Origin: Dehalococcoidia bacterium
Lineage (GTDB): Bacteria; Chloroflexota; Dehalococcoidia; Lucifugimonadales; Australimonadaceae
DNA: 64,000 bases
Assembly (NCBI GenBank): GCA_965248455.1
Contig: OZ252105.1
Span: 2,682,722 to 2,746,721 of the forward strand
Reading direction: 5' to 3'
The position numbers were made by a program, and so were the translations under genes. Below the pieces are notes generated by a model, which was not told the origin of the DNA, ran no database searches, and saw only the letters and a program-made list of their open reading frames with translations. Shown in pieces: positions 1 to 64,000 of the stretch; the stretch's first letter is position 1; each line of letters starts with the position of its first letter.

Positions 1-1305
1 GGAGATGTTCTCCGCGACGGTTGCGCTGAAGAGAAACACGTCCTGCTGCACCATGCCGATGAACGACCGCAGCGAGGGCAGGGTGGCGTCCCGAACGTTT
101 ACGCCGTCTATAGTGATACGCCCGCCGTCGACATCATAGAAACGGGAGAGCAGGCTCATCAGCGTCGTCTTGCCGGAGCCGGGCGCGCCCATCAACGCGA
201 CGACCTCCCCGGGCTTGACCTCGAGGGAGATGCCTCGGACGGCTTCCCGCGAGCCGTAGGAGAAGGAGACATCCTCGAAACGCACGTGCCCGCGAACATC
301 GCGGAGCTCCACGGCATCGGGCTTCTCCCGCACGGGGGACTCGGCGTCGAGCACGTCGAACAAGCGCTCGCCTGCGGACGACGCCCGCGCAAACGTGTTG
401 ACGAGGAAGCCAACCATGCGTATCGGCTGTACGAGCAGGCTGATGTACAGGAGGAACCCGGCGAGCTGACCGTGGGTCATGCTGCCCTCTATGACGGATC
501 GCCCTCCGAACCACAGAATGACGCCAAAGGAGGCCCAGAAGATTACCTGCATAATGGCGGAGTTCACCGACTGCGCCCTACGGGCCTCGAAAGTACGGTC
601 GTAGACCACCAGGTTCTGACCGTCGAATTTGCGCTCTTCGTGGGTCTCGGCGCCGAACGCTTTCACGACGCGCTGGCCGGCCAGATTCTCCTGCAGGATC
701 GTCGTGAGCTTGCCCGTCTCCACCTGCGCAAGCAGCCACATCCTGCGCATCCGCGTACTCGCCCATACCGCGCGGATGCCTATGAGGGGCACGAACACCA
801 GCGTGATGAGCGCCAGCCGAACGTCGGTCAGCATCATCATGGTCGTCGCGCCGATCGTGAGCATCGTGATCTGGCCTGACCGGATAAGCCCCATGCTCAC
901 GAACATCCGCATCATCTCCACGTCGATCGTGGATTTGGACATCAGATTGCCCGTGTGCTCCTTGTCATGGAAAGCGAAACTCAGATGTTGGAGTTTGTCG
1001 TACAGCAGATTACGTATGCGGTAGGACACACGTTGGGAGACAGCCTCGGACAGATAGAGGTTCATGTAATTGAAGATACCGCGCACGGCGATAACGGCCA
1101 CGATGACCAGCGCCAGAATCACCAAGTCTCTGGTAGCGGTTGTTCCAGCGCCGGCTCTGTCTTCAAGCGCAGTGTCGATGGAGACCTCGATCAAGCGGGG
1201 GACGGCCAGGAAGAGAATCGTGGCGATGATGAGCGATAGCCACGCAACAGTCATCCGCCCCCGTTCAAGGGCGGCCAGTTTCGTTATTCTCCAGAGGATT
1301 CGCAT
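1..1305 (-). CDS. ABC exporter, fused permease + ATPase (MsbA/ABCB-like); C-terminal end runs off the window
   Basis: Own minus-strand translation from ATG at 1305: MRILWRITKLAALERGRM..., TM-rich N-terminal half, then Walker A VKPGEVVALMGAPGSGKTTLMSLL near 150. Absent from the ORF track because no stop lies inside the window. Confidence 0.9.
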   Translation of the reverse strand, partial: MRILWRITKLAALERGRMTVAWLSLIIATILFLAVPRLIEVSIDTALEDRAGAGTTATRDLVILALVIVAVIAVRGIFNYMNLYLSEAVSQRVSYRIRNLLYDKLQHLSFAFHDKEHTGNLMSKSTIDVEMMRMFVSMGLIRSGQITMLTIGATTMMMLTDVRLALITLVFVPLIGIRAVWASTRMRRMWLLAQVETGKLTTILQENLAGQRVVKAFGAETHEERKFDGQNLVVYDRTFEARRAQSVNSAIMQVIFWASFGVILWFGGRSVIEGSMTHGQLAGFLLYISLLVQPIRMVGFLVNTFARASSAGERLFDVLDAESPVREKPDAVELRDVRGHVRFEDVSFSYGSREAVRGISLEVKPGEVVALMGAPGSGKTTLMSLLSRFYDVDGGRITIDGVNVRDATLPSLRSFIGMVQQDVFLFSATVAENIS

Positions 1306-1527
1306 CTATGAGCGGGGTCGTTTCGAGGCCGACCAGAAGGGGAGGAGGACGCTCCGAAAGAGTAAGGGGAGGGCCAACCTGCCTCGCGAGTATACTCCTC
1401 CATCTGCCGGGACGCACCTAAACAGCTGCCCCTCAATGACGCTTCTCGGTGCTAGAATCGTCTGGCCTCGGACAGCTTCGGATTCGTCGTGCGCGGACAT
1501 TCAACACTTCCTAATTCACTGAGACCT

Positions 1528-2121
1528 ATGGAAATGGACGACATCGACCAGGTGGCGTCCATGGAACGCGAGGCGTTCCCTACGCTCTGGCCGCCCACGT
1601 CCTACCGCAAAGAGCTCACCAACGGCATCGCGGAGTACCTCGTTTGCGTGCAGGAGGGAGAGTACGTGACGGTCGAGCGTAAGCCCGGCAGTCTGCAGCG
1701 GCTCTTCCGTCGCAATAAGCCGTCGCCTCCCATCCAACGCCGCTTCCTGACCGGGTACCTGGGGTTGTGGTACATGGGAGGCGAGGCGCATATCGTGTCC
1801 ATTGCCGTCCGCGAGGCATACCGCCGCAGGGGGCTCGGCGAACTGCTGCTGATAGGCGCGATCGAGCTCGGCCTCGCTCGCGGCGCTCAGGTGGTCACGC
1901 TGGAAGCGCGGGTCTCCAACGAGTCGGCCAAGGCGCTCTACGTCAAGTACGGGTTCAACGAGGTTGGCCTCCGCCGGCACTACTACGCCGACAACCGGGA
2001 GGACGCCGCCATCATGACGACCGACTCCCTGACGTCGGATCAGTTCCAAACCCTGTTCGAGCGTCGGAGGAGCGAATTCGAAACGCGGTACGGTGCGGCT
2101 GTCCGTGAGTATCTTAAGTAA
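1528..2121 (+). CDS. rimI: ribosomal-protein-alanine N-acetyltransferase (GNAT, RimI-like)
   Basis: ORF 1489..2121. MEMDDIDQVASMEREAFP... and IAVREAYRRRGLGELLL (acetyl-CoA Q/RxxGxG/A motif). Start taken at the internal MEMDD; 1489 is also possible. Confidence 0.8.
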   Translation: MEMDDIDQVASMEREAFPTLWPPTSYRKELTNGIAEYLVCVQEGEYVTVERKPGSLQRLFRRNKPSPPIQRRFLTGYLGLWYMGGEAHIVSIAVREAYRRRGLGELLLIGAIELGLARGAQVVTLEARVSNESAKALYVKYGFNEVGLRRHYYADNREDAAIMTTDSLTSDQFQTLFERRRSEFETRYGAAVREYLK

Positions 2122-2251
2122 CGCCAACGTTTGGGCGATACCTCTTTATGCGTTTATGCGCTCAAAACCCACAGCCACGGCATGAACACCCCGAATCTTC
2201 CCTTATGAACCCGTGCGGCAGCCGTACCGGCGTGCGCTACAATCCTGCTAC

Positions 2252-2875
2252 ATGCTTCGATTGATGTTCGTGCGCCATGGCCGCACCGCCTGGAACGTCC
2301 AGGGACGGGTGCAAGGCGGCGGCGGATTGGACCGGGTCGGCAGAGAGCAGGTCAAAGCGCTCACCGAACGCCTCTCCGCCGAGCCGATAGCTGCCGTTTA
2401 CGCCAGCCCTGCCTGGCGCGCCCTGCAGACCGTGACACCAACCGCGCTCGCCCGAGGTTTGCCCGTCCACCAGAGCCGTCTTCTCCGCGACCTCGACTAC
2501 GGACGCTTTGCGGGTGCGCTCCTCGCCGACGTGGTGCGCGAGGATCCTCACCTGTTCGAGCGATGGCGCACCGCGCCCGAAACGGTGACGTTCGATGGCG
2601 GCGAGAACCTCGCGGCGCTGCGTGACCGCATAGTCCGGTTCATCGCGCGGGCGGCGCAGGCGCACCCCAACGGCACCGTGCTTGCCGGCACCCACGATTC
2701 GCCCGTCCGCATGGCCGCTTCCATCGCACTCGGCCTGCCGGACGCCGCGCACCGGGAAGAGAGCATCAAAACGCTCTACGCGGCCATCACCGTGCTCGAG
2801 GTTGAAGGAGACTCCGTATCCATCGCCGCGCATAACGAGGCCGGGCACCTCGCGGGAATCGATGCCTCCGCCTAG
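2252..2875 (+). CDS. histidine phosphatase family protein (phosphoglycerate mutase-like)
   Basis: ORF 2213..2875. N-terminal LMFVRHGRTAWN (RHG catalytic motif). Start at MLRLMF, ATG 2252. Confidence 0.85.
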   Translation: MLRLMFVRHGRTAWNVQGRVQGGGGLDRVGREQVKALTERLSAEPIAAVYASPAWRALQTVTPTALARGLPVHQSRLLRDLDYGRFAGALLADVVREDPHLFERWRTAPETVTFDGGENLAALRDRIVRFIARAAQAHPNGTVLAGTHDSPVRMAASIALGLPDAAHREESIKTLYAAITVLEVEGDSVSIAAHNEAGHLAGIDASA

Positions 2876-3632
2876 GAAACGTCCGCGTGCCAAGGTGCTT
2901 CGCCCCCGGAGCGTTCGCGGTATCAAACCGTTCTCGCCCGATGAGGTCTACGACATCCTCGAGGCGTACTACGGCGTGCCCAGCCGCAGACAACGGCTCG
3001 ACGGCACCTCGGAACTCATCTGGACTATCCTCTCGCAGCACACGTCAGACCTGAATGCGGAGCGCGCATTCGCAGCACTCTCCGATCGCTACGAGAGCTG
3101 GCAGGACGTGCTGGACACCCCCGAAGACGAACTTGCCGAGACGATCCGCAGCGGCGGGCTGGCCCGGCAGAAAGCGCCGCGCATCCAGCAGACGCTCCGT
3201 TCCATCCGGGAGCGTACGGGCGGATTCGACATCTCCTTCCTCGCTGATCTGCCGCTGGAAGAGGCGAAAGCCTGGCTGCGCGCCATGCCCGGCGTCGGCC
3301 CCAAGACCGCAGGCGTCGTGCTCTCCTTCTCGATGGACCAACCTGCGATGGCGGTCGATACGCATATCTACCGCGTCGCGAAGCGCCTCGCGCTCATAGG
3401 CCCGAAGGTGACAGCCAACGAGGCCCACGACGTGCTGGAGCAGTCCATCGCGGCAGAGCGGGTGCTCAACATGCACATCTACCTCATCACGCACGGACGC
3501 CGCGTCTGCAAGGCGCTGCGCCCCCTCTGCCATCAGTGCCCCCTGGGGGAGCAGTGCCCCTCGCTCCCCCTGTATCTGCGCAAGGACGATACCCGCGTCC
3601 CGACGGCAAGCCTCAGCCATAAGCCGCTATGA
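2862..3632 (+). CDS. endonuclease III-like HhH-GPD base-excision DNA repair protein
   Basis: ORF 2682..3632. HhH motif LRAMPGVGPKTAGVVL, VDTHIYRV, and C-terminal Cys cluster CKALRPLCHQCPLGEQC (4Fe-4S loop). Start placed at ATG 2862 because the upstream part overlaps the preceding gene. Confidence 0.85.
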   Translation: MPPPRKRPRAKVLRPRSVRGIKPFSPDEVYDILEAYYGVPSRRQRLDGTSELIWTILSQHTSDLNAERAFAALSDRYESWQDVLDTPEDELAETIRSGGLARQKAPRIQQTLRSIRERTGGFDISFLADLPLEEAKAWLRAMPGVGPKTAGVVLSFSMDQPAMAVDTHIYRVAKRLALIGPKVTANEAHDVLEQSIAAERVLNMHIYLITHGRRVCKALRPLCHQCPLGEQCPSLPLYLRKDDTRVPTASLSHKPL

Positions 3633-4186
3633 ACAACATCCTCTCCACATCCCCAGAGACGCGAACCTCCGTCGAACGCTTGCTGGCAGACCTCTGCGTT
3701 GAGCATGGCATCACGCCCGCGCCGCAGCTCGAATGGTCGAATCGCATGCGCAAGCTTCTGGGCCGGGCGTACGTTCACCGCAGGCTCATACGCCTCTCCG
3801 CATGGCTCGACGACCACCAGGCGCACGCGACGCTGCGCCACGAACTGGCGCACATCGCCGTTGGGCCGTCCCGCCGCCGCCCGCACGGAGTGCAATGGCG
3901 CGCCTGGGCCGTCAGGCTCGGAGCCGACGCGCGCGCCACGTCGCACCGCTCGCCGGCGCTCGCCTCCGAGCGCCCGGACACGCGGCGTTATACGGCCCTC
4001 GAATGCCCCGGCTGCGGCTTGCGCCTCGTGCGTCAGCGCGTCCTGCACGGCTTGTACTGCAAAGCGTGCGGGCCTCGCCGTGGGATGCTCGTGAGAGCGG
4101 GGCAGGGCGCTCGCGCCGCGATGACCGCGTGGGTGACGGGCCGAACAATCGAAGAATCGCGCACAGAAATCGCCGAAATCGGCTGA
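3629..4186 (+). CDS. SprT-like zinc metallopeptidase domain protein
   Basis: HELAH zinc motif (LRHELAHIAVG) plus CPGCG...CKACG zinc-ribbon-like Cys pairs. ATGA start/stop overlap with the upstream gene. Confidence 0.75.
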   Translation: MNNILSTSPETRTSVERLLADLCVEHGITPAPQLEWSNRMRKLLGRAYVHRRLIRLSAWLDDHQAHATLRHELAHIAVGPSRRRPHGVQWRAWAVRLGADARATSHRSPALASERPDTRRYTALECPGCGLRLVRQRVLHGLYCKACGPRRGMLVRAGQGARAAMTAWVTGRTIEESRTEIAEIG

Positions 4187-4457
4187 ATTGCCCCTCGTAG
4201 ACCTTGGCAAAGCGGCGCGGCGCCCATTAAGATGCGCTTGCGGCGATAGGCCGCAGAAAGGGGGTGATCCAGTAGTGAAAACATCATTACCTCGCACTGC
4301 TGCGTCACCCGCTGCTCACCGCTAGGGATCGATCGGTCGGTATCGGTCGCCCCCCGGTGTCCCGTGGGACCTAAAGGTGGGTCCTTGCGGGCAGCGCAGC
4401 AGGGTGCGCCCCGTCGGATGCTTCGCTTGCGAAGTTGCCAATGGGGAAATGGGACGG

Positions 4458-4498
4458 GCGCCTCGGCCTACACAGTGGGCCGGGGCGCTTGGTTTTCT
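4458..4498 (+). terminator. putative intrinsic terminator/attenuator in the leader of the LLM gene
   Basis: GCGCCTCGGCC-tacacagtg-GGCCGGGGCGC (11 bp including one G.U) followed by TTGGTTTTCTG. It lies 57 nt upstream of ATG 4555. Confidence 0.4.
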
Positions 4499-4554
4499 GC
4501 GCGGCCAACGCACGGCTGATAGAATCGAAGGCACCCCGCGCGGAGCAGGAGAGC

Positions 4555-5493
4555 ATGTCTATAAAGATTGGCCTCTCAGGCGCCTCTGTCATGGCGCGCG
4601 AAGGACGCGAGTCGTTCCTCGCCTACGTTGACGCCGCCCAGGATCTGGGCTGGGACTCCGTCTGGTTCTCGGATCGGATCGTCGGCCCCGCATGGCGCAT
4701 GGATCCGATCACGGGGATGGCCATGATCGCCGGACGCACCGACAAGCTGAAGTTCGGCACCGGCGTTCTGCTCATGTCCATGCGCAGCCCCGTCACAGCG
4801 GCGCGCGAACTGGCGACCATCGACCTGCTGTCCGACGGGCGCCTCGTTCTGGGCGTCGGCGTAGGGCAGGAGTCTCCTGCAGAATACGAGGCGATGGGCG
4901 TTCGCAAGCGCGATCGCGGCAAGCGGCTGGACGAGGCCATCCACGTTATGCGCCGGCTCTGGACGGAGGATCGCGTTACCTACGAGAGCGAGTTCCTCAA
5001 GCTCACGGATGCCACCATAGGCGTGCGCCCGAAGCAGGCCAACGTGCCCATATGGATAGGCAGCCGGTCGGAGGCGGGGCTTCGCCGCACCGGTCGACTC
5101 GGTGATGGCTGGCTTCCGACCCAGCTGACGCCGGACGAATTCGCCGCGGGCGTTGCGCGCATCCAGCATCACGCTACTGAGGCGGGCAGGGAGATACCGG
5201 ACGACCATTTCGGTTTGCAGATAAGCAGCTACATCGTCGAGTCCGGCAGGGTGCCTGACGTGGTGAAAGAGCGATTCCTTCTGCAACGCCGCGTTGACGT
5301 TACTCCTGAGCAGATCAACCTGCTCGGTACGCAGGAGGAGATTATGGCGCGGCTCCGCGAGTACATAGACGCCGGCGCGACGAAGTTCGTGTTCAACCCG
5401 GCGTGCGGCGCGGATGAGATGCTGCGCCAGATGACTCTCCAGGCTGAGGCCATCGTCCAGCCCCACCACCAGAAACTCGTGCCGCTCGGCTAG
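4555..5493 (+). CDS. LLM-class (luciferase-like) flavin/F420-dependent oxidoreductase
   Basis: ORF 4435..5493. Start at MSIKIG (ATG 4555, preceded by GGAGCAGGAG). Typical LLM strings WDSVWFSDR, LVLGVGVG, VPIWIGS. Confidence 0.85.
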   Translation: MSIKIGLSGASVMAREGRESFLAYVDAAQDLGWDSVWFSDRIVGPAWRMDPITGMAMIAGRTDKLKFGTGVLLMSMRSPVTAARELATIDLLSDGRLVLGVGVGQESPAEYEAMGVRKRDRGKRLDEAIHVMRRLWTEDRVTYESEFLKLTDATIGVRPKQANVPIWIGSRSEAGLRRTGRLGDGWLPTQLTPDEFAAGVARIQHHATEAGREIPDDHFGLQISSYIVESGRVPDVVKERFLLQRRVDVTPEQINLLGTQEEIMARLREYIDAGATKFVFNPACGADEMLRQMTLQAEAIVQPHHQKLVPLG

Positions 5494-5521
5494 CAGCAGG
5501 CAACTCAAGGATCAGCACGTC

Positions 5522-6556
5522 ATGAAGATCGGCATCATCAACGTAACCGGGTACGCGGGCATCGAACTTGCGCGTATCCTGTACCGCCACCCCGAGGCTG
5601 AGGTCGTCAGCGTTACCGGGCGCAGTCAGGCCGGAGAAGCTCTGGGCGACGCGCTGCCGCACCTCTCCCGCATGGCCATGACCATCGAACCGGAGATCAC
5701 TCGCAGCGTCGATCTGGTGTTCTCTGCGCTTCCCCAGGTGGCGTCGGCTGAGGCGTGCCTCCCGTTCGTGCGGGACGGCGTGAAGGTCGTCGACATCTCG
5801 GCGGACTTCCGGCTGCACGACGCGTCCGAGTACGCTCTGTGGTACGGCAGCGAACATCCCGCGCCGGACCTGCTCGAGACGTCAGTCTACGGTCTTACGG
5901 AGCTTGACCGGCAGGGCATCGCAGGTGCGCAACTCGTTGCGAACCCCGGCTGCTACCCGACCGCTGCGCTGCTTGCGCTTGCCCCAGTCGTCGAGAAGGG
6001 TCTCATCGGCGAGCAGATCATCGTGGACTGCAAGTCCGGCGTCTCGGGCGCGGGCCGGGGACTGAGCATGACGACGCACTTCTCGGAGGTCAACGAGAAC
6101 GTTTCGCCGTATGCCGTCGCCGGGCACCGCCACCTGCCGGAGATTACGCAGGAGCTGCGGCGGCTGCGGAGCGGCTACGATCCCAAGGCGCTCTTCCAGC
6201 CGCACCTGATTCCGATGACGCGCGGCATCCTCGATACCGTCTACGCTGACTTCATCGCAGGCGCGTTCGACTCCCCTGCGCAGGCGTCCGCCGCCGTGGC
6301 CGAGCTGTACGCGGAGTACTACCGCGATGAGCCGTTCGTGAAGGTCACCGACAAGCCTCCGCAGACGAAACAGACGTGGGGGAACAACGACTGTCTGGTG
6401 TATCCTACAGTGGATAGTCGTACCGGCAAGCTCGTCGTGTTCTCCGCATTGGATAATCTGGTGAAAGGCGCTGCCGGGCAGGCAGTGCAGAACATGAACC
6501 TCATGTTCGGGTTGCCCGAGGCCACCGGCCTGGAGCAGTTGGCAATCTATCCGTAA
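5522..6556 (+). CDS. argC: N-acetyl-gamma-glutamyl-phosphate reductase
   Basis: MKIGIINVTGYAGIEL (NAD-binding), active-site region LVANPGCYPTA, C-terminal DNLVKGAAGQAVQNMN. Confidence 0.92.
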   Translation: MKIGIINVTGYAGIELARILYRHPEAEVVSVTGRSQAGEALGDALPHLSRMAMTIEPEITRSVDLVFSALPQVASAEACLPFVRDGVKVVDISADFRLHDASEYALWYGSEHPAPDLLETSVYGLTELDRQGIAGAQLVANPGCYPTAALLALAPVVEKGLIGEQIIVDCKSGVSGAGRGLSMTTHFSEVNENVSPYAVAGHRHLPEITQELRRLRSGYDPKALFQPHLIPMTRGILDTVYADFIAGAFDSPAQASAAVAELYAEYYRDEPFVKVTDKPPQTKQTWGNNDCLVYPTVDSRTGKLVVFSALDNLVKGAAGQAVQNMNLMFGLPEATGLEQLAIYP

Positions 6557-6570
6557 GCTCCATCAGGCAC

Positions 6571-6647
6571 GCCCCTATAGTCTAGCGGCCAAGGACGTCA
6601 CCCTTTCAAGGTGAAGATCGCGGGTTCGAATCCCGCTGGGGGCACCA
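6571..6647 (+). tRNA. tRNA-Glu (anticodon TTC)
   Basis: Acceptor GCCCCTA/TGGGGGC, anticodon stem-loop TCACC-CTTTCAA-GGTGA, T-arm GGTTCGAATCC, encoded CCA. Confidence 0.9.
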
Positions 6648-6824
6648 CTTCCCACCATCATGTACTCGTATGTAAAGGGGAAGTCTGTGCTAGTTGTTAC
6701 TGTGGTTGTCACTTCCACTCGCGGCTGCTCGGGCTAGGGTTCTTTGCCATCCTCGGCGGGGGCAGTGCTGACGTTATCCTGGGGTCAGGCGAGAGTTCGG
6801 GTATAGTTCCCCAAGCGAGAGGCC

Positions 6825-7538
6825 ATGATTTTCAGCAGTCCAGTGCCCATCACTGATGGGGCATTCCAGATCCGGGCCATCGGCGCGCGGGTAACTGTCC
6901 TCGTGGAGGATGGCGACGTCCTACTGGTCGACGCGGGGTTCCGGGGAAGTTTGGGCATGATAGCGCGAGGGCTCGAGGCCTTTGGCCTATCGACTGACCA
7001 GATTCGGCGAGTAGTTGTTACCCATGCCCATCCAGACCACTCGGGCGGCCTCGGCGAGTTGGTTGCGGGAAGAGGGATCGCGGTCGCCGTGCATCGGCTG
7101 GAGGCGGACATCATTGAGGGCACGGCACCCACCAGGAGTCCTCTTCAAAACGAACTGCTCGCGACGATGGCGCAGCCCATCCTCACGAGGTTCATGGGAA
7201 GCCCCGTCCCTGTCGATGATCACCTCGAGGACGGCGACACCCTTCCGTTCGGGATCGAAGTCCGTGTGGTCCACCTCCCTGGACACACCCCTGGCAGCAT
7301 CGCGCTCCACCTGCCTGAGAGACGGGTCATCATCATTGGGGATGCGCTGCAGTACAAGCTCGCCTGGAGGCTCAGCCCACCCGCTGCGGGAGTCCCCCAG
7401 CGGCCAGGAGAGGCGATGCGGTCGCTTGAGAAGCTTCTCGACCTCGACTTCGATACCATATGCTTCAGTCACTTCCTACCCCTGCGAGACGATCCCCGCG
7501 AAGCCCTTCGTACGCTTGTTGAGCGACATGCCACTTGA
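6825..7538 (+). CDS. MBL-fold metallo-hydrolase
   Basis: HxHxDH motif THAHPDHSGG; later HLPGHTPGS. Confidence 0.85.
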   Translation: MIFSSPVPITDGAFQIRAIGARVTVLVEDGDVLLVDAGFRGSLGMIARGLEAFGLSTDQIRRVVVTHAHPDHSGGLGELVAGRGIAVAVHRLEADIIEGTAPTRSPLQNELLATMAQPILTRFMGSPVPVDDHLEDGDTLPFGIEVRVVHLPGHTPGSIALHLPERRVIIIGDALQYKLAWRLSPPAAGVPQRPGEAMRSLEKLLDLDFDTICFSHFLPLRDDPREALRTLVERHAT

Positions 7539-7654
7539 CCCGCGCGATTGTGAGTACAGTGGCTCCGCGCCAACCTGCCGGAACTCTCCCAGCGCACCTG
7601 CACAGAGGACATCAACGCCGCTAAGCTGCCCCCAGCGACGAGGAAGAGGTAGTC

Positions 7655-10162
7655 ATGAATCGTGCTCGTAGGTCCGGTACCGCGGGAGGTGAGACCGTTG
7701 TCGACTTTCTCCGGGGAGCGGTTGAGCAGTACGGGTCTCGCGATGCGCTCCTGTTCAAGCCAGCATTTCGGTACCTGCGCTGGACCTATTCCCGGTTGTG
7801 GGACGAGTCCGGCCAGGTTGCAACCCTCCTCCAACGCCGAGGACTGACGAAGGGGGACCAGGTCATTCTCTGGGGGCCCAACTCTCCTCACTGGGTGCTC
7901 ATCTTCTTTGGCTGCATCAGGGCGGGAGTCATCTTGGTCCCCCTCGACCTTCGCAGCGCACCCGACTACGTCGCAAGGGTCGTATCCAGGACGGATCCGA
8001 AGCTGGCTTTCACATCGCGTTTCACTCCGAAAGGCGACGTAGACCTGAGGATCCCTGAGGTGGCGTTCGAGGAACTGGAAGCTTCCATCGCCGGTTTACC
8101 TGAGCCGGAGCACGTGGACATCAAGCCGGAAGACCTTGCCGAGATCATGTTCACCTCCGGTACGACAGGTGACCCGAAGGGGGTCATGCTTACCCACCGG
8201 AACCTGACGGCCAACATAGAGGGGATATCCCAGTACATCTCCTGTGACCCGTCGAGCAGGCTCCTGTCCATCCTCCCGCTGAGTCACATGTATGAGCAGA
8301 TGGGCGGGCTGTTCATGACCTTGCACCACGGCGCCAGCGTTACGTATCCAACCAGCCGCCAGCCGGCTGTTCTGACCCGGACGATGCGCGAGCGCAAGAT
8401 CACGATCCTGCTACTCGTCCCCCAGGGGTTGGAGCTGCTGATGAACGGGATCGAACGGGAGGTGGCCCGGCAGGGTAAGGAAGCCCTGTGGGGCAAGCTT
8501 CTCAAGGTAGCCGAGCGGACACCGTTCCGGCTGCGGCGTCATCTGTTTCGCCGGGTCCACAAGCAGTTCGGGGGGAAACTCGACTTCATCGTGTCGGGCG
8601 GGGCGGCGCTGGACCCGGACCTCGGACACAAGTGGGAGCTGCTCGGCGTCAAGATAGTACAGGGCTATGGGGCCACCGAGGCATCGCCCGTCATCAGCAA
8701 TCACACCATATGGGAACGGCGCCACGACTCTACGGGCCGTCCGCTGCCGAACGTGGAGGTAAAGATCAGCAGCGCGGGTGAGATATTGGTGCGCGGGGAG
8801 AACATCACTCCGGGTTACTGGCGTGCGCCGGAGGAGACCGCCAAGGCTTTCGATGGCGACTGGTACCGCACGGGGGATCTGGGATATTTCGACGACGAGG
8901 GATTCCTGCACATCCAGGGCCGGATGAAGGACATGATCGTGCTGCCGAGCGGCCAGAACGTCTTCCCTGAGGACATCCAGGCGGTGCTGACGAAGCACCC
9001 GCACGTTACAGATGCGACGGTGGTAGGGCTGGTGAAGGGTTCATCGGTTGAGGTGCATGCTGCCTTGATCCTGGACAACGCTGATACAGCCCCTGAAGCT
9101 GTCTCATGGACCAATGGCCAGTTGGCCGAACAACAGCGGATCAGAGGCTTCACCATCTGGCCGGACGAAGACTTCCCCCGCACCCACACGCTCAAAGTAA
9201 AGAAGCAGGTCGTGATTGATACGATTCTCGGCAAGATACAGCCGGCCAGTTTGGTCGTAGGAACCTCCAGCGGAAGCCCGGCAGGTGGGACAAGAGGTCT
9301 CCTCCACATCATCGGCGAGGTGAGCAAACGAGACCTCAGTGACATCTTGGACGAGGCGACGCTCGGCGACGACCTCGAACTCGACTCGCTTGGTCGGGTC
9401 GAGTTGCTGTCGGCAATCGAAACAGAGCTCGGTGTTTACACGGATGAGGACCAGGTGGGCCCGGAGACGACGGTCCGGCAACTCGCTGACCTCGTGGAGG
9501 AGGGGTCGAAGAACCCACCGATGATGAGTTTTCCGAGTTGGGGCATGCAGTGGTGGTGGCGCATGACCCGCGGATTCCTCCAACGGTCGGTCGTGTTCCC
9601 GTTGACCGCCCTTCCGTATGGCCTGAAGGTGGTGGGGCGCGAGAACCTGGAAGGCATCACTGGCCCGGTGCTCTTCGCATCGAATCACAACCTCGGTCTG
9701 GATAACCCGTTGATTATCAAGGCCGTCCCCCTCAAGTGGCGTCGCCGGATGGCCGTGGCAGGGGCTGCGGATCTCTGGAAGAACCCCATCTGGTGGATCA
9801 TGAACCCTCTGCTGGGCAACGGCTTCCCACTCGCCAGGGAGGGTTCGGTCAGGCCCAGCCTCGAAAACATGGGCAAGGTTATGGATAACGGCTGGTCGGT
9901 GCTGATCTACCCAGAAGGCGAACTCACCGTTGGAGGGCCGATCAAACCCTTCATGAATGGCGCCGGCCTCGTCGCCGTCGAAGGACGGATTCCCGTCGTT
10001 CCGCTCCGGTTACACATCCACAAGCTGGGCTCTCCCCAACGATTCCCCTTCCTCAGGCGGGGGAGCATCGAGGTCCGTTTCGGGGAGCCATTGAGCTTCC
10101 CGCCCGGAACGGACTATCAGGATGCGACAGCGGCCATCGAGAATGCGGTCAAGTCTCTCTGA
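7655..10162 (+). CDS. tri-domain acyl-AMP ligase (AMP-binding) - acyl carrier (PP-binding) - lysophospholipid acyltransferase (PlsC-like) fusion
   Basis: 835 aa. AMP-binding core MFTSGTTGDPKGV and YRTGDLG; carrier motif LGDDLELDSLGRVEL; acyltransferase HX4D (SNHNLGLD) and YPEGE blocks. Confidence 0.85.
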   Translation: MNRARRSGTAGGETVVDFLRGAVEQYGSRDALLFKPAFRYLRWTYSRLWDESGQVATLLQRRGLTKGDQVILWGPNSPHWVLIFFGCIRAGVILVPLDLRSAPDYVARVVSRTDPKLAFTSRFTPKGDVDLRIPEVAFEELEASIAGLPEPEHVDIKPEDLAEIMFTSGTTGDPKGVMLTHRNLTANIEGISQYISCDPSSRLLSILPLSHMYEQMGGLFMTLHHGASVTYPTSRQPAVLTRTMRERKITILLLVPQGLELLMNGIEREVARQGKEALWGKLLKVAERTPFRLRRHLFRRVHKQFGGKLDFIVSGGAALDPDLGHKWELLGVKIVQGYGATEASPVISNHTIWERRHDSTGRPLPNVEVKISSAGEILVRGENITPGYWRAPEETAKAFDGDWYRTGDLGYFDDEGFLHIQGRMKDMIVLPSGQNVFPEDIQAVLTKHPHVTDATVVGLVKGSSVEVHAALILDNADTAPEAVSWTNGQLAEQQRIRGFTIWPDEDFPRTHTLKVKKQVVIDTILGKIQPASLVVGTSSGSPAGGTRGLLHIIGEVSKRDLSDILDEATLGDDLELDSLGRVELLSAIETELGVYTDEDQVGPETTVRQLADLVEEGSKNPPMMSFPSWGMQWWWRMTRGFLQRSVVFPLTALPYGLKVVGRENLEGITGPVLFASNHNLGLDNPLIIKAVPLKWRRRMAVAGAADLWKNPIWWIMNPLLGNGFPLAREGSVRPSLENMGKVMDNGWSVLIYPEGELTVGGPIKPFMNGAGLVAVEGRIPVVPLRLHIHKLGSPQRFPFLRRGSIEVRFGEPLSFPPGTDYQDATAAIENAVKSL

Positions 10163-10348
10163 CTGGCGTCACGCCCACGACTTGGCCAACGAGCCGCTTG
10201 CGCGCGCCGCTTGCGCTAGGCTTGACCAGCAACGACAATCCGTAACTGCCCCACCCACCGTCGCCGTAGCGGTCGGCTCCTTGACAGTCCGCACGAAGGC
10301 TTGCAGTGTTCGCTGGGCACCAGCCATCACTAACCGCCAGGAGTCGTT

Positions 10349-11212
10349 ATGCACGTAGGAGTCGTTTTCCCGCAGAACGAGATCACCGAGGATCCCGCTG
10401 CCGTGCGCGCGTTCGCTCTGGCCGCCGAGGATGAAGGCTACGAGCAGCTGGTGTTCTTCGATCACGTCCTGGGCGCGGACACCCGGAGCAGGCCTGACTG
10501 GCAGGGCCCGTACTCCCACGAGGACATCTTCCACGAACCGTTCGTCACCTTCGGCTACCTGGCCGCGCTGACGAGCCGCATCGAACTCGTTACCGCCGTC
10601 ATCATCCTCCCTCAGCGCCAGACCGTGCTCGTGGCCAAGCAGGCCGCGCAGGTCGACGTGCTCAGCGGTGGGCGGCTGCGCCTCGGCGTCGGCGTCGGCT
10701 GGAACCCCGTGGAGTACGACGGGCTCGGCGAGAACTTCCACAACCGGGGCAAGCGCTCGGAGGAGCAGGTCGAACTGATGCGGGCGCTCTGGACCAACGA
10801 GATCGTCGACTTCCAGGGGAAGTGGCATAACGTCCCCGCCGCAGGCATCAAGCCGCTGCCCGTTCAGCGCCCGATCCCCGTCTGGTTCGGCGGTGGCCGT
10901 TCGGACACCGTGCTCCGCCGTATCGCGCGATTGGGCGACGGCTGGTTCCCCCAGCTACAGCCCGACGACGAGGGCGGGGCGAGAATCGAGCAATTCCGGG
11001 GCTTCGTCGAAGAAGCAGGCCGCCAGCCCGCCGACGTAGGCATCGAGGCGAGGGTTGGCCTGCGTGACGGATTCGACGAAGCCGCACGTGCCTTCGAAGC
11101 GTGGCGTGACCTGGGCGCAACGCACGTCTCCGTCAACACCATGCGCGCCGGTCTCGAAACCCCGGACGACCACATTGCCGCCATCCGCCGCTTCAAGCAG
11201 ATGGTCAGTTAG
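10349..11212 (+). CDS. LLM-class F420/flavin-dependent oxidoreductase
   Basis: 287 aa; LVFFDHVLG, RLRLGVGVGWN, PIPVWFGG typical of the luciferase-like family. Confidence 0.85.
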   Translation: MHVGVVFPQNEITEDPAAVRAFALAAEDEGYEQLVFFDHVLGADTRSRPDWQGPYSHEDIFHEPFVTFGYLAALTSRIELVTAVIILPQRQTVLVAKQAAQVDVLSGGRLRLGVGVGWNPVEYDGLGENFHNRGKRSEEQVELMRALWTNEIVDFQGKWHNVPAAGIKPLPVQRPIPVWFGGGRSDTVLRRIARLGDGWFPQLQPDDEGGARIEQFRGFVEEAGRQPADVGIEARVGLRDGFDEAARAFEAWRDLGATHVSVNTMRAGLETPDDHIAAIRRFKQMVS

Positions 11213-11239
11213 CCCAACCCTGGCTTAAGGAGAACCCCC

Positions 11240-11788
11240 ATGAATCCAGCCCTCATAATCCTCGACATGGCCAAAGGCTACGGGTGGCAGCCCGGCAGCT
11301 ACGGCTATGAGATGGTCGCGAACGTCAAGCGGCTGAAGGAGGCCGCCCACGCCGCCGGTATCCCCGTTATCCACGTGAACTCCATGCGCCGCGAGAGCGA
11401 TCAGGTAGGCGAGTGGTCTCGCGTGATGATGAAGGAGGGCACCGACGCGCTCGATGTGATCCCGGAACTCCAGCCCGTCGACCGCGACACGCTCGTGTAC
11501 AAGCGCTACCTGAGCGGCTTCTCGCATAACGACCTCGACTACGTGCTCCGCACCATGAACCGAGACATGGTCATAATCGCTGGCGCCTCCACGGACAACA
11601 CGGTGCTCTGGACGGCAGCCGACGCCTTCCAACTCCGATATCAGGTCGTCGTCGTTGAAGATTGCACGATGGTGCACCGCGAAGAGGAGCCCCCGGAAGT
11701 GAAGGACTACGCGCTGCGCATCGTCCGCAACGTCCTGCACAGCGAGGTGCTCCCCCTCGACGAGGTGCTGACGCGGTATATCGGCTAG
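11240..11788 (+). CDS. isochorismatase-family hydrolase-like protein
   Basis: ALIILDM...VIHV...MVIIAGASTDNTV layout. The position normally holding the catalytic Cys (TxxCV) reads TDNTV, so it may be a non-canonical member. Confidence 0.7.
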   Translation: MNPALIILDMAKGYGWQPGSYGYEMVANVKRLKEAAHAAGIPVIHVNSMRRESDQVGEWSRVMMKEGTDALDVIPELQPVDRDTLVYKRYLSGFSHNDLDYVLRTMNRDMVIIAGASTDNTVLWTAADAFQLRYQVVVVEDCTMVHREEEPPEVKDYALRIVRNVLHSEVLPLDEVLTRYIG

Positions 11789-11840
11789 CGCGTTCGTTCA
11801 GCGGAGGATGCACCGCCGCCCGCTGAGAGGCGGAATCGGC

Positions 11841-12872
11841 CTACAGCGCGTAGAGCCGGGTGGGGTTGTGGTCGAGAATCTTGTCCACCACCGCGGCATC
11901 GAGCCCCCCGCTCTGACGCAGCTTGCGGAGCGCGTTCAGCTCGGAGGCTGTGTCGTTGTGGCCGTAGTCGGTGCCGAGCATCAGGTGATCCTCGCCCGCG
12001 CAATCGATGAGGTAGTCGATGTCGTCGGTGGTCTGCACCGCTACCCAGATGTTGCGCTCTTCCAGCAGTTCGCGCCCCGGCCACGCCATCCCGCGCTTCT
12101 CGAACCGGAGCGATAGGTCGTTCATGGCGTAGGGAACCCACGATGCGCTCAGCTCGACGAACCCCCAGCGCAGATCCGGGAAGGTCTTGTGCATCCCCTT
12201 CATCACGAGGTCATGGAACGCGCCAACGCCCGAGAGCTTGAACACCGAGAAACCGTTATCGCGCCTGAAGTAGTCGAAGAAGGTGAAATTGCCCGTCCCT
12301 GCGTGGATGCAGACCGGCATATCGAGCCGTTGCGCCTCCTCCCAGAGCGGGTGCATGTAGGGGTCGCTCAGTCGATGCGTGCCCTCGATGCCGCGCACGA
12401 ACACCGCGCAGGCGCCGTTCTCCTTGCCGAACTGCATCTCCTCCAGCGACTTGTCGATGGACATCAGCGGCAGCACGACGGCCCACCGGAGCCGCCCGCC
12501 ACCTTGGCGGTAGATGTCCGCGAGCCAGCGGTTGTACCCCATCACCAGCGCCAGCTCTACCTCAGGGTGCGTGGCCAGCGGATTCAGAAACATGGTGGGG
12601 TAGAGGACGTGCATCGAAACCTCGAGTTCGTCCATGTGGGCGAGGCGCTTGGCGATGTCGCTTGCCTCGCGGGTGGCAGCGTCGGTATCAGGGCCCAGGT
12701 TCAGGCCTTTCGTAGAGGCGCGCCCGTCGATATACCAGAACTCAGGAGAAGGACTGATGTAGCCCTCCTTGGGATACAGGACGATAGGCCGCATCGACTG
12801 CATGCTCTCCGGGATGAAATCCCAGGTGTGCTCCGACTCTACGACGTGGGCATCTGCATCGATAACAGCCAC
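11841..12872 (-). CDS. amidohydrolase-2 family (ACMSD-like metal-dependent hydrolase/decarboxylase), tandem copy 1
   Basis: 343 aa; MAVIDADAHVVE (HxH-type metal site), GTDYGHND near the C-terminus. Confidence 0.85.
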   Translation of the reverse strand: MAVIDADAHVVESEHTWDFIPESMQSMRPIVLYPKEGYISPSPEFWYIDGRASTKGLNLGPDTDAATREASDIAKRLAHMDELEVSMHVLYPTMFLNPLATHPEVELALVMGYNRWLADIYRQGGGRLRWAVVLPLMSIDKSLEEMQFGKENGACAVFVRGIEGTHRLSDPYMHPLWEEAQRLDMPVCIHAGTGNFTFFDYFRRDNGFSVFKLSGVGAFHDLVMKGMHKTFPDLRWGFVELSASWVPYAMNDLSLRFEKRGMAWPGRELLEERNIWVAVQTTDDIDYLIDCAGEDHLMLGTDYGHNDTASELNALRKLRQSGGLDAAVVDKILDHNPTRLYAL

Positions 12873-13117
12873 AGCAATCCTCCTTCGAGTGAGCCATGCG
12901 TTGAGCCTTGCGTACTATGTCCGGACCTTACCGCAGCCCCGTACCGGCGACAATAGCAGCGTGAGACCGGTGTATGAGAGGGCAGGGGGTTATCGGAGAC
13001 GCGGGCCGACCCTCGACGAGGCGCAGACGCGGTGTGTCGGCTGGCGCGTTAGTTCAGCGGGGGGATGTGCCCGCCGCCGATCAGATCGGGGACGATACGG
13101 GCGTGTCTTCAACCGGC

Positions 13118-14149
13118 CTACAGTGCGTAGAGCCGGGTGGGGTTGTGGTCGAGAATCTTATCCGCTACCGCGTCGTCGAGCCCTCCGTTCTGACGCAGAT
13201 TGCGGAGCGCGTTCAGTTCAGTCGCCGTGTCGTTGTGGCCGTAGTCGGTGCCGAGCACCAGGTGGTCGTCGCCCGCGCAATCGATGATGTAATCGATGTT
13301 GTCGGCGGTTTGGATCGCGACCCATATGTTGCGCTCTGCCAGCAGCTCACGCCCAGGCCACGCCATCCCGCGCTTCTCGAACCGGAGCGACAGGTCGTTC
13401 ATGGCGTAGGGCAGCCACGAGGCGCTCAGTTCGACGAAGCCCCAGCGCAGATCCGGGAAAGTCTTGTGCACACCTTTCATCACGATGTCATGGAACGCGC
13501 CGACGCCGGAGAGCTTGAACGTAGAGAAACCGGCGTCGCGCCCGAAGTAGTCGAAGAAGGAGAAATTCCCCGTCGCTGCGTGGATGCAGACCGGCAGATC
13601 GAGCCGTTGCGCCTCCTCCCAGAGCGGGTGCATATAGGGGTCGCTCAGCCGGTGAGGACCCTCGATGCCGCGCATGAACACTGCGCAGGCGCCGTTCTCC
13701 TTGCCGAACTGCATCTCCTCTATCGACTTGTCGATAGACATAGTGGGCAGCACCACAGCCCACCGGAGCCGTCCGCCGCCCTGGCGGTGGATGTCCGCAA
13801 GCCAGCGGTTGTACCCCATCGCCAGCGCCAGGTCCACCTCGGGGTGCGTGGCCAGCGGACGCAGGAACATGCTGGGGTAGAGGACGTGCATCGAAACATC
13901 GAGTTCGTCCATGTGAGCGAGGCGCTTGGCGATGTCGCTCGCCTCGCGGGTGGCCTCGTCGGTATCGAGGCCGACGTTGACGCCCTTCGTGAACGCGCGT
14001 CCGTCGATATACCAGAACTCAGGAGAGGGGCTCTTGTAGCCCTCCTTGGGGTACAGGACGATGGGCCGCAGCGACTGCATGCTCTCAGGGATGAAATCCC
14101 AGGTACGCTCCGACTCTACGACATGGGCATCTGCATCGATAACCGCCAC
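13118..14149 (-). CDS. amidohydrolase-2 family, tandem copy 2
   Basis: 343 aa, colinear with 11841..12872 with only scattered substitutions. Same motifs; duplication period 1277 bp. Confidence 0.85.
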   Translation of the reverse strand: MAVIDADAHVVESERTWDFIPESMQSLRPIVLYPKEGYKSPSPEFWYIDGRAFTKGVNVGLDTDEATREASDIAKRLAHMDELDVSMHVLYPSMFLRPLATHPEVDLALAMGYNRWLADIHRQGGGRLRWAVVLPTMSIDKSIEEMQFGKENGACAVFMRGIEGPHRLSDPYMHPLWEEAQRLDLPVCIHAATGNFSFFDYFGRDAGFSTFKLSGVGAFHDIVMKGVHKTFPDLRWGFVELSASWLPYAMNDLSLRFEKRGMAWPGRELLAERNIWVAIQTADNIDYIIDCAGDDHLVLGTDYGHNDTATELNALRNLRQNGGLDDAVADKILDHNPTRLYAL

Positions 14150-14317
14150 AGCAATCCTCCCTGGTGCGCCCTTGGTACTGAGCGCGAACTTTACCGCAGC
14201 CTACTACTGGCGACAATACCAAGGGCGCAACGTTTAGCCGATGGAAGGTTAGGGAGTGAGACGCAGGCCGCCTCCGGAGGGCGCCATATAGAGCGGCACG
14301 ATTCGCTCCACTGCTCT

Positions 14318-14345
14318 ATGGTAGGCGCATGATGGTAGGCGCATG
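14318..14345. repeat. perfect 14-bp direct tandem ATGGTAGGCGCATG x2 in a divergent promoter region
   Basis: Read directly; ends 37 nt upstream of ATG 14382. Possible operator. Confidence 0.5.
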
Positions 14346-14381
14346 CGCGAAACGGAATAGAACGGAAAGAGGAGATCAGCC

Positions 14382-15161
14382 ATGCCTTCGGTAGAGGTTC
14401 TGCTGCACGGGGAATCCATCACCACCAACTACGGCTCGCTCGGCTACTGCAGCACACTGCTCGTGAGGGGAGACCGCCACAACATCATCGTCGACACCGG
14501 ACACGTCGGCAGACGCCGCTCGTTGCTGGCCGTGCTCGCTGAGCGTGACATGCAGCCCTCGGACATCGACGTTGCCGTGATGACGCATGCGCATTGGGAT
14601 CACGCTCAGAACTACGACATATTTGACCACGCGCAGGTGCTCATTCACCGGTGGGAACGGCTGTACGTCCGCAACCCCCACGGCAACGACTGGGCAACCC
14701 CCCGCTGGACGAGCGCGATGCTCGACTCGCTCTCCAACGTCATCGAGGTCGAGGACGGCTACGAGATCGAGCCCGGCGTTCGCGTCCTCCACACGCCCGG
14801 ACACTCGGCGGGTACGATGGCGCTCATCGTCGAAACGCTCCAGGGCCCGGTCGCGGTAACCGGAGACGGCATCGCCCATGCGCAGGTGGCCGTCACCAAG
14901 ATCAACGCCAACATCTTCTGGAACGAGGAAGACTCGCGCCGGAGCATCGAGCGCGTGCTGGAGTCGGCGGAGGTCGTCTACCCCGGGCACGACCTTCCAT
15001 TCCGCGTTCTGCGCGATGGGGGAGTAGAGCATCTGGGCACCCGCCAATTGGAGTTCTACGGCCTTGATCTGAAAGACCCCAAGGTGTCGGTCGACCCGGA
15101 GCGGCGTCCACCGTTCGTCATGCCCAACATCGAAGAGCAGACGCTTGACCGCATCAGCTAG
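14382..15161 (+). CDS. MBL-fold metallo-hydrolase
   Basis: THAHWDHAQN (HxHxDH), HTPGHSAG; good SD (AAAGAGGAG) upstream. Confidence 0.85.
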   Translation: MPSVEVLLHGESITTNYGSLGYCSTLLVRGDRHNIIVDTGHVGRRRSLLAVLAERDMQPSDIDVAVMTHAHWDHAQNYDIFDHAQVLIHRWERLYVRNPHGNDWATPRWTSAMLDSLSNVIEVEDGYEIEPGVRVLHTPGHSAGTMALIVETLQGPVAVTGDGIAHAQVAVTKINANIFWNEEDSRRSIERVLESAEVVYPGHDLPFRVLRDGGVEHLGTRQLEFYGLDLKDPKVSVDPERRPPFVMPNIEEQTLDRIS

Positions 15162-15236
15162 ACTGATGCCCGCAGTGCTGTCGCAGAAGCGGGACTGCCG
15201 TTTCGCTTCAATTTGCTCATCAGTGCTTTTCGGTGC

Positions 15237-15264
15237 TTGACAATGCTTGCGCACGCTGTATGAT
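15237..15264 (+). promoter_or_regulatory. sigma-70-like promoter, RNA unit 1
   Basis: TTGACA (15237-15242), 16-nt spacer, TATGAT (15259-15264). Confidence 0.55.
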
Positions 15265-15270
15265 GCCGCT

Positions 15271-15385
15271 TGTCCTGAGTGACTGAGGATGGAGTGCCAA
15301 GGGAGGCACGCTGGCCGGGCAACCGGACAAGCCGAATCCCGGAAGGCGCCCCGGGCGCCCCGGTTGCTCAGGACACTTTTTTGTT
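15271..15385 (+). ncRNA. unclassified structured RNA, copy 1 (riboswitch-like leader or sRNA) ending in a U-tract
   Basis: P1 GTCCTGAG(15272-79)/CTCAGGAC(15367-74); hairpin GTGCC-AAGGGA-GGCAC(15294-15309); CAACCGG(15320-26)/CCGGTTG(15360-66); CCCGG(15338-42)/CCGGG(15351-55); then ACTTTTTTGTT. Confidence 0.5.
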
Positions 15386-15586
15386 CCTCGCGAACCTCCT
15401 CCACACTCTTGCCGCACAGCGTGATGTCCTGTCGTATCCCGCGCTGTCCACCCGTTGACCTCGCACAGACGGGAGCCTCGCATCCCCCGCCCGCGGATCG
15501 ACCGGGCGAGGGCGGTGCGTAGCGAGGAGCAACGCCTCTCCATCGTTCCTCTATCGGGAACCCAGGGAAATTGCTTGCGAAAATAC

Positions 15587-15616
15587 TTGACAATGCTTGC
15601 GTATGCTGTAATGCTG
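15587..15616 (+). promoter_or_regulatory. sigma-70-like promoter, RNA unit 2
   Basis: TTGACA (15587-15592) in the same ATGCTTGCG context as unit 1. The -10 is less clear (TGTAAT/TAATGC around 15607-15616). Confidence 0.45.
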
Positions 15617-15620
15617 CCGT

Positions 15621-15739
15621 TTGTCCTGAGTGACTGAGGATTGGGTAGCCCCAAGGGAGGCTGGCGAACCGGGCAACCGGAGAGCCGAACCCCGGAACGG
15701 CAGCCCGGGCGCCCTGGTTGCTCAGGACACTTTTTTGTT
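15621..15739 (+). ncRNA. unclassified structured RNA, copy 2, immediately upstream of the glcG-like operon
   Basis: Same four helices: GTCCTGAG(15623-30)/CTCAGGAC(15721-28). The hairpin stem changes to AGCC/GGCT around the same AAGGGA loop (compensatory change). CAACCGG/CTGGTTG keeps pairing through a G.U. Ends in ACTTTTTTGTT. Confidence 0.5.
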
Positions 15740-15824
15740 CATCGCGACCCTCTCCTCCCAGCCCGCCGTCCCCCAACGTGCGCCCGTTTGCGCTATCCTC
15801 CCTCCGACAAGGAGGACGCAACCC

Positions 15825-16226
15825 GTGGAACCGCTTACCCTCGACGAAGCAGCCCGCATGTTATCCAAGGCCCGCGCCAAGGCCGAGGAGATGGGCATCA
15901 GAGTAACCATGGCCGTCCTCGACCCTCGCGGCGACCTCCTGGCGTTGCACCGGATGGACGGCGCGCTCTGGCGCAGCGTCCCCATTTCGCAGGGCAAGGC
16001 CGCCGCCTCCGCGGCATGGGACACCCCCAGTGGAGAGCTGGCTGAACGCTGGGATCAGCCCGTCGTCCGAGCGTTCGCGATGATGGAGAACGGAAGGCTC
16101 ATTCCAGGGCAGGGCGCTCTCCCGATCCGACGCCCCGACGGCACGATGGTCGGTGCGATCGGCGTCAGCGGCGCCCGTCCCGCTCAGGACGAGGCCGTCG
16201 CGCAGGCCGGATTGGACGCGCTTTAA
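15825..16226 (+). CDS. GlcG/HbpS-like (DUF336) heme-binding family protein
   Basis: In frame with ORF 15630..16226. GTG 15825 lies 8 nt after AAGGAGGA. GAIGVSGA and QDEAVA motifs typical of DUF336. Confidence 0.75.
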   Translation: MEPLTLDEAARMLSKARAKAEEMGIRVTMAVLDPRGDLLALHRMDGALWRSVPISQGKAAASAAWDTPSGELAERWDQPVVRAFAMMENGRLIPGQGALPIRRPDGTMVGAIGVSGARPAQDEAVAQAGLDAL

Positions 16227-16235
16227 GCGCCCGCC

Positions 16236-17312
16236 ATGACCGGGAGTTTCCACATCAGAGAAGAAGACGCCGTCCGCGTGATGGCTGACCCCCTCCGTGA
16301 GATGGTAACCGCGCTGTTCGAGAGGGCCGGCGTGCCCCAGGACGACGCTCGCCTCGCCGCTGATGTCGTCATTGCTGCCGACCTGCGCGGCGTCGACAGC
16401 CACGGTGTCTCCAACATGCTCAAAGTTTACCTCGACCGCTACCTCGACGGTACGCAGAACCCAACGCCCGACTGGAAGATCGTGCGCGAGCGCTCCGCGT
16501 CCGCCAACATAGACTGCGACCGCGGCCTCGGCATCATCCTCGCGCCCAAGGCGATGCAGATCGCCATCGAGAAGGCCCGTGCGTGCGGCGTCGGCGTCGT
16601 TACGCTGTTCAACAGCGGGCACGTGGGCATGGCGGCCTATCACGCGATGCTTGCCCTCGAGCACGACATGATAGGCATGTGCATGACGGCCGCAGGCCCC
16701 GCCGTGCTTCCCACCTTTGGCCGCATCCCCCGCCTGGGAACCAACCCCATCGCCATAGCTGTCCCGACGCTCAACCAGCGTGCGTGGGTATTCGACATGG
16801 CGACGAGTGTCGTGCCGGTCAACAAGGTGCGCAACGCCCGCAGGATGGGCACGCTGCTGCCCCCCGGCGTTATCGCCGACAGCGAGGGCACGCCCATCAT
16901 GGAGCCCACGCCCGTGCCCGCCGACTTTCAGCTGCTCCCCCTCGGCACCGATCGCGGCGCAGGCTCGCACAAGGGATACGGACTCGCAGCTGCGGTCGAC
17001 ATCCTCTGCTCCGTGCTCGCCGGCGCTGACCACGGTATGCGTTCCGGACGCCAGATATTCCGCCACTACGTCGCCGCCTACGACATCGACGCGTTCAGCG
17101 ACGTCGGTGAGTTCAAGGCGCGCATGGACGATTTCATCACGGAGCTGAAGGCCACTCCCCCCGCTGCCGGACACGAGCGCGTGATGGTCGCCGGAGAGCC
17201 CGAGTGGGAAGCCCTCGACGAACGCTCCGTGCGAGGCATACCCCTCCACCACGATGTCGTCGACTGGCTCAGAGACGCATGCGCCGAGTTCGGCGTCGAT
17301 TGCAACATCTGA
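16236..17312 (+). CDS. Ldh_2 family (malate/L-lactate/sulfolactate dehydrogenase type 2) oxidoreductase
   Basis: 358 aa; DLRGVDSHGV, GTNPIAIAVP, GSHKGYGLA hallmark strings. Confidence 0.85.
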   Translation: MTGSFHIREEDAVRVMADPLREMVTALFERAGVPQDDARLAADVVIAADLRGVDSHGVSNMLKVYLDRYLDGTQNPTPDWKIVRERSASANIDCDRGLGIILAPKAMQIAIEKARACGVGVVTLFNSGHVGMAAYHAMLALEHDMIGMCMTAAGPAVLPTFGRIPRLGTNPIAIAVPTLNQRAWVFDMATSVVPVNKVRNARRMGTLLPPGVIADSEGTPIMEPTPVPADFQLLPLGTDRGAGSHKGYGLAAAVDILCSVLAGADHGMRSGRQIFRHYVAAYDIDAFSDVGEFKARMDDFITELKATPPAAGHERVMVAGEPEWEALDERSVRGIPLHHDVVDWLRDACAEFGVDCNI

Positions 17313-17347
17313 GCCACGCCCCGCAACAGAGAGAGGACGTCAGCAGC

Positions 17348-18331
17348 ATGAAAGCAGCTTGGTATGAGCAGTACGGCCCCGCGAGTGAGGTGTTTCACGT
17401 CGGAGACCTCCCTGACCCGGAAGCAGCGCCCGGAGAGGTGCTGGTTCGCGTGCGCGCGTCAGGCGTCAACCCTTCCGACTGGAAGTCCCGCACCGGCTCT
17501 CGCGGCCCGCAGATGCCATTCCCCCGGATCGTTCCGCACAGCGACGGCGCAGGGACGATTGAGGCGGTCGGCACAGGCGTCGACGCTTCCCGCGTAGGCC
17601 AACGCGTGTGGCTGTTCGAAGGCCAATGGCAGAGGCCGTTCGGCACAGCCGCCGAGTACATCGCATTGCCATCCGAGCACGCCGTGCCCCTCGCGGAAAA
17701 CGTGAGTTTCGAGGAGGGCGCCTGCATCGGCATCCCCGCCATGACTGCCCATCGCTGTCTGTTCGCCAGCGGGCCGGTTCAGGGCTTCACCGTCCTCGTT
17801 ACCGGCGGCGCGGGCGCTGTTGGCCACTACGCCATCCAGCTTGCCAAGTGGGGAGGCGCGACAGTCATAGCCACCGTCAGCTCCGACGAGAAGGCGGCGC
17901 ATGCCAGGCACTCCGGCGCGGACCATACGGTCAACTACCGCACGGAGGACACCGCAGCGCGCGTGCTCGAACTGACCGGCGGCGAGGGCGTCGAGCGCAT
18001 CGTCGAGGTCGATTTCGGCGGCAACATCGCAGTGAACCAGCGTGCGCTCAAACTCAACGGCGCGATCGGCTGCTACGCCTCCACCGGCCACCGCGAACCG
18101 GCGGTGGAGTACCAGGCGTTCTCACGGAAGAACGTCACGGTTCACTTTGTGCTCGTGTACTCGGAGCCGGAGCAGGCCAAGCGCCAAGCCGTGGAGGACA
18201 TCACCAGCGCCATCTCGACCGGCGCGCTCACGCACCCCATCGCCGCGACGATGCCCCTCAGCGAGATCGCAGCCGCTCACGAATTGCAGGAGAGCAACAC
18301 CGCCATCGGCAATATCATCATCACCGTGTAG
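17348..18331 (+). CDS. zinc-type alcohol dehydrogenase/NADPH:quinone oxidoreductase (MDR family)
   Basis: ORF 17204..18331. Start at MKAAWYEQYG (ATG 17348); VLVTGGAGAVGHYAIQLAK Rossmann motif. Confidence 0.85.
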   Translation: MKAAWYEQYGPASEVFHVGDLPDPEAAPGEVLVRVRASGVNPSDWKSRTGSRGPQMPFPRIVPHSDGAGTIEAVGTGVDASRVGQRVWLFEGQWQRPFGTAAEYIALPSEHAVPLAENVSFEEGACIGIPAMTAHRCLFASGPVQGFTVLVTGGAGAVGHYAIQLAKWGGATVIATVSSDEKAAHARHSGADHTVNYRTEDTAARVLELTGGEGVERIVEVDFGGNIAVNQRALKLNGAIGCYASTGHREPAVEYQAFSRKNVTVHFVLVYSEPEQAKRQAVEDITSAISTGALTHPIAATMPLSEIAAAHELQESNTAIGNIIITV

Positions 18332-18415
18332 AAAGCGTGTAGAATACTTATCTGTATCCTCCCAACCCGGCCCAGAATACGACTCGGAGCGCAGGCGTAA
18401 GTCCTTAACGAACCG

Positions 18416-18432
18416 TTGTGATTGCATCACAA
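18416..18432. promoter_or_regulatory. perfect palindrome TTGTGAT-TGC-ATCACAA (CRP/FNR-like half-sites)
   Basis: Read directly; 38 nt upstream of the TTG start of the cNMP-binding gene remnant. Confidence 0.4.
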
Positions 18433-18469
18433 TGGAAGGACGCCCTGCACGCAGTACGGGAGGCTCGAA

Positions 18470-18965
18470 TTGACGAGTGAACGGCTCTGATCGAAAGCGA
18501 ACTGTTCAAGGGCCTGACGCCTGACCAGGTCGACCGGCTTGCCAGCCTGGCAACGATGGTGACGGCAGAGCCGAAAGACCACCTGTTCAAGAGCGGGGAA
18601 GCGGCGAGCCACTTCTATGTCGTCCTTCAGGGAGAGATCGAATTCCACATGGACGTCCCTGCCTGGTGGGCATAGACACGCCTCACCGAAAGGTCTCGAC
18701 GGCGAAACCTGGCCAGATTCTGGGATGGTCCGCACTGGTAGAGCCCTACACGTACTCGCTGACTGCCATCTGCACGGAGAAGGCGACGCTCGCGCGTTTC
18801 GATGGCGCGCAGACCATCGCCCTGATCGAGGCCGAGCCTCACATGGACCGGGTGCTCCTCGCCCGTGCGCTGCACGTCGTCTCCCGCCGCTTCCACACGC
18901 TGGCCGAGGCGATCATGGCCCAGCGCGCAGTGCAGGTTTCGCAGTCCGCAAGCCGCGTGACGTAG
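18470..18965 (+). pseudogene. cyclic-nucleotide-binding domain protein, disrupted by two frame changes
   Basis: GGGAGG then TTG 18470 gives MTSERL*. Next frame (18487-18675) gives LIESELFKGLTPDQVDRLASLATMV...FYVVLQGEIEFHMDVPAWWA*. Third frame (18666-18965) continues ...STAKPGQILGWSALVEPYTYSLTAIC.... Together this is one cNMP-binding domain. Confidence 0.6.
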
Positions 18966-19022
18966 TAGCCTCTGGGTTGCCTGCGCATAACGCCGGCTGA
19001 ATGCTCCTCAACTCTCTATTCG

Positions 19023-20597
19023 TTGCCGTCGGAGGCAATCGTGTTCGACACGCTGATAACCAACGGCAGGATCATCGATGGCACCGGCAGGACATGGTTC
19101 CATGCCGCCGTGGGCATCGAGGGCGAGACGGTGACCGTCATGCAAGGCGATGTGTCAGCCGTTGAGGCGCATCGAACCCTCGACGCTACGGGCCTCATCG
19201 TCTGCCCCGGATTCATCGACATGCACTCCCACTCGGAGTTCGCGCTGCTCACGAACCCGCGCCACGAGCCGAAGGTGAGCCAGGGCGTCACGACTGAGGC
19301 GCTTGGGCAGGACGGCCTCTCCTATGCCCCTATCTCCGACGCCAACCGTCCTCACCTCGTCGACTATCTCGCCGCCGTCAATGGCCGTCCGCCCGAAGGA
19401 ATCGGATGGACATCGGTCGCGTCGTTCCTGAACCTGTTCGACGGCGCGTCGTCGTGCAACGTCGTTTTCTTCGTTCCCCACGCCGCGCTCCGACTCGAAG
19501 CGATGGGCTGGGCGAACCGCCTGCCCACCGACGCGGAACTCAACCGGATGCGGGAGCTCGCAACGGAAGGTATGCGGGACGGCGCATTCGGGTTCTCCAC
19601 CGGTCTCACCTACGTCCCCAACGTCTACAGCGATACGCACGAACTGACTGAGGTCTCCCGCGCCGTCGCGCCGTACGGCGGCATCTACGTCACCCACACC
19701 CGCTACGGGTTGGGCGATCGCCTGCTGGACCCGTTCCGCGAGGCGGTCGCCGTCGGCAGGGAGTCCGGCGCGCCCGTCCAGATATCCCATTACCACAACC
19801 CGGTGCAGGGCATGGGCGAGAAGATGATCGCTCTGGTGGACGAGGCCAGAGCTAACGGCATCGACGTTACGTTTGACCAGTATCCGTACCCTGCCGCCAG
19901 CACCATCCTCCTCTCGCTCATCCCGCCGTGGGTGCACGAGGGCGGCCCCGCGCGGTTGCTCCAACGCATCGGCGAGAGGCGGGTGCGCGACGAGATAGCG
20001 AACGACGTCTACCCCCAATGGGGAGGCTCGCTAGCCGATTACATGTTCGCGCACGTCGGCTCCGCAAAGAACAAGGAGTGGGAAGGACGTTCCCTGGAGG
20101 ACATGGCTCGTGCTCAGAGCAAGCGCATGGTGGATACGATCTGCGACCTGCTCATCGAGGAACGTCTGGACGTGGCGTTCGTGGCGCGCACCGGGAACCC
20201 GGAGAACATCCGCGCCATCATGCAGCACCCCGCGCAGATGGCAGGTAGCGACGGTCTGATGACCGGCGACATGCCCAATCCTCGTACTTACGGCACATTC
20301 CCCTATCTGCTTGGGCAAGCCGTTCAGGACGGAACGCTCCGCCTGGAGGATGCCGTCCACAAGATGACCGGCGCCCCGGCCCGCCGTTTGGGTCTGCCCG
20401 ATCGCGGCATCCTGCGCAACGGCATGAAGGCAGACGTGGTGCTGTTCAACCCGGACACGATTCGCGCCGAGGCCACCTTTGAAGACCCCAAGCGGCTGGC
20501 GACGGGTATCGAGTACGTCTTCGTGAACGGAACGCCGGTCTGGAACCAGGGTCAGCACACGGGCGCGCTCCCCGGACGGGCGCTCAGGAAGTCCTAG
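19023..20597 (+). CDS. N-acyl-D-amino-acid deacylase (D-aminoacylase) family amidohydrolase
   Basis: FDTLITNGRIIDGTG...CPGFIDMHSHSE; 524 aa. Alternative start GTG 19041. Confidence 0.85.
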   Translation: MPSEAIVFDTLITNGRIIDGTGRTWFHAAVGIEGETVTVMQGDVSAVEAHRTLDATGLIVCPGFIDMHSHSEFALLTNPRHEPKVSQGVTTEALGQDGLSYAPISDANRPHLVDYLAAVNGRPPEGIGWTSVASFLNLFDGASSCNVVFFVPHAALRLEAMGWANRLPTDAELNRMRELATEGMRDGAFGFSTGLTYVPNVYSDTHELTEVSRAVAPYGGIYVTHTRYGLGDRLLDPFREAVAVGRESGAPVQISHYHNPVQGMGEKMIALVDEARANGIDVTFDQYPYPAASTILLSLIPPWVHEGGPARLLQRIGERRVRDEIANDVYPQWGGSLADYMFAHVGSAKNKEWEGRSLEDMARAQSKRMVDTICDLLIEERLDVAFVARTGNPENIRAIMQHPAQMAGSDGLMTGDMPNPRTYGTFPYLLGQAVQDGTLRLEDAVHKMTGAPARRLGLPDRGILRNGMKADVVLFNPDTIRAEATFEDPKRLATGIEYVFVNGTPVWNQGQHTGALPGRALRKS

Positions 20598-20683
20598 CGA
20601 CCGGACATCTCCGCATATCTATCGGTCATGCGAGAACCTAGAATTGCTGCCGCGCGTCATGTGTCGCTGTTCAAAGCGGCCTG

Positions 20684-21046
20684 ATGCCGAATACGCAAAG
20701 CGAGGTGAACGGATTGGGAAAGTACATCGTCCTCTATCACGCGCCGGTGTCGTTCGGTGAAGTCATGAAAGACGCCACTCCCGAGGACATGCAGAAAGGC
20801 ATGGAGCCCTGGATGGCCTGGTTCGCCCGGTGCGGAGATAGTCTCGTGGACATGGGCGGTCCGTTGGTAAACGCACAGAAATTCACCAGCGCGGGCAACT
20901 CGCCCAGCGACACGAGCATCATTGGGTACTCGATACTGGAAACGGAGAGCATGGAAGCGGCGCAGGCGCTGCTCGAAGGCCACCCGCACATACAGATGAT
21001 GCCCGGCTGCGAGGTTGAGCTCCACGAAGTGCACCGCCCCGGCTGA
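20684..21046 (+). CDS. small hypothetical protein, possibly YciI/DGPF-like alpha+beta barrel
   Basis: 120 aa; KYIVLYHAP...PEDMQKGMEPWMAWF resembles the YCII-related family. Weak assignment. Confidence 0.5.
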   Translation: MPNTQSEVNGLGKYIVLYHAPVSFGEVMKDATPEDMQKGMEPWMAWFARCGDSLVDMGGPLVNAQKFTSAGNSPSDTSIIGYSILETESMEAAQALLEGHPHIQMMPGCEVELHEVHRPG

Positions 21047-21070
21047 CGGGAGAAGAGGAGAGGAACCCGC

Positions 21071-21967
21071 CTATCTGACCTTCGCGATGACCTGCTCCCC
21101 GAACGCCGGAATCTGCTCAGCGATGATGTCGTTCTGGAACTGCACGTGGAACGTGTCCACGCCGGCCTCGCGGTAGCGATCTATCGTTTCCAGCACCTGC
21201 TCCGGCGTCCCCGTCAGCCCCCCGGGATTGCCGAACGTCGTTGCCAGCTTCGTCGCGGGGTCTTCGTTGCCGACGTAGGCGTTGCAGTTCACCACCCGGT
21301 GGATCCTCGTGCCGTCGCGGCCCGCTCCCGCCGCCGCTTCTTCGAGCATATCCAGTTGCGCGCGGTAGGCGTCGAGGTCGGAGGGCCAGCCTCCGTTGCG
21401 GATCCAGCCGTCGGCGGTGCGTCCCGCTAGCCGCATCATGCGCGGCTGCGCAGCGCCGATGAAGATGGGAATCGTCCCGTTCACCGGCTTGGGCGTTACG
21501 GTAGCCCCCGCTACGTGGTACTGCTTGCCTTCGTAACTGAACTGCTCGTTGGCCCATGTTCCGCGCAGAATCTCGATGGCGTCTATCAGCCCCTCCACTC
21601 GTTCACCGGCTGAGTGGAACCCGATGCCGTAGGTCGTGAAGTGGTCTGCCTGCGTACCTGCCCCAAGCGTCAGGATGACGCGGCCGCCTCCCGTGATGGC
21701 GTCGAGCGCGGTGGCCATCTTGGAGAGCAGCGCCGGGTTACGGAACGGCACGTTGAGCGTCGAGTGCGTTACGCGGATGCGGCTCGTCTGGATCGCGACG
21801 GCCGTTGCGAGCGTCCACCCTTCGAGATTGTTCTCGGGCGGACGGTCGCTGAACGAGATGTTCTGAAAACCGGCGGCCTCGGCGGCTTTGGCTACTTCTA
21901 CCACTCGCTCGTAGGGCAGATTCCGCGGGTTCAGCCCGAAGCGAACGGCGTTACTGCTGCGTGTCAT
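21071..21967 (-). CDS. LLM-class flavin/F420-dependent oxidoreductase
   Basis: 298 aa; FQNISFSDR, VILTLGAG, IPIFIGAA. Confidence 0.85.
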   Translation of the reverse strand: MTRSSNAVRFGLNPRNLPYERVVEVAKAAEAAGFQNISFSDRPPENNLEGWTLATAVAIQTSRIRVTHSTLNVPFRNPALLSKMATALDAITGGGRVILTLGAGTQADHFTTYGIGFHSAGERVEGLIDAIEILRGTWANEQFSYEGKQYHVAGATVTPKPVNGTIPIFIGAAQPRMMRLAGRTADGWIRNGGWPSDLDAYRAQLDMLEEAAAGAGRDGTRIHRVVNCNAYVGNEDPATKLATTFGNPGGLTGTPEQVLETIDRYREAGVDTFHVQFQNDIIAEQIPAFGEQVIAKVR

Positions 21968-22033
21968 CGCTTTCTCCTCGCTATCGTTCCTGTTGGTGTG
22001 TCGGCCATACTAGCAGGTTGGGGCCTGTCCGCT

Positions 22034-22194
22034 CGTCGTCCCCGCGCAGGCTCAGGTCCCTTCTCCCTCGAGGGGAGAAGGTTAGGATGAGGGTGACGGG
22101 GGATGGGTGCAGGGGCGGTTCCCCTCCGTCGTTCCCGCGAAGGCTCAGGTCCCTTCTCCCTTGAGGGGAGAAGGTTAGGATGAGGGTGACGGGG
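22034..22194. repeat. two direct copies of a palindromic unit: (CGTCGTYCCCGCGMAGG)CTCAGGTCCCTTCTCCCTYGAGGGGAGAAGGTTAGGATGAGGGTGACGGGG
   Basis: Copies at about 22034-22101 and 22126-22194. Each holds the hairpin CCCTTCTCCC/GGGGAGAAGG. Confidence 0.85.
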
Positions 22195-22209
22195 CGGGGA
22201 CAAGGGTGT

Positions 22210-22450
22210 GCCCAGCGTAGACGATAGGGAATGCAACGAAATGCAACCAAATGCAACTGAATTAAAGGTTTCGCCACTCCTGGCCACTCCTGGCGAGGCC
22301 AACCAAGGCCACAACCAGGGCCACCTGGCCCAGTGCCTACGAGTGAGCGGAGGGCCAAACGAGGCCACGGTGGCCTCATTCCCAGCCTCGCCGCGAGGAG
22401 TAAACGAGGCCAAACAGGGCCAAATAGGGCCAGAGGTCGACCCCCCTGTC
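22210..22450 (+). repeat. ~240-bp element X (GAAATGSAAC mini-repeats, AT-rich core GAATTAAARGTTT, GCCRCTCCTGGCC, several GAGGCCA/AAGGCCAC motifs)
   Basis: Aligns by eye along its whole length with the reverse complement of 32881-33115. Confidence 0.8.
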
Positions 22451-22554
22451 CCCCATCGCCCGCGACCACGACGAGGAATGAGTCAAAATGAGTCAGGGGT
22501 TGACCCCCCTCACTCCTGGATCGGACAGGGAGTGACTCACAAGTATGGATAGCC

Positions 22555-22910
22555 CCAACCGTCACCCCCGCGAAGGCGCTCAGATCCCCTCGCCCTCTGG
22601 GAGAGGGTTAGGGTGAGGGTTCGGAAATGGGTCGAAATGGAAGGAAATGGAAGCGAATTAAAAGTTTGCCGCTCCTGGCCGCTCGTAATGAACCCGCCCC
22701 AACCGTCACCCCCGCGAAGGCGCTCAGATTCCCTCGCCCTCTGGGAGAGGGTTAGGGTGAGGGTTCGGAAATGGGTCGAAATGGAAGGAAATGGAAGCGA
22801 ATTAAAAGTTTGCCGCTCCTGGCCACTTGTAATGAACCCGCCCCAACCGTCGCCCCCGCGAAGGTGCTCAGACCCCCTCGCCCTCTGGGAGAGGGTTAAG
22901 GTGAGGGTGC
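22555..22910. repeat. 144-bp tandem repeat, about 2.5 copies
   Basis: The CAGAT landmark recurs at 22581, 22725, 22869. Each unit is the hairpin CCCTCGCCCTCTGGGAGAGGGTTAGGGTGAGGGT plus GGAAATGGGTCGAAATGGAAGGAAATGGAAGCGAATTAAAAGTTTGCCGCTCCTGGCC. Confidence 0.9.
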
Positions 22911-22973
22911 CCCCCGCGAAGGCGGTCGGATCCCTTCTCCCTTGAGGGGAGAAGGCTATGATGAGGGTGAAGC
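22910..22973. repeat. third copy of the CCCTTCTCCC/GGGGAGAAGG palindromic unit
   Basis: CCCCGCGAAGGCGGTCGGATCCCTTCTCCCTTGAGGGGAGAAGGCTATGATGAGGGTGA. Confidence 0.8.
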
Positions 22974-23074
22974 CTCAGTGATGGCCCCGAATGGCCCAAT
23001 TTCCCGCACGGAGTGGACTCATCCGCTGTCAGGACTGGGGCGGAACCGATACCCTGTAGTAGGAATAGCGCGAG

Positions 23075-23500
23075 ATGATCTACGTCACCGACGACATACA
23101 ATTGGCAGAGCACGAGCTGGAGTTCCGGTACGTTGCGTCCTCAGGCCCCGGCGGCCAGAACGTCAACAAGACCGCCACCGCCGCGCACCTGCACTTCGAC
23201 GCATCGTCGTCAGCCTTGCCCGACGATGTCAAACGCCGTCTGCGGAGCGTCGCGGGCAATCGCCTCACCGGCGACGGCATGCTCGTCATCAAGGCGCAGC
23301 GTTACAGGAGCCAGGATCAGAATCGGAAGGACGCTGTTGACCGCCTCGTGAGCATCCTGCGGCGCGCTGCCGCCCCGCCGCGCCCGCGCCGCTCGACGAG
23401 GCCGACGGCGCAGTCCGTCCAGCAGAGGCTCGAGGAGAAGCACCAGCGGTCACGCATCAAGCAATCGCGGACGCCCGGGGATGACGATGGCGGCGAGTAG
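23075..23500 (+). CDS. arfB: alternative ribosome-rescue factor / peptidyl-tRNA hydrolase ArfB
   Basis: 141 aa; GGQ motif SGPGGQNVNK and a basic C-terminal tail (RPRRSTRPTAQSVQQRLEEKHQRSRIKQSR). Confidence 0.88.
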   Translation: MIYVTDDIQLAEHELEFRYVASSGPGGQNVNKTATAAHLHFDASSSALPDDVKRRLRSVAGNRLTGDGMLVIKAQRYRSQDQNRKDAVDRLVSILRRAAAPPRPRRSTRPTAQSVQQRLEEKHQRSRIKQSRTPGDDDGGE

Positions 23501-23575
23501 GCCAACGTGGGCTCAGCACAGACTCGCCGGGGCTGACGCAGTGTTTACGAACGAAACAACCCAGAGGGAGCGGCG

Positions 23576-24754
23576 ATGCCACGGTTAGAGGATCTGCCGG
23601 AGATCACACGGCAGGGGATGCTCAACTTCCCCGCGTTCGACCATGACGACGCGCCATGCGCGCCCATGGCCAAGCCGCTCCGAGAAGCAAGGATCGCTCT
23701 CGTCACGACGGCTGGCCTGCACCTGCGCGACGATGAACCGTTCTCGGGCGGAGACGAGAGCTACCGCGTCATACCCTCCGCGTCGCCCGCCTCCGGCATC
23801 ATCCAGAGCCACATGAGCATTGGATTCGACCGCGCCGCGTTCATGCGGGACGTGAACGTTACATTCCCCATCGACAGGCTCCGCGAGCTGGCGGCGCGGG
23901 GAGAGATCGGCTCACTGACCGAGAACTTCTACTCGTTCATGGGCGCGCAGCGCAGCCCCCGCCGCATCGAACAGGAGACCGGGCCGGAGGTGGGCAGACG
24001 CCTGCTCGACGAGAGCGCGGACGCGGTGCTCCTCACCCCCACCTGACCCAACTGCACGCACACGGTCAGTGTGCTTGCGCGGGCGATCGAGGAAACAGGG
24101 TTGCCAACCGTTGCGATTGTGCTCGTGAAGGAGCACGCCCAGCGGGTGAAGCCGCCGCGCGCCCTCTGGACTCCCTTCCCCTTCGGATTCGCGCTCGGCA
24201 AGCCGGACGACCCTGCGTTTCAGCATAAGGTCATCGCGGGAGCGCTCGCCCTCTTGCAGGAGAACGCAACGCCCGTGCTCGCGGAGTTCCCGGAGGATGC
24301 CGGGGCGCCCCCGCTGTTGCTTCAGGCAAGCGCGGCGCAGGCTGATGCCGCCAACCGCCACACCGATCCCGCCGACGAGATCACCGCCCTTCGTGGCTAC
24401 TATGAGCGATGGGTGGACGAGCACGACGGGCGCACGATGGTCGGTCTGAGCGGGGTGCCCCAACGCCGCTTCCGTGGCCTCGTCCGCTACCTGCAGGCGT
24501 TCGCCGCGGGAGAGAATCCGTCGGATGACCTCGCGCCGGAGGGCATGGCGTCCCCGCGTTTCGTGCGGCTCGCAGCGGACGATATGAAGGCGTTCTTCCT
24601 GGAGGCGCGCATGTCCCAACGCCCGGACGAGCGCGACAACGACCTGCAACGGTGGCTCTGGTCGGAGACGGCGATGGGCAGCCTCCTGGCGTCGGTCGCC
24701 GAACGCCTCGTCGCGCAGGGCGACGAGCGCACCGCGCAGGGCATAGCTCGCTAG
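23576..24754 (+). CDS. GrdB/PrdB-family (glycine/sarcosine/betaine/proline reductase selenoprotein B-like) protein with in-frame TGA (Sec) at 24044-24046
   Basis: ORFs 23576..24046 and 24071..24754 share a frame. The 24 nt between them have no stop, and there is no SD before GTG 24071. Read-through gives ...LLTPT-U-PNC-THTVSVLARAIEETGLPTVAIV... (392 aa). Confidence 0.7.
24053..24079 (+). promoter_or_regulatory. putative bacterial SECIS hairpin
   Basis: GCACAC(24058-63)-GGTCA-GTGTGC(24069-74), extended by 4 more pairs after one mismatch. The stem starts 7 nt after TGA and the apical loop starts 18 nt after it. Confidence 0.55.
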
Positions 24755-24790
24755 CCTGCGGCCCGTGCCCGCGAACGGGCGGTACCGCCG

Positions 24791-26074
24791 CTAGCGAATG
24801 GCGATGCGCCTGGGCGGAGGAGGTTTGCGCGCCAGGAAGAAGGTGATGGAGCCGACTGTTGCCGTTGCCCCCAGCGTCGCAAAGGCGAACGTATAGCTGT
24901 TCGTAAGGTCATACATGATGCCGGCGTAAACCGGACCGATGATGCTCCCTGCGGCAGTGATCATGTTCGACCACCCTGCGATCTGGCCGAGGTTCCTGCG
25001 TCCGAAATAATCGGCGCGTATCGCCATCATCATAGGGCCGCGCATCCCCCACGCCACTCCATGCAGGCCAATGGCGATAATGACAACGGGCGTGCTGGTC
25101 GAGAAAGCCAGGATAAAGATCCCCGCGCCGTGGCCAAGCATGGCGGCGCCGGCCACCATTCGCTTGGAGTGAAGGTCGCCCAGAATGCCTCCGGTGATCT
25201 GCCCGGTGATCTGCGCCACCATCAGGCCGGGAAAGATGAGTGACGCCTGGGTGACGCTCCAACCGTTGCTCTCCACCAGGTGCGGAACCAGGTGCAAGGG
25301 GACCGTGCCCACGACGAGCAGCGCCAGGCCGTGCCCCACGGAGACCAGCCAGAACGAGCGGTCGCGGGCTGCTTCCCGGGCGGTGAAATCGTAATCGTCC
25401 CCGACCGCATGCCGGGCGGCGGCTCTGCGTGCTGCCTCCTCGGCGCTGTCGCCGTCCGGATACAACCCCATGTCCTCCGGACGCGACCGGAAGAGTTGCG
25501 CGGCAGGAAGCCCGACGCATATTGCCGCCACGCCGGAGATCACGGCCGTGTCGCGCCAGCCAAAGGTCGTGATGGACCACGCCACCGCCGGAGCCAGGAG
25601 CGCGCCGGAAGCAAAGCCGATGGACGTTAGCGACATGGCCCTTGCTCGCTTGCGGATGAACCAGTGCGCTATCGTTGTGTTGACCGTGAGGAACCCTGCC
25701 ATGCTGGTGCCCATTGCGATGATGCTGAGCGCGACGAACAGGTGCCAGAGCTCGTTGATCTGCCCCATCAGGATGAGCCCGCCTCCGAAAAGGAGCGTGC
25801 CGATTCTCATGACCGGCCGCGGGCCAAAACGGTCAATCATAATGCCCTGCACCGGGCCCAGAAATCCCGTCTCGATGCGCAGCATTCCGAAGGCCCATGC
25901 GATGGCGCCCCGGCTCCACGCGAACGCGGCTTCGAACTCGACTACATAGAGTCCCTGCGAAAGGAAGAGCAACGACGAGTGCATGCTCTGGCTGAAGAAC
26001 GCGCCAATCACCATTCGCCAGCCGTAGAAGAGGCGATGTCGGGACGCGAGGAGCGACTGCACCGACGAGATCAT
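24791..26074 (-). CDS. MFS transporter
   Basis: 427 aa, about 12 hydrophobic segments, D-R-x-G-P-R motif (MIDRFGPRPVM). Confidence 0.85.
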   Translation of the reverse strand: MISSVQSLLASRHRLFYGWRMVIGAFFSQSMHSSLLFLSQGLYVVEFEAAFAWSRGAIAWAFGMLRIETGFLGPVQGIMIDRFGPRPVMRIGTLLFGGGLILMGQINELWHLFVALSIIAMGTSMAGFLTVNTTIAHWFIRKRARAMSLTSIGFASGALLAPAVAWSITTFGWRDTAVISGVAAICVGLPAAQLFRSRPEDMGLYPDGDSAEEAARRAAARHAVGDDYDFTAREAARDRSFWLVSVGHGLALLVVGTVPLHLVPHLVESNGWSVTQASLIFPGLMVAQITGQITGGILGDLHSKRMVAGAAMLGHGAGIFILAFSTSTPVVIIAIGLHGVAWGMRGPMMMAIRADYFGRRNLGQIAGWSNMITAAGSIIGPVYAGIMYDLTNSYTFAFATLGATATVGSITFFLARKPPPPRRIAIR

Positions 26075-26092
26075 TGCTGCTAGCCCGCAGGC

Positions 26093-26629
26093 TCAGTCAT
26101 ACCACTGTCCGGTGATGGTGCGAACCTCCGGGTAGCCCGGGTCATCGATCGTTGTCTCGAAGGGAGGGAAGAGCAGGTCGATGAGCAGCGCCGGCCCGCC
26201 CGCCGGTCCCTTCGCGTTCCGAGCCTGATGCTGGAGCGCATCTATCTGTTCCTGCAGCGTTGCGGCGATGTTCAGCAGCGACTCGACCTCGGCGGCGCCG
26301 GACTTCAGGTTGGAGCGCAGCAGTGCGAGACCCTCCGCCACCTCTTTCGACTTGTCGGCGCGCGTCTCGGCGATGCCGCCGTGCCATTCGCCGGGCGGGT
26401 GCCACGTGATGAATGGCGTCATATCGCCGCCCCAACGGAAGGAGAGCTCTCCGGTTCCGTGGCTGTGGCGCACGCCCGGCTCACCGGGAATCTGAAGCAG
26501 TGCGGTCACGAGCACCTGGTCGGTCTCCAGCACGGTGATCACGCGCCGCCGAGGCCGCCCGGTTATCTCGATGCCGCGCCACCCTTTCTGGTCATCTGGC
26601 AACTCAAACGGATTGATTTCGATCCCCAT
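26093..26629 (-). CDS. hypothetical protein (possible cupin-like N-terminal part, helical C-terminal part)
   Basis: 178 aa in coding-like context directly downstream of the epimerase gene. GVRHSHGTGELSF...WHPPGEWHGG. No confident family. Confidence 0.55.
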   Translation of the reverse strand: MGIEINPFELPDDQKGWRGIEITGRPRRRVITVLETDQVLVTALLQIPGEPGVRHSHGTGELSFRWGGDMTPFITWHPPGEWHGGIAETRADKSKEVAEGLALLRSNLKSGAAEVESLLNIAATLQEQIDALQHQARNAKGPAGGPALLIDLLFPPFETTIDDPGYPEVRTITGQWYD

Positions 26630-26679
26630 CGCTTCTCCTTTCTCCGGTGACGCTTCTCAGTAACCCTGTTGGCGCAGCG

Positions 26680-27630
26680 CTACTGAGCGTTGCTCCTCAG
26701 ATGCTCGATGTAGGCCGCTATGCCGGAGTCGATGTCGTGCTCCGGCACGTAGTCGGTGTCCTCGGCGATGCGGCTGAGGTCCATGACGGGGTTGCGTGGG
26801 TTGCCGGGACTTCGTCCCGGTTTCAGGGCGGAGCAGGCCGCGTCCGGCAGCGCCTTCTGCACAGCCTCCATGACGCGCTTGGTCGACGTGGCCGCTCCCG
26901 ATCCGATGTTGTACGTGTTGTGCTGAAGGCTGCCTGCGGCATGCACCATCTGGATGCCCCGCGCCAGATCGCCGACGTACGTCCAATCGCCCTCATCGTC
27001 CTCGTTGATGGTTCCCCCCGGCCTGTCGGAGAAGTCGGGCTCCTTGCCCTGGAGCGCGGCGTGGCACATACGGCTCATGGGGTTGAACATGCTGTAGTAG
27101 TAGGGGCCGTAGATGCTGGCGATGCGGAGCGCCACTACGTCCACGCCTGCGCGTCCGGCGTAATGGAACGCGTGAATCTCCATCGCTTTCTTGAACGCCT
27201 CGACCTGCGTGCCCGAGCGTATGGGCAGCGGTGCGTCCTCGCGGAACGGGCCCTCGGGGAGGCTTCCGTAGACCGACGTAGAGCTGGCAAGCGAGACTCG
27301 TCGCAGGCCCAGCACCCGCGCAGTCTCCAGGATGTTCTGCAGGCTGGTGGTGTAGAGGCGGTAGTCCTCCTGAGGACTGATGCCGCGCGCCGGGGGAGCG
27401 GCGAACGAGATGATGCTGTCCACCTTGCGGCGGTGCGCCACGTCCATGACCTCATACCCGTTCGTTGCGTCCAGGCGCTCGACGAACACGCGCTTGTCGA
27501 GTTCCGGGGCGAGCGCCTCCGGTACGCGGTGCGCGCTGTGCTGCGTCAGCACGACGCTCTCGCCGGTCTCCAATAGCCGGAGCGTCGTGTTCAGTCCGAT
27601 GAACCCCATCCCACCGATAACCAGAATCAT
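26680..27630 (-). CDS. NAD-dependent epimerase/dehydratase (extended SDR)
   Basis: MILVIGGMGFIGLN (GxxGxxG), 316 aa. Confidence 0.85.
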   Translation of the reverse strand: MILVIGGMGFIGLNTTLRLLETGESVVLTQHSAHRVPEALAPELDKRVFVERLDATNGYEVMDVAHRRKVDSIISFAAPPARGISPQEDYRLYTTSLQNILETARVLGLRRVSLASSTSVYGSLPEGPFREDAPLPIRSGTQVEAFKKAMEIHAFHYAGRAGVDVVALRIASIYGPYYYSMFNPMSRMCHAALQGKEPDFSDRPGGTINEDDEGDWTYVGDLARGIQMVHAAGSLQHNTYNIGSGAATSTKRVMEAVQKALPDAACSALKPGRSPGNPRNPVMDLSRIAEDTDYVPEHDIDSGIAAYIEHLRSNAQ

Positions 27631-27721
27631 GTTCTCTTCTCCTCATCGTTGGCGTCTGCTGTCCGGAGCCTCTCACAGGAGCATCTGTTTTATCACGAAG
27701 ACGGGGGCAGTGTGGTGGAAA

Positions 27722-29005
27722 ATGGCGAACATGCCGCGTAGTATCCCGGTGATGCCCGGCGAATCGGACTCTTCTGTAGAGGCAACAGGTGTACGCCGCC
27801 GTTGGTTGCGGACGTTCGATTCGCTTGCGCTGCCCCCGTACCGCCGCTACTTCATCGCGATGCTCTTCTACTTCGGCGCGATGCAGGCGACGGTTCTGGT
27901 GAGGCCCATCCTCGCGTTCGAGCTGGCTGACCGCGCGCCCATCGTTCTGGGCATCGCCATCGCGGCGAACAATGCGCCGTCGCTTCTGCTCTCGCCGTTC
28001 GCGGGGGCGCTTGCCGACAAGGTCTCCATGCGCAACATCCTCATGGTGGCTGCTGTGCTCATGGCCCTGTTCGCGGGCATTACGGCGGTGGGTGTGGCGC
28101 TCGACGTGGTGGACTGGTGGCACGTCACGATCATCGGCGTGTTTCAGGGCTCCGTAATGGTCTTCATCACACCGACGAGGCGCGCGATCATCGGCGGGCT
28201 GGTGGACGAGGCGCATCTGCTGAACGCAACGGGCCTCCACACGATGTCCCAGAATGCGAACCGCGTGTTCCTGCCGTTGCTGGCCGGGTTCCTGTTCGCG
28301 CGCTATGGCGCGGAGTGGGCGTACGTGCTCATCGTGGGGATGTACCTCGTGGCGATAGTGTTGATGTTCGCGGTACCCGTTCGCGGCGCGGGTGCGTCCC
28401 GCTCCCGACGGCGCAGCGGGTCGCCATTGGAAGGCTTCCGCTATGTGAAGCAGGAGCCCGCCATCCGCAACCTGCTGCTGGTGGGGCTGGTCATCACGGT
28501 GTTCGGTCAACCGTTCCAGCATCTGTTGCCGCTGGCGCAGGAGTTCCTCATGATCGAGGCGGACGGCATCGGCCTGCTGTTCACGTTCTTCGGCGTGGGG
28601 TCGTTGCTTGGGTCTACGACGGCGGCTTCGCTGGGGGACTTTAAGCGCAAGGGGCTGCTGCTCGTGGGGTTCTTCACGCTGTTCGGCGCGGGCGTCGTTG
28701 GGTTCGCGGCGTCGAGCTGGTACGTGCTGTCGTTGCTGCTGATGCTGCCGGTGGGCATCGGACACTCCGGGCGGACGGTGGTGCACCTGGCGACGCTCCA
28801 GGCGTACTCTGACGCGGAGATGCGCGGGCGGGTGCAGGCGCTGAACGCGATGATGGGCGGGCTGATACCCGTTGCGGTGCTCGGCATCACGGGGCTGGCG
28901 GAGCTGTTCGGGGGGCGCGTCGCACTGGCATCGGCGGGGAGCGTCATCGTGGCGTATGGGATATGGGAGACGCTGTTCTCCAAGACGCTCCGCAACCTGC
29001 GGTAG
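27722..29005 (+). CDS. MFS transporter
   Basis: ORF 27380..29005, whose 5' part overlaps the divergent epimerase gene. Start taken at MANMPRS (ATG 27722). GALADKVSMRN motif, multiple TM segments. Confidence 0.8.
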   Translation: MANMPRSIPVMPGESDSSVEATGVRRRWLRTFDSLALPPYRRYFIAMLFYFGAMQATVLVRPILAFELADRAPIVLGIAIAANNAPSLLLSPFAGALADKVSMRNILMVAAVLMALFAGITAVGVALDVVDWWHVTIIGVFQGSVMVFITPTRRAIIGGLVDEAHLLNATGLHTMSQNANRVFLPLLAGFLFARYGAEWAYVLIVGMYLVAIVLMFAVPVRGAGASRSRRRSGSPLEGFRYVKQEPAIRNLLLVGLVITVFGQPFQHLLPLAQEFLMIEADGIGLLFTFFGVGSLLGSTTAASLGDFKRKGLLLVGFFTLFGAGVVGFAASSWYVLSLLLMLPVGIGHSGRTVVHLATLQAYSDAEMRGRVQALNAMMGGLIPVAVLGITGLAELFGGRVALASAGSVIVAYGIWETLFSKTLRNLR

Positions 29006-29048
29006 AGAGCGGGCGTAATCGTGCGGCGCGGCGCTCGCTTAGCGTGCG

Positions 29049-30461
29049 TCAGAGCATGCTGGTTTCCTCGAGGGGCAGTTCGAATATGAACCGGCTGCCT
29101 GCGCCTGGCGTGCTTTCGGCCCACAGACGTCCGCCGTGCGCCTCGACCAGTTGTTTTGCAATAGACAGACCGAGGCCAACGCCTCCCGTTGCTCTGGCGC
29201 GGGACGGGTCGGCGCGGTAGAAACGGTCGAACAGACGTGGGAGAAACTCCGGGGAAATTCCCGGGCCTGAATCGGCGACGGTTATCCGCGCCATTCCGGA
29301 GGCACGGGCAGCCGACAGCATCACGCTGCCGCCTGACGGCGTGTGCCGGATGGCGTTCTCCACGAGGTTGTGAATGACCTGGTCGACCCGGTTCCGGTCG
29401 ACGAGGAGCGTCAACGGTGAAGCGGAGGGGTGCGCCTCGATGGTGACGCCTGCGCTCTTCGCTCGGGGGCGGAACGCCGCTTCGGCCGCAACCAGGATAT
29501 CGTTGGTGTCGTGAGGCTGGGGATAGAGAGGAAGCGCGCCTGCTTCCGCCAATGTGAGGAGCCGCAGGTCTTCCACCACGCCTGTAAGGTGGGCGATCTG
29601 CCGGTGGAGCGTTTCGATGGTGGTCTCGTCGGCCCGTAGAATGCCGTCGCCGATGGCCTCGACGTAGCCCTGAACGTTGGCGAGTGGAGTGCGGAGTTCG
29701 TGGGCGATGTCGGCCATCAGATTACGGCGCTGCAGCTCCGCGCGCTGGAGTTCCTCCGCCATGGCGTTGAACGTTTCGCCGAGTTGTCCCACGTCGTCTC
29801 GAGTCGCGGGCGCAACGCGTTGTGAGAGGTCGCCCTTTCCAAACTGCACGGCGGCTGCGGACAGATTCCGGATGGGCGATAGAACCCGGCGCGAGATGAA
29901 GGCTATCAGCAGGACACCGGCGCCCCCCACGGCCAGACCTGTCCAGATGAGCGACCGGTTGACTCTTGTGATGAGGTCTGATTCCGACGGCTCTTCGTGG
30001 GATTCACCGGAGAGGGGACCGTCCAGGATGAATCGTATGCTGCCCACCTTCTCTCCGTCGCTGAGGACGGGCATGCTTACGGTGGAGGAAGGCTCGTGTT
30101 CTTCTCCTGACTCAGACGCCTTCTGCTCGTGCTCTTCTCCTGCCCGAAGCGCTTCCTGGCCATGGGAATCGCCGAGGACGCGTCCATGATTGTCCGAGAG
30201 GACGATTTGCCACCCGTAGAGGAAGCTCACCTGTTCGAGCACTGGCTCGACGCCTTCCCAGCTGCCGTGGGCGTCGAAATAGGCTGCGAACGTGGCTTGG
30301 ACGCGCGCGGCGCGGACGTCTTCCCGCTCATGCTGCTGCTGCTCGGCTTCCGCTTCGAAGGCTGTGCTCACGAACCAGCTCACTGCGCCTAGGGTGAGAG
30401 CAAGAACCAACACGAAACTCGCTATGAGGCGGAACTGGAGGCTGAACGGCCAGTTACGCAT
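29049..30461 (-). CDS. sensor histidine kinase (TM-periplasmic-TM, HAMP, HisKA, HATPase)
   Basis: H-box IAHELRTPLANV, N/G boxes NLVENAIRHTP, DSGPGI, GGVGLGLSIA. Confidence 0.9.
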   Translation of the reverse strand: MRNWPFSLQFRLIASFVLVLALTLGAVSWFVSTAFEAEAEQQQHEREDVRAARVQATFAAYFDAHGSWEGVEPVLEQVSFLYGWQIVLSDNHGRVLGDSHGQEALRAGEEHEQKASESGEEHEPSSTVSMPVLSDGEKVGSIRFILDGPLSGESHEEPSESDLITRVNRSLIWTGLAVGGAGVLLIAFISRRVLSPIRNLSAAAVQFGKGDLSQRVAPATRDDVGQLGETFNAMAEELQRAELQRRNLMADIAHELRTPLANVQGYVEAIGDGILRADETTIETLHRQIAHLTGVVEDLRLLTLAEAGALPLYPQPHDTNDILVAAEAAFRPRAKSAGVTIEAHPSASPLTLLVDRNRVDQVIHNLVENAIRHTPSGGSVMLSAARASGMARITVADSGPGISPEFLPRLFDRFYRADPSRARATGGVGLGLSIAKQLVEAHGGRLWAESTPGAGSRFIFELPLEETSML

Positions 30462-31143
30462 CGCCGAACCGGTATCCGCTGCCGTAGGCGGTGTGAATGT
30501 AGCGGAGGTTCCCTGAGGCTGTGTTCAGTTTGCGGCGGAGGTTGTGGACGTGCGAGTCAACTGCCCTGTCGAAGCCTTCGAAATCGTAACCGTAGACTCT
30601 GCTTATGATCTCCTCGCGGGAGAAGACTCTACCGGGTTCCCGCAAGAACGTTACGAGGAGGCGGAACTCCGTCCGCGTGAGGCTCAGCAGTGCGCCGTCG
30701 ATGGATGTCTGTTGGCTCTTGATGTCAACGTTGATCCCCTCGTATGAGATGAAGGAAGGGCCTCTGTCCATGGCGTCCCGCGCCGCGCGGCGGAGTACGG
30801 CGCGCACCCGCGCCGCAAGCTCTCTTGGGGTGAATGGTTTGGTTACGTAGTCGTCTGCGCCCATGTCGAGGCCGCCCAGCCGATCTTCCTCCTCAACGCG
30901 GGCGGTGAGCATGATGATGGGCGTTTGGGAGTTCTGCCGGACGCGCCTGCACACTTCGAGACCGTCCATCCGCGGGAGCATCAGGTCGAGGACGATCAGG
31001 TCGGGCGCGTCCTCCTGGGCAAGCCGGAGCCCTTGGACGCCGTCGGAAGCAGTCAGCACCTGGTGGCCGTCGCGCACGAGGTAGAGGCGGATGAGTTCGG
31101 TGGTGTCAGGGTCGTCTTCTATGATGAGGATTCTGCTTGGCAT
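30454..31143 (-). CDS. OmpR/PhoB-family response regulator
   Basis: ILIIEDD...DLIVLDLMLP receiver domain plus winged-helix C-terminus (RTEFRLLVTFL...YIHTAYGSGYRF). 8-nt overlap with the kinase gene. Confidence 0.9.
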   Translation of the reverse strand: MPSRILIIEDDPDTTELIRLYLVRDGHQVLTASDGVQGLRLAQEDAPDLIVLDLMLPRMDGLEVCRRVRQNSQTPIIMLTARVEEEDRLGGLDMGADDYVTKPFTPRELAARVRAVLRRAARDAMDRGPSFISYEGINVDIKSQQTSIDGALLSLTRTEFRLLVTFLREPGRVFSREEIISRVYGYDFEGFDRAVDSHVHNLRRKLNTASGNLRYIHTAYGSGYRFGDA

Positions 31144-31221
31144 GGGAGTCCGGCCCTTCCGATCGCGTTTCTTCCTTACGTCAAGTCTAGCGGTAAGAGT
31201 TCTATGGACGGGCTGGAAGCC

Positions 31222-31968
31222 TCAGGCGCCGTCGTCGTGCCCGCCCCGGTCGTCACCGTCGCGTTCCGCGGAGTTCTCGCGTTCGTTGCTGTCGTGCTCG
31301 CCTGAATCTTCCGAGCCGCTGTCACCGCCGCCGACTTCCGCGTGGGCGCTCCAGGTGTCAAATGGTTGCGCGGAAGCGGGGAGAGTTACGTCCATGACCC
31401 CGCCGGGCGGGAGGTCAGCCGGAGTGGTAGGGCCAAGTTCGATGCCATTGGAGAGGTGAATCTCGATGCGTACGCGGTTGAGGGTGGCATCGGTGATGTT
31501 CCGTACAGTTCCTGAGAAGACGTTGGCGGCAGGATCGTAAGCGATAATGAGCCGAGAGCCAGCCCGCAGATGGTCGTAGGTCTGTTGTTTGGTCAACTGG
31601 GTCCCCGATTCCTCCCCATCGTCCTCACTCGATTCGCCTGAGCCCGTGCGCTCGTTGGCACCGTGTTCCCCAGAACCTTCCGAGCCGGCGTGCTCACCCT
31701 CGCCGCCACTGGGATCTTCCCTGGAGCCCTCGCGTTCGTTTTCGCTGGCGTCTTCCTTGGTATCTTCGCGCTCGTTGCTGTCGTGCTCACCCGAACCTTC
31801 CGAGCCTTCGGCCTCGCGACCTGCAACTTCATTGCGTTGTGATTCCTCGGCGTGCGTCGTGGCCGGGTTCTCGGAGTCATCGAGGCTGCGGACCAGGCCG
31901 ACGCCCCCGAGAACGACCAACACAACGAGTCCCACGGCTATAGCAGCTATTGTCCATCTCTTCTGCAT
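31222..31968 (-). CDS. membrane-anchored acidic, His-containing repeat protein (hypothetical)
   Basis: ORF 31222..32004; start at MQKRW. One N-terminal TM segment. SEGSGEH(D/G)(S/A)NER-type repeats flank a ~110-aa globular core (YDHLRAGSRLIIAYDP...). Confidence 0.7.
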   Translation of the reverse strand: MQKRWTIAAIAVGLVVLVVLGGVGLVRSLDDSENPATTHAEESQRNEVAGREAEGSEGSGEHDSNEREDTKEDASENEREGSREDPSGGEGEHAGSEGSGEHGANERTGSGESSEDDGEESGTQLTKQQTYDHLRAGSRLIIAYDPAANVFSGTVRNITDATLNRVRIEIHLSNGIELGPTTPADLPPGGVMDVTLPASAQPFDTWSAHAEVGGGDSGSEDSGEHDSNERENSAERDGDDRGGHDDGA

Positions 31969-32125
31969 GAATCCCTCCCTACTGCGTGTTATCAGACATC
32001 CCAAGAGTAGAGAGGGAATATGGAGGGATTGTGGAGAAAGCGGCTGGCCGCATCAGCCGCTTCGCCGCACTTCCGAGTTGCACTCGCCGGAGTTACGCAA
32101 ATGTCCCCGGGGGTGTGGATGGTTG

Positions 32126-32533
32126 CTATCTCGAACGCGGGAGACGCCAGGCGCGCGCCATGTGCTCCCAGCCGAGGTGTTCGTAGAAGGTATGCCCTTC
32201 CTGGCTCGATGAGAGGATGATGGCGCACCGGTCGCTGACGGCCTCGCGGAAACGGCGGAGCAGTTCGCGCCCGACGCCCTGCTGCTTGTGCGTCTTCGCC
32301 ACGGCAAGCTCCGTGACGATCGCGTAGCAGGCGTAGTCAGTGAGCCCTCGGACGACGCCGACGAGCGCGCCTTCATCCCGCACGGTGATCAGCACGCTTG
32401 CGTTTCGGAGCATCGCTTCCACGCGGGTGGGGTCGTCCATCGGCCTGTTGAAGCCGCCTTCGCGTAGAAGGGCAACGACCTCAGCGGGGTCGGGGGTGTC
32501 GCTCGTCGAGTACGTGATTGGCATATCGTTCAC
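32126..32533 (-). CDS. GNAT family N-acetyltransferase
   Basis: 135 aa; VAKTHKQQGVGRELL (Q/RxxGxG/A). Confidence 0.8.
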   Translation of the reverse strand: MNDMPITYSTSDTPDPAEVVALLREGGFNRPMDDPTRVEAMLRNASVLITVRDEGALVGVVRGLTDYACYAIVTELAVAKTHKQQGVGRELLRRFREAVSDRCAIILSSSQEGHTFYEHLGWEHMARAWRLPRSR

Positions 32534-32544
32534 TTTCGCCGTTG

Positions 32545-32890
32545 CGCTTGGGGCTTCACCCTCATCCTCGCCTGGATTCCAGCCTTCGCTGGAATGACGG
32601 GGACAGGGGGCAGGGATGCGAGGTTCCCGCCTTCGCGGGGGAGCGACGGGGGCCTGCGCCTGCGCGGGAACGACGGACGCGGTTGGTACGACCCTCAGGA
32701 GTGCGTAGGAGTGGTAAAACTTTTATTTCCCGCTCATTTCCGCTCATTTCCTATCATTCCTCTCGTAGATGTTGGCGATGGGGGCTGCACCCTCATCCTC
32801 GCCTGGATTCCAGCCTTCGCTGGAATGACGGGGACAAGGGGGGCAGGGATGCGAGGTTCCCGCCTACGCAGGGGAGCGACGGGGGGGGGT
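32545..32890. repeat. 231-bp tandem repeat, about 1.5 copies, built from three palindromic sub-units
   Basis: CTCATCCTCGCCTGGATTCCAGCCTTCGCTGGAATGACGGGGACA at 32561 and 32792; GGGATGCGAGGTTCCCGCCTWCGC... at about 32613 and 32845; AT-rich AAAACTTTTATTTCCCGCTCATTTCC at about 32716. Confidence 0.85.
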
Positions 32891-33115
32891 TGATTCCTGG
32901 ACCCATTTGGCCCTGGTTGGCCTCGTTTACTCCTACGGTCGAGGCTGGAAATGAGGCCACCCTGGCCTCGTTTGGCACTCCGCTCACTCGTACGCGGTGG
33001 GCCGGCGTGGCCTTGTTTCGATTGTAGTGGCCTTGTTACGAGTGGCCAGGAGCGGCAAACTTTTAATTCTGTTCCGTTTTGTTCCATTTCGTTCCATTTC
33101 CTGTCGTCTACGCGG
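32881..33115 (-). repeat. element X, inverted copy
   Basis: The reverse complement aligns with 22210-22450 (GAAATGGAAC repeats, GAATTAAAAGTTTGCCGCTCCTGGCCACT, CGAGTGAGCGGAG, AACGAGGCCA, GGAGTAAACGAGGCCAA). Confidence 0.8.
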
Positions 33116-33120
33116 GCCGG

Positions 33121-33191
33121 GGTTTCACCCTCATCCTAGCCTTCTCCCCTCAAGGGAGAAGGGACCTGACCGCCTTCGCGGGAACGACGGG
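33121..33191. repeat. inverted copy of the CCTTCTCCCC/GGGAGAAGG palindromic unit with a CCTTCGCGGGAACGACGG flank
   Basis: TCACCCTCATCCTAGCCTTCTCCCCTCAAGGGAGAAGGGACCTGACCGCCTTCGCGGGAACGACGG. Confidence 0.8.
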
Positions 33192-33489
33192 GGCTGAGGC
33201 AGGAACCAGGGTCGGTGGCGCCACCGCCGGGACTGAGTCGTTGGGACGGGGACAGGCTCCGGTGGTGTACCTTGGCTACGCCCGGGATCGGACCGGGTAG
33301 GAGTAGGCCTCGCCACGCTTGTAGGAACCTTGGTGACGTGTGCAAGTGGGTTACACACGTCGGGGGGACGGAACCGGATCCTTTGCTGCAGCATTGGAAT
33401 CATCGTACTCGTTCTCAGGCATATCTGCAACTGTCAGTTGTCGCGTTGATGTCTTTTGCCGTACGGAGCGTCCGGGGGCGTGGGGTGGT

Positions 33490-33545
33490 TGGGGATGGGA
33501 CAGGGATGCGAGGTTCCCGCCTTCGCGGGAACGACGGGGCGCTTT
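33490..33545. repeat. GGGATGCGAGGTTCCCGCCTTCGCGGGAACGACGG palindromic unit
   Basis: Same unit as at about 32613, 32845 and 35565. Confidence 0.8.
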
Positions 33546-33691
33546 CGCATAGACGACGTATGCGAACAATGTAGCAATCGGCAGGGCTATGGCGCAATGG
33601 GCAGTTGTCGTTGAGTTGGGGGGCAGAGGTATCACGGTAATCGAGGCTGGCCGTCCCGTCGGATAGTGCGGATAATACTGCCGGAGAGGGC

Positions 33692-33720
33692 TTGACTTTT
33701 TGGCTGGGAGCGTGTATGCT
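33692..33720 (+). promoter_or_regulatory. strong sigma-70-like promoter for the island gene
   Basis: TTGACT (33692-97), 17-nt spacer, TATGCT (33715-20). AAGGAG lies 7 nt before ATG 33838. Confidence 0.55.
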
Positions 33721-33837
33721 TTTACCAGTCGATTTGCCCGAGAGTGGCATCGAGGTCTGTTTCGGTCCAGCGTGGCCCAATAGGCTGGGGCTTTGGCCTC
33801 CCCGGATGCAAGATGCGCACCGGATAAGGAGCAGTAG

Positions 33838-35004
33838 ATGCTTTCAAGTACTTTTGCGATTAGCGCTAGTTCGTTCTCCCGTCTGTATGTCCCTCAGGGC
33901 AAGTCGGGAAATCTCCGACGCTACTACTGTGTTGTTCCGATCCAGCAGATTCCAGACGCTTGGAAGGCTTGGCTAGAGATCAACGCTCGGGAATCTACTG
34001 ATAAGGGTAAAGTGCCCAATGCTATTCGGCAAACCCTGATAGATAACCCTGAATGGTTTGCTGAGTATAACCGTGGGTTGACGGTGGTTGCGTCCTCAGT
34101 TTCATGGGACAACCGGAGCAATGTAGTGACCCTGGAATTCAAGGATCGCCAATATAACGGCGTGTTGGATGGCGGTCACACACTACAGGCAATTCTGGAT
34201 CAACGGGAAGATGTCGTTGCAGAGGGAGGCTTGCAAGAAGGTTACTGCAACCTCGAAATCTTTACCGGACTCGAACAAGACTCCATCCCTAGCGTAGTAG
34301 AGGCTCGAAACACGTCCAAACAGGTGGCTTCCAAGAGTCTGATGAACCTGGACGGGAAGTTCGACCAGTTCAGGGATGCGATTGGAGAGAAAAAAGCGGA
34401 CAAGATAAGCTGGAAAGAGAACGACGAAGGCATTATGGATGTCAGGGAGTTCATCGCCATGCTAACTGCCTTGGACGCTGATTCGTATAGCGATAGCAAC
34501 CATCCCATCACAGCCTACTCCGGTAAGGAAACTTGCCTGAAGCAGTTTGCTTCCAATAGACCTTCCTATGTGAAACTGCTTGAAATCGCCCCTGACATAC
34601 TTGACATGTGGGACTGGCTACAGTATTGCCTGCCTGATCAGTACAACGAGAAATTCGGTGGGAGATTCGGCGCTCTTTCAGGAATTAAGACCTTGTCTGG
34701 CAAGAGGCAGAAAGACCTACCATTCATTGGCTATAAGACGGGGTACGACATTCCTACGGGGTACCTCTACCCGATACTGGCTTCCTTTCGTGCGATGTTA
34801 GTGGAGGTAGATGGACGTTGGGGCTGGGGAAAGGGACTGGATCCCCTGTCTCTGATTCAGGACGGGCTGGCAGGTGACATATTCCTGAAGTCTATTCGAG
34901 ACTCCATCAACAACTACCGCAATCCCAATCGGACTGGGAAGGATGCCCAAGCATGGACCGCCGCGTATCAAGCTGCGGAGATCTACTACTTGAAGCAGAA
35001 CTGA
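33838..35004 (+). CDS. ParB-like/DGQHR-like (AIPR- or DndB/DUF262-like) defence-associated protein candidate, in a low-GC island
   Basis: 388 aa. NGVLDGGHTLQAILD resembles the DGQ(H/Q)R / NGxQT nuclease-fold motif. Codon usage is visibly AT-richer than the neighbours. The family call is recollection-based. Confidence 0.4.
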   Translation: MLSSTFAISASSFSRLYVPQGKSGNLRRYYCVVPIQQIPDAWKAWLEINARESTDKGKVPNAIRQTLIDNPEWFAEYNRGLTVVASSVSWDNRSNVVTLEFKDRQYNGVLDGGHTLQAILDQREDVVAEGGLQEGYCNLEIFTGLEQDSIPSVVEARNTSKQVASKSLMNLDGKFDQFRDAIGEKKADKISWKENDEGIMDVREFIAMLTALDADSYSDSNHPITAYSGKETCLKQFASNRPSYVKLLEIAPDILDMWDWLQYCLPDQYNEKFGGRFGALSGIKTLSGKRQKDLPFIGYKTGYDIPTGYLYPILASFRAMLVEVDGRWGWGKGLDPLSLIQDGLAGDIFLKSIRDSINNYRNPNRTGKDAQAWTAAYQAAEIYYLKQN

Positions 35005-35299
35005 TAGTGCGACGACGCGATACATCGCAATGATGGATCATTCAAGCCCCGGGTTCAACGGTTCCGTATCCTTTGATACTAACGTTGGCCCGGGGCTTGC
35101 ATCTGAGCCCGAACCAAATAGTCGTAGTGTTCGGGCCGTATGAAGATAGGGCGACTGCCAAGGCGGCAGCTACGGGAAAGGCCTATGTGAAGGAGTGCGG
35201 GCACTGCCTCGGCTGAGAGCGACGCGCTAGCGAGTGCGGCGTCTCGCGTTTGGCGCTCTGCCGCTCGTGGGTCTGCGTCGCGGCGGAGCGCCTACGTTC

Positions 35300-35660
35300 A
35301 ACGTTACAGCCGGTGGGACAGGGGCAGGGATACGAGGTTCGCTGGGTTCATAAACGAAGCGCAACACCAGATTAAGGTGTTGCCATGGGATACACACATG
35401 TCACCATTGAGAACGGTGTGAGATTGCCCGCCTACGTGCCGCGGCGTCGGGGTGTGCGCTGTCGCGCACCTGGATGCCAGCCTTCGCTGGCATGACGGAA
35501 GGGCACTACCCCGTTCCGCCGTGCCGTTACCGGTGGGGGAACCCCCGCTACACTCTCGGACAGGGGATGCGAGGTTCCCGCCTGCGCGGGAACGACGGTG
35601 GGCGCACACCCCGCCCCCTCACCGTCATCCTAGCCTTCTCCCCTCAAGGGAGAAGGGACC
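35300..35660. repeat. cluster of the same palindromic units
   Basis: GACAGGGGCAGGGATACGAGGTTC (about 35313-45), CCTGGATGCCAGCCTTCGCTGGCATGACGG (35466-35505), GGGGATGCGAGGTTCCCGCCTGCGCGGGAACGACGG (35558-35600), TCATCCTAGCCTTCTCCCCTCAAGGGAGAAGGGACC (35606-55). Confidence 0.8.
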
Positions 35661-35743
35661 TGTCCTTGACCTATGCGGCTGTAAATCCTACGATGCGGGT
35701 GCTTGCCGCGAGGGACGCGGGGGGCCGAAAGGACGGCGTTGCG

Positions 35744-36952
35744 ATGCCAGAGGAGAACGTTCGGGCAGATAGGTTGGGCGGCACCGCCCGCAGGCGTAAC
35801 GCGAACATCCGCGAGGCGCCCACCGGCGCGGTATCTGAATACAAATATATCTCGGCGGATAACCACATAGACCTGGTCTGGTATCCGCGGGACATCATCC
35901 AGTCCCGCATCGCCGCGAAGCACCGAGAGGCTGCGCCCAAGGTCGTAGAGTCGGACAAGGGCACGGCCTGGCAGTGGGAAGGCGACATCCATGCCTTCGC
36001 CGCGGACGGCAAGGACTGGGCGAAGTATGCCAAGCGCTTCGATCCGATCGTGGTCGAGGAGGGCACGCTGCCCCCGGCCGACCCTCAGACGCTGATAGAG
36101 CATATGGACATCGGCGAGTTCTATGCAGGCGTGTTCTACGGCAACACGCGCAAGTGGACGTTCAAGGACAAGGATCTGGAGAAGGCGGTCTATAGCGCGT
36201 TCAACGATTGGGCGCTGGAAGTGTGCGCTCATTCGCCGGACCGGCTGCTGGTGCTGCCGTGGCTGCACGCCGCGTTCCCCGAAACGTGCGTGGACGAGCT
36301 GTACCGTCTCGTCGATAAGGGCGTTCGTGCCGTCGAGCTGAGTCCGAACGACATGGCGGAGGGCGTCTGGTCGCCGGTGTGGGAGCCGCTATGGGCCGCC
36401 GCCGAAGAGACGGGCACGGTGATCTGCACGCACATCGGCGACGCGGCAGGGACGCCGTATCCGCCGAACGAGCACGGGCAGTCACTGGCGCACTTCTCGC
36501 AGGTGCCCTTCAACCCTGCGGGGAAGCACATTGCGCAGTTCGTTTTCAACGGCATGTTCGACCGACACCCCAACCTCCACGTCTCAATGGCGGAGTGCCG
36601 CATCGGCTGGCTGCCGTTCCTGTTCCAGTGGATGGAGCGATGCTATGCCGACCGCGCGCCGGACTCCATCCATCAGTTGAAGGAGTCGCCGCTGCACTAT
36701 CTGAAGAACAACATGAGCTTCACGTTCGAGGAGGATTACATCGGGGCGAAGATGATTCCAGACCCCGAGTTCCTCATACGGGACAGCGTTGTCTGGGGTT
36801 GCGACTACCCTCACGAGCAGGGTCAGACGTGGCCGGACGCCACGCCCGCTATGGAGCGCATGTTCACCGGAACCGATCCCGACCTGGTGCATGAGGTCGT
36901 TTGGGCGCGCGCCCAGCGCATCTTCGGTATCCAGGGACCGGATCAGAATTAG
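35744..36952 (+). CDS. amidohydrolase-2 family (ACMSD-like) metal-dependent hydrolase
   Basis: ORF 35474..36952, whose 5' part is repeat sequence. Start at ATG 35744 (35693 also possible). YISADNHID (HxD/H metal site), WGCDYPHEQ near the C-terminus. Confidence 0.8.
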   Translation: MPEENVRADRLGGTARRRNANIREAPTGAVSEYKYISADNHIDLVWYPRDIIQSRIAAKHREAAPKVVESDKGTAWQWEGDIHAFAADGKDWAKYAKRFDPIVVEEGTLPPADPQTLIEHMDIGEFYAGVFYGNTRKWTFKDKDLEKAVYSAFNDWALEVCAHSPDRLLVLPWLHAAFPETCVDELYRLVDKGVRAVELSPNDMAEGVWSPVWEPLWAAAEETGTVICTHIGDAAGTPYPPNEHGQSLAHFSQVPFNPAGKHIAQFVFNGMFDRHPNLHVSMAECRIGWLPFLFQWMERCYADRAPDSIHQLKESPLHYLKNNMSFTFEEDYIGAKMIPDPEFLIRDSVVWGCDYPHEQGQTWPDATPAMERMFTGTDPDLVHEVVWARAQRIFGIQGPDQN

Positions 36953-36954
36953 CC

Positions 36955-38130
36955 ATGGCTGAGAATCGCTACACGAGAGAGATTCTGCTGGCTGACGAGC
37001 GGAACCGGCACATGGCCGCCGTGCTCCGCTATGGGCCGTACGTTTTCCTCTCCAGTTCCGACGGCTACCGCGACATCCAGACGGAGCAGGTGGACACGGA
37101 GTTGGACGGTCAGGCCATAGCGCAGTGCAACAACGCCTATGGCCGGCAAGCTCTGCGGCTGGAGAAGGTTGGCTACGGGGGAGACGCCGCCGTTTGGATA
37201 GAGAACTTCACGTCCGGCCAGTCGTGGCGCCTCGAGCGTATGGCGACGTGGCCGGATCACTTCGGCGAGGAGGGGCACAAGCTGGCGGTGAGTTTCGGCG
37301 CGCAGTGCAAGATGGCCGGCGTCAATATGCTCACCGCCGTCGTGATGGCGATGACGCCTGATCTCGAACGGCAGGTGTTCGTGCATCAGCCGCATCGCGG
37401 ACGCGCCTCCCGCATCACCCGCTGCGGCGACTTCACCTACGTCATCGGCGTACGCGGACGCTCCAACCCGTTCACCGAGGAAGAGGCGGCAGAGGAAGTG
37501 CCGGAGCAGTTCGACACGGAGCTCTTCTACACGTACGAATGGCTACGCTCGCACCTGGAAAAGGGGGGCGGCAGCCTGGACGACCTAGTGCGCACCGATT
37601 GCGCGCTGAAGCGAGTCAAGGACGTAGACCGCTACTACGCCTGGCTGAAGGGGCGGTTCGATGGGAAGGTTCCGTTCGCTGCCTACTCCGCGGGGACGCT
37701 CCTCGGAGGGCGCGGGCTGCTGGAGATAGGCGGCGTTGCGATCAACCCGGGCGGGCAGAAGGAGACGGCGTGGCTGTCAGAGGATCCAGATCGCGCGCAG
37801 GCCGTTCGAGCGAATGGCCTCGTCTTCGCGTCCGGTGCTTCGGGACTCGCCGACGAACGGACGGGCGCCGTGAAGCAGGAGCTGTACGGCGATAGCGCGG
37901 GGCAGACTCGTCAGGCTCTGCGCCGTCTGGAGGCGGCGCTCAACCGATTCGATACGTCGTTGGAGAACGTCCTTCGCCTCGACGTGTTCCTTGACGACAT
38001 CTACTTCGAGGACGAGTTCATCGCGATAGCCAGTGAGTACTTCGGCGCGGAGCCGCCCACGATGAACATCATCGGCGTCGATCTCGAGCACAATGCGGAG
38101 GTTGAACTCTCCTGCATCGCGGGGGCGTAG
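36955..38130 (+). CDS. triple-tandem RidA/YjgF/L-PSP-like domain protein
   Basis: 391 aa, about 3 x 130 aa. The C-terminal third is a clear RidA domain (VRANGLVFASGASG...NVLRLDVFLDD...VELSCIAGA). Segments 1 and 2 show the same spacing (YGPYVFLSSSDGY...; CGDFTYVIGVRG...LLEIGGVAI). Confidence 0.65.
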   Translation: MAENRYTREILLADERNRHMAAVLRYGPYVFLSSSDGYRDIQTEQVDTELDGQAIAQCNNAYGRQALRLEKVGYGGDAAVWIENFTSGQSWRLERMATWPDHFGEEGHKLAVSFGAQCKMAGVNMLTAVVMAMTPDLERQVFVHQPHRGRASRITRCGDFTYVIGVRGRSNPFTEEEAAEEVPEQFDTELFYTYEWLRSHLEKGGGSLDDLVRTDCALKRVKDVDRYYAWLKGRFDGKVPFAAYSAGTLLGGRGLLEIGGVAINPGGQKETAWLSEDPDRAQAVRANGLVFASGASGLADERTGAVKQELYGDSAGQTRQALRRLEAALNRFDTSLENVLRLDVFLDDIYFEDEFIAIASEYFGAEPPTMNIIGVDLEHNAEVELSCIAGA

Positions 38131-38133
38131 CGT

Positions 38134-38655
38134 ATGACACAGGCTGAACCAGTCGCGCAGGGAGTCTCCGCTGAGGCTATCGTTGGCGAGATTCGACGCC
38201 TCGGCATCGATCACGTCATCTGCATACCGGACTCGTATCAGAAGACGCTGATCGCCCGGCTGCAGGACGACCCCGGCATCCGGTTCATCACCGCCTGCAC
38301 GGAAGACGAGGCGATGGGGATCAACGCCGGCCTCTATATCGGCGGGAAGAACCCGATGCTCGTTATCCAGAACAACGGCATCTTTGCGTCCATCAACACC
38401 ATCAAGGCGATACCGCTGGACGCGAAGATTCCAACGTTCATCTTCGTTGGGCAGTATCAGCGCGACCTGATGCTGCCGATCGAGGAGAGCAAATCCCGGG
38501 CAGTGCGTATGGTCGAGCCGACGCTGGAGGTCTGGGGCGTACCGAGTTACCGGCTGGAAGGTTCCGACGACCTGGGCAACATCGAGAAGGCGTATCGTCA
38601 TGCTCACGAGACGCTCGGCCCCGCCGCACTCATCGTAGGAGCGCCGACGCTGTAA
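38134..38655 (+). CDS. TPP-dependent 2-oxoacid decarboxylase, alpha (N-terminal PYR) subunit (sulfopyruvate/phosphonopyruvate decarboxylase-like)
   Basis: 173 aa; IDHVICIPDS...TACTEDEAMGINAGLYIGG typical of the split ComD-type subunit. Confidence 0.7.
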   Translation: MTQAEPVAQGVSAEAIVGEIRRLGIDHVICIPDSYQKTLIARLQDDPGIRFITACTEDEAMGINAGLYIGGKNPMLVIQNNGIFASINTIKAIPLDAKIPTFIFVGQYQRDLMLPIEESKSRAVRMVEPTLEVWGVPSYRLEGSDDLGNIEKAYRHAHETLGPAALIVGAPTL

Positions 38656-38658
38656 GCC

Positions 38659-39222
38659 ATGGAACGCAACGAGGCAATAGACATCCTTGCGGAGGGGCGC
38701 GGCGGCGCGGTCTCCGTCGTGACGATGCAGTCAGTTTACCCGTGGCATCAGGCCGGACAGGGCGAGATATTCCACATCGACGCTTCGCAGTGCATGGGCA
38801 GTGCGTCGTCCATCGGGCTGGGGCTCGCGGTGGCGCGTTCCGATAAGAAGGTGATGGTGCTGGACGGCGACGGCAGCCTGCTGATGCAACTCGGCTCGCT
38901 CGTCACCATCGCGGGGCAAGCGCCTGCGAACTTCTACCATTTCGTGTTCGCGAATGGCCTGCATCAGAGCACCGGCAATCAGCAGTTGCCCGCAGCCGGG
39001 CGGTTCGATTGGGTAGCGTTGGCGAAGGCGGCAGGCTACGCGGATGCGCTGAAGATCGAGGCTGCCGAGGATCTGCTGGAGCGTCTGCCCCGGATATTGG
39101 CGATGGACGGGCCGGTGCTCATCGAACTGACGATCGAGCGTGAGGATCGGGACCCGCTCTGGGCAGGCGTACCAATGGCCAAGCAGTCGGCGATGCTGAG
39201 AGAGCAGTTGGGGGCCGCATGA
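38659..39222 (+). CDS. TPP-dependent 2-oxoacid decarboxylase, beta (PP-binding) subunit
   Basis: 187 aa; TPP motif GSASSIGLGLA...VLDGDGSLLMQLGSLVT (GDGx24-27N-like). Confidence 0.7.
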   Translation: MERNEAIDILAEGRGGAVSVVTMQSVYPWHQAGQGEIFHIDASQCMGSASSIGLGLAVARSDKKVMVLDGDGSLLMQLGSLVTIAGQAPANFYHFVFANGLHQSTGNQQLPAAGRFDWVALAKAAGYADALKIEAAEDLLERLPRILAMDGPVLIELTIEREDRDPLWAGVPMAKQSAMLREQLGAA

Positions 39223-40640
39223 GCGACGCAGCCTTCTGGCGGATCTCCGCCACCGAACTTCTCGATGGCTACCGCAGGCGCGACTTCTCGCCCGTCGAGG
39301 TGACGCGCGAGGTGTTCGACCGCATCGCCGCGCTCAACCCGAAACTCAACGCGTTCCTTGCTCTGAACACGGACGATGCGATGGAAGCGGCGCGCACTGC
39401 GGAGGCGGCATGGCTCGGCTCCGGGGAGCGGGGCATGCTCTGCGGCGTGCCGATATCGCTGAAGGACAGCATAGAGATGGTGGGCCATCCGACGACGTAC
39501 GGCTCCAAAGCGTTCGTCGACAATCGCCAGCCTGACTCGGAGATCGCGCGGCGCATCCGGCGCGAGGGCGGCATCCTGATCGGCAAGACGAACCTTCCTG
39601 AGTTCGCGCTGCATGGCGCGGTGGACAATCGCATCAGTCCCGCCGGACGCAACCCCTGGAATCTCGACCATACGTGCGGCGGGTCCAGCGGCGGCGCGGG
39701 CTCGCAGGTTGCGGCGGGGTTGGGCCCGCTCGCCATCGGCACGGACTCCGGCGGATCGGTGCGCATGCCCGCGGCGCTCAACGGCATCTTCGCGATCAAG
39801 CCCACGTATCAGCGCATGCCGTCGGTGCAGACGTGGCGCGCGGCCCCCGGCCGCTCTCACAACGGCCCCATGACGCGAACGGTGCGCGATAGCGCATTGA
39901 TCCTGCAGGCGCTGGCGGGGTACGACCCTCGCGACGCGGAATCGAACCTTGCGCCGGTGACCGATTACTTCGCGTTCGCCTCGCCGAACCCGCGTGGGCT
40001 GCGCGTCGCGGTGAGCTACGACTTCGGCAGGGGCTTCGCGATGGACAGCGAGGCACTGGCGCTCGTGCGGGAGATGGCGCGCTTCTTCGAGGACGCGGGC
40101 TGCATCGTGGTCGAGGCGGATCCGCCAACGATCGACGAGCCGGAGGAGCTGGAGCCGGGCGTCTGGGCGTACTCAGGCGACCACTACGCCGCCGCCGAAG
40201 CGATGATTCCGGGATTCCTGGAGAAGCACCTCGACGATCTGAGCGACGTCGCTCGGCCTGTGTACGAGGCGGGGCCGCACGCGAAGGCATGGCAGTCCCG
40301 CCGCATCGTACGTCGCAATCGGGCCTACGGTCTGCGCGTGCAGGAGTGGTTCCGCGACTATGATTTCCTCCTGAGCCCGGAGATGGGCCCGGCGCAGCGC
40401 ATAGACGCGATAGGCCTGCCGGACAGGTCGAGGCCTCCGCAGAGTTTCAACACGCCGTTCAATCACGCGTACAACCCGGCGGCTGCCATACCCGCCGGAT
40501 TCCACTCGAACGGCCTGCCGCTCGCGGTGCAGGTCGTAGGCCGGCTGTACGACGACGTGGGCGTGCTACGGATGGCCGCCGCCATCGAACGCGCACGGCC
40601 CTGGGGCCATCTGTGGCCCGCGTTGGCGGAGGAAGCGTAG
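39219..40640 (+). CDS. amidase-signature family amidase (GatA-like)
   Basis: 473 aa; GGSSGGAGSQVAAGL...GTDSGGSVRMPAA signature. ATGA overlap with the upstream gene. Confidence 0.88.
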   Translation: MSDAAFWRISATELLDGYRRRDFSPVEVTREVFDRIAALNPKLNAFLALNTDDAMEAARTAEAAWLGSGERGMLCGVPISLKDSIEMVGHPTTYGSKAFVDNRQPDSEIARRIRREGGILIGKTNLPEFALHGAVDNRISPAGRNPWNLDHTCGGSSGGAGSQVAAGLGPLAIGTDSGGSVRMPAALNGIFAIKPTYQRMPSVQTWRAAPGRSHNGPMTRTVRDSALILQALAGYDPRDAESNLAPVTDYFAFASPNPRGLRVAVSYDFGRGFAMDSEALALVREMARFFEDAGCIVVEADPPTIDEPEELEPGVWAYSGDHYAAAEAMIPGFLEKHLDDLSDVARPVYEAGPHAKAWQSRRIVRRNRAYGLRVQEWFRDYDFLLSPEMGPAQRIDAIGLPDRSRPPQSFNTPFNHAYNPAAAIPAGFHSNGLPLAVQVVGRLYDDVGVLRMAAAIERARPWGHLWPALAEEA

Positions 40641-40669
40641 GAGGGCTGTCAGTACTCTTCTATGGTCTT

Positions 40670-41296
40670 CTATTCAAACCGTTCGCATAGCCTGTCTGCG
40701 TCCATTTCAGTTATTTCACCGCAATAAGCTCGGAGTACTTTAGGTGTAATATCACCGATTCGTAGAGATTTCCCATGTCTATTTTGCTCATTTTCGCGTA
40801 TTGTCTTTATGGCACTAGGTAAGTAATTCTCATATCGTGTTACAAGTTGAAGGGCTTCTTTGTATCGGTCGTCATTTACAGTTATCATTGGCACACACTT
40901 GCATTGATACCAAGTAGCTAACCCCTCTTCTAAGATATTAGTGGGTCCCCCATCGATAGCACGATTCCAAGGGTCAAGCAAATGAACACATTCATGTGCG
41001 GGCTGCCATTCCGCGATGGCCGGATTACCGATTGCGTTCGCAGCCAGGTGAATGATGATGTGCCTAGACCGGTTCTCAGGATCGTTGTCAGGAATGCCAC
41101 TGTTAAGGAACCAATTCCTCGGCTTACTACCTGGCGTTGCATCGAAATCAATCCCAAGGAGGCTAAATGAATGGTCCCGTCGCCCAAATTTTTTCTCGAT
41201 TTCGGCTAAGTATTTGCTAGCAGAAATTGGAAGTGTGGATGGCAGATATGATCCGTTCGGTTGGCGATATGTAGTAAACTCCATCATATTAACCAT
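40670..41296 (-). CDS. hypothetical HExxH (gluzincin-like) metallopeptidase-domain protein in a low-GC cassette
   Basis: 208 aa; PAHECVHLL followed about 25 aa later by EEGLATWY. Strongly AT-shifted codons relative to the window; AGGAG before the ATG. Confidence 0.7.
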   Translation of the reverse strand: MVNMMEFTTYRQPNGSYLPSTLPISASKYLAEIEKKFGRRDHSFSLLGIDFDATPGSKPRNWFLNSGIPDNDPENRSRHIIIHLAANAIGNPAIAEWQPAHECVHLLDPWNRAIDGGPTNILEEGLATWYQCKCVPMITVNDDRYKEALQLVTRYENYLPSAIKTIRENEQNRHGKSLRIGDITPKVLRAYCGEITEMDADRLCERFE

Positions 41297-41309
41297 GGTT
41301 GCTCCTGAC

Positions 41310-41601
41310 TCACAGCATTAGCTCGATGAAGCCCTTGGGCGCGCCTGCGGCGAGGCCCGAGACGAAAGGTTGGGGCGCCCGCCAGGCCGAGCCGTGGGAT
41401 ATTGGGGAGTGCCAAGTGTCTTCGAACGTCTGTATTCTGAGCGGCGGAGCCCCGCCGCTCGCCTCGCGGAAGAGCACGTTGTAGGTGGCGTTGGAGTTGA
41501 ACGTAGGGGAGGTAGATGAGGTCTACGCTCTCGTCGGGAACGTGCTCGTGGAGGACGGGGATGTTATCGCCGAAGTAGAGTTGGTTCTTCCAGTCAGCCA
41601 T
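41310..41601 (-). pseudogene. N-terminal fragment of an N6/N4 DNA methyltransferase (frameshifted and truncated)
   Basis: MADWKNQLYFGDNIPVLHEHVPDESVDLIYL, then after a frame slip (D)PPFNSNATYNVLFREASGG...IQTFEDTWH. It stops after about 95 codons; the catalytic and SAM motifs of the remainder are absent. Confidence 0.6.
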
Positions 41602-41740
41602 ACACAGCAGGATAGCGAGTGTAGCTGACTGGTGTAAGGGGATGGCGGCATTCAGCCCCGCAGGTACCTCTCGCGGTGCGCTTTGTCGCCTGAGCTTGCC
41701 CGTGCGCCCCCAGAACGCATCTTGTCTCAATGCCGCGGTC

Positions 41741-41834
41741 GAGGAGCCGGAGTTGGGCGTCTGGGCGTACCCAGGCGACCACTACGCTACCGCCGAAGCG
41801 ATGATTCCTGGCTTCCTAGAGAAGCACCTCGATG
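41741..41834 (+). pseudogene. internal fragment of an amidase paralogue
   Basis: EEPELGVWAYPGDHYATAEAMIPGFLEKHLD matches 40140-40235 of the intact amidase gene (EELEPGVWAYSGDHYAAAEAMIPGFLEKHLD). Confidence 0.7.
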
Positions 41835-41866
41835 TTCTCCCAAGAGCAGGTGATTGCTCCCGGGGT

Positions 41867-42856
41867 TTACGTCGGATTCAGGATGACCTTGCCGGTGGCT
41901 TGGTTGTCGGCTATCAGCTTGAACGCGTCAGCGGCGTGTGCGAGCGGTAGGACGCGGTCGATCAGGACGCGGTAGCGCCCCTCGGCGACGCCCTGAATCG
42001 CGGCGCCATAGAAGGCGTCCGGCTGGTCACCCGACCGCAGGCCGCCCATTATCGTGAGGCGGTTGCGGTACAGACGACGGACGTCCACAGGCAGGATGCC
42101 GTCCCCGGCGTGCGTGCCCACGGTGAGGAGACGTCCGCCTGTCGCCATGCTCTCGATGGCCTTCGGCCAGAGGCGAGGGTCTCCGACGTTCTCGAACACC
42201 ACGTCGACGCCTCGTCCCTCCGTGACTGCGAGCACCTCATCCACGAGGTCGCTCTCGCGGTAGTTGATGCCATGGTCGGCGCCCATGCTCATCGCTATCG
42301 AGACGCGCTTGTCAGTCCCAGCTCCCGCGATCACCCTGACCCCCGCCTCCTTGGCCAACTGGATGATGCAGGTGGAGAGCGCACCGGCAGCCCCCATCAC
42401 GAGGACGCTCTCGCCTGCCTGGAGATCCGAGGCGGCGACGATCGAGTGCGCCATTCCAAAATGCCGACGCACAGCGGTCGCCGTGGGGAAGTCGACCCCA
42501 CAGGGGATGAGGCCGGCCCGCGATTCGCGGACTACGACCAGTTCCGCGTACCCGCCGAACGTGGCGAGCGTGGTCGTGCCCGCTACCCGGTCACCGGCCT
42601 TCAGCGACGTGACGCCTTCACCCACAGCCTCGACGACTCCAGACGGGTCCACGCCCGGTATCAGCGGCAGCGTTACGTCCATGCCGGAGGCGCCCGCAAC
42701 GAGTTGCACGTCCAGCGTCGTGTTGACCGAAACGGCGTGTACCCGAATGAGCACTTCACCCGGCCCCGGAGTGGGGTCCGGGACTTCCTCCAGGTGCAGT
42801 TGCTCGGGCCCGCCAAATGCTCTGACGACGATTGCTTTCATACGTCCCCCGCGCAA
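41867..42856 (-). CDS. zinc-type alcohol dehydrogenase/quinone oxidoreductase (MDR family)
   Basis: 329 aa; MKAIVVRAFGGPEQL..., VLVMGAAGALSTCIIQLAK. Confidence 0.85.
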   Translation of the reverse strand: MRGGRMKAIVVRAFGGPEQLHLEEVPDPTPGPGEVLIRVHAVSVNTTLDVQLVAGASGMDVTLPLIPGVDPSGVVEAVGEGVTSLKAGDRVAGTTTLATFGGYAELVVVRESRAGLIPCGVDFPTATAVRRHFGMAHSIVAASDLQAGESVLVMGAAGALSTCIIQLAKEAGVRVIAGAGTDKRVSIAMSMGADHGINYRESDLVDEVLAVTEGRGVDVVFENVGDPRLWPKAIESMATGGRLLTVGTHAGDGILPVDVRRLYRNRLTIMGGLRSGDQPDAFYGAAIQGVAEGRYRVLIDRVLPLAHAADAFKLIADNQATGKVILNPT

Positions 42857-42954
42857 TCGTGTACATCTGTGGTGCCGAGGTCAACCCTCGCCTCCGGCCC
42901 TTCTCTCGATTGATTCGGGCTTAATCAGCTCAACGACGAGTTGGCGTTGGCGGG

Positions 42955-43012
42955 GCTGGAGCGCGCTCGCCTCTGGGGGCATCGCTGGCCGGAGTTGGCG
43001 GAGGAAGGGTAG
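42955..43012 (+). pseudogene. C-terminal fragment of the same amidase paralogue
   Basis: LERARLWGHRWPELAEEG* versus IERARPWGHLWPALAEEA* at 40585-40640. Confidence 0.6.
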
Positions 43013-43015
43013 GGG

Positions 43016-43222
43016 TCAGGCCTCGACGAGGGCGGTGGTGGTTGTGGGCTCAGGGATGGGGTCGCCGTGCTCGCGCATCAGTTCGAGGTGGTAGCAGATG
43101 GCCTCGCGCATAAGCGCCTCGGTCTCTTCGAGCGTGTCGGCAGCGGCGATGCATCCGGGGAGGTCAGGGGCGTATGCTCCGTAGCCGTTGCCCGTTTTTT
43201 CAATGACGATAGCGTACTTCAT
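43016..43222 (-). CDS. hicB: type II toxin-antitoxin system HicB-family antitoxin
   Basis: MKYAIVIEKTGNGYGAYAPDLPGCIAAADTLEE... (68 aa from ATG 43222). Confidence 0.85.
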   Translation of the reverse strand: MKYAIVIEKTGNGYGAYAPDLPGCIAAADTLEETEALMREAICYHLELMREHGDPIPEPTTTTALVEA

Positions 43223-43233
43223 GCGGAGGCTCC

Positions 43234-43425
43234 TTATCGAAGGCCAGCTTGTTTCTGGATACCGTTCCACATCTCGGGGGACAGGTCTTTACTAAACTTG
43301 CCTGCTATTGTAACTGTCCCTGGCTTTTCAGGATGACGATACTGTCGGTGGCTCCCACGTGTCCGTACATGTTGCCATCCATCCTGCTCGACCATGCGGA
43401 TTGCGTCTCTGACCTTGGGCGGCAT
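43234..43425 (-). CDS. hicA: type II toxin-antitoxin system HicA-family mRNA interferase toxin
   Basis: 63 aa; GWQHVRTRGSHRQYRHP motif; 11 nt upstream of hicB. Confidence 0.85.
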   Translation of the reverse strand: MPPKVRDAIRMVEQDGWQHVRTRGSHRQYRHPEKPGTVTIAGKFSKDLSPEMWNGIQKQAGLR

Positions 43426-43537
43426 ACCGCCTCCTCGCTGCCTGACGTGCGTTATGGCCTATCGGAGCACGCTAGTTGTAGTGGCAGCCTTGTCGCAAGG
43501 CCCGAATGTCACAACAGGAACTGCTTAGCACTCCTCC

Positions 43538-44419
43538 TTAACCCCCCAGGTACGCCTCACGAGTGGCTTTGTAGCCTGCGCTTGCTAGGGCGGCTGCCAT
43601 CATCTTCGGGGTTGGTTCGCGGTCGGCGAGGTCGGCGGAGGCGCCGCCGTTGGCCTGATGCTCCAGCGATTCGTAGATGGCGCGGACGGTGTGCGTGAAC
43701 GTTCCGTGGCCGCGCAGCACTACCTTCACGCCGTGTCTCGCGAGGACGTCCGTGGTCAGGGCTTCAGGCGTTGAGCCGAGCATGAAGGGCAGGGCGGTCA
43801 CGCGGCGCATCGCCTCGAGTTGCGCCTCCTCCCGTACGCCCATGAGGAAGATGCCGTCCACGCCGGTCTCCTGGTACGCGGCGACGCGCTCCAGAGCGTC
43901 ATCGAAACTCGTGGCGTTGATGGCGTGCGTCCGCCCGAGGATCATCGTCGCGGGGTCCTGCCGCGCCTCGACTGCCGCGTGGAGCTTGCCGACCATCTCT
44001 ATCAAGGGAATCAGCTCCTCCTTGCCGCCGGAGCCGAAGCGGCTGGGCAGGTGGGTGTCCTCGATGGTCAACCCTGACGCGCCCGCGTCCTCCAGTTCGC
44101 GCACCGTGCGCATGACGTTCAGCACGTTGCCGTAGCCGTTATCCGCGTCGACGAGCTGGCTGATGTCGGAGGCTCTGGTGATGCGGTGCACTTGATCGGC
44201 CAGCTCCGTGAGCGTCATGACGGCGATGTCAGGCGCGCCGAGGATTGCCGCGCTTGCGATCGACCCTCCGAGCATTCCGACCTCGAAGCCCAGCGCGTAT
44301 GCGATGCGCGACGACACCGGATCGAAGACGGACGCAGGGCGGAAGCAGCCCTCGCGCTCAAAGTACCCACGCAGCCGTCGCCGTCGTTCGGTCGGATGCA
44401 TCGTATGCTCCTGTGACAT
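43538..44419 (-). CDS. isocitrate lyase/PEP mutase superfamily enzyme (oxaloacetate decarboxylase/methylisocitrate lyase-like)
   Basis: 293 aa; VDADNGYG and GLTIED motifs. It lacks the EDKxxxxxNS string of true PEP mutases. Confidence 0.75.
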   Translation of the reverse strand: MSQEHTMHPTERRRRLRGYFEREGCFRPASVFDPVSSRIAYALGFEVGMLGGSIASAAILGAPDIAVMTLTELADQVHRITRASDISQLVDADNGYGNVLNVMRTVRELEDAGASGLTIEDTHLPSRFGSGGKEELIPLIEMVGKLHAAVEARQDPATMILGRTHAINATSFDDALERVAAYQETGVDGIFLMGVREEAQLEAMRRVTALPFMLGSTPEALTTDVLARHGVKVVLRGHGTFTHTVRAIYESLEHQANGGASADLADREPTPKMMAAALASAGYKATREAYLGG

Positions 44420-44513
44420 CGGCCCATTGCGCGATTATCGGCGAGGCCGGTAGTTTCGTTGGGTTGATGATACCCGACCTTGCTGCATGCTATCCTCTAA
44501 GGAATGAGTTCGA

Positions 44514-45515
44514 ATGAGTGACACGTCCTACGCAATCCAGGCAACACAGATTCAGCGTTATTTTGGTGAGGTCAAGGCCGTTAGGGGCATAGACCTCGCC
44601 GTGAGCCCCGGCGAGATATACGGGTTCCTTGGGCCGAACGGCGCAGGGAAGACGACGACGCTCCGCATTCTGACCACGCTACTGCTACCGACGAGCGGCT
44701 CGGCTACTGTTGCCGGTTTCGACGTCGTTGCTGATGCTCTCCAGGTTCGGCTGAGCATCGGCACTGCGCTGCAGGACGTTGGCCTCGACCCGAAGCAGAC
44801 GGGCCTGGAGCTGCTGCGGCTGCAGGGGTCGCTCTACGGGCTGTCGCGCAAGCAGACCGAGCAGAGAATCGCCGAACTGGAGGCGCTCATCGACATCGGC
44901 GATGCGCTGAAACGTTTCATCGGCACCTACTCCGGCGGGATGAAGCGCCGTCTCGATCTCGCTGCGTCGCTCATCCACAACCCACAGGTGCTGTTCCTGG
45001 ACGAACCGACCACCGGCCTCGACCCCATCAGCCGCGCCAAGGTTTGGGATTATGTCAGGGCGATCAATCGGGAACGGGGCGTCACCATCTTCCTGACAAC
45101 GCAGTACCTGGAAGAGGCTGACGAGCTGGCGGAGCGTGTCGGCATCGTCAATCACGGACTGCTCACGGCTGAGGGGACGCCCGCGGAGCTGAAGCGTTCC
45201 GTTGGTTCCGACGTCATCATTGCGAACGTCGTCGAGACGGAACAGGCGAAAGAGGCCCTGGGCAGGCTCAAGTCCGTCCAGCACGTCGACGCCTACGAGA
45301 ACGAGATCTCCGTGTCGACGACGAACGGGGCGGCGCTCATCAGCGACGTTGCGCTGGCGCTCAATCAGGCAGCCGTACACGTGAACTCGCTGACGTTGCG
45401 AACGCCAACGCTAGACGACGTGTTCCTCCAAGTGACGGGCGCGCGCATGGAGGCGGAGGCGGAGACGCCATCACGGGAAACAGCGGCGCACGCGCACGAG
45501 GAGGCCGCATCTTGA
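44514..45515 (+). CDS. ABC transporter ATP-binding protein (DrrA/ABC-2 type)
   Basis: Walker A GPNGAGKTT, signature YSGGMKRRL, Walker B LFLDEPTTGLD. Confidence 0.9.
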   Translation: MSDTSYAIQATQIQRYFGEVKAVRGIDLAVSPGEIYGFLGPNGAGKTTTLRILTTLLLPTSGSATVAGFDVVADALQVRLSIGTALQDVGLDPKQTGLELLRLQGSLYGLSRKQTEQRIAELEALIDIGDALKRFIGTYSGGMKRRLDLAASLIHNPQVLFLDEPTTGLDPISRAKVWDYVRAINRERGVTIFLTTQYLEEADELAERVGIVNHGLLTAEGTPAELKRSVGSDVIIANVVETEQAKEALGRLKSVQHVDAYENEISVSTTNGAALISDVALALNQAAVHVNSLTLRTPTLDDVFLQVTGARMEAEAETPSRETAAHAHEEAAS

Positions 45516-46339
45516 ACGCCGTTACACAATCCGGGAACGCCGTTGCGCAATCCGGCGCTCGCATCACTGCGAGGCGGGCAGGCTTCCTGTGGGACGTTCT
45601 GCACTTGGGCGGCCGCTCGTTGCGGTCGATTCCCCGCGACATCGAGACGATGATTCCCGCGCTGATCATTCCAGTGTTCTTCTTCGTGATCAACGTGGGA
45701 GCGCTGCAGGACGTAACGGAGAACCTCCCCGGGGGCTTTGATTACAAGGCGTTCCAGATTCCGGTGGCGACGCTGTTCGCGGTTACGGGCCTCAGCAGGG
45801 CGAACATCCTGGTGCTGGACATACAGGGGGGCTATTTCGATCGCCTTGCGCTCACGCCGGTCAACCGCCTGGCGATGCTGATGGGGTTCATGGTTGCCGA
45901 CGTGGTTCTCGCCGTAGCGATGACGATCCCCGTGCTCATCCTTGCGTTCATCGTTGGAGTCGAGTTCGCGAGCGGTCCCGTGGGCATCGTCGTGTACCTG
46001 CTGATCGGCGCCGTCTGGGCGTTGGTCTACAACGGTTTTCCTTACGCGATAGCCCTCAAAACGGGCAACCCGGCAGCAGTCAACACCAGCTTCATGATCT
46101 TCTTCCCCGTCGTGTTCCTGACGCCGCTCTTCGTGCCGCTGGAGCTCATGACGGGCTGGCTGGAGACGGTTGCGTCCTACAACCCGGTTACGTACCTGCT
46201 GCAGGGCATGCGGTCGCTGGTCAGCGAGGGCTGGGTTCTGGAGGACATCATCGCCTCGCTGATAGGCATCGGCGCGATAGGCCTCATCTCGGTGCCGCTC
46301 GCGTCGTGGGCGTTGCTGGGCCGCGTCAGACGCAGGTAG
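45512..46339 (+). CDS. ABC-2 type transporter permease
   Basis: 275 aa, six hydrophobic segments; 4-nt overlap with the ATPase gene. Confidence 0.85.
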   Translation: MNAVTQSGNAVAQSGARITARRAGFLWDVLHLGGRSLRSIPRDIETMIPALIIPVFFFVINVGALQDVTENLPGGFDYKAFQIPVATLFAVTGLSRANILVLDIQGGYFDRLALTPVNRLAMLMGFMVADVVLAVAMTIPVLILAFIVGVEFASGPVGIVVYLLIGAVWALVYNGFPYAIALKTGNPAAVNTSFMIFFPVVFLTPLFVPLELMTGWLETVASYNPVTYLLQGMRSLVSEGWVLEDIIASLIGIGAIGLISVPLASWALLGRVRRR

Positions 46340-46372
46340 ACCTCCAAGCCCCGCGAATCGCTCTGCGCGTGT

Positions 46373-47677
46373 ATGGTGGAGCGGATGTCGGATCGTCCCA
46401 CGCATACGCGGCGTTTGCCCCGGTTCTGGCCGTCCCGTGCCTACTACGGCTGGGCTATCGTGTTCACCAGCTTCTTCATCTCGGTCGCGCAGGTGCCGAT
46501 GTACGGCCCCGTATTCTCCATCTTCCTCAAACCGATCGAGGAGTCCCTCGGTTGGTCACGCTCTACGATTACCATCGGGTTCACGATCGGCTCCCTCGGC
46601 GGCGCGCTGCTCGCTGCTGCGGTAGGCCCCATCGTGGATCGCTACGGGGCGAGAATCGTCGTGGCCGTAACGGGGCTCATCGTAACGGCGGGGCTCCTGG
46701 GAGTCGCGGCGATAAGCGAGCCGTGGCATCTCTGGCTCGCCTATGGCGCGGCGCGTACTGCCTCGGTCGCAGGGGTTGGCCTGGGGACGACGGTGGCGAT
46801 AGCGAATTGGTTCATCCGCATGCGGGGGCGCGCCATCGCGATACGCGCGGCTGGGCAGCGGGCGGGTCAGTCCGTGGTGCCGTTGCTCATTCTGCCGGTG
46901 CTGCTGCTCATCGGCTGGCGGGAGTCGTTCGTCGTTCTCGCGGTCGTTGCGTTGCTGTTCGTCACGGCGCCAGCGCTGCTGCTCATCAGGCGCAGGCCGG
47001 AGGATTATGGCCTATTGCCGGATGGAGACACCGCGACGGAGAATACCCCCGGCGTCGCTGAGCGTTCCACCGAACATTCGTGGCTGCTGCGGGAAGTACG
47101 GGCGACACGAACGCTGTGGATGATTGCGCTGGGCATGTCCGCGGGCCTCTCGGCGCAGATCGCTATCAACGTTCATGCCGTTGCGAACTTTCAGGACAAG
47201 GGCATATCAGAAGGACTGGCAATCACCATAGCGAGCATATTCACCGGCGTTGCCGCCGTTTCGATGGCAGGGTGGGGGATGCTGCTGGAGCGCGTCCACG
47301 TGCGTTATGTCAGCATAGCGGCCATGGGCTTGTTCATCGTCTCCATGGTTGTACTCATTGTGGCTGACACCTACCCGATGGCGGTGCTATTCGCGGTGCT
47401 GTTCGGGCTTGGCACGGGCGGGTGGACGGTCTCGCAGATGATCATGATTCCCAACTACTTTGGCCGTCTTCACGCCGGTTCTATCAAAGGGTTCATTTCC
47501 CCTGTGGAGGGCGTGATTGGGATCAGCGGGCCGTTGATTGCGGCGATGATCTTCGATGCGACGCAGAGCTACCGGATTGCCTTCATCGGCGCGGCAGCGG
47601 CGTTCGCCGTCAGCATGGCCGCGTTCTATCTCGCGAAACCTCTGCGCAGGCCGACGGCGGTGGGGGTGTCTGCGTAA
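46373..47677 (+). CDS. MFS transporter (tandem paralogue 1)
   Basis: 434 aa; YYGWAIVFTSFFISVAQVPMYGPVFSIF, GPIVDRYGAR. Confidence 0.85.
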   Translation: MVERMSDRPTHTRRLPRFWPSRAYYGWAIVFTSFFISVAQVPMYGPVFSIFLKPIEESLGWSRSTITIGFTIGSLGGALLAAAVGPIVDRYGARIVVAVTGLIVTAGLLGVAAISEPWHLWLAYGAARTASVAGVGLGTTVAIANWFIRMRGRAIAIRAAGQRAGQSVVPLLILPVLLLIGWRESFVVLAVVALLFVTAPALLLIRRRPEDYGLLPDGDTATENTPGVAERSTEHSWLLREVRATRTLWMIALGMSAGLSAQIAINVHAVANFQDKGISEGLAITIASIFTGVAAVSMAGWGMLLERVHVRYVSIAAMGLFIVSMVVLIVADTYPMAVLFAVLFGLGTGGWTVSQMIMIPNYFGRLHAGSIKGFISPVEGVIGISGPLIAAMIFDATQSYRIAFIGAAAAFAVSMAAFYLAKPLRRPTAVGVSA

Positions 47678-48978
47678 TGGAGACTCCCAGGACTCGGTCC
47701 ATACCTGCGCTATGGCCGTTCAAGCGCATCTTCTATGGCTGGGGCATCGTCGGCGTATCGGTGCTCGTGTCGTTCGCGCAGGTGCCGATGTACGGGCCCG
47801 TCCTGTCGGTGTTCGTCAACCCCATCCATCAAGATATGGGGTGGTCTCATTTCGAGATATCGGCGGCCTTCACTGCGGGGAGCCTGTTCGGTTCGCTGCT
47901 ATCGTCGATCGTGGGAGGTCAACTCGACCGCTACGGCGCGCGGGCGGCGGTCGTGGTGGCCGGCATGATCGTCACGGGCGCCCTGGTGGGGCTGGCGGTT
48001 ATGCAGGAAGTGTGGCAGTTCTGGGGGCTGTTCGGCGTGGGGCGCACCGCTGCGCTGGTGGGTATCAACCTTGGCACATCGGTTGCGGTGGGCAACTGGT
48101 TTGTGCGGAAGCGCGGGCGCGCCGTCTCGTTCCTGGGCATCGGCTTACGGTCGGGTCAGGCGCTGATGCCGCTGGTGCTGATCACGCCGATCATCGTTGC
48201 GTACTCATGGCGGCATGCGTACATGGCGTTGGCAGTGGTCACGTTCGTGCTCATCGTTGTGCCCGCCTGGCTCTTCATCAGGCGTCGCCCGGAAGACTTC
48301 GGCCTGTTGCCTGACGGAGACGCTCCAGACGTGGCCACGACCGCGACAGGGGACAGCAGAACAGTCGTCCAGGACGTGGAAGAGTCGTTTACGCTTCAGG
48401 AAGCGCGCAAGACGATGGCATTCTGGCTGATCACCATCGCCGTGATGATGGTCGTGTTCGCGCAGACCTCTGTGAACCTACACGCGGTCGCAAGCGTGAT
48501 CGACCGTGGGGTGAGCGAGTCGCTCTCGGGCGCTTTTGTGTTCATCATCATGGGCACCGCTGCGCTCTCGGCCTATGGCTGGGGCGCGCTCATGGACCGA
48601 GTACACGTGCGATGGGTAACCGCTGTCGCGACCATCTTCTCCGGGGCTGCGATGGTGGTCATCATCTTTGCCGACAACCTCCCCCTCGCTGTGACGTTCG
48701 CGGTGCTGTTCGGGCTTGGCACCGGCGGATGGACGCTTGCGCAGACGCTGCTGTTCGCCAACTACTTCGGGCGGCGTCATCTCGGCGCGATACGCGGACT
48801 CTCGCAGGTGCTATCCGGTCCGCTTGGCGCGGCGGGTCCTTTCCTTGCTGGCGGTATCCGCACCTATACAGGCAGCTACGAGCTGTCGTTCATCATCTTC
48901 TTTGTGGCGTTGGTCGTCGTTTTCCTCGCGTTGGTGTTGGCGAGGCCTCCGCGCCGCAGGCAGCCCAGCACCGGCTAG
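47677..48978 (+). CDS. MFS transporter (tandem paralogue 2)
   Basis: ORF 47422..48978; start METPRTRS at ATG 47677 (TAATG overlap). FYGWGIVGVSVLVSFAQVPMYGPVLSVF, GGQLDRYGAR; colinear with paralogue 1. Confidence 0.85.
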   Translation: METPRTRSIPALWPFKRIFYGWGIVGVSVLVSFAQVPMYGPVLSVFVNPIHQDMGWSHFEISAAFTAGSLFGSLLSSIVGGQLDRYGARAAVVVAGMIVTGALVGLAVMQEVWQFWGLFGVGRTAALVGINLGTSVAVGNWFVRKRGRAVSFLGIGLRSGQALMPLVLITPIIVAYSWRHAYMALAVVTFVLIVVPAWLFIRRRPEDFGLLPDGDAPDVATTATGDSRTVVQDVEESFTLQEARKTMAFWLITIAVMMVVFAQTSVNLHAVASVIDRGVSESLSGAFVFIIMGTAALSAYGWGALMDRVHVRWVTAVATIFSGAAMVVIIFADNLPLAVTFAVLFGLGTGGWTLAQTLLFANYFGRRHLGAIRGLSQVLSGPLGAAGPFLAGGIRTYTGSYELSFIIFFVALVVVFLALVLARPPRRRQPSTG

Positions 48979-50225
48979 ACGAATCCTCGCAGCCTGGCGG
49001 CAGTGGCAACACGCTCGACGCCTATCTCGAATGCGGCCTGCCTGAAGGTCTGCCCCGTCTCCCTGGCCTTCGCCGTGACTGCCTCGTATGCACTCACGAT
49101 TCGCCGCTTCAGTTCCTCGTTCACGCGTGCTTCAGGCCAACTGAACTGCTGGAGGTTCTGCGTCCACTCGAAATAGGAGACGGTAACGCCTCCGCCGTTG
49201 ACGAGGATGTCCGGCAGAAGGGGGATGCCTCGCTCGCTCAGGATGCGATCCGCCTCCGGCGTTACCGGATGGTTGGCGGCTTCGAGCACCAGCTTGGTCG
49301 AAATCGACGGGGCGTTCTCCTCCGTGATCACGTTCTCGATGGCGGCAGGGACGAGGATGTCGGACTCGATGGAGAAGATGTCGTCGCGACTCAGGCTCTC
49401 TCCGCCGGTGAAGCCTTTGACCGTCCGGTGCAGGCGGACATGTTCGACGAGTGCGGGGATGTCGAGGCCCTGAGAGGCATAGATCGCGCCTGTGTGGTCG
49501 GCGACGGCGACGATCTGCATGCCTTCCTGGTGCGCGATGCGGCAGAACCACGACCCGACGTTGCCGAATCCCTGGACGACGACTCGCGCGCTGCGTGCGT
49601 CGATGCCGAGGTCGCGCATGGCTTCCTGGAGGACGTAGACGGCGCCGCGCCCCGTCGCGGCTTCGCGCCCCGCCGACCCTCCGACCTCCACCGGCTTGCC
49701 AGTGACGATGGCAGGGTTGTATCCGTGGATCTGGCCGTACTCGTCCATTATCCACGCCATCGTTTGAGCGTTCGTTCCCATATCAGGCGCGGGGATGTCG
49801 CGGTATGTGCCCAGCAGGTGGTGGATGTTTCGGGTGTAGCGGCGCGTAACGCGGTTCAGCTCGTTCTCGCTCAGGTCGTGGGGGTCCAGTTCTATCCCAC
49901 CCTTCGCTCCTCCGAAGGGGATGTCGAGGAGGGCAGTCTTCCACGTCATGAGCGAGGCGAGCGCCCGCACCTCGTCCTCGTCGGCATGGGGGTGGTAGCG
50001 CAAGCCGCCCTTGTAGGGGCCGCGCACCGCGTTATGCTGGACGCGGTAACCGATGAAAACCTCGATACGGCCATCGTCCATGCGCACGGGGAGCGAGACG
50101 CGCAACTCGCGCCACGGCTCGCAGAACATGAGGCGAACCCCCGGCGCAAGGCCGAGCCTGTCGGCGGCGATGTCGAACGATTGCTTGACGTCTTCCTGTG
50201 CGCTCCTCTGCTTGGCGGCAGCCAT
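48975..50225 (-). CDS. Glu/Leu/Phe/Val dehydrogenase family (glutamate dehydrogenase)
   Basis: 416 aa; catalytic-Lys box IPFGGAKGGI, Rossmann VVQGFGNVGS. Confidence 0.9.
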   Translation of the reverse strand: MAAAKQRSAQEDVKQSFDIAADRLGLAPGVRLMFCEPWRELRVSLPVRMDDGRIEVFIGYRVQHNAVRGPYKGGLRYHPHADEDEVRALASLMTWKTALLDIPFGGAKGGIELDPHDLSENELNRVTRRYTRNIHHLLGTYRDIPAPDMGTNAQTMAWIMDEYGQIHGYNPAIVTGKPVEVGGSAGREAATGRGAVYVLQEAMRDLGIDARSARVVVQGFGNVGSWFCRIAHQEGMQIVAVADHTGAIYASQGLDIPALVEHVRLHRTVKGFTGGESLSRDDIFSIESDILVPAAIENVITEENAPSISTKLVLEAANHPVTPEADRILSERGIPLLPDILVNGGGVTVSYFEWTQNLQQFSWPEARVNEELKRRIVSAYEAVTAKARETGQTFRQAAFEIGVERVATAARLRGFV

Positions 50226-50344
50226 GGAACCTCCTCGTGTCCGACTAGTTCAATGATAGCAGCGCGATGCCGGATGGCATCCCTCTCTGCTGTTCCGATG
50301 CCGTCCCGGCCTGCTATCCTCGCGGGCGTCGTGATGGGCCTTTC

Positions 50345-51571
50345 ATGAGTGAGTCGAGCAGGCGGTTGCCCTCCGCGCTTGCGCACGCCCCGATCTTCTT
50401 CTCCTTTTTTACGTGGGGCTTCGGGACGGGCGCTCAGAACCTGGGGCGTCCACTGTTTGCGTTCGCCGTTACCGGCAACGTGTTTCTCGTGGGCGTACTT
50501 CTTGCCTCCAACGCGATCCCTCGCGCGCTGACCGGCCCGATGACCGGGTTCCTCGCGGATCGGCTGGGGCGTAAGCCGATGGTGCTCATGGGCCCGACGA
50601 TCCGCGGGTTGTCGAATATCGGCCAGTTCTTTGCCGATGATTACGTTACATTCTTCGTCTACGAGATTATCGGTCAGGTCGGCGTGGCGATGTGGGCGAC
50701 GAGCTCCAACGTTCTGCTGTCCGACGTCACGAACGTTGCGAGCAGGGGCCGCGTGCTTGCCCTGCGCCAGATGGCGACGCGCCTTGGATTCGTCGCAGGG
50801 CCTGCCGTCGGGGGGGTGTCCGCCGCGCTGTTCGGGCTGGAGTCGGTTTTCCTGATCAACGGCATCAGCAAGGTCGTCATCGTGGTTGTCGTTCTGGCGA
50901 TGGTCAAAGAGACGCGCCCGGAGGAGGCCAGAAGGGTTGCGCCCGGTACGCGCCGTCCTCCTTTCTCCTTCGCGCCGTTCAAGGATCGGGGGTTCCTCGT
51001 GGTTGCGATATGCACCGCGGTGTTCGCGATGAGCAATGCCGGCCTCATGCAGACGTTGGTTCCCGTCCACGCGGTTGGCGCGTTCGAGTTGGACACCGCG
51101 TCGACCGGCTTCCTCATCAGCCTGGCGTCAGGTATCACGTTCCTGCTGGCATTCCCCAACGGCCTCCTCGCCGACCGGTTCGGGCGCAAGTGGTCGCTCG
51201 GGCCGGGTCTCATGCTGATGGCCGCCGCGTCGCTTGCGCTGATCGTCGGAAGCTCCTACGGGATGTTGCTGGGGGCGGTCGCGCTCATCGGCGCGGGTGA
51301 GGCGATGGCGATGGGTACGACACAGACGTACGCGATGGATCTTGCGCCCCCGGATCGGCGGGGCATGTTCCTCGGACTCGCAACGCTTTCGCAGTCGGTG
51401 GGGGCGACGGCGGGGCCGGTGCTGCTGGCAGGCCTCTACTACTACCTGTTCCCCAATTCCGCTTTCATCACGATGGCGGTATTGCTGCTGCTGGCGTCGG
51501 TGCTGCTCATCGTGATGGGCCGCGAGACAGGCGGGCGGAAGCGGTTGAGCGCGCAGCCGCCGGACGCGTAG
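50345..51571 (+). CDS. MFS transporter
   Basis: ORF 50267..51571; start at MSESSRR (ATG 50345); GFLADRLGRKP motif. Confidence 0.85.
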   Translation: MSESSRRLPSALAHAPIFFSFFTWGFGTGAQNLGRPLFAFAVTGNVFLVGVLLASNAIPRALTGPMTGFLADRLGRKPMVLMGPTIRGLSNIGQFFADDYVTFFVYEIIGQVGVAMWATSSNVLLSDVTNVASRGRVLALRQMATRLGFVAGPAVGGVSAALFGLESVFLINGISKVVIVVVVLAMVKETRPEEARRVAPGTRRPPFSFAPFKDRGFLVVAICTAVFAMSNAGLMQTLVPVHAVGAFELDTASTGFLISLASGITFLLAFPNGLLADRFGRKWSLGPGLMLMAAASLALIVGSSYGMLLGAVALIGAGEAMAMGTTQTYAMDLAPPDRRGMFLGLATLSQSVGATAGPVLLAGLYYYLFPNSAFITMAVLLLLASVLLIVMGRETGGRKRLSAQPPDA

Positions 51572-51579
51572 GAATCGGC

Positions 51580-52839
51580 TTGCAGCCGCGCCGATTGCCG
51601 ATTGACCAGGCCGCCGGTGCGGCGCATCATCGAACGAGTGATCCTGGTCAGCACGCTTTTGCCGCTACGTTGACATACACACCTACCTATCGCTTCGTAG
51701 ACGATCAGGCCGCGCTCAATGCGGCCATCGCAATGCTGGCCGCGTCCGCCAAAGTCGCTGTCGATACTGAGGCGGACAGCCGCCACCGCTACCCGGAGAA
51801 GGTGTGCCTCGTCCAGCTGTCGGACGGCGTCAACACTTGCCTCGTGGACACACTGGCCTCGCTCGACTACGGGACGATGGGCGATCTGTTCGCCGACGGC
51901 AACGTGCAGAAGGTGCTGCACGGCGCGGACTTCGATATACGCGGTCTGCACCGCGACTTCGGTTTCACGTTCTCCAACTGCTACGACACGTCCATCGCAG
52001 CGCGTTTCGCCGGCCTCGGACGTCTTGGCCTCGCTCCGCTGCTAGAGGATATCCTCGATATCCATATCCCCAAGGATCAGCGCCTGCGGCGGGCCGACTG
52101 GTCGCGGCGTCCTCTGGAACGAGAGGCGCTGGACTACGCGGCAGGGGACGTGACGCACCTGGTGGCGCTGCGGGATGCGCTGGACGAACGGCTGCAGGGT
52201 CTTGGCCGCGATTCCTGGGTAGCCGAGGAATGCGCCAGGCTCGAGGAGATCCGCTACTCCCCGCCGAATCCCGAGTTCGCCTACCTTTCGGTGAAGGGGA
52301 CGCAGGGACTCGATGGACGGGCGCTGGCGGTGCTCAAGTCGCTCTTCGAACTGCGGGAGACGGAATCGCTGCGGCTGAACCGTCCTCCCGGCTATCTGAT
52401 CCCCGCCTCGGCGATGACGTTCCTGTCGGCGAACCCGGAGGCTGAACTGGCGGCAGCGCCGGGCCTGGGGGAGTCGACGATACGGCGCTATGGACATGCC
52501 ATCCGGCGAGCCGTCCACGCAGGGGTTGCGGCGACGCCGTTGCGGCGGCGTCACGATACGCCTCCACCGCTGCCTCGTCCGACGCATGCCCAGGCGGCAC
52601 GTTTTACCCGGCTGAAGACATGGCGCGCCAACCTCGGCGCTGAGTTGGCCGTCGATCCGTCGGTGCTGTGGTCGATGCGCAGCCTCGAACGTCTTGCCCG
52701 CGACCCGGGTGGGTGGGAGAGCGAGGTAAGCTCGCCGGAGGTGCGAACGTGGCAACGCGAACGCTTCAGCGCTGGCCTGTCCGCGTTGCTTTCTGAGATG
52801 ACGAATCAGTCGGGTGAGCGTACGGAGAGGAGTACGTAG
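51580..52839 (+). CDS. rnd: ribonuclease D (DEDDy 3'-5' exonuclease + HRDC)
   Basis: VAVDTEADS, LVQLS, KVLHGADFDIRGL, YAAGDVTHL; C-terminal HRDC-like region. Start uncertain (TTG 51580 or in-frame TTG 51670). Confidence 0.8.
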   Translation: MQPRRLPIDQAAGAAHHRTSDPGQHAFAATLTYTPTYRFVDDQAALNAAIAMLAASAKVAVDTEADSRHRYPEKVCLVQLSDGVNTCLVDTLASLDYGTMGDLFADGNVQKVLHGADFDIRGLHRDFGFTFSNCYDTSIAARFAGLGRLGLAPLLEDILDIHIPKDQRLRRADWSRRPLEREALDYAAGDVTHLVALRDALDERLQGLGRDSWVAEECARLEEIRYSPPNPEFAYLSVKGTQGLDGRALAVLKSLFELRETESLRLNRPPGYLIPASAMTFLSANPEAELAAAPGLGESTIRRYGHAIRRAVHAGVAATPLRRRHDTPPPLPRPTHAQAARFTRLKTWRANLGAELAVDPSVLWSMRSLERLARDPGGWESEVSSPEVRTWQRERFSAGLSALLSEMTNQSGERTERST

Positions 52840-52907
52840 ACTCCCCGACGGCGGCTGTCGGCTGTTATCCTTGGGGGCGACCCCCTATCCTCTCTCCTGG
52901 AGTCGCG

Positions 52908-55157
52908 ATGACTGCTCAACCCACTCGGCACGCCATCGGCGTTCCCGCTCCGCGCGTTGACGGCGTGGACAAAGCAACAGGCCGCGCGGCCTACACCGCC
53001 GATGTTCGTCTGAACGGCGTTCTCTTCGCCAAGACCCTGCGCAGCCCTTATCCCCACGCCCGGATACTCTCCATAGATACGTCCGATGCTGAGGCTCTGC
53101 CCGGCGTTCATGCGGTCGTTACCGGCGCTGACATCTACGATGGGGCCAGGCATGGCCGCGCTGTCGTTGACGTTCCCGTGCTTGCGCAAGGGGTGGTTCG
53201 TTTCATCGGCGAGCAGGTGGCCGCCGTTGCAGCCGACGACGAGGACATCGCGCAGCGGGCGACCGAGCTGATCGCCGTTGAGTACGAGGAGATTCCGGCG
53301 GTTCTGGATATGGACGCGGCGAAGGCGGAAGGCGCCCCGCTCGTGCATGAGAACATGCTGGAGATCAAGGGCTACCCGAAAGAGGTCACCGAGCCGAGCA
53401 ACGTCTACACGGTGTTCGAGTGGGCCAAGGGCGACGTGGAAGCGGGCATGGCCGAGGCCGACGTCATCGTCGAGAACACGTTCACGACGCCTCGCCAGCA
53501 TCAGGCGTACATCGAGCCTCATTCCTGCCTCGTTGTGGCGCACCCGTCGGGCAAGGTGGACGTTTGGGCGGGCAACAAGTCGCCCCATCCGGGCAAGCGC
53601 ATGGTCGCCGTTGCGATAGGCATGGACGCCTCGGACGTGGTGTTCAACCCCGTGACCATCGGCGGCGACTTCGGTGGCAAAGGCTCCGCGATGGACATAC
53701 CCATAGCGTGGATGTTGTCGACGCGGACCGGCAGGCCGGTGAAGTTGGTGTTCGATTACACGGAAGACCTCACATCGGCGAACCCTCGTCACGCTTCACG
53801 GGTGACGATGCGCACCGGCGCCATGCGAAACGGCACGATCGTCGCGCACGATGCGCTCGTGGAGTACAACAGCGGCGCCTATGCGGGGTTCAAGCCGGGC
53901 GGGCACCTGGGAGGCGCGACTGCGGCGGCAGGGCCGTACATGTCAGCGAATACGCGCATCGTTGAGCATCAGGTGTACACGAATAGCGTTCCGTGCGGCT
54001 TTATGCGAGGCCCCGGCGAACCACAGGCGATGTTCGCTCTCGAATCCCAGATCGATTGCCTGGCAGCGGCATTGGGTATGAGTCCGGTGGAGCTGCGCCG
54101 GAAGAACCTCGTAACCGAGGGCGAAGAGGACTCGCTCGGCACGGTGTTCGAGCAGGTGCGTTCGATCGAGACGCTGGATTCAGCGGTAGAGGCTGCCGAG
54201 TACGCCTCTCCTAAACCGTCCCACAGCCGTCTGGCCTACGGCAGAGGAGTTGCCATCGGCGAGCGCGTGCAGGCAGGGGGCGAGACCCATGCCGGAGTAA
54301 CGATGAACCCCGATGGCTCAGTTCTGGTGAACACCTCGGTGTTCGAGCAGGGTACCGGGTCGTATACGGTCATGCAGCAGATCGTTGCCGACGAGCTGCG
54401 GATGCCGCTCGAACGGGTGCGCGTCATGGCGTGGGATACGGCAAGCACGTCGTTCGACTCAGGGATAGGGGGAGCGCGGGTAACGCGCATGGCGAGCGCC
54501 GCAGTCTGGAACGCGGCGCAGGCAGCCAAGGGCGAGCTGTTCAAACTGGCGGCGGATATCCACAGCTGGCCGGAAGAGTCACTCGAAGTGAACGGCCCCA
54601 CGTTGCGCAGAACGGACACGGGCGAGAGCATCGAATGGGCGTCGCTCGTGCAGCGCACCGGCGGGCCTATCGTTGGCTTGGGAGACGTGCAGGACGCGGC
54701 GAAGAACCCGTTCACGTCGTTCACGGCGCAGGTCGCCGAGGTTGCGGTCGACCGCGAAACGGGGCAGGTGCACCTGCTGACGATGACGACCGCGCACGAT
54801 ACGGGGCTTATCTTCAACCCGATAGGCCATCAGGGTCAGGTCAACGGAGGGGTCGTGCAGGGCATCGGCTATGCCTTGCAGGAGAACCTCGCCGTCGAGG
54901 ACGGGCGCGTTACGACCGCGTCGTTCGCGGACTACAAGATCCCGACGATGGCCGATCTGCCGGAGCTTCGCACCGTGCTGCTGGATGAGCAGAACGGCGG
55001 CGGCTGGGGGCCGTATCAGGTGAAAGGCATCGGCGAACAGTCCAACTCCCAGGCCGCGCCCGCGATTGCGAACGCCGTGGCCGATGCGGTTGGCGTGCGC
55101 GTTCGCGACCTTCCTGTGACCGCAGAGAAGGTCTACCAAGCGCTCCACGTTCGGTGA
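52908..55157 (+). CDS. xanthine dehydrogenase/aldehyde oxidase family molybdopterin-binding large subunit
   Basis: 749 aa; N-terminal IGVPAPRVDGVDKATGRAAYTADV, GGDFGGKG, and a C-terminal region (YKIPTMADLP, VKGIGEQS) as in Mo-hydroxylases. Confidence 0.88.
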   Translation: MTAQPTRHAIGVPAPRVDGVDKATGRAAYTADVRLNGVLFAKTLRSPYPHARILSIDTSDAEALPGVHAVVTGADIYDGARHGRAVVDVPVLAQGVVRFIGEQVAAVAADDEDIAQRATELIAVEYEEIPAVLDMDAAKAEGAPLVHENMLEIKGYPKEVTEPSNVYTVFEWAKGDVEAGMAEADVIVENTFTTPRQHQAYIEPHSCLVVAHPSGKVDVWAGNKSPHPGKRMVAVAIGMDASDVVFNPVTIGGDFGGKGSAMDIPIAWMLSTRTGRPVKLVFDYTEDLTSANPRHASRVTMRTGAMRNGTIVAHDALVEYNSGAYAGFKPGGHLGGATAAAGPYMSANTRIVEHQVYTNSVPCGFMRGPGEPQAMFALESQIDCLAAALGMSPVELRRKNLVTEGEEDSLGTVFEQVRSIETLDSAVEAAEYASPKPSHSRLAYGRGVAIGERVQAGGETHAGVTMNPDGSVLVNTSVFEQGTGSYTVMQQIVADELRMPLERVRVMAWDTASTSFDSGIGGARVTRMASAAVWNAAQAAKGELFKLAADIHSWPEESLEVNGPTLRRTDTGESIEWASLVQRTGGPIVGLGDVQDAAKNPFTSFTAQVAEVAVDRETGQVHLLTMTTAHDTGLIFNPIGHQGQVNGGVVQGIGYALQENLAVEDGRVTTASFADYKIPTMADLPELRTVLLDEQNGGGWGPYQVKGIGEQSNSQAAPAIANAVADAVGVRVRDLPVTAEKVYQALHVR

Positions 55158-56443
55158 GACGTCCACAGGAGACCGCTGGCGACCCTGCGCCTGAAGGACG
55201 CCCCGCAGGATCCTTGTCGCATCCGTTCGAGTCGCTGGCCAATGTTCAGTATCGCCGCCTATGGGTAGGCACGTTCTTCACGTTCGCGGCGGGGCAGATG
55301 ACCATGGTTGCGCGTCCGTGGCTCGCCTACGAACTCACCGGTTCGGGGCTGATGCTCGGGTTGGTGGCGATGGCGCAGGGCATCCCCATGTTCTTCATGG
55401 CGCCACTGGGAGGCGTTGCGGCTGACCGCCTTTCGAAACGGACGGTGCTGCTGGTCTCTCAGACGGCGCTGCTGCTCATAGCGGTGAGCCTTGCGGTCGT
55501 TCTCTACCTGGACATCGTGGAGGTGTGGCACCTCGTCGTGTTGGCGCTAGTGCATGGCATCGCCATGCCGTTCAACATGCCGGTGCGGCAATCCTACGTG
55601 CCGGTGCTGCTGCCGCGACGCCTCATCCCCAACGGCGTTGCGCTGCAGGCGTCAGGACGGAACCTGAATCAGGTCGCCGCGCCAAGCGTTGCGGGCATAC
55701 TCTTGGCGATCGACCCGCTGATAGCGTTCGTCACCGTGGCGTCGTTCCACGTGCTGTCGATGGCGATCTCGTTGACGTTCCCCGGCGCGGGGCCTCTGGA
55801 GAAGCGCGGACTCGGCATGCGCGGGGAGCTGCTGCTGGGGTTCCGCTACGTTCTCGCCACGCCGATGCTCCGGTTGCTGTTCGGGATGCTGCTGCTCATG
55901 CTGATCCTGGGGATGCCGTACATGCACCTGCTGTCGGTCTTTCAGGGAGTGCTGGACATCGGCCCGGAGCTGCTGGGGCTGATGTACACAGCGGTGGGGG
56001 CGGGGGGCTTCTGTGGGTCGCTGACGATGGCCTCGTTCTCGCGGCTGGTGCGCGGCCTGCCGCAGTTCGTCATGGGGGTTGGCTTCAGCCTGACGCTCGT
56101 CGCGTTCGCGCTTTCGCAATCGTACCTGATCTCGCTGGGGTTGCTGTTCGTCATGGGTTTCACGCATCAGGCGTACACGACGATAAACCAGACGCTCATC
56201 GTTACGAGAACGGCGCCGGAGTTGTACGGTCGCGTGGCGAGCATCAATCTGATGATGCGCTCGTTCATCACGATGGCGGTGTTGCCCATCGGGGCACTGG
56301 CTGACAGGTTCGGCGCGCCGTACACGCTCGCGGCGTGCGGAGCGCTGCTTGCGGGGCTGCTGCTGCTCATCGGCGCGATCAGGGGCACCGGAATCCCGGA
56401 GGGCGTTCAGGAGGTCAGCTCGACGGCTTCAGCGGAACGCTGA
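55154..56443 (+). CDS. MFS transporter (EntS/DUF894-like)
   Basis: YRRLWVGTFFTFAAGQMTMVARPWLAYELTGS, GGVAADRLSKR. GTGA overlap with the upstream gene; start uncertain. Confidence 0.8.
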   Translation: MRRPQETAGDPAPEGRPAGSLSHPFESLANVQYRRLWVGTFFTFAAGQMTMVARPWLAYELTGSGLMLGLVAMAQGIPMFFMAPLGGVAADRLSKRTVLLVSQTALLLIAVSLAVVLYLDIVEVWHLVVLALVHGIAMPFNMPVRQSYVPVLLPRRLIPNGVALQASGRNLNQVAAPSVAGILLAIDPLIAFVTVASFHVLSMAISLTFPGAGPLEKRGLGMRGELLLGFRYVLATPMLRLLFGMLLLMLILGMPYMHLLSVFQGVLDIGPELLGLMYTAVGAGGFCGSLTMASFSRLVRGLPQFVMGVGFSLTLVAFALSQSYLISLGLLFVMGFTHQAYTTINQTLIVTRTAPELYGRVASINLMMRSFITMAVLPIGALADRFGAPYTLAACGALLAGLLLLIGAIRGTGIPEGVQEVSSTASAER

Positions 56444-56542
56444 GCGCGGGCGCCGTTCCGTTCGAGGCGCGGGCCAGTCGTTGCCCGACAGCGGTACGCT
56501 TCGTTAGACTGCTACCGGTATATCTTCCACGGGGGCAAGCAC

Positions 56543-57919
56543 ATGGACGAGCACATGCGTGACCGTATCGAGGCCGCGCTCAAGTCGGCGGGCGGGCAGT
56601 ACGTGGAAGTCCACGTCGAAGAGGCATCGTCGTCAGCGATCCGGTACCGGGGCAACGATCTGGAAGAGATCGGCCGCGGGAGCGGAGTGGGCGGCAACGT
56701 CAGAGCCCTCGACGGCGGAGGCTGGGGGTTCGCGTCGTTCAACGACCTGAGCAACCTCGAATCGAAGATCCACCAGGCGATTGAGCAGGCGCGCGTCGTT
56801 GGCGGGGAACGCATCGAACTGGCAGAGACGCCCCCTGTCGTGGATCACGTTCCCGCGATCATCGGCCTGGATCCGGGGTCGCTGACGCTTGCTGACAAGA
56901 AGGGCATCCTCGACGAGTACGCCAGCGTTATGATGGGTACGCCGGGCGTCCAGTCTGCGACGGTCGGCTACTCCGACGCTCGCCGCCGGATGGTTTACGC
57001 GAACTCCGAGGGCTCCTACGTCGATCAGGAGCGCATCGACGTCAACCTGCGGCTCAACGCGCAGGCGCGCAACGGCGCCGACATACAACAGTACGGCGTG
57101 AGCCTGGGGAGCCTGGGCGATTTCGAGTTCGTGATGAACCTGCATGAGGACGCGCGAGAAGCCGCCGAGAAGGCCGTCGCGCTTCTGGACGCGCCGGAAG
57201 TGAAGGGCGGCGAGTACACCGTCGTTCTTGATCCTATCCTTGCAGGCGTATTCATCCACGAAGCGTTCGGGCACCTGTCCGAGGCCGATCACATCTACGC
57301 GGAGCCGCGATTGCAGGAGCTGATGAAGCCGGGCAAGCGGTTCGGCGGCGTTCACCTGAACGTGAAGGACGGCGCGACCGTCCCGCGTCCATCGCTGCGC
57401 GGCTCCTACGTGTACGACGACGAGGGCGTACAAGGTCAGGAGACCGACCTGATCCGCGACGGCGTGCTCGTGGGCAGGCTGCATTCGCGGGAGACGGCGG
57501 CGAAGCTCGGCGAGCGCCCCACGGGCAACGCTCGTGCGTTGAACTACCGCTTCGCTCCCATCGTGCGGATGACCAATACGTTCATCGTGCCGGGCGAGAT
57601 GAGTGCGGATGACCTGTTCGCGGACGTGGAGGACGGGCTCTACGTGAAGAGCTGGTACGGCGGTATGACGTCCATGGAGATGTTCACGTTCTCCGCCGGA
57701 GAGGCCTACCGCATCCGGAACGGCAAGATAGCCGAGCTATGCAAGCCCGTGATGTTGTCCGGCAACGTGTTCACGACGCTGCACAACATCGACGGCATCG
57801 CGAACGACCTTGGCATGAACGAGGGCGGCGGCTGCGGCAAGGCGGGGCAGAGCCCGTTGCCCGTCTCCAACGGCAGTCCGCACATCCGCATCCGGCAATG
57901 CCTTATCGGAGGGGCGTAG
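56543..57919 (+). CDS. tldD: TldD-family metallopeptidase
   Basis: 458 aa; HExxxH motif IHEAFGHLSE, C-terminal GGCGKAGQ. Confidence 0.88.
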   Translation: MDEHMRDRIEAALKSAGGQYVEVHVEEASSSAIRYRGNDLEEIGRGSGVGGNVRALDGGGWGFASFNDLSNLESKIHQAIEQARVVGGERIELAETPPVVDHVPAIIGLDPGSLTLADKKGILDEYASVMMGTPGVQSATVGYSDARRRMVYANSEGSYVDQERIDVNLRLNAQARNGADIQQYGVSLGSLGDFEFVMNLHEDAREAAEKAVALLDAPEVKGGEYTVVLDPILAGVFIHEAFGHLSEADHIYAEPRLQELMKPGKRFGGVHLNVKDGATVPRPSLRGSYVYDDEGVQGQETDLIRDGVLVGRLHSRETAAKLGERPTGNARALNYRFAPIVRMTNTFIVPGEMSADDLFADVEDGLYVKSWYGGMTSMEMFTFSAGEAYRIRNGKIAELCKPVMLSGNVFTTLHNIDGIANDLGMNEGGGCGKAGQSPLPVSNGSPHIRIRQCLIGGA

Positions 57920-59256
57920 CCATCGCTTCCCTGACCGAGGCACTGGCAGCAGCCGAGCGTATCCTCGAGCTTGCGGACGGCGTAGCAGACGAGGCGGAGG
58001 TCTTCTACGTCGACGCGTCAAGCACGCCCATCCACTTCGAGGCGAACGCCATCAAGAGCATCGACGCGAACGATGCCGCGGGCGTGGCGCTCAGGATCAT
58101 CAAGGATGGCCGCGTCGGGTTCAGTTCGACGTCGAACCTACAGGATCCCCAGGGACTGGTGGACGCTGCCATCGAGACGGCGCCGTTCGGTGCGGAAGCG
58201 CACTTCGAGTTCCCCGGGAGGCAGGACTACCCGGACGTCAAGACCTACGATGGCTCCGTTGCGGAGGTAACACTGGAAGAGATGGCAGCGCTGGGAGAGC
58301 GCGCCGTCTCCGAATTGCGCGCCTATTCCTCCGAGGTGCAGGTCGAGGGCGGCGTTGGGAAATCCATCGCCTCCGTCGCGCTGGTGAACAGCCGAGGGGG
58401 GAGCGTCTGCTATCAGAGCTCCCGGTACGAGATCGGCTTCGGGGGGACGGTTATACGCGGCGAGGACATGCTGTTCACGTCCGACCGGGAGAGCAGCATC
58501 GCGGTGCTGCACGACGTATCGCCTGTCGTTTCCTCGGTGCTCAGGCAGCTCCAGTGGGCCCAAGAGACTGCATCCGTCGAGACCAAAACGATGCCGGTGA
58601 TACTGATGCCCTCAGGAGTGCGGAGCGTACTCCTCTCCCCGCTGCTTGCAGGGCTCAACGGCAAGTCCGTGTGGCAAGGGACATCGCCGCTGGCCGGACG
58701 CCTGGGCGAGCGTATCGTCGATGAGCGGTTCACCCTGACGGACGACCCTACGCTGGCCCTCGCGCCCGCCAGCAGGCCGAGCGACGGTGAGGGCGTGGCG
58801 AGTTGCCGGCTGCCGCTCATCGAGGCGGGTGCTGCATCGGCGTTCTTCTACGATCTGCAGACAGCTGGCCAGGCGGGCACGCAGAGCACCGGTTCAGGCG
58901 AACGCGGCGTCGGATCGTTGCCGGGGCCGTCGACCAGCGTTCTGCTGGTGGGCGAAGGCGATACGCGCCTCGACGATATGATTGCAGGGATGGACGAGGG
59001 GCTCATCGTGGAGCGCCTGCTCGGCGCGGGGCAGAGCAACGTGCTCGGCGGAGACTTCAATGCGAACGTGCTGCTGGGCTATAAAGTCGAGCACGGCAGG
59101 ATCGTGGGGCGCGTCAAGAACACGATGGTTTCCGGCAATGCGTACAAAGCGCTGAACAACGTGGTCGCGATAGGGAGCGAAGGGCGCTGGCTGGGCGGTG
59201 GTCTGTACACCCCCGCCATCGCAGTCAGTGGTGTGTCCGTTTCCAGCAAGGGCTAG
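57898..59256 (+). CDS. pmbA: PmbA/TldE-family protein
   Basis: ORF 57739..59256; start placed at ATG 57898 (22-nt overlap with tldD). Paralogous fold without HExxxH. Confidence 0.8.
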   Translation: MPYRRGVAIASLTEALAAAERILELADGVADEAEVFYVDASSTPIHFEANAIKSIDANDAAGVALRIIKDGRVGFSSTSNLQDPQGLVDAAIETAPFGAEAHFEFPGRQDYPDVKTYDGSVAEVTLEEMAALGERAVSELRAYSSEVQVEGGVGKSIASVALVNSRGGSVCYQSSRYEIGFGGTVIRGEDMLFTSDRESSIAVLHDVSPVVSSVLRQLQWAQETASVETKTMPVILMPSGVRSVLLSPLLAGLNGKSVWQGTSPLAGRLGERIVDERFTLTDDPTLALAPASRPSDGEGVASCRLPLIEAGAASAFFYDLQTAGQAGTQSTGSGERGVGSLPGPSTSVLLVGEGDTRLDDMIAGMDEGLIVERLLGAGQSNVLGGDFNANVLLGYKVEHGRIVGRVKNTMVSGNAYKALNNVVAIGSEGRWLGGGLYTPAIAVSGVSVSSKG

Positions 59257-59260
59257 GGCT

Positions 59261-60166
59261 ATGGGGTTAGGGAACATCATCGACCAACTGACAGACCCCG
59301 ATCATGAGTTGACCCCTGCGTTGCTCGGCAAGCTAAGCGGACTTCTGCGCGACGATGCACAGGAACTGAGCGACAGTTGGCCGGAGATTCCCCCGTCCCG
59401 CAGGCTGGAGGTCGTTCAGCGGCTCATCGACATGGCGGAGCACGATATCGAGATGGACGTCGTGCCGGTGCTCCGCGCTGCGCTCGACGATCAGGAGCCG
59501 GAGATCCGCGCCAGCGCCGCCTCCGGCCTCTGGGAGACGAGCGACCGCACCGTTATCAAGCCGTTGGTGAGGCTGCTGCAGGAGGACGACTCAGATGCGA
59601 CACGTGCCGCGGCTGCGGTCACGCTGGGGCATTTCGTGGAACTGGCGGAGGCAGGTAAGCTGATCGACCGCGACGTATCGATCCTCGAGGATGCGCTGTT
59701 CAGCGTGCTCGATGATCCCGATGAGACGTTGGAGGTGCGACGGCGCGCTCTCGAGGCGATCGCTCCATCGCACCACCCCAGCGTCGCGGGCTGGGTGCAG
59801 TGGGCGTACGACAGCGATGAGCCCTTGCTGGGGCAGAGCGCAATCTACGCGATGGGGCGTACCTGCGACGACGTGTGGCTGCCGACCATCACGAAAGAGA
59901 TGACCAGCGCCGATACGGCGATGCGCTTCGAGGCGGCGAATGCCGCTCGCGAGATGGGCGACCCCAAGGCATTGCCCTACCTCCACGAACTCGTCGATGA
60001 CGACGATCTGACGGTCGCCGTGGCAGCGGTGCAGGCGGTGGGGGGCGTCGGCGGAGCGATGGCGAAGAAGCTCCTGAAAAGGTATGAAGAACGAAACGAC
60101 GGGCCGGTGAGCGAAGCCGCTGCCGAAGCGCTGCGCGTCATCGAATCTGAGGATCTGGGGTTCTGA
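59261..60166 (+). CDS. HEAT-repeat (PBS-lyase-like) protein
   Basis: ORF 59198..60166; start MGLGNII (ATG 59261). Repeated D..(V/I)R..AA.ALG modules. Confidence 0.75.
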   Translation: MGLGNIIDQLTDPDHELTPALLGKLSGLLRDDAQELSDSWPEIPPSRRLEVVQRLIDMAEHDIEMDVVPVLRAALDDQEPEIRASAASGLWETSDRTVIKPLVRLLQEDDSDATRAAAAVTLGHFVELAEAGKLIDRDVSILEDALFSVLDDPDETLEVRRRALEAIAPSHHPSVAGWVQWAYDSDEPLLGQSAIYAMGRTCDDVWLPTITKEMTSADTAMRFEAANAAREMGDPKALPYLHELVDDDDLTVAVAAVQAVGGVGGAMAKKLLKRYEERNDGPVSEAAAEALRVIESEDLGF

Positions 60167-60609
60167 TGACAGGCACCCTGCAAACGCTGGAGGCGGCCTC
60201 AGCCGGGGGCGTTGTCTATCGGAAGGATCAGCGCGGCGTGATGGTCGTCATCTGCGGACGGACGAAATCCGGGCTGTGGGCTCTTCCCAAGGGCACTCCG
60301 GACGGCAGCGAGACGCTCGAACAGACGGCGCTCCGCGAGGTGGAAGAGGAGACGGGCCTGAAGGTGAAGATCGAGTCTCCGCTGGGGCACATCGAATACT
60401 GGTTCATGCGTTGGCCTCACCGCGTCCACAAGCGCGTGCATTTCTATCTCATGGCTGCACAGGGCGGCTCGTTCGACGACCATGACCCGGAGTTCGACGT
60501 TGTGCAGTGGGCTACTCCCGATGACGCGCTGCGGATGCTGACCCACGCGACGGAACAAGAGGTGCTGAGGCGATCTCTCCAGGCGCTTGATGTAGAGGAG
60601 CGCCTATGA
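60166..60609 (+). CDS. NUDIX hydrolase
   Basis: Nudix box GTPDGSETLEQTALREVEEETGL. Confidence 0.88.
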   Translation: MTGTLQTLEAASAGGVVYRKDQRGVMVVICGRTKSGLWALPKGTPDGSETLEQTALREVEEETGLKVKIESPLGHIEYWFMRWPHRVHKRVHFYLMAAQGGSFDDHDPEFDVVQWATPDDALRMLTHATEQEVLRRSLQALDVEERL

Positions 60610-61160
60610 CTGAGGTCATCAAGAGCGGGCGCAAGGTTGCGATTCGCAGGAAGCAGATCGAGGACGGCGAGGACGACTACCGCTGGCGGGCCGACCCCGA
60701 GCTCGCGGAACTCGATGCCACGAGGATTATTCGCCAGACGCGCGAGGAGTTCCTGCGCGACCTGGAGAACGAGCTGAAATACCCGACGCCCTGGGTGCGC
60801 AAGTACGGCATCGATACCCTCGACGGGTTGCATATCGGCAACTGCATGGTCTACGACATCGACACCATCGGCGGGAAGTGCGAATTGGGCATCCTGCTGG
60901 GCGACCGCAACTACTGGGATGGCGGCTACGGGCGCGAGGCGATGCAACTGCTGATGGTCGAGTGCTTCGAGATGACATCGATGGAGCGCCTTTATCTGCA
61001 CACGTTGGATTGGAACACGCGGGCGCGCCGGGCGTTCCAGGGCTGCGGCTTTCGCGAGGTGCGCCCTGTACGCCGCGCAGGCTACAACTTCATCCTGATG
61101 GAGATATCCCGCGAGGAGTGGGACGCACGACCTTCGCTATCTGAACAGAACGGGGCCTGA
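60606..61160 (+). CDS. GNAT family N-acetyltransferase (RimJ/RimL-like)
   Basis: 184 aa; WDGGYGREAMQLL, NTRARRAFQGCGF. Confidence 0.8.
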   Translation: MTEVIKSGRKVAIRRKQIEDGEDDYRWRADPELAELDATRIIRQTREEFLRDLENELKYPTPWVRKYGIDTLDGLHIGNCMVYDIDTIGGKCELGILLGDRNYWDGGYGREAMQLLMVECFEMTSMERLYLHTLDWNTRARRAFQGCGFREVRPVRRAGYNFILMEISREEWDARPSLSEQNGA

Positions 61161-61191
61161 TCCCGGCGAAAAGGCCCTGTCCTGCACGGGG

Positions 61192-61611
61192 CTAACGCTC
61201 CAGCGCGACGACGGCCTCGCCGGTCGTTGTGCGCGTTCCCTGGCCGTTCTCGATCCACACGTCGCAGCGCACCGTTCCGGTCGCGTCGTCCTTCTCGGTT
61301 ACGGTTCCCCGGCACGTGATCGTGTCTCCGGGCACGTCCATCTCACGGTAGCGCACCGAGAGCGACCGCAGCCGTCCGTCGGCCCCTGCCCAGTCGGTGA
61401 CGAGTTGGCCCAGGAATGCGCTCTTCAATGCGCCGTGGAGAATGACGCCCGGCAGTCCCTGCGCGTTGGCGAAATCCTTGTCGTAGTGGATCTCGTAGAA
61501 GTCGCCGGATGCGCCCGCATACATCACGAGTTGGCGGGTGGTCGGTTTCTTTACGAGAGGGGGTAGTTCGCTCCCCACGGCGATGTCTTCGAAGCGAGGT
61601 TGCGCGGTCAT
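61192..61611 (-). CDS. MaoC-like (R)-hydratase/dehydratase, hot-dog fold
   Basis: 139 aa; YAGASGDFYEIHYDKDFA, GVILHGALK. Confidence 0.85.
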   Translation of the reverse strand: MTAQPRFEDIAVGSELPPLVKKPTTRQLVMYAGASGDFYEIHYDKDFANAQGLPGVILHGALKSAFLGQLVTDWAGADGRLRSLSVRYREMDVPGDTITCRGTVTEKDDATGTVRCDVWIENGQGTRTTTGEAVVALER

Positions 61612-62030
61612 ATCGCGGGCATCCTTATCACGGTGTTGCGTTGCGTCACTGCTACTTCACTGCGCTGATTCGTGTAGGTGGTCAGGTAGGTCGCGATGAG
61701 CATCGAACCCATGCGCCCCTCCCGCTCGACGAGCGTCTCCATCTGCGTTGTGAAGGTGATGGTGTCGCCCGGACGCACCGGCTCGCCGTAGGTCCACTCA
61801 CTCCCGCCGTCCAATACGCGCGGCACGCTTTCGCCATCCGGGAAAGCGGGTATCGCGAGACCTACGGAGCGCAGGAACGTCGGCGGGGCGATGTCGGGGA
61901 AAGCGGGGTTATCGTCGCCGATGGCCCGCGCGAAGCGTTCGATCGCGCCTCGCTCGACCGTCACGGAACGTTGCTCACCGTTGCGTCCGACGGCGGCCTG
62001 CATCGCTGGAGTAAGAACTGATTCGGCCAT
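61608..62030 (-). CDS. MaoC N-terminal-like hot-dog protein (partner subunit)
   Basis: 140 aa; 4-nt overlap with the downstream MaoC gene; HadA/HadB-like pair layout. Confidence 0.75.
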   Translation of the reverse strand: MAESVLTPAMQAAVGRNGEQRSVTVERGAIERFARAIGDDNPAFPDIAPPTFLRSVGLAIPAFPDGESVPRVLDGGSEWTYGEPVRPGDTITFTTQMETLVEREGRMGSMLIATYLTTYTNQRSEVAVTQRNTVIRMPAI

Positions 62031-62125
62031 GACAGAAAAACCTGGGTGCTATCCAAGGTTCCGGCAGGCTATTGCCAGCCATGGCGGGTGTCAAGCCACG
62101 CGGTGAAATTCAACATGACAAAGTA

Positions 62126-62313
62126 TTGACGCATGAGCATCCATCATTTATCGTAACGCCGTCGTTGTTGTTGAGCTTGTACTTGGGTTCGCCAGCAGAC
62201 GGTACCAGTGTGATCGTTGACGGTACGGGGTTGCTGGCTTCTCCGGTCGAGCAAGCGCCTACCGCCCGTATAGCCCTTCCTAAATGGAAGGGCTTTACTT
62301 TTGTCCGGTAATT
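62126..62313 (+). ncRNA. candidate orphan small transcript (promoter to intrinsic terminator)
   Basis: TTGACG (62126-31), 17-nt spacer, TATCGT (62149-54). Terminator AGCCCTTCC-TAAAT-GGAAGGGCT (62282-62304) then TTACTTTTG. No credible ORF; locally lower GC. Confidence 0.3.
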
Positions 62314-62444
62314 CGTCCGAAAGACTGCCTTCGAGGACTCAAGCTGAATGGGGTTTCCGCCGTGTGTTGTATGTCGCCCCGGCGTGTTGGAGGCGATCGC
62401 GATTGACCCCCTTCGATGGCGGATGCTAGCCTGATTAACAGCGT

Positions 62445-62521
62445 AGGAGTGTAGCTCAGCCTGGTAGAGCAGCGGTCTCCAAAACCGCCGGCCGAGGGTT
62501 CGAATCCTTCCACTCCTGCCA
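62445..62521 (+). tRNA. tRNA-Trp (anticodon CCA)
   Basis: Acceptor AGGAGTG/CACTCCT, anticodon loop CTCCAAA, GGTTCGAATCC, encoded CCA. Confidence 0.9.
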
Positions 62522-62612
62522 TTTTTTCGCATCAGCGTGATGCTCAGTCTGCGCAGCGCGGTACGCCGGGCTGTTGGCAGGGAGCGTCGCGCGTTCTACA
62601 ATCAGCAGACGG

Positions 62613-62699
62613 GCGCAGGTGGTGGAATAGGTAGACACGCTGTCTTGAGGGGGCAGTGGGAGCAGTCCCGTAAGAGTTCAAATCTCTTCCTGCGCACCA
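62613..62699 (+). tRNA. tRNA-Leu (anticodon GAG), long variable arm
   Basis: Acceptor GCGCAGG/CCTGCGC, anticodon stem-loop CTGTC-TTGAGGG-GGCAG, variable arm TGGGAGCAGTCCCGT, encoded CCA. Confidence 0.88.
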
Positions 62700-62721
62700 T
62701 CCCAAGGATTCAGTACAGAAG

Positions 62722-62750
62722 AGGCTCGGGGCATATCCCGGGCCTTTCTA
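62722..62750 (+). terminator. intrinsic terminator after the tRNA pair
   Basis: AGGCTCGGG-GCATAT-CCCGGGCCT followed by TTCTA. Confidence 0.45.
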
Positions 62751-62849
62751 CGTTCAGTCGGGTTTCCGTCCCGCCTTCATCGCAATCGCAATGGGGCGGC
62801 AGAACGCTCTACAATCTGCGCAGGCCGCCAGTACGCGGCGGAGGGTTCA

Positions 62850-63911
62850 ATGCCAACAGTTCACCATGACCGACTACGGACCATCGCCGACCGGCTGCTG
62901 CAGTGCGCCGGCGCCGGCGAAGAGGAGGCCGGAATCATCGCGCGCCACGTGATCGGCGCGAACCTCGCAGGCCACGACTCCCATGGAATCATCCAGGCGC
63001 CCACCTACATAGACCGCATCAAGCGGGGCCACATCGTGCCCGGCGCGCCGTTCGACGTCGTCAACGAGACGCCCTCCACGCTGGTGGTGGACGGCCACTG
63101 GGGATTCGGTTACAGCGTTTCGGAGCGCGCGATGCGCCTGACCATCGAGAAAGCCAAGGCGCAGGGCACGGCAGCGGCTACCGTCTACCGGCAGAGCCAC
63201 GTGGGGCGCGTCGCCGACTATCCGCTCATGGCCGTGCGCGAGGGGATGATAGGGCTGATGACCGCCGACTCCGGCAGGACGGCCAAGGCCGTTGCGCCCT
63301 TCGGCGGAAGCGAGCCTCGGCTCGGCACGAACCCCATCTGTGTCGCGGTGCCCAGCAACCTGGAAGGGCCGCTGTTCATCGACATGGCCACGAGCGCGGT
63401 CGCCGCGGGGAAAGTCGAACTCGCCACGGCGCGCGGAACGTCGATCCCCGAGGGGTGGGTGGTCGACAGCGATGGGAACCCCACGACAGACCCTCGCGTG
63501 CTGCGGGAGCAGGGCGGGGCGCTCCTTCCGCTCGGCGGATCCGAGGGGTACAAGGGCTACGGCCTCTCCGTCATTGTCGAGATTCTGTCCGGCATACTGA
63601 CAGGGCTGGGGTTCGGCCACGACCCGCGCGGCTTCCACAACGACGGCTGCTTCATGGCGGTGTTCGACGTGAAGGCATTCCGTCCGCTGGATGAGTTCAA
63701 GCAGCAGGTTACGGACCTCGCAGGCTACCTGAAGGCATCGAAGCGCGCGGCAGGATTCGAGGAGATCCTCTATCCCGGCGAGATCGAGCACCGCAACACG
63801 CAACGGCGTCTGCAGGAGGGCATCTTCGTCGAGGATGCGACCTGGGCGAAGCTGACGACGCTGGCCGCAGAGTACAGCGTCAGCGCCGAGCTGGAGATGG
63901 AAGCGTCGTGA
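62850..63911 (+). CDS. Ldh_2 family oxidoreductase (second paralogue in the window)
   Basis: 353 aa; NLAGHDSHGI, GTNPICVAVP, GSEGYKGYGLS. Confidence 0.85.
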   Translation: MPTVHHDRLRTIADRLLQCAGAGEEEAGIIARHVIGANLAGHDSHGIIQAPTYIDRIKRGHIVPGAPFDVVNETPSTLVVDGHWGFGYSVSERAMRLTIEKAKAQGTAAATVYRQSHVGRVADYPLMAVREGMIGLMTADSGRTAKAVAPFGGSEPRLGTNPICVAVPSNLEGPLFIDMATSAVAAGKVELATARGTSIPEGWVVDSDGNPTTDPRVLREQGGALLPLGGSEGYKGYGLSVIVEILSGILTGLGFGHDPRGFHNDGCFMAVFDVKAFRPLDEFKQQVTDLAGYLKASKRAAGFEEILYPGEIEHRNTQRRLQEGIFVEDATWAKLTTLAAEYSVSAELEMEAS

Positions 63912-63949
63912 TAGACTGAACCTCTGTGTTCGGGTAGCCTGATTCTTCC

Positions 63950-64000
63950 GGCGACGTAGCCAAGTGGTTAAGGCGGAGGTCTGCAAAACCTCTATTCGGC
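63950..64000 (+). tRNA. tRNA-Cys (anticodon GCA), 3' part beyond the window
   Basis: GGCGACGTAGCCAAGTGGTTAAGGCG, anticodon stem-loop GAGGT-CTGCAAA-ACCTC. Confidence 0.75.

Follow-up and report, generated by a model that had tools for sequence, protein, structure and literature searches.

At this locus of a Dehalococcoidia bacterium, two similar units, each made up of a predicted promoter, an RNA of about 104 nt and a U6 tract, lie in tandem between the gene for a metallo-beta-lactamase-fold (MBL) protein and an operon of three genes encoding an HbpS-like/GlcG protein, an Ldh_2-family protein and a zinc-ADH/quinone-oxidoreductase-like (QOR) protein (Table 1). By the window we mean the whole 64-kb stretch of DNA that was analysed, which has a G+C content of 63.5% and whose Ldh_2 protein was not on record in an exact look-up. 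The units start 350 bp apart, at 15237 and 15587, and when 15237-15385 is compared with 15587-15739 their mean column identity is 85% (211 columns aligned). The second unit ends at 15739, 85 nt before the GTG that starts the glcG-like gene. In its layout the locus is therefore as the original prediction described it from the sequence: two similar units of promoter, RNA and terminator, with TTGACA in the same context in each, ahead of a GlcG/Ldh_2/quinone-oxidoreductase operon that annotation and coordinates both place where it was said to be.

Table 1. Features of the tandem RNA locus and its flanking genes (positions in the window).
Feature	Position	Strand	Details
Metallo-beta-lactamase-fold protein	14382..15161	+	upstream neighbour; context
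Copy 1 promoter	15237..15264	+	-35 TTGACA 15237-15242; 16-nt spacer; -10 TATGAT 15259-15264
RNA copy 1	15272..15374	+	103-nt rod; covariance-model score 100.7 bits
Copy 1, P1 5' strand	15272-15285	+	fold and alignment
Copy 1, bulge A	15286	+	fold and alignment
Copy 1, GG	15287-15288	+	fold and alignment
Copy 1, apical hairpin	15315-15326	+	CCGG-GCAA-CCGG
Copy 1, GGGCGCCC	15353-15360	+	
Copy 1, P1 3' strand	15361-15374	+	
Copy 1 U6 tract	15377..15382	+	two nt past P1; with P1, an intrinsic-terminator-like site
Copy 2 promoter	15587..15615	+	-35 TTGACA 15587-15592; weaker -10 TAATGC/AATGCT 15609-15615
RNA copy 2	15623..15728	+	106-nt rod; covariance-model score 114.1 bits
Copy 2, P1 5' strand	15623-15636	+	
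Copy 2, apical hairpin	15669-15680	+	CCGG-GCAA-CCGG
Copy 2, GGGCGCCC	15707-15714	+	
Copy 2, P1 3' strand	15715-15728	+	
Copy 2 U6 tract	15731..15736	+	two nt past P1
Spacer, copy 2 to glcG	15740..15824	+	C-rich, G-poor; conserved GCGCTATCCT at 15790-15799
HbpS-like/GlcG	15825-16226	+	first gene downstream; operon 15825..18331
Ldh_2	16236-17312	+	second operon gene
Zinc-ADH/quinone-oxidoreductase-like	17348-18331	+	third operon gene

With the window's Ldh_2 protein as the query, and the contigs that encode its relatives fetched, we found the same tandem pair in four contigs at 97% Ldh_2 identity and single copies ahead of glcG in seven more divergent lineages, so that the homologues to be looked for elsewhere do exist; as far as the sources name them, the carriers are all uncultured Chloroflexota. 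The single-copy loci found in this way are L028 (77% identity), L032-34 and L037 (76%), L035 (76%), L036 (81%) and L038 (71%), and a metagenome scan with the P1 pattern (P1 being the closing helix described below) supplied the remaining lineage, L029, a JGI/GenBank metagenome contig that is a true homologue, the other two matches of that scan being due to chance. Promoter, RNA and U-tract are kept together as one unit in 9 lineages (11 distinct sequences), and in nine of nine carrying lineages the RNA lies upstream of glcG(HbpS-like)-Ldh_2 and in the same orientation. Four related loci are without the RNA: L005, L026 and L027 keep the operon, L005 with an apparent remnant of the U-tract region, and in L007 glcG is missing too. 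When the 11 distinct sequences were made into a covariance model, it detected no additional copy, either in the 64-kb window or across the 325 kb of loci fetched. A genome-collection scan with the pattern AAGGGAGG..CCGGGCAACCGG returned 18 loci, all of them chance matches in unrelated taxa, but that pattern is specific to the window lineage and the scan is thus uninformative on the spread of the family. Viral contigs, phage records and plasmid records yielded chance matches or none.

The signals that frame each RNA stand out against the rest of the window. Both units carry TTGACAATGCTTGCG, and the TTGACA of each sits in the context CTTGACAATGCTTGCG; GTCCTGAGTGACTGAGGAT and GGTTGCTCAGGACACTTTTTTG recur exactly in both, where 0.03 and 0.00 matches, respectively, would be expected in the window by chance. 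The + strand of the whole 64 kb has T6 at only six sites and TTGACA at only five, these units accounting for two of either kind. The copy 1 promoter matches the consensus at 11 of 12 positions and has an A/T-rich stretch upstream, and the weaker -10 of copy 2 reads TATGGT in the close relative L001. Judged by consensus match, every RNA-bearing lineage has TTGACA (TTGACC in L038) and TAnnnT separated by a spacer of 16-19 nt, and in most of them the -35 is preceded by A/T-rich sequence. The closing helix begins 6-7 nt past the -10 in all lineages, which puts the predicted +1 at the base of the folded RNA; transcription should begin at, or 1-2 nt from, the first G of GUCCUGAG. At the other end, a GC-rich closing helix of 14-16 bp is followed within 1-2 nt by U4-U7 in the RNA-bearing lineages, the U-tracts being weak or interrupted in L028, L029, L032 and L035. 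The tRNA gene at 62445-62518 of the window likewise ends directly in CCA and U6, so a stable-RNA terminal helix followed by a U-tract is also found elsewhere in this genome.

Not all of the element evolves at the same rate. We took as a 40-nt core the first 17 nt at the 5' end, GGGCGCCC and the 3' strand of P1, and compared the window with lineages that share only 49-59% identity with it at third codon positions of Ldh_2; the core is 88-95% identical, and by this yardstick it is under strong purifying selection. The two copies in the window show a single difference across the P1 strands, the GGGCGCCC core and the U-tract, and their promoters are nearly identical (the -35 and most of the spacer), whereas the arms and flanks have diverged, which argues that both copies have been maintained, each with its own promoter. 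A protein-coding reading is unlikely: only copy 1 contains the start of the ORF at 15289-15522, and the indels among homologues are not multiples of three.

The homologues support a single long imperfect rod. From its base upwards, the predicted rod begins with the 14-bp P1, which a 1-nt bulge separates from a GG/CC step; beyond this lie an invariant GGCG bulge on the 3' side and a P2 of 5 bp, then two variable arms and finally an apex. In P1, GUCCUGAGUGRCYG pairs with CRGYYGCUCRGGAC; this is the outer helix GUCCUGAG/CUCAGGAC of the original prediction lengthened by UGRCYG/CRGYYG. The 16 pairs of P1 and the GG/CC step are standard pairs in 100% of cells across the 11 sequences, in line with the selection on RNA structure that had been proposed from the two copies. 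Changes in P1 amount to one double (A-U to G-C, in L035) and five one-sided, and P2, paired in 84% of cells, covaries between A-U and G-C. Taken together the core helices are 96% paired, with double changes at three pairs, a number that 24 of 500 shuffles equalled in a set of only 11 sequences; in this same shallow sample the covariation score was equalled by 7 of 500 shuffles. Few unpaired nucleotides are conserved (the W bulge and GGCG). Every sequence has a CGG-GNRA-CYG hairpin at its centre, with the loops GCAA, GGGA, GAGA and GAAA, and the arms between P2 and this apex differ greatly among three subgroups and are paired into the rod in each.

Predicted energies agree with the rod. Both copies in the window are more stable than dinucleotide shuffles (z = -3.6 for copy 1 and -3.4 for copy 2), and P1 has a mean predicted pairing probability of 0.92-1.00. 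In every sequence the rod is the minimum free energy (MFE) structure or lies within 0.4-3 kcal/mol of it: it is the MFE for the L029/L032/L037, L035/L036 and L038 types, RNAalifold gives a 38-bp consensus rod for the subgroup of L028, L029, L032 and L037, and the window-type sequences, with the GCAA hairpin enforced, adopt the same type of rod 0-2.9 kcal/mol above their own MFE. A four-way alternative that combines P1 and P2 with three hairpins is predicted to be 2-9 kcal/mol less stable than the rod.

This last alternative resembles the fold first drawn from the two copies, which had four helices and an invariant loop, AAGGGAGG, resembling a Shine-Dalgarno sequence that might pair with CCUCC-type tracts or with an anti-Shine-Dalgarno element in the glcG leader. 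The outer helix of that fold holds in all 11 sequences as the 14-bp P1, but the inner helices do not. The hairpin with the AAGGGA(GG) loop is paired in 35-50% of cells across the 11 sequences and the CCCGG/CCGGG hairpin in 68%, and the AAGGGAGG loop is confined to the window lineage; the other seven lineages conserve neither the loop nor these helices. The CAACCGG/CYGGUUG helix is paired in 87% of cells and has two double changes, and for this reason we tested whether the apical region could take the place of the 5' strand in pairing with the 3' strand of P1. The complementarity of the apical region to that 3' strand was not above that of dinucleotide shuffles in six of eight lineages (z<=-2.5 in only two of the eight), none was conserved for the 5' strand, and we treat CAACCGG/CYGGUUG as a by-product of a GC-rich, CCGG-rich composition, which is sufficient to account for it. 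The switch that such a competition would have provided was rejected on the same result.

The observations that had suggested the inner helices are nonetheless real within the window lineage. The small hairpin does differ between the copies in a compensatory way (GUGCC/GGCAC versus (U/C)AGCC/GGCUG), two such compensatory differences being found; AGGGAGG is complementary to CCUCCCU at 15797-15803, and the four-way fold is only a few kcal/mol above the rod, as given above. The spacer can also form a hairpin at 15788-15821 in which UCCUCC pairs with GGAGGA, the Shine-Dalgarno sequence of glcG. However, cognate pairs of RNA and glcG leader are no more complementary than non-cognate pairs, the cognate leader ranking anywhere from 1 to 11 of 11 with no trend. 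The idea that the RNA loop opens the glcG hairpin as an anti-anti-Shine-Dalgarno element was rejected, there being no cognate preference, and the CCUCCUCC tract thought to be conserved after each terminator proved lineage-specific. We consider a four-helix RNA with a Shine-Dalgarno-like loop very improbable. Folds drawn from two paralogues alone can mislead in GC-rich sequence.

It is also conceivable that the element has no dedicated function as an RNA, and that we are looking at a selfish palindromic or MITE-like repeat that carries a promoter and acts at the level of DNA, or at a plain terminator or insulator separating the MBL gene from the operon. The long terminal inverted repeats would fit such an element, as would the short GUCC(U)G-like repeat that follows the U-tract in several lineages, and these genomes abound in REP-like palindromes, which have inserted nearby. 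But each genome fragment examined has the element at one place, and no copy was found elsewhere in the window or the 325 kb of fetched loci; the position and orientation of the element are conserved, as are the GNRA apex, the promoter and the geometry of the start site, in addition to the strong purifying selection on the core. P1 moreover contains conserved U.G and G.U pairs that become mismatches on the other strand, and the covariance model scores 96-117 bits on the + strand versus 14-26 bits on the reverse strand; such strand-specific pairing and scoring indicate that the selected molecule is the + strand RNA. We therefore think a purely DNA-level or insulating role improbable to a high degree. 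Retrons, integron attC sites and invertible promoters were likewise rejected, as no reverse transcriptase, integrase or recombinase gene lies nearby and the inverted segment spans only 75 bp.

Comparison with known families placed the RNA in none of them. Against Rfam 15 at gathering thresholds the whole window gave tRNAs only; at E<=10 the region 15150-15850 matched only Actinomyces-1 (17.3 bits against a gathering threshold of 39.1) and mir-341 (14.2 against 90), and in four homologous loci nothing overlapped the RNA. Actinomyces-1 was rejected as noise on account of its score and of its match to copy 2 only. The original prediction had assigned the RNA to no known class, while noting a resemblance to the SAM-I/IV core that did not convincingly extend to the rest, and cmscan agrees on both points: with no match at gathering thresholds or at E<=10, SAM-I/IV is not supported. 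The likeness is confined to the short GCUGGCCGGGCAACC, a segment that here belongs to the apical CCGG-GCAA-CCGG hairpin and differs in other lineages, and no sulfur or methionine genes were found among the genes near the RNA units. Several further readings were considered and set aside: a hammerhead-like one, because the CUGAGGA box occurs in the window lineage only; ANTAR, because the dual hexaloops are absent; TRAP, because the GAG repeats are wrongly spaced; and CsrA, because the GGA motifs lie outside the conserved loops. Searches of the literature for the sequence and for small RNAs of Chloroflexota returned no prior description of this RNA. As far as sequence comparison can tell, the element is a conserved structured RNA family that is not described in Rfam or in the literature searched.

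What might such an RNA do? We lean, at roughly even confidence, towards two sibling genes for a stand-alone, self-terminating small RNA whose conserved base is probably a recognition site; of the two functional options first offered for the locus, independent small RNA genes fare somewhat better than a tandem riboswitch or attenuator. The closing helix would double as the stem of an intrinsic terminator, in which case most transcripts would end as a discrete RNA of about 110 nt with its 5' and 3' ends paired. Because the base of the rod is conserved in its sequence and not just in its pairing, it is most likely the site at which a protein partner recognizes the RNA, which would then bind, titrate or scaffold that protein, and the variable arms would need only to preserve the shape of the rod. 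The rod leaves almost no conserved single-stranded seed. The glcG-Ldh_2 operon would on this reading be a linked neighbour that depends on its own start signals or on read-through only, and would be independent of the RNA. Against stand-alone RNA genes speaks the invariable, co-oriented place of the RNA before glcG, which is usually read as a sign of cis-regulation.

Since every locus that carries the RNA has it ahead of glcG and on the same strand, we keep as a strong rival, though a less probable one, a cis-acting leader of glcG-Ldh_2-QOR, either an attenuator or a riboswitch whose sensor is embedded in the terminator. The promoter of the RNA would then be that of the operon, the rod and U-tract would stop most transcription, and a ligand or an RNA-binding protein at GUCCUGAGUGRCYGWGG (the 5' strand) and/or the GGCG bulge would modulate termination, the window lineage having two such units in series. 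The co-oriented position before glcG is kept in 9 lineages though the upstream flanks have been rearranged (the upstream neighbour among RNA-bearing loci is variously MBL, ABM or a divergent carbonic anhydrase), and RNA and glcG are jointly missing in L007. A promoter scan of the RNA-bearing intergenic regions found the RNA's own promoter as the only consensus-like sigma-70 promoter in all but L036, where the scan gave none. For 60 nt 3' of the terminator the sequence is C-rich and G-poor in seven of nine cases, which suggests that read-through transcripts matter, and a hairpin that could sequester the Shine-Dalgarno sequence of glcG is present in the spacer of the window and of L029. The conserved nucleotides gather in the bulged region by P1, while the distal part is variable, and an independent riboswitch candidate linked to Ldh_2, the ldh2 motif, exists in Negativicutes.

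Other features of the locus are harder to reconcile with a cis-acting leader, and of the proposed tandem riboswitch or attenuator it is the constant position and orientation that stand. We found no conserved antiterminator, the best internal competitor being at chance level; P1 is predicted to be almost always paired, and with transcription predicted to begin on its opening base, no upstream sequence could compete with it. The sequence of P1 is itself near-invariant, which is unusual for the P1 helices of riboswitches, and each tandem copy has kept a selected promoter of its own. The operon persists without the RNA in three loci, as described above. A TATNCT lies 17-28 nt ahead of the glcG start in seven loci, RNA-less loci included, and this -10-like element may be the operon's own. 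The distance from the RNA to glcG also varies from 85 to about 430 nt, with palindromic repeat elements inserted between them.

The ldh2 motif (SRC-18-2) is an orphan riboswitch candidate upstream of Ldh_2 operons in Negativicutes, described as having a three-stem junction with conserved nucleotides, a P3 that is long and bulged, and a P4 in which the ribosome-binding site is sequestered (Brewer et al. 2021; PMC8632094). That such a candidate is already known ahead of Ldh_2 genes is a point against stand-alone RNAs at our locus. The likeness is that of a structured RNA ahead of Ldh_2-family operons (PMC8632094). Compared with its published description, the RNA described here differs in occurring in Chloroflexota, in having glcG as the first gene and in its architecture, since the consensus is an unbranched rod whose U-tract ends between 85 and about 430 nt ahead of the start codon.

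Among established RNAs, the arrangement of the two units is most reminiscent of tandem sibling small RNA genes that each have their own promoter and Rho-independent terminator, such as AbcR1/AbcR2, PrrF1/PrrF2 and LhrC1-5. In these, as here, whole units have been duplicated head to tail, with promoter and terminator kept and parts of the RNA body diverged. Small RNAs of this type, however, expose single-stranded seeds and usually act with Hfq, whereas the rod is almost fully paired and we detected neither a conserved seed nor a pairing with a cognate target. The shape of the molecule finds closer parallels in stable, rod-shaped RNAs with paired 5' and 3' ends, such as 4.5S/SRP RNA, Y RNA and 6S RNA, which share with it a length of about 100 nt, a bulged and conserved basal stem, a variable distal part and a 3' U-tract. 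A GNRA-type apex is also found in 4.5S RNA, but SRP RNA conserves its apex and the rod conserves its base; the large central bubble of 6S RNA is absent. The Rfam models of SRP, Y and 6S RNA gave no match even at E<=10, and a gene context with Ro or Ffh was not seen. For a sensor embedded in a terminator, the nearest precedent is the HMP-PP/thiS motif, in which conserved nucleotides lie inside the hairpin of an intrinsic terminator upstream of a metabolic operon. That hairpin is short and has a competing antiterminator, whereas ours, about 100 nt long and very stable, has the predicted +1 as its first base and lacks a conserved competitor.

A tentative idea, which we think rather doubtful, is that the rod belongs to a new class of sensors which, embedded in the terminator, respond to a metabolite or a protein, and that it controls the glcG-Ldh_2-oxidoreductase operon. 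If it were true, this would be a second class of Ldh_2-linked regulatory RNA after the ldh2 motif, structurally unrelated to it; the bulged base (the W bulge, GG/CC, GGCG and P2) would be the binding pocket, and in the window lineage such sensors would form a complete pair in tandem, with a promoter for each. To our knowledge, non-coding RNAs are almost unstudied in the Chloroflexota, most of which are uncultured. The family is of an ordinary kind, a small structured bacterial RNA, and narrow in its known distribution, and it is cleanly delimited and strongly selected, has a clear geometry of promoter, start and terminator, and is small enough for direct biochemistry. Were the RNA to act in cis, it would offer a handle on the substrate of the widespread GlcG/Ldh_2/oxidoreductase set and could aid the search for what binds the ldh2 motif; were it to act in trans, it would count among the few rod-shaped and probably protein-binding small RNAs from outside the well-studied phyla.

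The 60 nt 3' of the U-tract of the rod RNA are strongly C-rich and G-poor, with 24-31 C against 11-16 G, after both window copies and at the equivalent position in four related loci. Such a composition is rut-like and might allow Rho to load on read-through transcripts. Past the U-tract of three other relatives lies a short GUCC(U)G-like segment that could base-pair with GGAC at the end of the closing helix, P1; this pairing would place the U-tract in a hairpin loop, as in GGACGC-UUUU-GCGUCC of L035.

In the glcG leader of the window, the predicted fold of a hairpin allows UCCUCC to pair with GGAGGA, the Shine-Dalgarno sequence (-14.6 kcal/mol, z -1.2), and the equivalent hairpin in the related locus L029 reaches -23.3 kcal/mol (z -2.5). 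The 5' strand of this hairpin is overlapped by a conserved GCG(C/G)TATNCT element, found 17-28 nt upstream of the glcG start at seven loci, including loci that lack the rod RNA; it may act as a -10 box or, alternatively, at the RNA level.

The spacer before glcG also varies among relatives. L037 carries CCCTCTCCC...GGGAGAGGG palindromes, resembling that of the 68-nt window repeats, inserted between rod RNA and glcG, and in L027, which lacks the rod RNA, the spacer is filled by a tandem array of ~30-nt CCCCCTTCAGGGGGCCGGGGG. Elsewhere in the window, a three-copy family of 68-nt repeats is REP-like in appearance because of its internal palindrome, CCTTCTCCCTCGAGGGGAGAAGG. The tandem Amidohydro_2 genes, whose proteins are 89% identical, are a second recent duplication in the rod-RNA neighbourhood. 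The L038 glcG homologue has an apparent stop soon after the conserved N-terminus (MEPLTLEEATRACWPRP*); the gene may be a pseudogene, or the stop may come from a frameshift or from faulty assembly. Close relatives carry an additional ~600-bp ORF between Ldh_2 and QOR (in L001, 197 aa with a faint DUF4131 as sole domain match) that is missing from the window.

Coordinates of the features discussed
Feature	Locus	Position (strand)
C-rich, G-poor 60 nt	window	15386-15445; 15740-15799
C-rich, G-poor 60 nt	L028, L029, L032, L036	equivalent position
GUCC(U)G-like segment	L038	1155-1178
GUCC(U)G-like segment	L035	2415-2436
GUCC(U)G-like segment	L037	2149-2172
glcG-leader hairpin	window	15788-15821
glcG-leader hairpin	L029	1979-2014
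68-nt repeats	window	22034-22101; 22127-22194; 22560-22627
Amidohydro_2 pair	window	11841-12872 (-); 13118-14149 (-)
Apparently interrupted glcG homologue	L038	1466-1520
Additional ORF	L001	7141-7734
Interval compared for ORF	window	17313-17347
tRNA gene with CCA and U6 run	window	62445-62527

A tRNA gene in the window encodes its CCA, followed directly 3' by a U6 run. Its acceptor stem may double as a terminator stem, a design shared with the rod RNA.

Follow-up and report, generated by a model that had tools for sequence, protein, structure and literature searches.

The question raised by this locus is whether two adjacent reading frames, a 156-aa ORF at 23576-24046 that starts with ATG and a 227-aa ORF at 24071-24754 that starts with GTG, are two genes or one. 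They lie in a window of 64,000 nucleotides (the whole stretch of DNA that was analysed) from a Dehalococcoidia genome, and the initial annotation held that they share one frame and together encode an orphan selenoprotein of the GrdB/PrdB family. The arrangement is as described there, with both ORFs in a common frame and a gap that comprises the TGA at 24044-46 and 24 nucleotides without a stop (24047-24070). Translation through the TGA gives ...LLTPT-U-PNC-THTVSVLARAIEETGLPTVAIV..., a protein of 392 aa in which U157 and C160 form a U-x-x-C redox motif (U157-P-N-C160). The complete selenoprotein CDS runs from 23576 to 24754 on the + strand, as do the other parts of the gene given below, with one in-frame UGA and a TAG stop at 24752-54. 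An SD-like GAGGGAG can be read from the sequence at 23564..23570, 5 nt 5' of the ATG, and inspection of the sequence ahead of GTG 24071 found no purine-rich motif, in agreement with the claim that the second ORF has no SD. A scan for promoter and terminator consensus sequences around the gene gave nothing useful. We conclude that 23576-24754 is a single gene for a 392-residue selenoprotein, with a probability of about 0.85, and on comparative sequence grounds it is very probable that the product is a real Sec-decoded, stand-alone PrdB-like protein.

The column of the UGA codon at 24044..24046, for selenocysteine 157, holds Cys without exception in 13 full-length homologues (42-47% identity, 91-100% coverage), where the motif around the column is TPT-C-P-x-C-THT (about 45% identity), and these full-length Cys homologues cover 100% of the 392-aa protein. 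The initial annotation had allowed for homologues that exist as two separate proteins, or for some other residue in this column, but the Cys forms are single polypeptides and the column holds Cys or Sec. TGA is present in the Sec column in the window and in all of the 80 best species-level relatives among 206 genome relatives, thus in 81/81 Sec-form genes; these 80 are almost all Dehalococcoidia/SAR202 MAGs, several of them from marine sponges. The 81 orthologous CDS each contain a single in-frame stop and share the conserved end G-x-x-R, amino acid identity across the set is 48-99%, and both halves either side of the TGA are kept at the amino-acid level across the 81 genomes. The family is mostly in the Sec form. 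The TGC codon at 24053..24055 encodes Cys160, which is present without exception in the Sec and Cys forms (93/93) and may be the resolving partner in U-x-x-C by analogy with related enzymes.

The alternative is that the TGA is a true stop, whether in a pseudogene, through a sequencing error or between two polypeptides of 156 and 227 aa, or that it encodes another amino acid. It is true that in hundreds of records the 227-aa ORF is called as a protein of its own, and that no Sec machinery is seen in the window. However 81/81 independent genomes have the TGA in the identical column and conserve both halves, which speaks against a true stop, as do the single-polypeptide Cys forms and the lack of an SD-like motif for the second ORF. 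For a different amino acid the column would have to be set against its alignment with Cys, not with Trp or Gly, and TGA recoding against the use of TGA to end other genes in the window. With the covariation and frozen synonymous sites of the hairpin that follows the UGA, the comparative data have effectively refuted this alternative already, and we regard it as extremely improbable. The commonest database relatives are 227-aa fragments named 'hypothetical protein', so that the prediction that annotation would truncate the gene was borne out; once the Sec codon is recognised, a conserved enzyme of 392 aa is regained, hundreds of relatives of which stand in public databases as 227-aa or truncated N-terminal fragments.

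A hairpin had been noted at the expected SECIS position, and the position stands, while the limits first given, 24053-24079, become 24054..24078 in the minimum-energy fold. The core stem is 24059-24063/24069-24073 and the apical loop, GGUCA, is at 24064-24068; the GU at 24065-66 is invariant and lies 18-19 nt 3' of the UGA, and the family loop consensus is NGUNN. Just 3' of the UGA, this SECIS hairpin would direct Sec insertion. The 28-nt element has an energy of -14.4 kcal/mol, which by itself is not significant against shuffled sequences (z = -1.37, with 21/200 shuffles folding equally well). It is the comparison that takes the hairpin beyond chance, because the TGA column is conserved in 81/81 and is followed by a conserved core stem with a covarying pair. 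The 5-bp core stem is paired in 81/81 sequences, and pair 22:30, which is A-U in 41 of them and G-C in the other 40, is broken in none, with at least 4 independent switches between the two. The in-stem codons for His (CAC, 66/66) and Val (GTG, 66/66) have zero third-position entropy, as against 1.15-1.8 bits for flanking fourfold-degenerate codons. The lower stem, 24054-56/24076-78, is weakly conserved, with pair 16:36 unpaired in 44/66 distinct sequences. The Cys-form DNAs have no hairpin (5/5 distinct sequences, -3.4 to -7.1 as against -14.4 kcal/mol), and the GTG at 24071 that would start the second ORF falls within the conserved hairpin, which is a further point against separate translation. 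Published bSECIS criteria are an apical loop of 3-9 nt, a stem of 4-16 bp, an MFE of -7.5 kcal/mol or lower, and, 16-37 nt from the UGA, a G at loop position 1 or 2 with G/U after it (PMC13188914), and the present element agrees with all four, with its loop GGUCA, 6-bp upper stem, 17 nt from UGA to loop and the energy given above. At the gathering threshold Rfam reported only tRNAs in the window.

With regard to the decoding machinery, tblastn with E. coli SelA, SelB and SelD found no selA, selB or selD in the 64-kb window, and tRNA scans found no tRNA-Sec in the window or in the flanks of the 80 relatives. The same three proteins gave one match only in 1.7 Mb of related loci, which we rejected as it is a DgaE-family SelA-related lyase and not SelA. 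SAR202 bin16 and bin87 both carry orthologues of the gene, and SelA, SelB and SelD are each present in both bins (PMC5649159 Table S4), the COG1921 'SelA' counts in that table being ones that may take in DgaE-type paralogues. From these sequence data we infer that UGA 24044-46 is decoded as Sec157 in this exact genome. Elsewhere in the window TGA serves as an ordinary stop; among others, the Ldh_2 gene and the MFS gene at 55154-56443 end in it. A search of the window for a second selenoprotein by in-frame TGA, flank length and GC3 gave no credible candidate; the same-frame pair at 54989-57919 was considered and rejected, as it consists of two ordinary genes, MFS and TldD/PmbA.

A PrdB-like alpha/beta catalytic domain occupies 23630..24262 (aa ~19-229), as judged by TIGR04483, PF07355 and the alpha/beta fold of the AlphaFold model. 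TIGR04483 (PrdB) matches with 154.2 bits, aa 29-229 aligning with model positions 21-220 of 238, and PF07355 (GRDB) with 48 bits (cutoff 22) over aa 22-156, the match ending at the last model position (347/347) and one residue before U157, so the proposed GrdB/PrdB homology is upheld. The U-x-x-C pair in the initial annotation likewise holds, but the motif is of the PrdB type and not of the GrdB type with which it had been compared: the residues from Sec onwards are U-P-N-C-T-H-T with no third Cys, whereas GrdB has U-x-x-C-x-x-C or STUG. GrdB, GrdF and GrdH (PF07355, TIGR01917/01918) belong to the same superfamily and the match is to the C-terminal half of their models, positions ~205-418 of 431, with 54-68 bits against cutoffs of 602-800 and a TIGR01918 subfamily score of 62.1, just under the cutoff of 65.45. 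The N-terminal ~200 residues of GrdB (~430 aa) are absent from the present protein, and there are no grdA, grdC, grdD or grdE genes or thioredoxin system near the gene.

Resemblance to PrdB of Clostridium sticklandii and Clostridioides difficile extends over the ~200 residues of the alpha/beta domain and to the U-x-x-C motif, and U157 falls at about position 148-149 of TIGR04483, which by model coordinates would correspond to U151 of C. difficile PrdB. It could be asked if this is a genuine PrdB of a D-proline or related amino-acid reductase, with PrdA, PrdH and PrdC elsewhere in the genome. The top NCBIfam match is PrdB, the label 'D-proline reductase (dithiol) PrdB' is given by JGI to the Cys forms, and within 8 kb there are an Ldh_2-family gene and, at 19023-20597, a D-aminoacylase-like amidohydrolase; the search for partners covered a 64-kb window out of a genome of ~2.8 Mb. 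However the score of 154 bits is half of the equivalog cutoff of 300, and the protein, at 392 aa, carries a further conserved helical domain (aa 255-392), where PrdB is a single-domain protein of 25.7 kDa (PMC11229817). In true D-proline reductase the PrdA pyruvoyl proprotein, PrdH, PrdC and PrdB are encoded in one cluster (PMC11229817), whereas no PrdA, PrdH, PrdC or other prd gene is near the present gene, no gene is conserved beside the 80 relatives, and the 8 Cys-form contexts showed no such partner. Natural Cys forms occur in the present family, yet the U151C form of PrdB is inactive (PMC11229817), and the hosts also contrast, being Stickland-fermenting Firmicutes for PrdB and SAR202/Dehalococcoidia MAGs for the present gene. 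We consider a genuine PrdB very unlikely. The comparisons place the protein apart from the B subunits of D-proline and glycine reductase, in a stand-alone and mostly marine branch of the GrdB/PrdB superfamily that is widespread in SAR202/Dehalococcoidia. The term orphan remains apt for the lack of partner genes but not for the protein itself, which is one of a large family, with 206 genome relatives and 240 clusters that have its C-terminal domain. A 'D-proline reductase' label on such genes mis-predicts Stickland-type metabolism in organisms without PrdA.

After the catalytic domain there is a variable linker, predicted to be disordered, at 24299..24337 (aa 242-254; pLDDT < 50, gappy alignment columns), and then a family-specific all-helical C-terminal domain at 24338..24751 (aa 255-392), which ends in G-[ILV]-[AS]-R and has AlphaFold helices over 258-391. 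No Pfam or NCBIfam model matches this domain, which is found in 240 representative clusters and attached to PrdB-like proteins only; R273, R300, G301, R331, D336, E343, W360, G389 and R392 are invariant in it. This conserved helical domain of ~140 aa was absent from the initial annotation. Over the whole two-domain protein there are 45 invariant residues, 8 of them Arg, and their distribution in the sequences suggests a specific ligand pocket. The AlphaFold model (pLDDT 81, pTM 0.81) places U157 just before a helix (159-172), with C160 in the first turn of that helix and a strand (150-154) preceding.

The position of U-x-x-C at the N-terminus of a helix in a strand-loop-helix arrangement is one reason to consider a general thiol/selenol-disulfide oxidoreductase, in which the electron-exchange partners of the motif would be peroxides or disulfides, either protein or low-molecular-weight, and no bond in a small-molecule substrate would be cleaved, much as in the Trx-, Grx- and Prx-like marine selenoproteins. 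The abundant marine selenoproteins are mostly redox proteins (PMC1088965, PMC2398784), the SAR202 loci have no conserved metabolic partner, and the Cys forms bear CPFC, for which the only PDB similarity by sequence is a sub-threshold match to a glutaredoxin CPFC motif (E = 0.33). There is also a weak match to the Thioredoxin_3 profile (14.6 bits, cutoff 24.8; E = 0.034). However these thioredoxin-like matches are far under threshold, and Foldseek found no fold homologue in the PDB and no Trx-fold structure (best E = 0.015, TM < 0.3); what is common with the thioredoxin fold is the local strand-CxxC-helix arrangement only. The homology to PrdB spans 200 residues with 154 bits, the invariant residues suggest a specific ligand pocket, and the Cys forms are embedded in catabolic operons. 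A general oxidoreductase is an unlikely alternative to a reductase acting on a small molecule.

Gene context differs between the two forms. In the window, Pfam analysis of the main ORFs between 13.1 and 29.0 kb gave ArfB, MFS, LLM, amidohydrolase, Ldh_2 and ADH as unrelated neighbours and no Grd/Prd partner or thioredoxin system, and with the SelA/B/D searches over the window this bears out the claim that Grd, Prd, Trx and sel genes are lacking nearby. The 80 Sec-form relatives have no conserved operon partner beyond clade-level synteny. The Cys forms adjoin, or lie within, clusters for ortho-cleavage of catechol/chlorocatechol. They have a LysR regulator next to them, and the clusters hold genes for intradiol dioxygenase, muconate cycloisomerase, dienelactone hydrolase, a maleylacetate-reductase-like Fe-ADH and beta-ketoadipate CoA-transferase/thiolase. 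One Cys form is a fusion with muconolactone isomerase, and GcvH adjoins the Cys form in one locus and is within ~4 kb of it in another. We also considered whether the aromatic context could be carried over to the Sec loci and rejected it, as there are 0 partner genes within 9 kb in the 80 SAR202 loci (no dioxygenase, DLH, Fe-ADH, GcvH, DUF1330, YCII, Lactamase_B, thiolase or CoA-transferase).

By analogy with PrdB and GrdB, and with PrdB above all, in which a Sec nucleophile with a Cys resolving residue offers a natural model for the chemistry, we propose a Sec/Cys reductive mechanism of three steps, for which we see about even odds. The U157 selenolate would form a Se-C adduct by attack on an electrophilic carbon in the substrate, which would be a small molecule and probably carry a carboxylate. 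Cys160 would then attack the selenium to free the reduced product and leave a Se-S bond, and that bond would be re-reduced by a dithiol donor, for instance a lipoyl protein or thioredoxin. In view of the lack of a pyruvoyl partner, we expect a substrate that needs no Schiff-base activation, and betaine and fluoroacetate have been proposed as cases of this kind within the Grd family, a precedent for GrdB-type chemistry without a pyruvoyl group (PMC10838667). FarB, the GrdB-like part of a proposed fluoroacetate reductase of Synergistota (PMC10838667), has the same mechanistic logic, the proposal being direct attack by Sec on a carbon that bears a good leaving group, with no Schiff-base activation. 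However FarB is encoded in an operon with a GrdE-like partner, a radical-SAM gene and a transporter, and feeds Grd A/C, while the SAR202 gene has no partner. Natural Cys forms exist, although authentic PrdB U151C is inactive, and this points to a chemistry that makes lower demands than the reduction of D-proline. The protein is a stand-alone PrdB module, in which the Sec-based reductive chemistry of Grd and Prd may have been reused without the pyruvoyl subunit.

Any specific substrate class is doubtful at this stage. The Cys-form clusters raise the more speculative suggestion, to which we give little weight, of a pyruvoyl-independent Sec/Cys reductase in which the PrdB module acts on carboxylated ring-fission intermediates, by reductive cleavage or reduction, with muconolactone, dienelactone, maleylacetate and their halogenated or otherwise substituted forms as candidate substrates. 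If so, in soil bacteria the Cys form would add a step, so far unrecognised, to ortho-cleavage of catechol, chlorocatechol or hydroxyquinol, possibly re-reduced by a lipoyl GcvH-like protein, and the Sec form of SAR202 would be a high-efficiency version for degradation of recalcitrant dissolved organic matter.

PrdB-type UxxC selenoproteins are not new, having been known since 2005, and are among the most abundant marine families in the Sargasso Sea (2005) and GOS (2008) studies (PMC1088965, PMC2398784), with U-x-x-C given for the PrdB family in Table 2 of PMC2398784. The marine 'proline reductase PrdB' family is, like the present one, pfam07355-related and overwhelmingly in the Sec form, the counts being 42 Sec to 1 Cys and 235 Sec to 110 Cys (PMC1088965, PMC2398784), and matched in this way by description the two are probably the same or overlap. 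In those catalogues, however, D-proline reductase function was simply assigned, and the C-terminal domain, the absence of PrdA, the SAR202 host and the gene context are not described; a literature search on 'PrdB-like', 'GrdB-like' and SAR202 with selenocysteine found no description of the present subfamily. The new lead is the occurrence of Cys forms in ortho-cleavage clusters, and this link to modified ortho-cleavage clusters makes the function of an abundant marine selenoprotein family approachable by experiment in culturable bacteria. The gene is in at least 80 species-level genomes of SAR202/Dehalococcoidia, a group that is abundant in sponges and in deep ocean waters. As read from these sequences, the gene would document selenium dependence in SAR202, and hence a trace-element requirement of the group.

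The gene at 23576-24754 (+) is a real selenoprotein gene, rightly seen and rightly read in the initial annotation, and encodes a variant of PrdB that stands alone and carries an extra domain, PrdB being the selenocysteine (Sec) subunit of D-proline reductase. Two ORFs share one frame, the first of 156 aa (23576-24046, ATG) and the second of 227 aa (24071-24754, GTG), and our ORF reading and translation confirm that they are split only by TGA 24044-46 and then 24 bases with no stop. Read-through of the TGA gives a 392-aa protein containing ...AVLLTPT-U-PNC-THTVSVLARAIEETGLPT..., in which Sec is residue 157 (U157). There is a GAGGGAG motif 5 nt 5' of the ATG at 23576, and nothing comparable precedes the GTG at 24071, which falls within a hairpin; this agrees with the proposed lack of an SD for the second ORF. 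Between the TAG stop and the convergent MFS gene is a GC-rich inverted repeat (24761-24780, GCCCGT-N8-ACGGGC), which has no T-run and was not picked up as a terminator by the scan.

Membership of the GrdB/PrdB family is upheld by Pfam GRDB (PF07355), which scores 48 bits (cutoff 22) over aa 22-156 and is matched to its very end, one residue short of the UGA, and by PrdB (TIGR04483), the top NCBIfam model, which aligns aa 29-229 with model positions 21-220 of 238 at 154 bits, far under its equivalog cutoff of 300. The GrdB, GrdF and GrdH models are matched through their C-terminal halves only (54-68 bits), and TIGR01918, the umbrella subfamily, falls just short of its cutoff (62.1, cutoff 65.45). 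No Pfam or NCBIfam family was matched from about aa 230 to 392, and NCBIfam has no model specific to this selenoprotein family.

Most matches in a search of 5.8 billion proteins are 227-aa fragments of 60-100% identity, that is the ORF after the UGA, and fewer are full-length proteins of about 394 aa (42-47% identity, 91-100% coverage) that carry the JGI name 'D-proline reductase PrdB'. An alignment of 13 full-length proteins has an invariant Cys in the Sec column, in the context TPT-C-P-[FVL]-C-T-[HR]-T, and conservation reaches the C-terminal GIAR. The homologues are thus single polypeptides with Cys or Sec in this column, as predicted; we looked for homologues existing as two separate proteins at this point, and the full-length forms are not so divided.

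A scan of one genome for each of 185,579 species gave 206 relatives, and the best 80 are nearly all MAGs of Dehalococcoidia, SAR202 or Chloroflexota, several of them sponge-derived, with two labelled Sulfopaludibacter and Entotheonella. A Dehalococcoidia bacterium of the SAR202 type is accordingly the most likely source of the window, which has 63.5% GC. In these 80 and in the window alike the Sec column reads TGA, flanked as T-P-T-U-P-[NL]-C-[TS]-H-[TA], and each CDS has one in-frame stop and no more. The 81 sequences are 48-99% identical in pairs, and 79 CDS are complete, ending in G-[LIV]-[AS]-R. The true stops of these orthologues (24752-54 in the window) are TAG in 53, TAA in 18 and TGA in just 8, and TAG is also favoured by the long high-GC3 ORFs of the window (21 TAG, 11 TGA, 4 TAA); this preference is odd at 63.5% GC and may be genome-wide.

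With regard to the SECIS-like hairpin with a GGUC-containing loop, the hairpin folded by RNAfold spans 24054-24078 and has GGUCA as its apical loop, and 21 of 200 shuffles fold as well (z = -1.37); the single-sequence hairpin is real yet not in itself beyond chance. The comparative data establish it. In an ungapped nucleotide alignment of the 81 Sec forms, numbered from 24041 as column 1, every sequence has standard pairs at all five core positions, columns 19-23 with 29-33 (24059-63 with 24069-73), and pair 22:30 is A-U in 41, G-C in 40 and mismatched in none, which on a neighbour-joining tree requires at least four independent double changes. As the hairpin falls within coding sequence, RNA constraint was separated from protein constraint. 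The His codon in the hairpin is CAC and the Val codon GTG in all 66 distinct sequences, the latter despite a four-fold degenerate third position, and the third base of the Ser/Cys codon, a synonymous site, covaries without exception with base 1 of the Thr/Ala codon (32 A:T, 34 G:C). Third-position entropy at flanking fourfold-degenerate codons (Pro, Thr, loop Val, Ala, Arg) is 1.15-1.8 bits. The loop consensus is N-G-U-N-N with GU invariant, and poor conservation is confined to the lower three pairs. The bSECIS model (PMC13188914) has a loop of 3-9 nt opening with G and then G or U, a stem of 4-16 bp, spacing of 16-37 nt and MFE of -7.5 kcal/mol or below; our values are a 5-nt loop, 6-bp upper stem, 17-nt spacing and -14.4 kcal/mol, within all four ranges. 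As a control, the hairpin is absent from all five distinct Cys-form genes examined, which have 2-3 of the 5 core pairs broken and energies of -3.4 to -7.1 kcal/mol, with the loop GU missing in four.

Recoding is site-specific, since TGA terminates ordinary genes in the window, such as the Ldh_2 gene (16236-17312) and the MFS_3 transporter gene at 55154-56443 (+). The latter is in frame with a TldD/PmbA peptidase gene (56543-57919, +) across a TGA, and we considered them as a read-through pair and rejected this, as they are two complete unrelated genes. The claim that no sel genes are nearby holds: the 64-kb window has no SelA, SelB or SelD homologue, and scans of it found no tRNA-Sec; a 3'-truncated tRNA gene cut by the window end (63950-64000, +; Rfam tRNA, 30 bits) could be of any type, tRNA-Sec included. 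The flanks of the 80 relatives also have none of the four, save for one SelA-like match (L041 2208-3710, +), rejected as a DgaE-family PLP ammonia-lyase with 216 bits on TIGR01437 and just 50 on true SelA. Such 'SelA-related' DgaE-type paralogues could swell COG1921 'SelA' counts in MAG surveys. Slaby et al. 2017 (PMC5649159) binned SAR202 bin16 (MPMJ), the source of an orthologue with 81% identity (L005), and bin87 (MPNC), the source of L043; their Table S4 gives SelA 1, SelB 1 and SelD 1 for bin16 and SelA 3, SelB 1 and SelD 1 for bin87, SelB and SelD being the more reliable markers in these counts.

Marine PrdB-type selenoproteins are already catalogued, with function simply carried over from Clostridium: 'proline reductase PrdB' (pfam07355, UxxC) was third in abundance among Sargasso Sea selenoprotein families at 42 Sec to 1 Cys, with 235 Sec forms over 38 GOS samples (PMC1088965, PMC2398784). 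Our literature search found no paper on the C-terminal domain, the missing PrdA (the pyruvoyl subunit), SAR202 hosts or Cys-form gene context.

An AlphaFold2 model based on the protein alignment with the Cys forms (pLDDT 81.4, pTM 0.81) has an alpha/beta domain at about 1-240, a disordered linker at 242-254 and a helical domain at 258-392, with U157 placed between strand 150-154 and helix 159-172 and C160 in the first turn of that helix. No solved structure was alike by fold (best E = 0.015, TM < 0.3). The C-terminal domain, searched by itself against 1.84 billion representatives, matched 240 clusters, nearly all of 200-260-aa proteins with the domain at about 100-230, that is the post-UGA fragment, and a few of full-length proteins of about 395 aa; no other architecture was found there. 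Forty-five residues do not vary among the 93 forms compared (79 Sec, 14 Cys), including U/C157, P158, C160, H49 and eight Arg, and in the C-terminal domain R273, R300, R331, D336, E343, W360 and R392. The numerous invariant Arg would fit an anionic, carboxylate-bearing substrate.

Every ORF within about 9 kb was clustered over the 81 loci, and only the two halves of the selenoprotein gene are universal, so 'stand-alone' was the correct description. The next commonest neighbours, ArfB (26 loci), MFS (25) and LLM (25), are all in the window's own clade, and another clade has instead Zn-ADH, MscS, RecF and Sir2. In the window an ArfB-type ribosome-rescue factor (RF-1 domain, GGQ; 23075-23500, +) is encoded 75 nt 5' of the selenoprotein gene and on its strand, an adjacency kept in the 26 of 81 loci that make up this clade, and the other neighbours are the convergent MFS transporter, an LLM oxidoreductase, Amidohydro_3, Ldh_2, Zn-ADH, Amidohydro_2 and a metallo-beta-lactamase-fold gene. 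Clusters of REP/MITE-like palindromic repeats at 22034-22975 and 32544-33542 occupy intergenic space and give spurious ORFs; they include six copies of about 68 nt with CCCTTCTCCCTCGAGGGGAGAAGG-type inverted repeats, a 144-nt tandem duplication (22552-22839) and two more families near 32.5-33.5 kb. Adjoining a two-component system (29049-31143), the ORF at 31222-32004 (-) has an N-terminal hydrophobic segment and then a highly acidic repetitive region of GSEGSGEHD[SA]NER-like units (repeat family D3).

The gene thus has Sec insertion signals, a U-x-x-C pair and PrdB homology, with no partner in cis. In the Prd complex D-proline is bound to the pyruvoyl group and attacked at its alpha-carbon by the PrdB Sec, and the complex regains its reduced state through PrdC (PMC11229817). 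By analogy U157 would make a nucleophilic attack on an electrophilic carbon, C160 would resolve the adduct to give a Se-S bond, and this would be re-reduced by a dithiol. The chief alternative is that the protein acts as a generic thiol-disulfide oxidoreductase; the sole match of the sequence to solved structures is a sub-threshold glutaredoxin CPFC motif. For a PrdB-like reaction, the missing pyruvoyl subunit suggests a substrate that requires no imine activation, as has been proposed for betaine (GrdI not being a proprotein) and fluoroacetate (FarB) (PMC10838667).

The ortho-cleavage context of the Cys forms gives a functional lead open to test. This lead applies directly only to the Cys clade, about 45% identical, since none of the 80 Sec loci has the partner families described below within 9 kb of the gene. 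Aromatic ortho-cleavage-type clusters hold seven of the eight Cys-form contexts, L085 being the exception. L081 has intradiol dioxygenase, Fe-ADH, SDR, Lactamase_B, MarR, LysR, YCII, thiolase and two CoA-transferase subunits, and L088, a short 4.7 kb contig with just Lactamase_B, MarR, YCII and LysR, matches its arrangement. L089 has MR_MLE, DUF1330, the PrdB-like gene, dioxygenase, DLH and Fe-ADH, all co-directional, and the P0061 locus is also of this type. L083/L084 have LysR, dioxygenase and MR_MLE, with GcvH, GcvT, DUF1330 and DLH farther off, and L082 has Rieske/VanA, FAA hydrolase and a glyoxalase-fold gene. L086/L087 share the same cat-like arrangement, and there the Cys form itself (P0083; L086 4504-5994, L087 685-2175) carries a muconolactone delta-isomerase domain (PF02426) as a C-terminal fusion, its gene being divergent from a cluster of LysR, intradiol dioxygenase and muconate cycloisomerase. 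A lipoyl protein of the glycine-cleavage H type, which might serve as a dithiol electron donor, is encoded 8 nt downstream of the Cys-form gene in L082 (8199-8600) and nearby in L083 (11762-12160), alongside GcvT and DUF1330.
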